Part shown: one piece after another, positions 1 to 20,930 of the stretch | Numbering within the stretch: position 1 is the stretch's first letter | Layout: each line of letters opens with the position of its first letter | NCBI GenBank assembly: GCA_048938895.1 | Contig: JBHLLU010000051.1 | Coordinates: 1-20,930 of the forward strand | Reading direction: 5' to 3' | DNA: 20,930 nt | Origin: Promethearchaeota archaeon | GTDB taxonomy: Archaea > Asgardarchaeota > Lokiarchaeia > Sigyniarchaeales > SOKP01 | The notes under the pieces: model-generated | Told to the model about the DNA's origin: nothing | What the model saw: only the letters and a program-made list of their open reading frames with translations | The model's database searches: none | Translations under genes and position numbers: made by a program

Positions 1-222
1 GAATATTTATCAGAAATTAAAGAAAAAGCAAAAATTCGGTTTGATAATCTGACTTCTGATGAATTAATTCAACCTGCAATTTTCGAATGGCATGGAAATA
101 GTGTTTTAAGTTCATTACTTTATAACCTTCGTCATCTAATGCTCCATATAGGCGCTCTTAACCTGAGGTTACATAGAAAAGGTGTGAAGTTAGATAATTG
201 GGTTAGTCATCAACGAATTTAG
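1..222 (+). CDS. DinB/YfiT-like family protein, C-terminal fragment (5' end lies outside the window)
   Basis: Frame 1 is open from base 1 to TAG at 220-222: EYLSEIKEKAKIRFDNLTSDEL...SLLYNLRHLMLHIGALNLRLHRKG...W. The C-terminal helix with HxxxH-x-G is typical of the DinB superfamily. Not in the ORF track. Confidence 0.7.
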   Translation, partial: EYLSEIKEKAKIRFDNLTSDELIQPAIFEWHGNSVLSSLLYNLRHLMLHIGALNLRLHRKGVKLDNWVSHQRI

Positions 223-249
223 GAGATTATTAAATATTTCTCCTAAATT
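216..249. repeat. 11-bp perfect inverted repeat (hairpin) spanning the DinB stop codon
   Basis: AATTTAGGAGA (216-226) / TCTCCTAAATT (239-249), 12-nt spacer. Confidence 0.75.
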
Positions 250-487
250 AATTTAAGCGGACCTCATGAACCGTAATTATATCTTCCTCTACTTTATCTC
301 TTTCTTATCTTTAAGTCATTAATATTATAAATATAACTAACCTAATATTAATTTAAAGAGGAATTACTCTTTTTTCGAAATTCTATTAAAGTTTCTCAAG
401 CAAAGAGAGTGGTTTATTATAAAGTCAAAAAAACAACCTCGTGAACCTAAGAATATAAAATTCCTTCCTTATAGTTTTGGGGAAACG

Positions 488-1996
488 GTGAAATGGATTG
501 GAAAACATATAATTATGGATTTCTATTATCCATTTATAGTCGTAATAATTTTCTTGTTTGTTACACCTGTGGTGGCTGCACTTTTCATTACAGTTTCTCC
601 CTATTGGTTTTATACTTTTTTAATTCTCTTTTGTTTTTTTGTTAGTCTTGTTATTCATCAGACATTTCAAATAAAGCAGCATAAGATTGAAAACATCGGA
701 ACTTTAAACGAAAATGGGTGGCGAGAATTTGAATTTGATAATCCAAACCCAAAGAGAGAGGTTAAATATAGAATTGGTTTCATAGGAGACATCATGAAAA
801 TGAATGGTTATGAACTAAAGTTTGAGAAAAGAATTCAAAAATTTTTTGGTGATGTCAATCTCATAATCGGCAATTTAGAAGGAATAATTTTAACTGAAAA
901 ATACTTAAATGATAATAATTTAACTGAAAAAGGCATCACTAAGAAAGGAGGTCTTGCTTCTCAAAAACATAAAGAAGCCATATTAAAACAATTAAAAGGA
1001 ATGGTATCAACGAATAACAAAACGGAGACAAAATGGCTCTTATGTGTGAGTAATAATCACAGCGCAGATTTTGGTGATGAGGTATTTAAATCTTCACGAG
1101 ATCATATTAATAAAGATAATGATTTTTATGCTTTTGGGGATTTAGATTTAAAACACTCTTCTTTTCCATGGGATGACTCCCAAGGTATGAAAGAACTTAA
1201 TATTGTGGCAGGAAGTATGTGGACTAATAAGAAGTGTGGAAATTTAATTACTCGTTTCAAAAGTGAGACCACCAATGATCTTTATAAACCCGAAAAATTT
1301 AATATTTACTTTCCTCATTGGCACTATGAAAATGAATCTTATGTTCGATCTAAACTTCAACGCAAATCCATATATTTCTTCCTTAAAGGTGAATATAAAG
1401 AAAGGAATTGGAATATAATTTACAACATATTAGAGATCTTTAAAACGAAAATAGATCGCGGATGGTTTCAAAGAAAAATGAAATTTTTATATAGAAACAA
1501 ACCAGATGAGAAACAAAAAATTAGGCAAAAATGGAATTTAATATTTGGACAACACTCTCATGTTCCACAGCCTATAAAAGATTATGGAGAGGGAATAATA
1601 TGTTATTCTGGGGGTAATTTCACCTCTTCAGAAAGGAGAAAGAAGCATATTAGCGGTCTAATTATGAAGTGTGAGATATGTAAATCAAATAATCCTGATA
1701 AAGTTGAACTAGGGAAAGTTCATTGGTGTTATACTCGAAATGAAAGAAAAAAGAAACAAAAAGAAGTTTCTGTAGTCATAGATTGTTTACGTACTAGGAA
1801 AAAATACTTTGAAAGGCGTTCTATTAAATTTAGGACAAGTTTAATTATTTTCAGTATAGCATTGGGAATTTGGCTTGGTATGTTTTGGGAGCTTGGTACG
1901 ATTAATCCTTTATATTGGTTAATATATTCGATATTAATTATAGCTCTAATCGTTTATTTTGGAGTAAAATATTCCAAATTTACATCAAAAATATGA
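488..1996 (+). CDS. CapA/PGA_cap-like metallophosphoesterase family membrane protein
   Basis: Motifs in the expected order: GDIM, NLEG, SNNHSADFG, HWHYE, GQHSHV, YSGGNF. Two hydrophobic helices at each terminus. Start is GTG 488 or the in-frame ATG 515. Confidence 0.85.
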   Translation: MKWIGKHIIMDFYYPFIVVIIFLFVTPVVAALFITVSPYWFYTFLILFCFFVSLVIHQTFQIKQHKIENIGTLNENGWREFEFDNPNPKREVKYRIGFIGDIMKMNGYELKFEKRIQKFFGDVNLIIGNLEGIILTEKYLNDNNLTEKGITKKGGLASQKHKEAILKQLKGMVSTNNKTETKWLLCVSNNHSADFGDEVFKSSRDHINKDNDFYAFGDLDLKHSSFPWDDSQGMKELNIVAGSMWTNKKCGNLITRFKSETTNDLYKPEKFNIYFPHWHYENESYVRSKLQRKSIYFFLKGEYKERNWNIIYNILEIFKTKIDRGWFQRKMKFLYRNKPDEKQKIRQKWNLIFGQHSHVPQPIKDYGEGIICYSGGNFTSSERRKKHISGLIMKCEICKSNNPDKVELGKVHWCYTRNERKKKQKEVSVVIDCLRTRKKYFERRSIKFRTSLIIFSIALGIWLGMFWELGTINPLYWLIYSILIIALIVYFGVKYSKFTSKI

Positions 1997-2131
1997 CTTC
2001 TATTAAGAAATAACAATGGCTTCTCTTGAAAATCTTATCTTGGAAGTACACATTCTAGAAACTCAAAAAAAAAAAGAGAAAAATTTTTGATTAATTGGAA
2101 AGCTTCTCGTCCCTCTAGAAAAAAACTAAGT

Positions 2132-2341
2132 CTAGAAGTATTTAATTGCTAGTAGGATATCGTCTCTAGTCACTTTCTTTCTTTTTGCATGTTTGGTTAA
2201 GGTTAATGCAGTTTTTGTAATTTTTTCAGCAGATTGACCCATCCAATCTACTAGTTCATCAACTGCATCACGTGCTACGATAATGGCCCCGTTGTGTTTC
2301 ATTAATCTTCGAATAGGACTCCAACTAATATATTCAGACAT
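2132..2341 (-). CDS. Archaeal histone (HMf/HMt-type histone fold), 69 aa, tail-less
   Basis: PIRRLMK...A..V..DA...L...AE.I...A...TKHAKRKKVTRDDI.LA histone-fold pattern. ATG 2341 is preferred over GTG 2356 because GGAGG lies just upstream of it. Confidence 0.93.
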   Translation of the reverse strand: MSEYISWSPIRRLMKHNGAIIVARDAVDELVDWMGQSAEKITKTALTLTKHAKRKKVTRDDILLAIKYF

Positions 2342-2435
2342 TTTATATTCCTCCACTTTTTTATAATTTATTGATAAGTTTTATTGATTTTTGTTATTAT
2401 TTCAGAGTTTATTATATAGATATTGATCTTTTAGA

Positions 2436-2443
2436 TATTTAAA
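2436..2443 (-). promoter_or_regulatory. Candidate TATA box for the histone gene
   Basis: The minus strand reads caaaatc-TTTAAATA about 95 nt upstream of the ATG. The AT-rich background makes this a weak call. Confidence 0.35.
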
Positions 2444-2853
2444 GATTTTGAAATGTGCTTGATTTATTTGAGAAAAAAATAACAAAAGTCTGACGACAAA
2501 ATTCGGAATTATAGAGATGATCAATCTCGTGCAAGTTTGATGGACAGTGCATTTTCGTTAAAATTTAATAAATTTTAATATAATTATTTACTCATATTCA
2601 CCCAAATAAAGTGATATGACGAAATTTTTAGTAAAATCAAAATTTAGATCAAATTCTGAAAAGATGAATTAGTGATTTTTATCACGATTAAGAGATCATA
2701 AAATTACAAAAAATGACTGTCTTTTTGATGAATACGCAAAATCCGTAATAGATAAAGATTACTAGGTAATTTAATTATAAGTTATTACATTTTAGAATTC
2801 AGTAAACAAAAAAAATGTCTTATTGGTCAATTTAATGGAATTTAATATCAGTT

Positions 2854-3840
2854 TTACCAAACTATCTGTTCATAATTACACTTATTGCATGAAATTTCTT
2901 CACCTTTATTAGGGAATCTAGAGAGAATGGCACCACAATACTTACATTCTAAATCATAAATTCGATCAGAAGAGGGAACAAGCTCTCTTCTGAGAATATG
3001 CTCTTTTAACTCGTTTGAAAGTGAAGTTAAAAGTGAGATGAGGAGATGATGGTTTTTTGAAGTAGCGATTATTTCTATTTTTTCTGATACTATTTGGCCA
3101 ATTACTAAAACATCGTCTCTTGATTCTAAATCCGCCCCAAAATACCAGAGAACTCTTCTATTTACATCTTTTGCTATCAGTTGTAGATGGTTTCTTAAAA
3201 AAACCTGTTCTAAAATATTGAAATATAGACCGGGTTCACTTAATCCTAAAACACCAACCCCTAAGCTTTTGATAGCCCTTTTCATACCGGGAATTTGAGA
3301 AAATTCTCTGATATAAGAGCTAGAAATTATTTTAGGTATAATAGTTATAATATCCAAGGATAATTTTATTGGATCAGAATTAATAGCTCTAACAAAATCT
3401 TTGTTATTAACATAGGTAAGAACAGTTCTTATTTCACCTTCCTCACCTAATGATACCGGGGTAAAATGTAAATTAATTTGTTTTGAACTCCGTTCGTTCA
3501 ATTCATCAAATTCAATATTGATTTTTGATAATCCATCTTCTTCAAAAGGTTCAGGTATATATATAGTTGGAGGATAGCTTCTAGTTATGCTAAAGAATAA
3601 GGGGAAACTAAGTTTTACTTTTACATCAGAGATTGGGGCTAAACTTTCATTTAGTAGTTGGATTGAAAGTACATAATGTCCTCCATAGGGGTAAAAATCG
3701 TTTAAAATTTTGATCCTATCTTCCTGATCAATTGTTTCAAATGTAAATTTATCAGCCTTAGTAATTTTCGCTGCACCCTTATTTCCAAAAATAACAAGAT
3801 CTTGGGTTGGTTTGGAATCCTTTTGTTTTTTTCCAGGCAT
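2854..3840 (-). CDS. Hypothetical protein: Ig-like beta-sandwich + alpha/beta platform (adaptin-appendage-like) + C-terminal Zn ribbon; paralogue of 4054-5043
   Basis: 328-aa ORF with a beta-strand-rich N-terminal half (YVLSIQLLNES...ISDVKVKLSFP) and C-terminal CKYC-x15-CNKC. Shares PKIIS..IRE.SQIPGMKR..SLG.G and Y.LEC..CG...FP..GE.I.C.KC..EQ..W with the neighbour. The fold assignment is inference. Confidence 0.8.
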   Translation of the reverse strand: MPGKKQKDSKPTQDLVIFGNKGAAKITKADKFTFETIDQEDRIKILNDFYPYGGHYVLSIQLLNESLAPISDVKVKLSFPLFFSITRSYPPTIYIPEPFEEDGLSKINIEFDELNERSSKQINLHFTPVSLGEEGEIRTVLTYVNNKDFVRAINSDPIKLSLDIITIIPKIISSSYIREFSQIPGMKRAIKSLGVGVLGLSEPGLYFNILEQVFLRNHLQLIAKDVNRRVLWYFGADLESRDDVLVIGQIVSEKIEIIATSKNHHLLISLLTSLSNELKEHILRRELVPSSDRIYDLECKYCGAILSRFPNKGEEISCNKCNYEQIVW

Positions 3841-4053
3841 TTTGATTGAAAGAAGATTAGACTAGGTGATTGAATTCCTATATTTGTGATAGATAATAAT
3901 ACGACAAATTGATTTATATTTTTTAATAATTTTATATATAATTTTCTATAAAGAGTTTTGGTCAAAAGAAGTACTCCAGTGGGATTTAAGCAGCGATTAT
4001 TTAAAACTAGAAGAAAATATGTTAAAGAGATAAATATTTTTTACATTATAATC

Positions 4054-5043
4054 TTACCAGATGAATTGTTCATGAGAACATTTAATGCATGTTATAGATT
4101 CACCTACTTTTGGAAAATATGGTAAACTTTCTCCACAATTATCACATTCCAATTCATAAATAATTGTGCTTGGCTTAATGAGTTTTTTTTTAAAAAGTAA
4201 TGTCCTAATCTTATTGTTTAATGAACAAAGAAATTGACATAGTATAATGAAATTTGTTGAATATGCTATTATCTCAATGGTATTTAAACCAATTTTACTG
4301 AGGGCTAATATATCATGGTTAGAGTTTGACTCAGAGCCATAAATCCAAGAAATTCCTTTCTCCTTATCTTTTGTGATAAATTGGAAATTATATGATACAA
4401 AAATCTCTTCAATGGTTTCAAATATTTTTTTTGAATTTAATTTTTTAGTTGTTCCAATTCCTAAGCTTATTAGAGTTCTCTTCATACCTGGTATTTGAGA
4501 AATTTCTCTTATTCGTAGATGAGATATTATTTTTGGCATTATTTTCAAATCCTCAATCTGGATCTTTATAGATTGAGATTTAATCTCGTTTTCTTTCCCA
4601 TTATGGTTATTATATTTTAAAATAGATACAAACTCCCCACTACCTAATTTTCCTGAGGATTTGAAATGAAAATAAAGCTTTTCTGAACTTTTACCCTTTA
4701 AAATTTTGAGTTCCAAATTTATAATATTTGATTTTTCTTGATTATCTTTACTTGAAGAGGTAATTTTTAATGTTTGAGGATAAGATTCTATGAATTCTAA
4801 GATAATTGGAGTAAAGAATGTAATGTTAAGATCAGAAATAGATTCAGACTTTTCGTTCCTTATGATTATTGAATACCTAAAGTACATTCCTTGAGGAGTT
4901 AAGCTATTTGTAACTGTTATTTTATCTTCTTTGTTCGTTTTACTGACTAAGTATTTGTCAGTTTTTATCTTACCCGGTCTTTCCGTATGTTTAAAAATTG
5001 TAAGACCTTGGATATCTGGTTGAGAGCTCCTTTTTTTAGCCAT
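4054..5043 (-). CDS. Hypothetical protein: adaptin-appendage-like + C-terminal Zn ribbon; paralogue of 2854-3840
   Basis: 329-aa ORF, collinear with 2854-3840 over its full length; CDNC-x15-CIKC and a terminal Trp. Confidence 0.8.
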   Translation of the reverse strand: MAKKRSSQPDIQGLTIFKHTERPGKIKTDKYLVSKTNKEDKITVTNSLTPQGMYFRYSIIIRNEKSESISDLNITFFTPIILEFIESYPQTLKITSSSKDNQEKSNIINLELKILKGKSSEKLYFHFKSSGKLGSGEFVSILKYNNHNGKENEIKSQSIKIQIEDLKIMPKIISHLRIREISQIPGMKRTLISLGIGTTKKLNSKKIFETIEEIFVSYNFQFITKDKEKGISWIYGSESNSNHDILALSKIGLNTIEIIAYSTNFIILCQFLCSLNNKIRTLLFKKKLIKPSTIIYELECDNCGESLPYFPKVGESITCIKCSHEQFIW

Positions 5044-5160
5044 TTTTAAATAAGATATATTAAATCATATATTTAAATTAAGACATATGAATAGAATCAG
5101 TATAAAAATTTATTGCGAATTTTTTGAATTAATTTTTTTACAAGAATTACTTATTAAATA

Positions 5161-5844
5161 TTGAAAATTGTAATGTTTGAAGAATTAGATTCACTATTGG
5201 ATTCCCCAACAATAAGACCAACCTTTGAAAAGGTTCATATAATTTTAGCTTTATTTATATTTGCAGAAAATGAAGATGGAATTGGTAGATATAGACTTCA
5301 AAAGGAATTATTGATTGGTGAAGGAACTGCTAAATCTTTAATTAAAAAACTAAATGATGATGTCAGTTTCATAATGGTATCTAATGAAATGAAACGAAGG
5401 GGGCATATCTTAACAGAAAAAGGTCAAGAATATTTAAATAAAATCATAAAATATATCCCCATTATTAAAAAATGTGAATCTTCACTTCTTAAGGAAATTA
5501 TTATTGATGCTGAAGGGAGTTATACCTACTTTGCTCTGATAAGAAATGGTTTTCATAAGATTACGAATGGGTTAAACCAAAGAGATGCAGCTATTAAAGT
5601 TAATGGTTCTGGAGCAACCTGTTTAGTATACAATGGTAAAGATTTAATTTTTCCATCCAAAAACCAAAACATGAATATCAGCAAAAATATGATTATCAAT
5701 AAGAATCTCTATAAGTATTTTGAATCAAGATTATCAAAGGAGCATATTCAATTAGATAAGAATGATGTAATTGCTATTGGTTCAGGAGATAGCCCTCAAA
5801 AAGCAAGGATCGCAACTTTAAATGCTGCGTTAACCCTTATATAA
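5161..5844 (+). CDS. DUF4443/DUF2111-like archaeal protein with N-terminal winged HTH
   Basis: GIGRYRLQKELLIGEGTAKSLIKKL...GHILTEKG (CggR-like wHTH) followed by GLNQRDAAIKVNGSGATCL. The true start may be ATG 5173. Confidence 0.75.
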   Translation: MKIVMFEELDSLLDSPTIRPTFEKVHIILALFIFAENEDGIGRYRLQKELLIGEGTAKSLIKKLNDDVSFIMVSNEMKRRGHILTEKGQEYLNKIIKYIPIIKKCESSLLKEIIIDAEGSYTYFALIRNGFHKITNGLNQRDAAIKVNGSGATCLVYNGKDLIFPSKNQNMNISKNMIINKNLYKYFESRLSKEHIQLDKNDVIAIGSGDSPQKARIATLNAALTLI

Positions 5845-5864
5845 TTATTTAACTAAAAAAGATC

Positions 5865-6356
5865 ATGAAATTTGAAAAAGATATAAATCTAATTTTGACT
5901 CACAGTATTGTTGCTGATTTACGAGAGTGTAATAGAAGGGCTTCCCCAATTGAAGCCTGTGGACTTATATTTGGTGATGTAAAGAAAATTGAAAAAAATA
6001 AGGAGGAGTACCAAATACATTATGTAGCTAGAGCATTCTATTGTTTAAAATCGAATATCGAATCATATGGTTCTTTTGCTTTAATTGAGGATTCTGAAAA
6101 ATATTTTGAAATCCATCAAGACGCAGTGATTAATAAAGGTTTAAGAATGATAAGTATCTTTCACTCTCATCCCGTCATCGCATATCCAAGTTCAATCGAT
6201 GAAAATAATATGAAATATCTTGATAAAAATATCGGTAATCTAAGAAACCCCTTTAAAAATCAGATTTGGACTATAATGGATATGAATACTGAAGAACTCA
6301 ATAGTTTTATATATTTTAATGATGAGCTATTACAAATTGAATTGCAAATAAGGTAG
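5865..6356 (+). CDS. JAB1/MPN/Mov34 (JAMM/MPN+) metalloprotease
   Basis: N-terminal EACGLIFG catalytic Glu and FHSHPVIAYPSSID Zn-binding motif. Confidence 0.9.
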   Translation: MKFEKDINLILTHSIVADLRECNRRASPIEACGLIFGDVKKIEKNKEEYQIHYVARAFYCLKSNIESYGSFALIEDSEKYFEIHQDAVINKGLRMISIFHSHPVIAYPSSIDENNMKYLDKNIGNLRNPFKNQIWTIMDMNTEELNSFIYFNDELLQIELQIR

Positions 6357-6375
6357 AATTAATTATAAAAATAGA

Positions 6376-7017
6376 CTATTCAAGCTGTTTAAAACCAGAT
6401 TTATCAATTTGGCAAATTTGCAAAGCAAATCCTGATCCTGCATCTCTTTCTCGTGAACTTGTAATCGCTGTTTTTATTAAATCTATTCCTTCAGTTTTTG
6501 TCATGTCTGGTCTCCAGTCTGCTTCTAAAACACCTAATGAGAAGGGTGATCCCGAGCCATAGGAGAGGAATTCAGTTTCATCAAATAGGGTTCCTAATAA
6601 ATCAATCCCAAAAAGCTTACCAGATTGCTCTTTTTCTGAATAACCACCTATGATCATCATGGAAAGGAAAAAAGATCGCCCAGAAAAAAGAATATTTCGA
6701 CATAGGCTAGCAATATATTTTGGTTCAGGGACACTGCCCTCTTCGACTTCTTTTAAACGGGATAATGCTCGTAGCTGACTAACAATGTACTGACAATCCG
6801 CCACACCACCACTGATTGTCGCCGCTGTGAATGTATTAATCTCAAATAATTTTTGAGCTTGCTTTGATGCAACAAAAGTACCCCCTGTTGCTTGTGATTC
6901 TGTTCCAATCACAACAGCATCTTTTACAATTATACCTACAGTTGTTGTTCCGGTTAATAGAGCCTTTTCAAGTGCTTTTTCATCGTATTTATGCTTATTC
7001 ATATTTTCTTTCATCAT
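6376..7017 (-). CDS. psmB: 20S proteasome beta subunit with propeptide
   Basis: G|TTTVG autocleavage site. Thr1, Glu17 and Lys33 are in register; GSG and RDAGSG motifs are present. Confidence 0.96.
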   Translation of the reverse strand: MMKENMNKHKYDEKALEKALLTGTTTVGIIVKDAVVIGTESQATGGTFVASKQAQKLFEINTFTAATISGGVADCQYIVSQLRALSRLKEVEEGSVPEPKYIASLCRNILFSGRSFFLSMMIIGGYSEKEQSGKLFGIDLLGTLFDETEFLSYGSGSPFSLGVLEADWRPDMTKTEGIDLIKTAITSSRERDAGSGFALQICQIDKSGFKQLE

Positions 7018-7198
7018 ATCAATTCACGTATTTTCCCAATAATCAATATGTAATGTTTGATATATTATGTTAAATAAAAATTATTTCTATATTTATTTTT
7101 GCTTAATAAAACATAATTTAGTTCAATTTTTAAAAAAATTTTAAAGATATGGTTCTTTAACAATATTAATCAGTATTAACCTTTTTGGTTACAATCTC

Positions 7199-7576
7199 AT
7201 GGCAAGGTCTCACGCGAGGAGCAGACGTAAATATACAGGAAAGAAATATAAACACTTTAGAAAAAAAAGGAAAAGGGAATTAGCACGACCTACAATTGAC
7301 ACTGAAATCGGAGATTATAGAGTCAAAAAACAGCGTGTTTTAGGAGGAAATTATAAACTAAAATTATTTTCCTCAATGAGTATAAATGTAACAGATCCAA
7401 ACACAAATAAAACGTCTAAGGTTAGGATTTTAGGATTCGAAAGTAATACTGCCTCAAAAGATTTGAATAGAAGACATATTTTAACTAAAGGAGCCATTGT
7501 TGAGACGGAGTTAGGTAATGCTAAAATTACTTCACGTCCGGGACAACATGGGACATTAAATGGAGTTTTAGTTTAG
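7199..7576 (+). CDS. rps8e: 30S ribosomal protein eS8 (S8e)
   Basis: SRRKYTG..Y...RKKRKREL.R, RVLGGN.K, ILTKGAIVETELG.A.ITSRPGQHG..NGVL signature. Confidence 0.97.
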   Translation: MARSHARSRRKYTGKKYKHFRKKRKRELARPTIDTEIGDYRVKKQRVLGGNYKLKLFSSMSINVTDPNTNKTSKVRILGFESNTASKDLNRRHILTKGAIVETELGNAKITSRPGQHGTLNGVLV

Positions 7577-7677
7577 AAAAAGATTTTTTCCTTCTTATTT
7601 CATTGAAATATGCTCTAATGGAAGTTCCCCCTCGCAGAGTATATTAATATTTTGCCTAATTTTAAACTTTATATTAG

Positions 7678-8049
7678 TTACTCTTGGATTTTAATGTTCT
7701 TAACGTTAGCTTTTTTTCCTTCAATTATTTCAGTATTATTACTCCCGCAATGAGAGCATTGAAATAATTGCAGTCCAGTTAATTGTGCTTCTTTAGTTAT
7801 GGAAACCTCAGAGTTTTTGTTACAGTCTCTACATTTTATTATTCCTGGTGTCATTTTAATAGTTAATTTAGCACCCTCAGCAATTGAGTCTCTTGTAGCC
7901 ATATCAAAAGATCTTTGGAGCAATTCTGGCACAATAAGAGTTAATTCTCCAATTTCAAGAAGAACTTCAGTTATTTTCTTTGCATTATGTTTTAACGCAG
8001 TTGCTTCGGCAACCTTAAAAATACTCATCGCAAATGAGAATTCGTGCAT
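7678..8049 (-). CDS. hypA: Hydrogenase maturation nickel metallochaperone HypA
   Basis: N-terminal MHE Ni motif, EIGELT, CRDC and CSHC Zn sites, EIIEGK. Confidence 0.95.
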   Translation of the reverse strand: MHEFSFAMSIFKVAEATALKHNAKKITEVLLEIGELTLIVPELLQRSFDMATRDSIAEGAKLTIKMTPGIIKCRDCNKNSEVSITKEAQLTGLQLFQCSHCGSNNTEIIEGKKANVKNIKIQE

Positions 8050-8059
8050 TATTATTCGG

Positions 8060-8356
8060 TTATTTTTTTAATTGGATTTTTTTCATTTCTTTAGCAACTT
8101 CAAGCATGACTTTGGATTTCTTTTTTCCTTTGGTATCTATTACAACTCTTCCAGGATCATCCCACCAAGTCCTAGAATATTTATAATGTTGTTCAATTTC
8201 AGCATGATATCCCAAATTGCTTGCTGCTTTAGCAATATCGTTCAGAGAAACTCTTTCTATAGCAAATTTAATAGGTAGACGTCTACCTTTTGAACGACTT
8301 CTCTTTGCATCGAAATATTGAGGCCAAAATATCAGAAAAGGCTTTCGAGATCTCAT
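8060..8356 (-). CDS. srp19: Signal recognition particle protein SRP19
   Basis: IFWPQYFDAKRSRSKGRRLP, KYSR.WW..PGRVVI, KKSKVM.EVA motifs. Confidence 0.95.
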   Translation of the reverse strand: MRSRKPFLIFWPQYFDAKRSRSKGRRLPIKFAIERVSLNDIAKAASNLGYHAEIEQHYKYSRTWWDDPGRVVIDTKGKKKSKVMLEVAKEMKKIQLKK

Positions 8357-8513
8357 AAAATGTAATTGATTGAGTTTTATAGAAAAAATGATAAGAATAA
8401 AAACTCTTTAACCAATATAAAAATTATTGGTTTAAATTATAGAACTCGTTATAAACAAACTTTTAATTAGAAGGAGATATATTTCTTATCGTAAAACAAA
8501 TGAGGAAATCTAA

Positions 8514-10064
8514 ATGAATCTAAGAGAATTAGTAGAAAATCAAGCAGAAAAATATAAGGATAGGATATTTTTGTATTGGGAGGATATTACAGTTTCTTAT
8601 CAAGAAATAAATGAACTTACAAACAGAGTTGCGAATTTCCTGTATGATTTAGGTATTAGAAAAGGTGATAAAGTTAGTGTTTATTTGCCAAACATGCCTG
8701 AATATGTATATTTATATTTAGGTATTCCCAAAATCGGGGCAGTTACTGGTCCAGTAAATGCATTATTTAAAGCTCGAGAAGCTAAATTTGTTGTAGGTCA
8801 TTCAGAAGCCAAGGCTATAATTACCATACCGCAATTTATGGAAACTGTAAATGAAATTAAGGATGATCTTCCAAACTTGAAACATGTGATTGTTATTGGA
8901 GAAAAGACTGAAAATACACTTGATTTCTGGGAATTAATGGAAGCTGCTTCAGCTGAGGCACCACCAAAGGTAAAAATTAAAGAAAAGACTGATGTTGCTG
9001 CTATTCTTTACACATCAGGTACGACCGGGTTTCCTAAAGGTGTATTACAGACTCATTTTAACATACGTCGGAATGCAGAGATGATACAAGAATTTATAAA
9101 ACCAAGAGAGGATTTTCGTTATATGCTAATTTTGCCATTGTTCCATGTAAATGCTCAAGTTGTAACAGTTATGGCACCATTTACAATAGGAGCTAGTTGT
9201 ATTTTAACACCGGGATTCTCAGCACAAACTCATTGGGAGACTGTAGCTAAGTATAAAGCAACAACATTTAGCGCTGTTCCAACAGTACTTTCTATACTAC
9301 TTCGAATGCCACATGAAAATTTAGATCTTTCTTCTTTGGAGTTTGTGATTTGCGGAGCAGCACCTTTACCTGTGGAAGTGTTTAAAGAATTTGAAGAAAC
9401 TTTCAATTGTAAAATTGTTGAAGGATTTGGGCTTACAGAGGGTACCTGTGCATCCTCAGTAAATCCATTACCTACAGAAACAGAAGATCGACGTAAGGTT
9501 GGAAGTATCGGAATTCCTTTGCCTGGTAATGAAATGAAAATTGTTGATGAAAATGGCAATGATGTTCCTCCAAATACAAAAGGGGAGATAGTTATTAAAG
9601 GAGATAACGTTATGAAAGAATATTTTAAAAATCCAGAGGCTAACGCAGAAACTCTTAAAAATGGTTGGTTGCATACAGGAGATATTGGCCATATGGACGA
9701 AGACGGGTTTTTCTTTATAACAGATCGTAAGAAGGATATGATAATACGTGGTGGGGAGAATATTTATCCAAGAGAAATAGAAGAAGTACTCTATTCACAT
9801 CCTTCCGTATCATTAGCTACTGTTATTGGTGTACGTGATAAAATATATGGAGAACTCCCTAAAGCATTTATTGTACTAAAGGAAGGTGAATCAATAACAG
9901 AAGAAGAAATTATAGATTACTGCAGAAAAAATTTAGCTAATTTCAAAATCCCCAGATATGTGGAATTCAGGGACAGCTTACAGCAAACACCTACTGGAAA
10001 AATAATGAAGCAGCCTTTACGTGAAGAGGAAGAAGCGAAGACAGGTAAAATATTCAATTCATAA
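8514..10064 (+). CDS. Long-chain fatty acid--CoA ligase (ANL/AMP-binding family)
   Basis: YTSGTTGFPKG, LPLFHV, GFGLTEG, GWLHTGD, DRKKDMIIRGGENIYP, TGKIMK. Confidence 0.95.
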   Translation: MNLRELVENQAEKYKDRIFLYWEDITVSYQEINELTNRVANFLYDLGIRKGDKVSVYLPNMPEYVYLYLGIPKIGAVTGPVNALFKAREAKFVVGHSEAKAIITIPQFMETVNEIKDDLPNLKHVIVIGEKTENTLDFWELMEAASAEAPPKVKIKEKTDVAAILYTSGTTGFPKGVLQTHFNIRRNAEMIQEFIKPREDFRYMLILPLFHVNAQVVTVMAPFTIGASCILTPGFSAQTHWETVAKYKATTFSAVPTVLSILLRMPHENLDLSSLEFVICGAAPLPVEVFKEFEETFNCKIVEGFGLTEGTCASSVNPLPTETEDRRKVGSIGIPLPGNEMKIVDENGNDVPPNTKGEIVIKGDNVMKEYFKNPEANAETLKNGWLHTGDIGHMDEDGFFFITDRKKDMIIRGGENIYPREIEEVLYSHPSVSLATVIGVRDKIYGELPKAFIVLKEGESITEEEIIDYCRKNLANFKIPRYVEFRDSLQQTPTGKIMKQPLREEEEAKTGKIFNS

Positions 10065-10067
10065 TAC

Positions 10068-10076
10068 TTTTTTTTA
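10068..10076 (+). terminator. Oligo-T tract after the acyl-CoA ligase stop (candidate archaeal terminator)
   Basis: T-run starting a few nt after TAA 10064. Confidence 0.5.
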
Positions 10077-10673
10077 ATCATGAGTAAAAATAAATAGAAC
10101 TCATATAGTATATAATTTCATCCACCGTTTATTCAGGATAATACTTTCACTTTCCAATAAATATTCTATGTTCCTATTTGTTATTCTACATTGTTCTTTC
10201 ACCTTCTTGAAAGGATCGTGTATTAAACTAATCTCATAACTGACAATAGCACTCCTTAGATGCTCAGGAGTGAATTGCTGAAACTCTCTTTCTCCCGAAC
10301 GAGTACATTGAATAGAAATACCACTGTCTACATTACTTCTATGTTTTAGACTATCAAGGAATCTACTATAAAAAAATTGGAAAACCAAAATTTATGCCAT
10401 GGGTTGATATTGCTATGATAGTAGGTTATTTAAGGTACGTTAGGGGGCGTCCAACAGAAAGAGCCGTTAAAATCCACCTGAAATCTCAGAAAAAAGTGCG
10501 ATTTAACTCAAGCAATTATCTTTTTAAAGATAAGTTTTTTAACTTTGATGATGTCTTTTATTCATATCAATTTAAAGGCTGTCCCTTTTTCTCAAAGGAT
10601 AACAAATCCTTTGAAATAAATCCTTTTTAAAAAATATAAATTGATAATTACCTTTTCATAAAACTTATAAAAG

Positions 10674-10746
10674 GGAGAGGAGAATGGCACCGAGTCAAGA
10701 AATGAGCATGAATTCGCCAAAATTCAAATGGTGCCATATTCTCTCC
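10674..10746. other. GC-rich nested inverted repeat; candidate structured RNA or MITE-like element
   Basis: GGAGAG 10674-10679 / CTCTCC 10741-10746; ATGGCACC 10684-10691 / GGTGCCAT 10730-10737; inner TGAATT 10709-10714 / AATTCA 10721-10726. Confidence 0.55.
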
Positions 10747-10987
10747 ATAGTTTAGCAAAAAAATAATGAAAAGGCATGATACGATCTCATTCCCAATAAT
10801 AGAAATTACATCATTATGTATAGTATATTTATATAGTAGTTACTGAGGTATTTAAACTATGAAAGTTTGACAGATTAGAAATTTGTAATTACAGTCTCAA
10901 ATGGTTGATTTTGACAAATGAGACTAGAATACTGAAACTTTGGTTGAGATTGAGAGTGTATGTTTAAATAAAAAATTTAAAATATAT

Positions 10988-11000
10988 GAAAAGGTTATAA
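10988..11000 (+). promoter_or_regulatory. BRE-TATA-like promoter for the small Zn-ribbon ORF
   Basis: GAAAAGG-TTATAA about 40 nt upstream of ATG 11039; GAGAGG SD-like element just before the start. Confidence 0.5.
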
Positions 11001-11038
11001 TTTTCTTGAGAAATTAATAAGGCAGTGAGAGAGGTTAA

Positions 11039-11179
11039 ATGAGACGTTATTGGTGTAAAAATTGTAATAAAATGGTTGATATTAGAAAAGAACACACTTT
11101 TCTTGTAAGACTTTACCTTATACGACGGGTTTGTGCCATATGTGGAAAAAAAGTAAAAAAAAAGAGGATTCCGAAATAA
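11039..11179 (+). CDS. 46-aa basic Zn-ribbon microprotein (not in the ORF track)
   Basis: MRRYWCKNCNKMVDIRKEHTFLVRLYLIRRVCAICGKKVKKKRIPK*: CxxC-x22-CxxCG, with promoter-like and SD-like elements upstream. Confidence 0.72.
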   Translation: MRRYWCKNCNKMVDIRKEHTFLVRLYLIRRVCAICGKKVKKKRIPK

Positions 11180-11365
11180 GCAAACTGAAATATAGAATTA
11201 ATCAATAATCCACTTATCTTTACAATTTTTTGGTTTAAGTGTTATTTCTCATCATTTTCTCTAAATGAACAAATCTAAACAAATAATTTATAGATAAAAT
11301 GTTTTTAATACAGAATGTTCAATTTTTATCATAAGAATGATCGAATTTAGGTTATTATACAACTC

Positions 11366-12166
11366 ATGAAAATATCAGAAGAAAATGTAACAATTAAGTG
11401 TTCTGACGGGGTTGATCTGAAAGCTTATATAACATGGCCTCTAGAAAAGGGTAAATATCCTGGATTAATCGTGATCCATGAAATATGGGGTTTAAATGAT
11501 CAGATTAAGGGAGTAGCTAGACGTTATGCTGAACATGGATATGCAGTAGTAGCTCCCCATCTCTTTAGCAGCAAAGAGAACATTCTTAAAGAAGAGAATA
11601 TTAGGAAGGCGATGATACCTGTATTTTCTATCCCAAGAGACAAACGAAGTGATCCATCTTCTCTAAAATCTATCATGGACAATATGTCAGACAACGATAA
11701 GGACGTTGTACGTCTTCTTTTCTTAGAAAGAGAATCATTAGAGAAAAATATTATAAGTGAAGCGAAAGATTGTTATAACTATTTTAGTGATCTACCATCT
11801 GTAAATAATGAAAAAATGGGAGTAACTGGTTTTTGTTTTGGCGGGGGTCTTGCACTCCATCTCTCAACATTAATCCCTTTTACAGCATCAGTTATTTTTT
11901 ATGGTGCTAATCCAAAATCAATCGACTCTGTATCAAAAATAAATGGACCTGTTCTTTCTATCTACGCAGGGGAAGATACAATGCTTGGGGCTGGAATTCC
12001 GTCACTCGTTGAAGCCATGTTCAAATATAAAAAGACTTTTGCTATGAAACTTTATGAGGGTGTACAACATGCATTCTTTAATGAAACTAGTTCAGTTTAT
12101 AATGAAGCTGCAGCCGAAGATGCCTGGTTGATGGTACTAAATTTTTTCAACACATATTTAAAATAA
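11366..12166 (+). CDS. Dienelactone hydrolase family protein (alpha/beta hydrolase)
   Basis: IHEIWGLN, nucleophile elbow GFCFGG, AGED and HAF: Cys-Asp-His triad. Confidence 0.93.
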   Translation: MKISEENVTIKCSDGVDLKAYITWPLEKGKYPGLIVIHEIWGLNDQIKGVARRYAEHGYAVVAPHLFSSKENILKEENIRKAMIPVFSIPRDKRSDPSSLKSIMDNMSDNDKDVVRLLFLERESLEKNIISEAKDCYNYFSDLPSVNNEKMGVTGFCFGGGLALHLSTLIPFTASVIFYGANPKSIDSVSKINGPVLSIYAGEDTMLGAGIPSLVEAMFKYKKTFAMKLYEGVQHAFFNETSSVYNEAAAEDAWLMVLNFFNTYLK

Positions 12167-12184
12167 GAAGGAGCTTAAGCAATA

Positions 12185-12313
12185 ATGGATGAGAACAATG
12201 CAGATTTCCCTGATTTACTTTGGTCTTGTTTTATAAATTGGCTCAATACTCTCGAAGATGAGGGTTTTTTTAAAAATCCCATCATAGATAATCTAAATGA
12301 TAAAAATCAATAA
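12185..12313 (+). CDS. Possible 42-aa acidic ORF or gene remnant
   Basis: MDENNADFPDLLWSCFINWLNTLEDEGFFKNPIIDNLNDKNQ*, with AAGGAG upstream, 18 nt after the hydrolase stop. No recognisable family. Confidence 0.3.
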   Translation: MDENNADFPDLLWSCFINWLNTLEDEGFFKNPIIDNLNDKNQ

Positions 12314-12356
12314 AAATATGCAGTCTCCGATTGCTTAATTACATGCTTTTCTAGTA

Positions 12357-12671
12357 CTAGATGCACATGACACTTTCAGATTCAGAGCAGAAAAGAGTTT
12401 TATCTTGAAATCCTTCTAAGGCATTAAAGCCAATCCACACTTCTTTACCCTCTATGGTTCTCCTAATAAATTTCACATCAGTCCAGTTAACTGTAGGAAA
12501 TGGATCTAAGGTGGAAACAATTACGATGATATCGATATCATTCTTTACCCATGAATCAGGAATCTCCGCATCGAAATAGCTCCCAATTCCATACACAGCG
12601 ATAACTTGCTCTTTATATCGCGCCTTTAGATCTTCAAGGACTATTTTTACTACTGGATCTTTTATGCTCAA
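12357..12671 (-). CDS. Pol-beta-superfamily nucleotidyltransferase domain protein, possibly 3'-truncated
   Basis: AVYGIGSYF...NDIDIIVIV (GS...DxD motif). TTG start; ends abruptly inside a palindrome. Confidence 0.7.
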   Translation of the reverse strand: MSIKDPVVKIVLEDLKARYKEQVIAVYGIGSYFDAEIPDSWVKNDIDIIVIVSTLDPFPTVNWTDVKFIRRTIEGKEVWIGFNALEGFQDKTLFCSESESVMCI

Positions 12672-12830
12672 CTATCTCAAAATATATTTTTAATTTTATT
12701 CCCACATTTACCTAGGATGCTTTAAATTTAAATAAATAGTGTCGCATAGGGAAATTATTGTTGTAATATTTGATTGTATTTCAAATCAAAAAGAATATAT
12801 AAGAATACTTTAATTTAATAAAATGAGGAG

Positions 12831-13541
12831 ATGCCAATGAAAAAGAAACTTGTAAGTTTGTCTTTTTTACTATTATTTACTCTCTTAAGCATAGGTACTG
12901 TTCCTGTTTATGCTGCCTCAAAAAAATCCATTATTACTGATGCAGACACATATATAGATGATGCTCATCCATCCTCTAATTATGGATCTGAAGATTCTCT
13001 CCATGTTGCAACCTCCGACTTCATATCTGAAATTAATACTTATTTACATTTTGATTTATCAGGTAGACCTAATAATATGATTAAAACTGAAATTAAAATT
13101 AGTGTCGTGTTGACACCTATACCTTTTTATCTTAGTATTTTTTTAGTAACCGGAGTTTGGGACGAATATCTCCTGACTTGGAATAATAAACCCTCCCTTG
13201 GGCAGAAGATTGCTGATTTAATCTATAATGGTGATGGTGATATTATTATCAATATTTTATTTACAGGAGACGATATTAGTATTTGTTTGAAGACTATAAG
13301 CTCGCAGGATGGAATACTATGGGCACATTCCAGAGAATCGATATTTCCCCCTGAATTAATTTGGACGTACAAGTCGGATAGTATTGAAGGGTTTCCCGTT
13401 TTTCTTTTACTAATTAGTGTCCTAGGATGTATTTTATTAATGACTATTTTAACCAAGTTTGAATATAATGATGGATATAGGTATAAGAAGTTCAAAATGA
13501 GAGGAATTAATGAAGTAAAATGGATGAATGGCAAATTTTGA
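12831..13541 (+). CDS. DNRLRE/CBM96-like domain surface protein with signal peptide and C-terminal membrane anchor
   Basis: KKK + hydrophobic signal ending VYA; DADTYID..HP.SNYG, TYLHFDLS, WDE..LTWNNKP, HSRE...PPEL; IEGF followed by a TM helix and a basic tail. Confidence 0.85.
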   Translation: MPMKKKLVSLSFLLLFTLLSIGTVPVYAASKKSIITDADTYIDDAHPSSNYGSEDSLHVATSDFISEINTYLHFDLSGRPNNMIKTEIKISVVLTPIPFYLSIFLVTGVWDEYLLTWNNKPSLGQKIADLIYNGDGDIIINILFTGDDISICLKTISSQDGILWAHSRESIFPPELIWTYKSDSIEGFPVFLLLISVLGCILLMTILTKFEYNDGYRYKKFKMRGINEVKWMNGKF

Positions 13542-13553
13542 ATAGGATTTTAG

Positions 13554-13593
13554 AATTGAGAAAAAGACAAGAGAAAAATTGAGAAAAAGACAA
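13554..13593. repeat. 17-bp direct repeat, two copies, period 23
   Basis: AATTGAGAAAAAGACAA at 13554-13570 and 13577-13593. Confidence 0.8.
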
Positions 13594-13850
13594 AAAAAAA
13601 GAGAAAGTCTACTCCATAAAAAATCTATGATTTTTTATAGCAGATTTAAACCTCTCTATTGTTCTAAATTGATTTTCTAGAATCATAGAAATATGCTGAT
13701 ACAAAAGATCTTTATCCCCAATCCAGTTTTTAAGGTAAATTCATCATCTGATTTCAATGAAAATTTAGTGGAGATGGAATCAATTTCTAGCTCAAAACAG
13801 TGATCACCTAAATTTTTACTTAGAGATAATCACAAAATTGGAAGGTTAAT

Positions 13851-14309
13851 TCAAGTTCCTTGTTTTAGATCAATAGGAGTCATTTCAAATTTATTCATTC
13901 TTTTTTCAATTATCTCACCATAAGGATCTAAATAATCATTAATTCTATCTAGGGTCTCATCAGGAATTTGAGTAGCTAATGCGATACATTCCTCTTTTTC
14001 TTTTTCAGATAGATGCGAAGTAAGAGGGCAATGCATAAGATAATGTTCCTTACTGTTCAAGGAGAAAACAGGAAATTTTTTGCATACCATTGGTCGGACT
14101 TCATAAATAGTACAATAATATTCTTTAAAATAGGGACAAATCCCTGTTTCTCCCCATTCTGTAATATAGCAGTTATCCGAAATTCTTACAAAATAATTTT
14201 TATATCTTGTTTTAATTATTTCATTAAATTCTATTTTGGTCGCTACAGTACCACCTAAACTGCAACAGTATCCACCACATTTTATGCAAATTTTCTGTAT
14301 ATTTGTCAT
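13851..14309 (-). CDS. YkgJ family (CxxCxxCC) cysteine-cluster protein
   Basis: CIKCGGYCC ... CPYF ... CTIYEVRPMVCKKFP. Confidence 0.9.
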   Translation of the reverse strand: MTNIQKICIKCGGYCCSLGGTVATKIEFNEIIKTRYKNYFVRISDNCYITEWGETGICPYFKEYYCTIYEVRPMVCKKFPVFSLNSKEHYLMHCPLTSHLSEKEKEECIALATQIPDETLDRINDYLDPYGEIIEKRMNKFEMTPIDLKQGT

Positions 14310-14625
14310 TCCATAAAATATAATTGATTTTTAAATGTTAAAAAATTATTTTAAGTTCTTACAGATACAATCTGTATTGACATGGTTTTTTTTACAGTTT
14401 TATCAATAATTTCTCTTGTATTTAACCAATCACTAACTATTTTCATTACTTCATTTTAGATTTTATTTTTTAACTTAATCTCTAGATTAATGTTTTTAAA
14501 GAAAAAACAAATATATCAATACTTAACGGTAAAACTTTTTTAGATAATTAATTTTTATTATCTATAGCTTTATATAAATAAGATTACTCATTGAAATTTT
14601 TATTTATCTCTCTATTTTAAGATAT

Positions 14626-14633
14626 TTTAAATA
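14626..14633 (+). promoter_or_regulatory. Candidate TATA box for tRNA-Pro
   Basis: TTTAAATA ending about 33 nt upstream of the mature tRNA 5' end. Confidence 0.45.
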
Positions 14634-14665
14634 AAAACTCTGATAAGAAAAGCCAGTTTCGCCAT

Positions 14666-14769
14666 GGGAGGGTGGTCTAGCTTGGTATGATACTCGGCTG
14701 GGGGCCGAGGCATCATTTAAGTTCTAAGTGATGAGGTATTGGTCGGGGGTTCAATTCCCCCCTCTCCCA
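14666..14769 (+). tRNA. tRNA-Pro(GGG) with a 30-nt insert (probable intron, about 14710-14739) between anticodon stem and variable loop; CCA not encoded
   Basis: Acceptor GGGAGGG/CTCTCCC + A; D arm GTCTAGCTTGGTATGAT; anticodon arm CTCGG-CTGGGGG-CCGAG (anticodon 14700-14702); T arm GGGGG-TTCAATT-CCCCC. Confidence 0.92.
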
Positions 14770-14800
14770 TTTATTTTTAAAGTGATAAAAGGGGATTTAT

Positions 14801-16351
14801 TTAATCGTAATAGAATCGTGATCTTCGGTTTTGATATCGCTCAAGGTAATCATCTTCCTCAAGTTCTTGGATTTTCTCGGAATAATCTTTTGTATACCAA
14901 TTAATTTCGTTTTGGAAGAACATCCTTTCCCGTAAGAGATCATAATGAGTTTTTCCTATTGATGCTTTACAATTAGGACAACATTTTTCCTCTTTATTAA
15001 AATGATTCCCACATGCAAAACATATTAGGCGATCATATTCGTCGTAATAAAATTTTTTAGTGAGGTTAGCAATTTCTTCTGATTTTATTTTATCTTGCGA
15101 TAATAAGTCCATTCTAGTTATGAATTGATCTTTCAATCTGATCTTCCTAAGGATAATAGAAACTGCCACAGAAATTCTATTTAGTATCTCTTCAATAGCT
15201 ACTTTGTTTTGGTCTTGAAAATCCTCAATTTGAAATATATATGTCTTTACTTTTTCCAGTATTTTATCTTTGTCATGATAACTAATTAAAGTTTCAGGTT
15301 TTAGAATATCTGATAGGAAAGTTATTATTTTATCTATAATCCCAACTTTAATTCCAGAATCCATCATTTCATCTCTTAATTTGCCTAAAAATTTTTTCTT
15401 CAAATAATGTTTAAATTTGATAATAATAGCATCACTTTGTTGTTGATCTGAACAAATTTCTATGACTTCTCCTCTTGGAGTTGAATATGTAAATCCAAAA
15501 CCTTCTGGTCCTAGACCTCCGCGAAGTACCATTGAAAGACTATAGAATTTATAATTATTCTTCATCAAAATATCATCTTTATATTTAATCACATTTTCCG
15601 GATAAACATCATGTATAATTTCACGAGACTGACCATTTTCAAAGTAAATTCTGCCATAGGTAATATAGATATCTTTCTTATTTTGATTAAAATTTTTAAT
15701 AGGGGTGTAGTTCTTCTCAATTTGTGCTATGAAATTAGTTACAGAACCCAAATTTCTGGCGACTAAACCATACATTGAATAATACTCGTCCAACCACCTT
15801 TTCAAGCCATCTGGATAAATTCGTCTTAAATAAAGATCGTATGGCATTATTTTGCAAACATAATAAATTAAAGAATCTGGAGCGCTCCCAAACAAATCTT
15901 TTAGATTAGAAATAAGAAGCTTATCATTCTTTTTAATCTCTTCGATAACTTTGATATGATCCTTTGTAAATTCTCTCTCAAATAAGTTGTATTTAGTGAA
16001 ATGACGAATTATTTCAAAAATTCTACCGGTTAATCCTCTTTGCATACCTTCCAAATGTAAATACGCTAGAATTTTAAACCTATAGGGAATATTTTTAACT
16101 TTAATGAAAAATCCAAGTTTATCAGAATAGTTGAATAATTGCTCAAAAAGTTCAAATTCCATTTGGAATAGTAAATAGGATAATGCTAAGTAATAACATT
16201 TTTCTTTGTCATCTTTTATCTTTTCATAGTCTAATGAATCAGATAACTCTGATAAAAGCTCTATATTAATTCTAGCAACATATCTTCCAAACATAGATAA
16301 ATTTCCTGTTCTAATTGTTTTAAGGAGTAATTGTAAATTTTTTGAAGGCAT
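14801..16351 (-). CDS. Hypothetical protein, paralogue of 16520-18022, with inserted Zn ribbon
   Basis: 516-aa ORF sharing FYSLSMV..GGLGPEGFGFTYSTP.GE.IEICSDQ, LKDQFITRM and HYD.LRERMF.QN with the neighbour; has an extra CFAC-x9-CCPNC. Confidence 0.85.
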   Translation of the reverse strand: MPSKNLQLLLKTIRTGNLSMFGRYVARINIELLSELSDSLDYEKIKDDKEKCYYLALSYLLFQMEFELFEQLFNYSDKLGFFIKVKNIPYRFKILAYLHLEGMQRGLTGRIFEIIRHFTKYNLFEREFTKDHIKVIEEIKKNDKLLISNLKDLFGSAPDSLIYYVCKIMPYDLYLRRIYPDGLKRWLDEYYSMYGLVARNLGSVTNFIAQIEKNYTPIKNFNQNKKDIYITYGRIYFENGQSREIIHDVYPENVIKYKDDILMKNNYKFYSLSMVLRGGLGPEGFGFTYSTPRGEVIEICSDQQQSDAIIIKFKHYLKKKFLGKLRDEMMDSGIKVGIIDKIITFLSDILKPETLISYHDKDKILEKVKTYIFQIEDFQDQNKVAIEEILNRISVAVSIILRKIRLKDQFITRMDLLSQDKIKSEEIANLTKKFYYDEYDRLICFACGNHFNKEEKCCPNCKASIGKTHYDLLRERMFFQNEINWYTKDYSEKIQELEEDDYLERYQNRRSRFYYD

Positions 16352-16519
16352 GGGCGACTAAAGTATTCAATATTGGTTTGAAACTCACATTTATTATATT
16401 TTAATTCTTGTTAATTTTTAATTAATTTGATTAGTGCTTAAAACTACTATCATCTAATAAAATTGTTTGGTGTGACACTTGGCATGGTGTCGAAGATTTA
16501 AATTCATTGATTCTTTCTT

Positions 16520-18022
16520 TCACAAATAGTCAAAATCTAATCTTCTTTCTCTTGCATTAATCTCATCTGCAAGTTGTTGAATTTGTTCTTCAAGTTCAGC
16601 TATTTCTTCTGGATAGTTTTTGAAAAACCATTTAGGTTTGTTTTGGAGAAACATTCTTTCCCGTAAGACATCATAATGGGATTTTCCTCTTAAACTTGTG
16701 AGTTTTGCCACATCTTCAGATTTTAATTTTCCTTGAGCTACTAATTCCATTCTTGTTATGAATTGGTCTTTAAGTTTAATCCTTTTTAATATTATTGAAA
16801 TGGCAAATGAAACTTTTTCCATGATTACTTCAATCTTAGATTGCCGAAGTTCATCTATTCGACTTAAGAACTCTCTAATTTTTCTTAATACCGAATTTTT
16901 ATTATAATAATTAATATAATCTTTAGGATTTATAACATCTGATAGAAATTTGATTATTTTATCTCTGATGTCTCGGTTTATGCCTAAGTTAGTCATTTCT
17001 TTTTCAAGTTTATTTAAAAACTTTCTCATTAAGAACTGTTTGAATTTTATGACAATTGCTTCAGTTTCTCTTTGATCTGAACATATTTCGATTATTTCTC
17101 CTTTAGGCGTAGAGTAAGTAAATCCAAAACCTTCTGGGCCTAATCCCCCAATAACTACCATTGAAAGGCTATAGAAATTATAATTAGTTTTATCCAAGAT
17201 CTTTTCTTTATTTTTTATTATATTTTGTGGATATACAAGATGTTTTTCTTGATATATACGTAAAATATTGTTTCTATTAGGACTATAAAAATAACGTGGA
17301 TTAAATTCTAAAAATATAAAGTCATCATTTAAATTGCCTAATTTTTGTTTAGCTTCAACTTTTTCTATGAAATCCTCTACACTTCCTAAGTTTCGAACAA
17401 CTAAATCATAAATCACATATCCATCGGTCCAATTTCTTAAAGAATTTGGGCTCATTAGAAATCCTTGAGGATTATTCATCCTTTCCTTTATCCATTTAAC
17501 ATAGTCATAGGGCATTACTTTACAGACATAAAAAATTAATGAATCTGAGACTGTCCCAAATAAATCTTTTAAGTTAACAGCAAGCAGTTTATCTTTTCTT
17601 TTTATATCTTGTATTATTTTTATTTGATCTATGGTAAAATTTCTCTCAAATAAGTTGTATTTATTAAAAAACTTAACAAGTTCAACGATTCTACCTCGGA
17701 GTCCTTTATTAAGTCCATCTATATGTAATTCACTGATGATTCCTTCAATATCAATATTTGAAACATCAAAAAAAATGCCCAATTTATCAGAATAATTAAT
17801 AAGCTGAGCAACATCCTCTTTCCCCTTGATAAAGTTTTCTTTCATGGATATAAGGCGTGTTGATATTGCTTCGTAATAAGCTTTTTCGAGATTTACCCTG
17901 AATTTATCGTAATTTTTCGAATGTATAAGATTAGTTGGGAATTGATCGACTATCTTTTCAAACTTAGGAATGTCGCCTGATTTTAATGCCTTTATAAGCG
18001 ATAAAAATTGTGTCGAGAGCAT
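16520..18022 (-). CDS. Hypothetical protein, paralogue of 14801-16351
   Basis: 500-aa, predicted mostly helical ORF, collinear with the neighbour; no family recognised. Confidence 0.85.
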   Translation of the reverse strand: MLSTQFLSLIKALKSGDIPKFEKIVDQFPTNLIHSKNYDKFRVNLEKAYYEAISTRLISMKENFIKGKEDVAQLINYSDKLGIFFDVSNIDIEGIISELHIDGLNKGLRGRIVELVKFFNKYNLFERNFTIDQIKIIQDIKRKDKLLAVNLKDLFGTVSDSLIFYVCKVMPYDYVKWIKERMNNPQGFLMSPNSLRNWTDGYVIYDLVVRNLGSVEDFIEKVEAKQKLGNLNDDFIFLEFNPRYFYSPNRNNILRIYQEKHLVYPQNIIKNKEKILDKTNYNFYSLSMVVIGGLGPEGFGFTYSTPKGEIIEICSDQRETEAIVIKFKQFLMRKFLNKLEKEMTNLGINRDIRDKIIKFLSDVINPKDYINYYNKNSVLRKIREFLSRIDELRQSKIEVIMEKVSFAISIILKRIKLKDQFITRMELVAQGKLKSEDVAKLTSLRGKSHYDVLRERMFLQNKPKWFFKNYPEEIAELEEQIQQLADEINARERRLDFDYL

Positions 18023-18176
18023 GGTAATTGATAAAGGGAAACTTATAAAATAGTTAAACTAGTGGTGTTGATGATCATTATTTAATTTGATTAAAATAAA
18101 CATCTCCTAATTCTTATAAGTTTTTAAATAGTGTTGATCTTCTTCTTAATTATAAAGAAATATAAGTGATTATGGA

Positions 18177-18476
18177 ATGAGTGAGATACAAGAAACAGAC
18201 AGAACAATGCGAATTGTTGCATTGGTGGGAGGAATTGTTGCTATAATTGAATCCTTTTCAGTGTTAATAGGAGCAGGTTTAATGGGATGGGGCTTTGGTT
18301 GGCTTAGTGGTGTTCTTGGAATAATTTTTGCAATATTAGTAATCGTTTTAGCTATAAGACCAATTCATTATACTCCAGTTTTTCTAGCAATTTTAGGGAT
18401 TGCTTTAATATTCTTTGCGATCCTAATCGGTGGGATAATTGTAGTGTTGGCAGCTTTTATAGGTGCGATAACTTAA
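18177..18476 (+). CDS. Small Gly-rich integral membrane protein (about 3-4 TM helices)
   Basis: 99 aa, almost entirely hydrophobic after a short charged N-terminus; T-run follows the stop. Confidence 0.75.
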   Translation: MSEIQETDRTMRIVALVGGIVAIIESFSVLIGAGLMGWGFGWLSGVLGIIFAILVIVLAIRPIHYTPVFLAILGIALIFFAILIGGIIVVLAAFIGAIT

Positions 18477-18533
18477 TCAATTTTTTTATATTTTACTCTT
18501 TAATTCTTTATTTAACATTTTAGATGGATTAAG

Positions 18534-19358
18534 ATGAATTTGAAAATAGATACAAAAATCGAATTACATAACGGCGTTTATATGCCTATTTTTGGTCTAG
18601 GTACATGGGCACTTAAGGGAAAAGATGCTTATAATGCAATATTGTGGGCATTAGAAATAGGATATCGGCTAATTGATACTGCTTCTTTTTATGGAAATGA
18701 AAAAGAAATTGGAAATGCCTTAAAAGTGACTAAGGTACCTCGTGACGAAATCTTCATAACTACTAAGGTATGGAATAATGAGCAAGGTTATGGTAATACG
18801 TTAAAAGCCTTTGGAAGGAGTTTAGAAAGGCTTAAACTAAAATATATCGATCTTTATCTTATTCATTGGCCAATAAGTGGTTTAAGAAATGAAACGTGGA
18901 GAGCTCTTGAAAGTCTTTATGAAGATGAAAAAGTTCGGGCTATTGGAGTTTGTAATTTTACGATACGTCATTTAAATGAGTTATTAGAGACCTCTAGTTT
19001 ATTACCAACTGTGAATCAAATCGAATTTTCTCCATTTCTATATCAAAAAGAATTAATGGATTATTGTTTTGATAAAAAGATTACCGTTGAGGCATTTTGT
19101 CCTTTAACAAGAGGAAGAAAATTCAATGAAAAGACTTTGAGAGAAATTTCACAGAAATATACTAAAACTCCCGCTCAAATTCTCATTCGTTGGGGATTAC
19201 AACATAACATTGTTGAAATACCAAAATCAGGTAATAAAAATCACCTAGTTGAAAATGTAGATGTATTTAATTTTAATTTAGATGAAGCAGATATGAACGA
19301 GCTTGATAGCCTAAATGAAGATTTTCGGTTGGTTGCAGATCCTCATCTTATAGCCTAA
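18534..19358 (+). CDS. Aldo/keto reductase (AKR5/2,5-DKG- or glyoxal-reductase-like)
   Basis: GLGTW, IDTA..YGNE, ITTKVW and LIHWP give the Asp-Tyr-Lys-His tetrad; also GVCNF, NQIE, IPKS. Confidence 0.95.
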   Translation: MNLKIDTKIELHNGVYMPIFGLGTWALKGKDAYNAILWALEIGYRLIDTASFYGNEKEIGNALKVTKVPRDEIFITTKVWNNEQGYGNTLKAFGRSLERLKLKYIDLYLIHWPISGLRNETWRALESLYEDEKVRAIGVCNFTIRHLNELLETSSLLPTVNQIEFSPFLYQKELMDYCFDKKITVEAFCPLTRGRKFNEKTLREISQKYTKTPAQILIRWGLQHNIVEIPKSGNKNHLVENVDVFNFNLDEADMNELDSLNEDFRLVADPHLIA

Positions 19359-19496
19359 ATTTAATGTAGTTAATGCTTAAAAACCTAAAACGTAGATAAA
19401 CTTCAAGATCTTTACTCTCTAATTCTTTAATAATTCAGAAATATTTAAGAAATGAACTAAATATATTGAATTATAATTAAATGAAATCTGTATCAA

Positions 19497-20063
19497 ATGA
19501 GTGAAATGACTGAAAAATATAAAATAACTCCCTGTGGTTTAAGTTGTGATCTCTGTGATTCTAATACAACTATTCTTCAAGATAAGGCCAAATATTTTTT
19601 AAAAGCATTAGAGGATCCTATGTTTAGTGGGATTATATCTATGATGAATCCAAAATCAAATTTTAATGCAGAGAATATTACAATTTTCAAAAATATGTTA
19701 AAAGAATTAGAAGGATTTCCACCTTGTCCTGGGTGTGATAAATCCATGCATTGTAGCATAAATTTATGTGCTAAAGAGAAAAAAGTTGAAAACTGTGCAA
19801 AATGTGATTACTTTGATGTAGATAAGGGTTCATGCACAGCACCTCCAACATCTCAAGGATCAGCATTCACACCACCGGCTCCAATATATCTTGAACTTCT
19901 TAGTAAAAGGTATCAAAATGTGAATATCAAGAATTTACAAGCGATAGCTCAAGGGGAAGAGAAACAAATTGAGTTATGGATTGAAGATATGTTAAAAAAT
20001 CGAAAGACGAGTCGAGATTTAATTGATGTCTCTGTAAATCTTTTTGAGATGATGAATAAGTAA
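19497..20063 (+). CDS. DUF3795-like Cys-rich protein
   Basis: TPCGLSCDLC ... CPGC ... CSINLCAKEKKVENCAKC pattern. Confidence 0.8.
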   Translation: MSEMTEKYKITPCGLSCDLCDSNTTILQDKAKYFLKALEDPMFSGIISMMNPKSNFNAENITIFKNMLKELEGFPPCPGCDKSMHCSINLCAKEKKVENCAKCDYFDVDKGSCTAPPTSQGSAFTPPAPIYLELLSKRYQNVNIKNLQAIAQGEEKQIELWIEDMLKNRKTSRDLIDVSVNLFEMMNK

Positions 20064-20094
20064 ATTAAAATTAAATCGATTTGGAAAAAAATCA

Positions 20095-20930
20095 ATGGAT
20101 TATAGGAGTTTAGGAAAAACTGATCTAAAAGTTAGTGAAATAGGTTTAGGAACAGAACACTTATATGGCCAGCCAAAATCAACTGTAATTTCTGTGATTG
20201 CAGAAGCTTTAAGAAATGGTATTAACTATTTAGACATTGTCTTTAATGTTTCTAAATACATTAAAAATATAGGTGCTGCAATTAGGGATTATAAGGAGGA
20301 AATTATTCTTACTTGTCATATTGGTTCTATAGAAAAGGAAGGAAAAGTAAAGAGATCACGTAGTATTCACGAATGTGAGAGGACTATCTTAAATACTGTA
20401 AAATTATTGGGTAGGGATTTTATAGATATTGTTAACATCCAATATGTCAAAGAGAATGAATATGAAAAGATAACATCATCAACTGGCTTATTAGATCTAG
20501 CAATTAAACTTCAAAAAGTGGGAAAAGTTCGATATATATGTCTAAGCACACACAATTTCTCGGTAGGAATGAGAACAATAGCTTCTGGTTATTTTGATGT
20601 TATAATGAGCCCTATAAATATAGTAAACGATACTATAGAGGAAAGAAATAATTTTCTAAGAGAATGTAAGAGAAAAAATATTGGTGTAGTTGCTATTAAA
20701 CCTTTTGCGGGGGGCAAGTTATTACAAAAAAATCGGACAGTAACTATAGCAAAATATCAATCTGGTGGAATTAATATTAAAAAAAAAATCCCGTCTTCTG
20801 CGTCCCCAATAAAATGTATTAATTATGTTCTTTCTCAGGTGGGGGTATCAACAACAATTCCAGGGGTTAAGAATCTTGAAGAATTAAAAGAGTTACTTTT
20901 ATATTTTAAAGCAACAAATGAAGAAAAAGA
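20095..20930 (+). CDS. Aldo/keto reductase-like protein, divergent active site, 3' end outside the window
   Basis: MDYRSLGKTDLKVSEIGLGTE...GINYLD...GKVRYICLSTH...GVVAIKPFAGG...TIPGVKNLEEL; open to the window end. Not in the ORF track. Confidence 0.88.
   Translation, partial: MDYRSLGKTDLKVSEIGLGTEHLYGQPKSTVISVIAEALRNGINYLDIVFNVSKYIKNIGAAIRDYKEEIILTCHIGSIEKEGKVKRSRSIHECERTILNTVKLLGRDFIDIVNIQYVKENEYEKITSSTGLLDLAIKLQKVGKVRYICLSTHNFSVGMRTIASGYFDVIMSPINIVNDTIEERNNFLRECKRKNIGVVAIKPFAGGKLLQKNRTVTIAKYQSGGINIKKKIPSSASPIKCINYVLSQVGVSTTIPGVKNLEELKELLLYFKATNEEK

Follow-up and report, generated by a model that had tools for sequence, protein, structure and literature searches.

Tandem ear-like zinc-ribbon proteins encoded beside a JAMM protease and a proteasome subunit in a Lokiarchaeia-type archaeon

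In the vesicle coats of eukaryotes, adaptor ears serve as interaction hubs, and their origin is part of the eukaryogenesis question. An ear consists of an N-terminal Ig-like beta-sandwich and a C-terminal alpha/beta (TBP-like) platform packed on it. In eukaryotes, a hinge connects the ear to an Adaptin_N HEAT trunk, which is part of a heterotetramer, and the ear has two sites for peptide motifs, a Trp site on the platform and a side site on the sandwich. The stretch of Promethearchaeota DNA analyzed here (20,930 nt; the window) codes for two adjacent proteins which a sequence-only reading had proposed to be stand-alone ear-like proteins fused to a zinc ribbon, as a candidate for an undescribed membrane-coat or cargo-adaptor module. 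Are these proteins ears, and is a coat the setting in which they work?

The gene pair is real. It consists, as had been described, of two collinear paralogs (328 and 329 aa) on the minus strand, both starting with ATG and alignable from end to end (Table 1). In the full-length pairwise alignment, P0001 and P0002 share 115 of 328 residues (35%; E 7e-66), with gaps at 5 positions. An assembly artefact is ruled out because contigs from other public runs bridge the junction of the two genes (X2 record 4, covering 3552-4806; X3 record 12, covering 3550-4241). Positions 2315-6400 are spanned, at ~95% identity, by a 5.4-kb contig that comes from a second study (X5 record 29). The spacer between the copies has room for a putative promoter of the downstream copy.

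As to the protein layout, the tail and the ribbon had also been read correctly, while the beta-rich (~120 aa) and alpha/beta (~110 aa) character of the two globular parts is putative. The N-terminal tail is Lys-rich in both proteins (residues 1-35, with a pI of 9.8 and 10.2, respectively). Both end in a CxxC-x15-CxxC ribbon and a terminal Trp, so the two CxxC knuckles of a C4 zinc ribbon are present, and the four cysteines and W328 are invariant in all 73 aligned family members. In agreement with the absence of a trunk or solenoid, HEAT and Adaptin_N have no match on either protein. No membrane segment is predicted in P0001 or P0002 (maximal 19-residue Kyte-Doolittle means of 1.16 and 1.50), and both read as soluble, cytosolic proteins.

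Table 1. Features of the ear-like gene pair and its surroundings (positions in the window; domain borders are approximate).
Feature	Position	Strand	Remarks
Archaeal histone	2132..2356	-	frequent downstream neighbor
P1-type gene, P0001	2854..3840	-	328 aa, 37.4 kDa, pI 6.1; main ortholog line of the family; distal to the DUF4443 gene
C4 zinc ribbon, P0001 residues ~291-328 + stop	2854..2970	-	C299, C302, C318, C321; end W328
Second globular part, P0001 residues ~166-290	2971..3345	-	S192, G194, W232, G235, L245 invariant in the alignment
Ig-like sandwich, P0001 residues ~36-165	3346..3735	-	sub-threshold Alpha_adaptinC2/GAE likeness
Lys-rich tail, P0001 residues 1-35	3736..3840	-	
AT-rich 213-nt spacer between the two copies	3841..4053	-	
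P2-type gene, P0002	4054..5043	-	329 aa, 37.8 kDa, pI 9.4; basic paralog, same four parts as P0001; proximal to the DUF4443 gene
Divergent AT-rich intergenic region	5044..5160	.	common to the ear gene and the DUF4443-JAB operon; partly conserved
PH0730-like winged helix + DUF4443 protein	5161..5844	+	conserved divergent neighbor
Prok-JAB/JAMM metalloprotease	5865..6356	+	E30, H100, H102, S109, D112 invariant in 31 orthologs
Proteasome beta subunit	6376..7017	-	next gene in the conserved block

The proteins belong to a family that is restricted to one Lokiarchaeia-type Asgard order. A homolog search returned 191 relatives, all of ~329 aa, and every match with a named source is a hypothetical protein from an Asgard MAG. 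With the family profile, 124 of the 1.84e9 library representatives reach E<=1e-3. The family occurs in 137 of 400 genomes of the phylum. In the family-level lineage of the window itself (f1), 110 of 134 genomes have the ear gene and 24 do not. For analysis of gene context, genome contigs were searched with a profile of the narrow alignment (A1), which gave 58 loci, all of them MAG records labelled as Asgard or "uncultured archaeon".

For the first globular part, the likeness to an ear is supported in part. At E<=0.1, Pfam model PF02883 (Alpha_adaptinC2) matches 54 of 73 relatives, and the register is the same throughout (residues ~38-128 against model positions 5-96), and the GAE model of PTHB1/BBS9 (PTHB1_GAE) matches 14 of the 73. 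The best single-protein PF02883 score is 24.8 bits vs a cut-off of 27.6. No Pfam ear model matches the two proteins from the window. Across 400 Asgard genomes, PF02883 has 63 places, 27 of which (including the five best) fall on the ear-like zinc-ribbon gene. Only one place exceeds the cut-off, and it is a six-frame match on this same gene. In 14 control genomes, PF02883 has no match at E<=0.01. Judged by these comparisons, no other Asgard sequence family appears to come closer to the sandwich of adaptin ears than the first part does.

For the second globular part, the platform models PF09066, PF08752 and PF02296 match the ear gene neither in its own genome nor in the sets of 400 and 54 genomes. 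PDB sequence and profile searches returned only zinc ribbons, plus PCI/DDRGK winged helices for the long forms described below. An ESM Atlas feature search with P0001 returned only the clusters of P0001 itself. Two candidate links were rejected: the transitive route via B2-adapt-app_C, where the three sub-threshold matches in the 400 genomes fall in an unrelated 910-aa ORF, and COP-gamma_platf and Alpha_adaptin_C, which gave only scattered, chance-level matches elsewhere in the 54 genomes. For this part, a profile match provides the sole link to an ear. It is to a 789-aa PCI-ear-Vps28-C protein from the same genome that contains DDRGK/UFL1/PCI winged helices as well. The wide family profile (A2) aligns over 300 columns with residues 389-693 of that protein (hhalign probability 99.5%, E 6e-23), spanning PCI, sandwich and second part. 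By this comparison, the second part is homologous to the region between sandwich and Vps28-C. The link is transitive via the long forms because the narrow profile (A1) alone gives only E 0.021 over 60 columns. The second part would probably correspond to the platform subdomain of an ear.

The long forms also point to the ancestry of the family. More distant orthologs from related families carry an N-terminal PCI domain (30.4 and 27.4 bits vs a cut-off of 22). PCI is also found in P0153 and in P0207, the latter having a TPR+PCI organization as in lid subunits. Profiles of the long forms weakly match Rpn6, CSN1, CSN4 and DDRGK1. The two proteins from the window are devoid of PCI according to Pfam and profile alignment, and their Lys-rich tail aligns with columns that come after the PCI winged helix in the long orthologs. 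We read the ear-like zinc-ribbon family as a truncated version of a longer PCI-ear-zinc-ribbon protein, with a PCI-bearing ancestor. Elsewhere, the ear module follows PCI, TPR, DDRGK/UFL1-like winged helices, GOLD and others, or it precedes Vps28-C; a GOLD-fused relative (P0220) was retrieved with the family profile. Among the 124 library relatives, the 73 longer ones were scanned for a fusion to an Adaptin_N trunk, and no such fusion was found.

At the 58 loci, the divergent DUF4443/JAB block is kept (DUF4443 at 56 loci and JAB at 52, every miss being at a contig end). The tandem arrangement of the ear genes is rare (4 loci). In other genera and families, the link persists in rearranged form, for instance with JAB directly divergent from the ear gene (L038, L049) or with DUF4443 adjacent to it (L039-L041). 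In MK-D1-like genomes, the long form adjoins DUF4443 without JAB or psmB. Absences point both ways. In favor of the link, ear, DUF4443 and JAB are all missing from a closed genome of the same genus (G189), while psmB-S8e-HypA-SRP19 is in place. Against it, four f1 genomes have lost the ear and kept DUF4443-JAB-psmB, and 13 loci in other Asgard families have DUF4443 without JAB or ear. A 434-aa ORF that replaces the ear beside DUF4443 in one genome (G149) is unrelated to it. It should be kept in mind that divergent pairing may mean regulation, not a complex, because Table 1 of PMC6316755 counts the PH0730 type among the winged-helix transcription factors. A conserved operator was not found in the divergent intergenic region, the conservation there being AT-rich and TATA-like only. 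A literature search for "DUF4443" found no paper.

Our best guess, which we offer tentatively, is that the family represents an interaction adaptor with an ear-like module, tied to protein turnover. The ear part would bind partner proteins or peptides. The terminal element would dock the ear to a machine, being a zinc ribbon here and Vps28-C in the paralogous family. The setting would be ubiquitin-like-modifier or proteasome-linked protein turnover rather than vesicle coating. Turnover is the most likely setting because a winged-helix DUF4443 protein, an intact JAMM isopeptidase and a proteasome beta subunit are conserved nearby and because the ancestor had a PCI domain. The evidence for turnover comes from gene order in a single order of archaea.

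Rather unlikely, though the strongest of the alternatives, is an ESCRT-linked sorting adaptor of ESCRT-0 type, in which the ear recruits cargo or partners, the zinc ribbon docks on a Vps28-C-type domain, and the zinc-ribbon and Vps28-C forms of the ear work together. The genome does encode the homologous ear-Vps28-C fusion, in which Vps28-C occupies the exact position of the ribbon, as well as full Vps28 and Snf7. In its pertinent sections, Makarova et al. 2024 (mBio 15:e00335-24) proposes ear-containing Asgard proteins as functional analogs of ESCRT-0 and recalls the contact between one zinc finger of yeast Vps36 and Vps28-C. However, the only Vps28/Snf7 matches of the genome are on three other contigs (C51, C85 and C75; the window is on C90), and none of the 22 ORFs from the window that were scanned matches an ESCRT family. 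Nor do the two proteins or their neighbors in the window show an ESCRT fusion or context (Vps28-C, steadiness box, Vps4/ESCRT-III locus). Another genome (G231) has an ORF of ~808 aa with a weak PF02883 match and lacks the zinc-ribbon form. The ribbon likewise argues against this reading. Its Pfam and PDB matches are weak only, the best being of the S27e/TFIIB/LysW type, and its x15 spacing presumably sets it apart from an NZF finger.

These ribbon matches also include ribosomal eS27 and TFIIB/RPB9-type proteins, and this bears on a second alternative, that the proteins are not ears at all. Part 1 would then be a generic Ig domain of the E-set, the second an unrelated alpha/beta domain, and the ribbon of the nucleic-acid type, with a role in chromatin, transcription or ribosome biology. 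In scans of single proteins, every ear match stays below threshold, and the platform models find nothing; the generic Ig family DUF11 matches 9 of 61 diverse relatives as well. Of the two copies, one is strongly basic, a histone gene is among the neighbors, and in a related family (f3) the neighbors include a long TFIIB-like gene. We consider this alternative unlikely.

The duplication bears on whether the two copies work as a pair. P2-type copies form one clade in a quick tree (SH-aLRT 100). Their pI is 9.14-9.85 (n=15), vs medians of 6.2 for P1-type copies (n=30) and 7.0 where the gene is present once (n=17). All six same-genome pairs combine an acidic or neutral copy with a basic one, and all five unlinked second copies are basic. 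Internal conservation is about equal (0.70-0.80 for P2, 0.78-0.81 for P1). Most of the type-specific switches (8 of 12) fall in residues 34-157 (the end of the tail and the sandwich). In our reading, P0002 is a lineage-specific duplicate under purifying selection that became basic while P0001 became acidic, so that the two would either have different partners or pair with each other. The charge split fits a heterodimer, as far as can be judged from the sequences. Such a heterodimer is not general because most genomes have a single copy: within the genus, only 11 of 54 genomes contain a second copy of full length, which is in tandem in five of them. The basic copy is on a separate contig in six genomes and away from the locus in the five that were inspected.

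One may speculate further that the acidic and basic ears form an obligate heterodimer, a free-standing two-ear hub which, together with JAMM and the ancestral PCI, would represent a minimal receptor of lid/CSN type that passes modified proteins to the proteasome, so that the ear would have served in turnover at a prokaryotic stage, before coat adaptors recruited it; we regard this extension as quite improbable. A proto-coat or cargo-adaptor pair, heterodimerizing at membranes like the paired large subunits of AP and COPI, is very improbable: the sandwich signal, the charge split in all six pairs, a basic tail that could contact acidic lipids and a 993-aa Adaptin_N/HEAT protein encoded in the genome would suit it, but the membrane-coat module proposed initially is not supported in view of the lack of a trunk, a membrane segment and any trafficking or ESCRT neighbor (the conserved neighbors being PH0730/DUF4443, JAMM and proteasome beta), the second copy is infrequent and often unlinked, and eukaryotic large subunits pair via their trunks, not their ears.

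In Lokiarchaeia-type archaea, the ear module stands alone, beside JAMM and the proteasome rather than beside membrane machinery. If this context reflects function, the first job of the ear would have been protein turnover or sorting, not coats. The acidic/basic duplicate is a small, expressible pair with which pairing of ear paralogs can be tested.

Among known systems, the PCI subunits of the proteasome lid, the COP9 signalosome and eIF3 are partners of MPN/JAMM proteins. The family resembles them in that its long orthologs have PCI and that JAMM and proteasome beta genes adjoin it. It differs in that the proteins from the window have lost PCI; in lid subunits, PCI is C-terminal to a solenoid, and no ear follows. 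As to the ears of AP alpha/beta/gamma, COPI beta/gamma and the GAE domains of GGA and BBS9, the first part of the family matches PF02883 and PTHB1_GAE in register but below threshold, and the layout likewise has two parts, about as large as theirs. Unlike these ears, the family has no HEAT trunk or hinge, a platform is undetectable by sequence, and it carries a C-terminal zinc ribbon.

In archaea, ear-like domains are already in print. Eme et al. 2023 (Nature 618:992), in the part concerned with such domains, reports the Pfam domains "Alpha adaptin, C-terminal domain" and "Beta2-adaptin appendage" in Asgard genomes, unfused to a trunk, and the ear family gives the best PF02883 scores in the 400 Asgard genomes. 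Two recent Asgard preprints mention adaptin in passing only. The main text of Makarova et al. 2024 describes archaeal "adaptin appendage region" proteins, including Meth_adaptin with a zinc ribbon, and multidomain Asgard appendage proteins with Vps28-C, longin and HTH/PCI; the present family is not mentioned in that main text. Compared with the proteins described there, it stands alone, without Vps28-C, steadiness box, longin or GOLD, and it is distinguished by its location outside ESCRT loci, its one-order range and its acidic/basic duplicate. As in those proteins, a second globular part comes after the Ig-like one, and the companions (zinc ribbon, PCI) are also described there; the family has profile homology to the 789-aa PCI-ear-Vps28-C protein, which is assigned to the published family by its architecture. 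Because archaeal appendage proteins with a zinc ribbon have been published, the reading of the pair as an undescribed system is not supported. The family is real and conserved, and it fills in part of the picture for a group of domains that had been cataloged before.

The two ear genes of the window, P0001 and P0002, code for proteins which align over their full length with 35% identity (E 7e-66). Both have a Lys-rich N-terminal tail (residues 1-35, pI 9.8 in P0001 and 10.2 in P0002) and end with CxxC-x15-CxxC, followed by a terminal Trp. A membrane-like segment was found in neither. In the alignment of 73 family members underlying the narrow profile A1, 18 columns are invariant, including the four Cys, W328, W232, G235, S192, G194, N64 and F18. 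The tandem paralogues with a basic tail and a Trp-ending CxxC-x15-CxxC, as described in the sequence-only reading, are thus borne out. The P0001/P0002 junction is bridged by contigs of other public runs, one from a second study, so that the pair is real DNA and not an assembly artefact.

Another pair of paralogues lies in tandem in the window (516 and 500 aa, 45% identity, E 1e-135); neither copy matched a Pfam family. An insert of ~31 residues in the longer copy includes a Cys-rich, zinc-ribbon-like motif, and both copies are present again in a relative (L139). A 104-nt tRNA of the window, detected by Rfam (44.6 bits) and missed by ARAGORN, probably contains an intron. The sole features found in a 502-aa ORF are a PGA_cap match of 30 residues and a C-terminus weakly resembling SLATT.

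Coordinates of the features discussed (positions without a locus or contig refer to the window; G000 is its own genome)
Feature	Position	Strand	Description
P0001 ORF	2854-3840	-	328 aa
P0002 ORF	4054-5043	-	329 aa
DUF4443 gene	5161-5844	+	PH0730-like winged helix
JAB gene	5865-6356	+	Prok-JAB/JAMM
PCI-ear-Vps28-C protein	G000 contig C85, L137:2589-4958	+	789 aa; profile matches
Trunk-like ORF	G000 contig C140, L135:1285-4266	+	993 aa
Second pair, longer copy	14801-16351	-	516 aa
Second pair, shorter copy	16520-18022	-	500 aa
tRNA	14666-14769	+	104 nt
PGA_cap/SLATT-like ORF	488-1996	+	502 aa
Rejected candidate	G191 contig C24, L056:323-3055	-	910 aa
Broken ear gene	L130:4965-5994		two ORFs
Broken ear gene	G184 C3:17990-18970		five stop codons

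A likeness to adaptin appendages, also claimed from the sequence alone, is partly supported for part 1 (residues ~36-165), at sub-curated scores. Pfam ear models did not match P0001 and P0002 themselves. Among 73 relatives, Alpha_adaptinC2 (PF02883) is matched by 54 at E<=0.1 and the BBS9 GAE model by 14. The PF02883 register is constant (residues ~38-128 on model positions 5-96). Across 400 Asgard genomes, PF02883 gave 63 matches, spread over 56 genomes; judged by position, the ear gene holds 27 of the 63, including the five best and the sole one above the cut-off. The 14 control genomes gave no match. Part 1 thus appears to be an Ig-like sandwich with the adaptin-ear sandwich as its nearest described family, never with curated significance (top score 24.8 bits among the relatives scanned, cut-off 27.6).

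For part 2 (residues ~166-290), the ear gene is in no case matched by the platform models B2-adapt-app_C, COP-gamma_platf and Alpha_adaptin_C, and PDB profile searches gave no match. Its sole positive link is an indirect one, via a 789-aa protein from the same genome. The wide profile A2, built from 61 diverse relatives that were all found with A1, matches residues 389-693 of this protein (probability 99.5%, E 6e-23), spanning PCI, part 1 and part 2; A1 alone reaches just E 0.021 over 60 columns. In front of its ear module (hhalign 99.5%), the protein carries winged helices of the DDRGK/UFL1-like kind and three of the PCI kind, with Vps28-C behind; it is an ESCRT-hooked paralogue of the ear family. 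B2-adapt-app_C gave a sub-threshold match (16.7 bits) in a 910-aa ORF that also has an intein-splicing-like stretch; this ORF was rejected as an ear relative, as hhalign shows no relation to the family.

In the remaining three families of the window's order, the orthologues have 327-463 aa. In one of these families (f3), the forms tested start with a PCI domain (30.4 and 27.4 bits in loci L038 and L049, cut-off 22); the score is weaker in the closed genomes' orthologues. One protein (P0153) carries the source name "PCI domain-containing protein". The N-terminal extension of the long forms weakly matches Rpn6, CSN1, CSN4 and DDRGK1. The P0001 tail aligns directly after the PCI columns, so the window's family has lost the PCI domain. 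In distant relatives, the module is C-terminal, behind TPR(+PCI), DDRGK/UFL1-like helices, GOLD, NHL propellers, NosD beta-helices, LanC-like or TIR domains. The ear module is therefore portable.

A word-indexed search returned 191 relatives, nearly all of 324-330 aa, and every named one is a hypothetical protein of an Asgard MAG. Only 124 matches at E<=1e-3 came from a profile search run exhaustively over 1.84 billion representatives. Of 400 genomes from the phylum, 137 have a match: 110/134 in the window's family and 1/1, 12/14 and 3/4 in the three others of its order, with only partial, weak matches outside the order. The 58 species-level loci all come from MAGs, whose labels read Asgard or "uncultured archaeon". 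The window's genome (4.65 Mb, 174 contigs) has no copies beyond P0001 and P0002.

In the window, histone, P0001 and P0002 (all on the minus strand) are followed by the divergent DUF4443 and JAB genes, then proteasome beta (psmB), S8e, HypA and SRP19. DUF4443 is the divergent neighbor in 56 of the 58 species-level loci and JAB comes next in 52; every locus devoid of either is at a contig end. In other families, the association persists in rearranged form. The ear gene has JAB as its direct divergent neighbor in L038 and L049; DUF4443 and JAB are ~2 kb away in L044, as are JAB and proteasome beta in L045, where DUF4443 was not found. In the closed genomes (L039-L041), DUF4443 adjoins the ear gene; JAB and psmB are absent from these loci, with a TFIIB-like gene and TatD instead. 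Across 31 JAB orthologues, the JAMM residues E30, H100, H102, S109 and D112 do not vary. PH0730-type proteins appear among winged-helix transcription-factor families in a table of PMC6316755. DUF4443 is far commoner than the ear gene (292 vs 137 of 400 genomes), and at 13 loci from other Asgard families both ear and JAB are missing beside it. Taken together, the gene order, observed within a single order, speaks for a link to a JAMM/proteasome setting or to DUF4443-mediated regulation; it speaks against a coat or ESCRT locus.

The ear gene is dispensable. Four ear-less genomes of the window's family retain histone-DUF4443-JAB-psmB. In G189 (closed, same genus), ear, DUF4443 and JAB are jointly absent, with psmB-S8e-HypA-SRP19 still in place. 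Profile searches in this family indicate absence of ear and DUF4443 in 16 genomes, of ear only in 8 and of DUF4443 only in 2 (both contig ends), counts that overstate loss because G149 turned out to hold a divergent DUF4443. The ear gene is broken in two relatives (L130 and G184), which fits a dispensable gene.

P0002-type proteins (17 clusters) form a single clade (SH-aLRT 100), which sits on a long stem among the short forms; its placement relative to the P0001 clade is unsettled in this quick ML tree. P0002-type locus tags adjoin a P0001-type gene in six NCBI MAGs. A full-length second copy occurs in 11 of 54 genomes of the genus, the window's included (five in tandem, six on a separate contig). 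Five of the six off-contig copies were inspected, and all are P0002-like and away from the locus. The tandem arrangement is found in 4 of the 58 species loci, always with the P2-type beside DUF4443; one further locus has a split ear gene. Eight of 12 type-specific switches lie in residues 34-157 (tail end and sandwich). The pI of P2-type proteins is 9.14-9.85 (15/15), with medians of 6.2 for P1-type (n=30) and 7.0 for single-copy short forms (n=17). Same-genome pairs combine a basic with an acidic or neutral protein (6/6), and unlinked second copies are basic (5/5). Internal conservation is about equal in both clades. From this and the charge split, the P2-type duplicate is therefore a maintained, subfunctionalised gene.

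Our preferred reading, a tentative one, is that the ear protein is a soluble interaction adaptor. We infer that the ear-like module would bind partners and that a terminal hook, which is the Zn ribbon here and Vps28-C in the paralogous family, would dock the adaptor. Judging from the JAMM/proteasome neighbors and the ancestral PCI domain, the setting is probably Ub-like-modifier or proteasome-linked turnover. An ESCRT-0-like adaptor, docked by a contact between ribbon and Vps28-C, is unlikely: the only Vps28 and Snf7 matches of the genome are on contigs other than the window's. Still less likely is a generic Ig protein whose ribbon is of the nucleic-acid type. The four ribbon ligands are all invariant, and the weak Pfam and PDB matches are of the eS27/TFIIB/LysW kind; the generic Ig family DUF11 is matched by 9 of the 61 more diverse relatives and PF02883 by 26. 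The coat heterodimer of the sequence-only reading is very improbable. The matched charges are compatible with a heterodimer but fit separate partners equally well.

Archaeal ear-like domains are already described by Makarova et al. 2024 (mBio 15:e00335-24), among them fusions to a Zn ribbon and multidomain forms from Asgard archaea. According to the main text of Eme et al. 2023 (Nature 618:992), the Alpha_adaptin C-terminal Pfam domain is present in Asgard genomes, not fused to trunks. In contrast, a 993-aa ORF of the window's genome may have a trunk-plus-ear-like layout in a single protein: it contains Adaptin_N (53.9 bits, cut-off 37) and HEAT repeats, the AP-3 delta trunk is its top hit among PDB sequences (E 2.7e-4), and weak PCI (18.3 bits) and Alpha_adaptinC2 (15.2 bits) matches lie near the C-terminus. 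It weakly matches the ear-family profile (hhalign probability 28%, E 6e-4, PCI and half the sandwich). In the texts read and the literature searched, the stand-alone Lokiarchaeial ear-Zn-ribbon family was not found described, nor were its PCI ancestry, JAMM/DUF4443 neighborhood and acidic/basic pair. The family differs from true adaptins by lacking a trunk, and from the set of Makarova et al. 2024 by its setting outside an ESCRT context.
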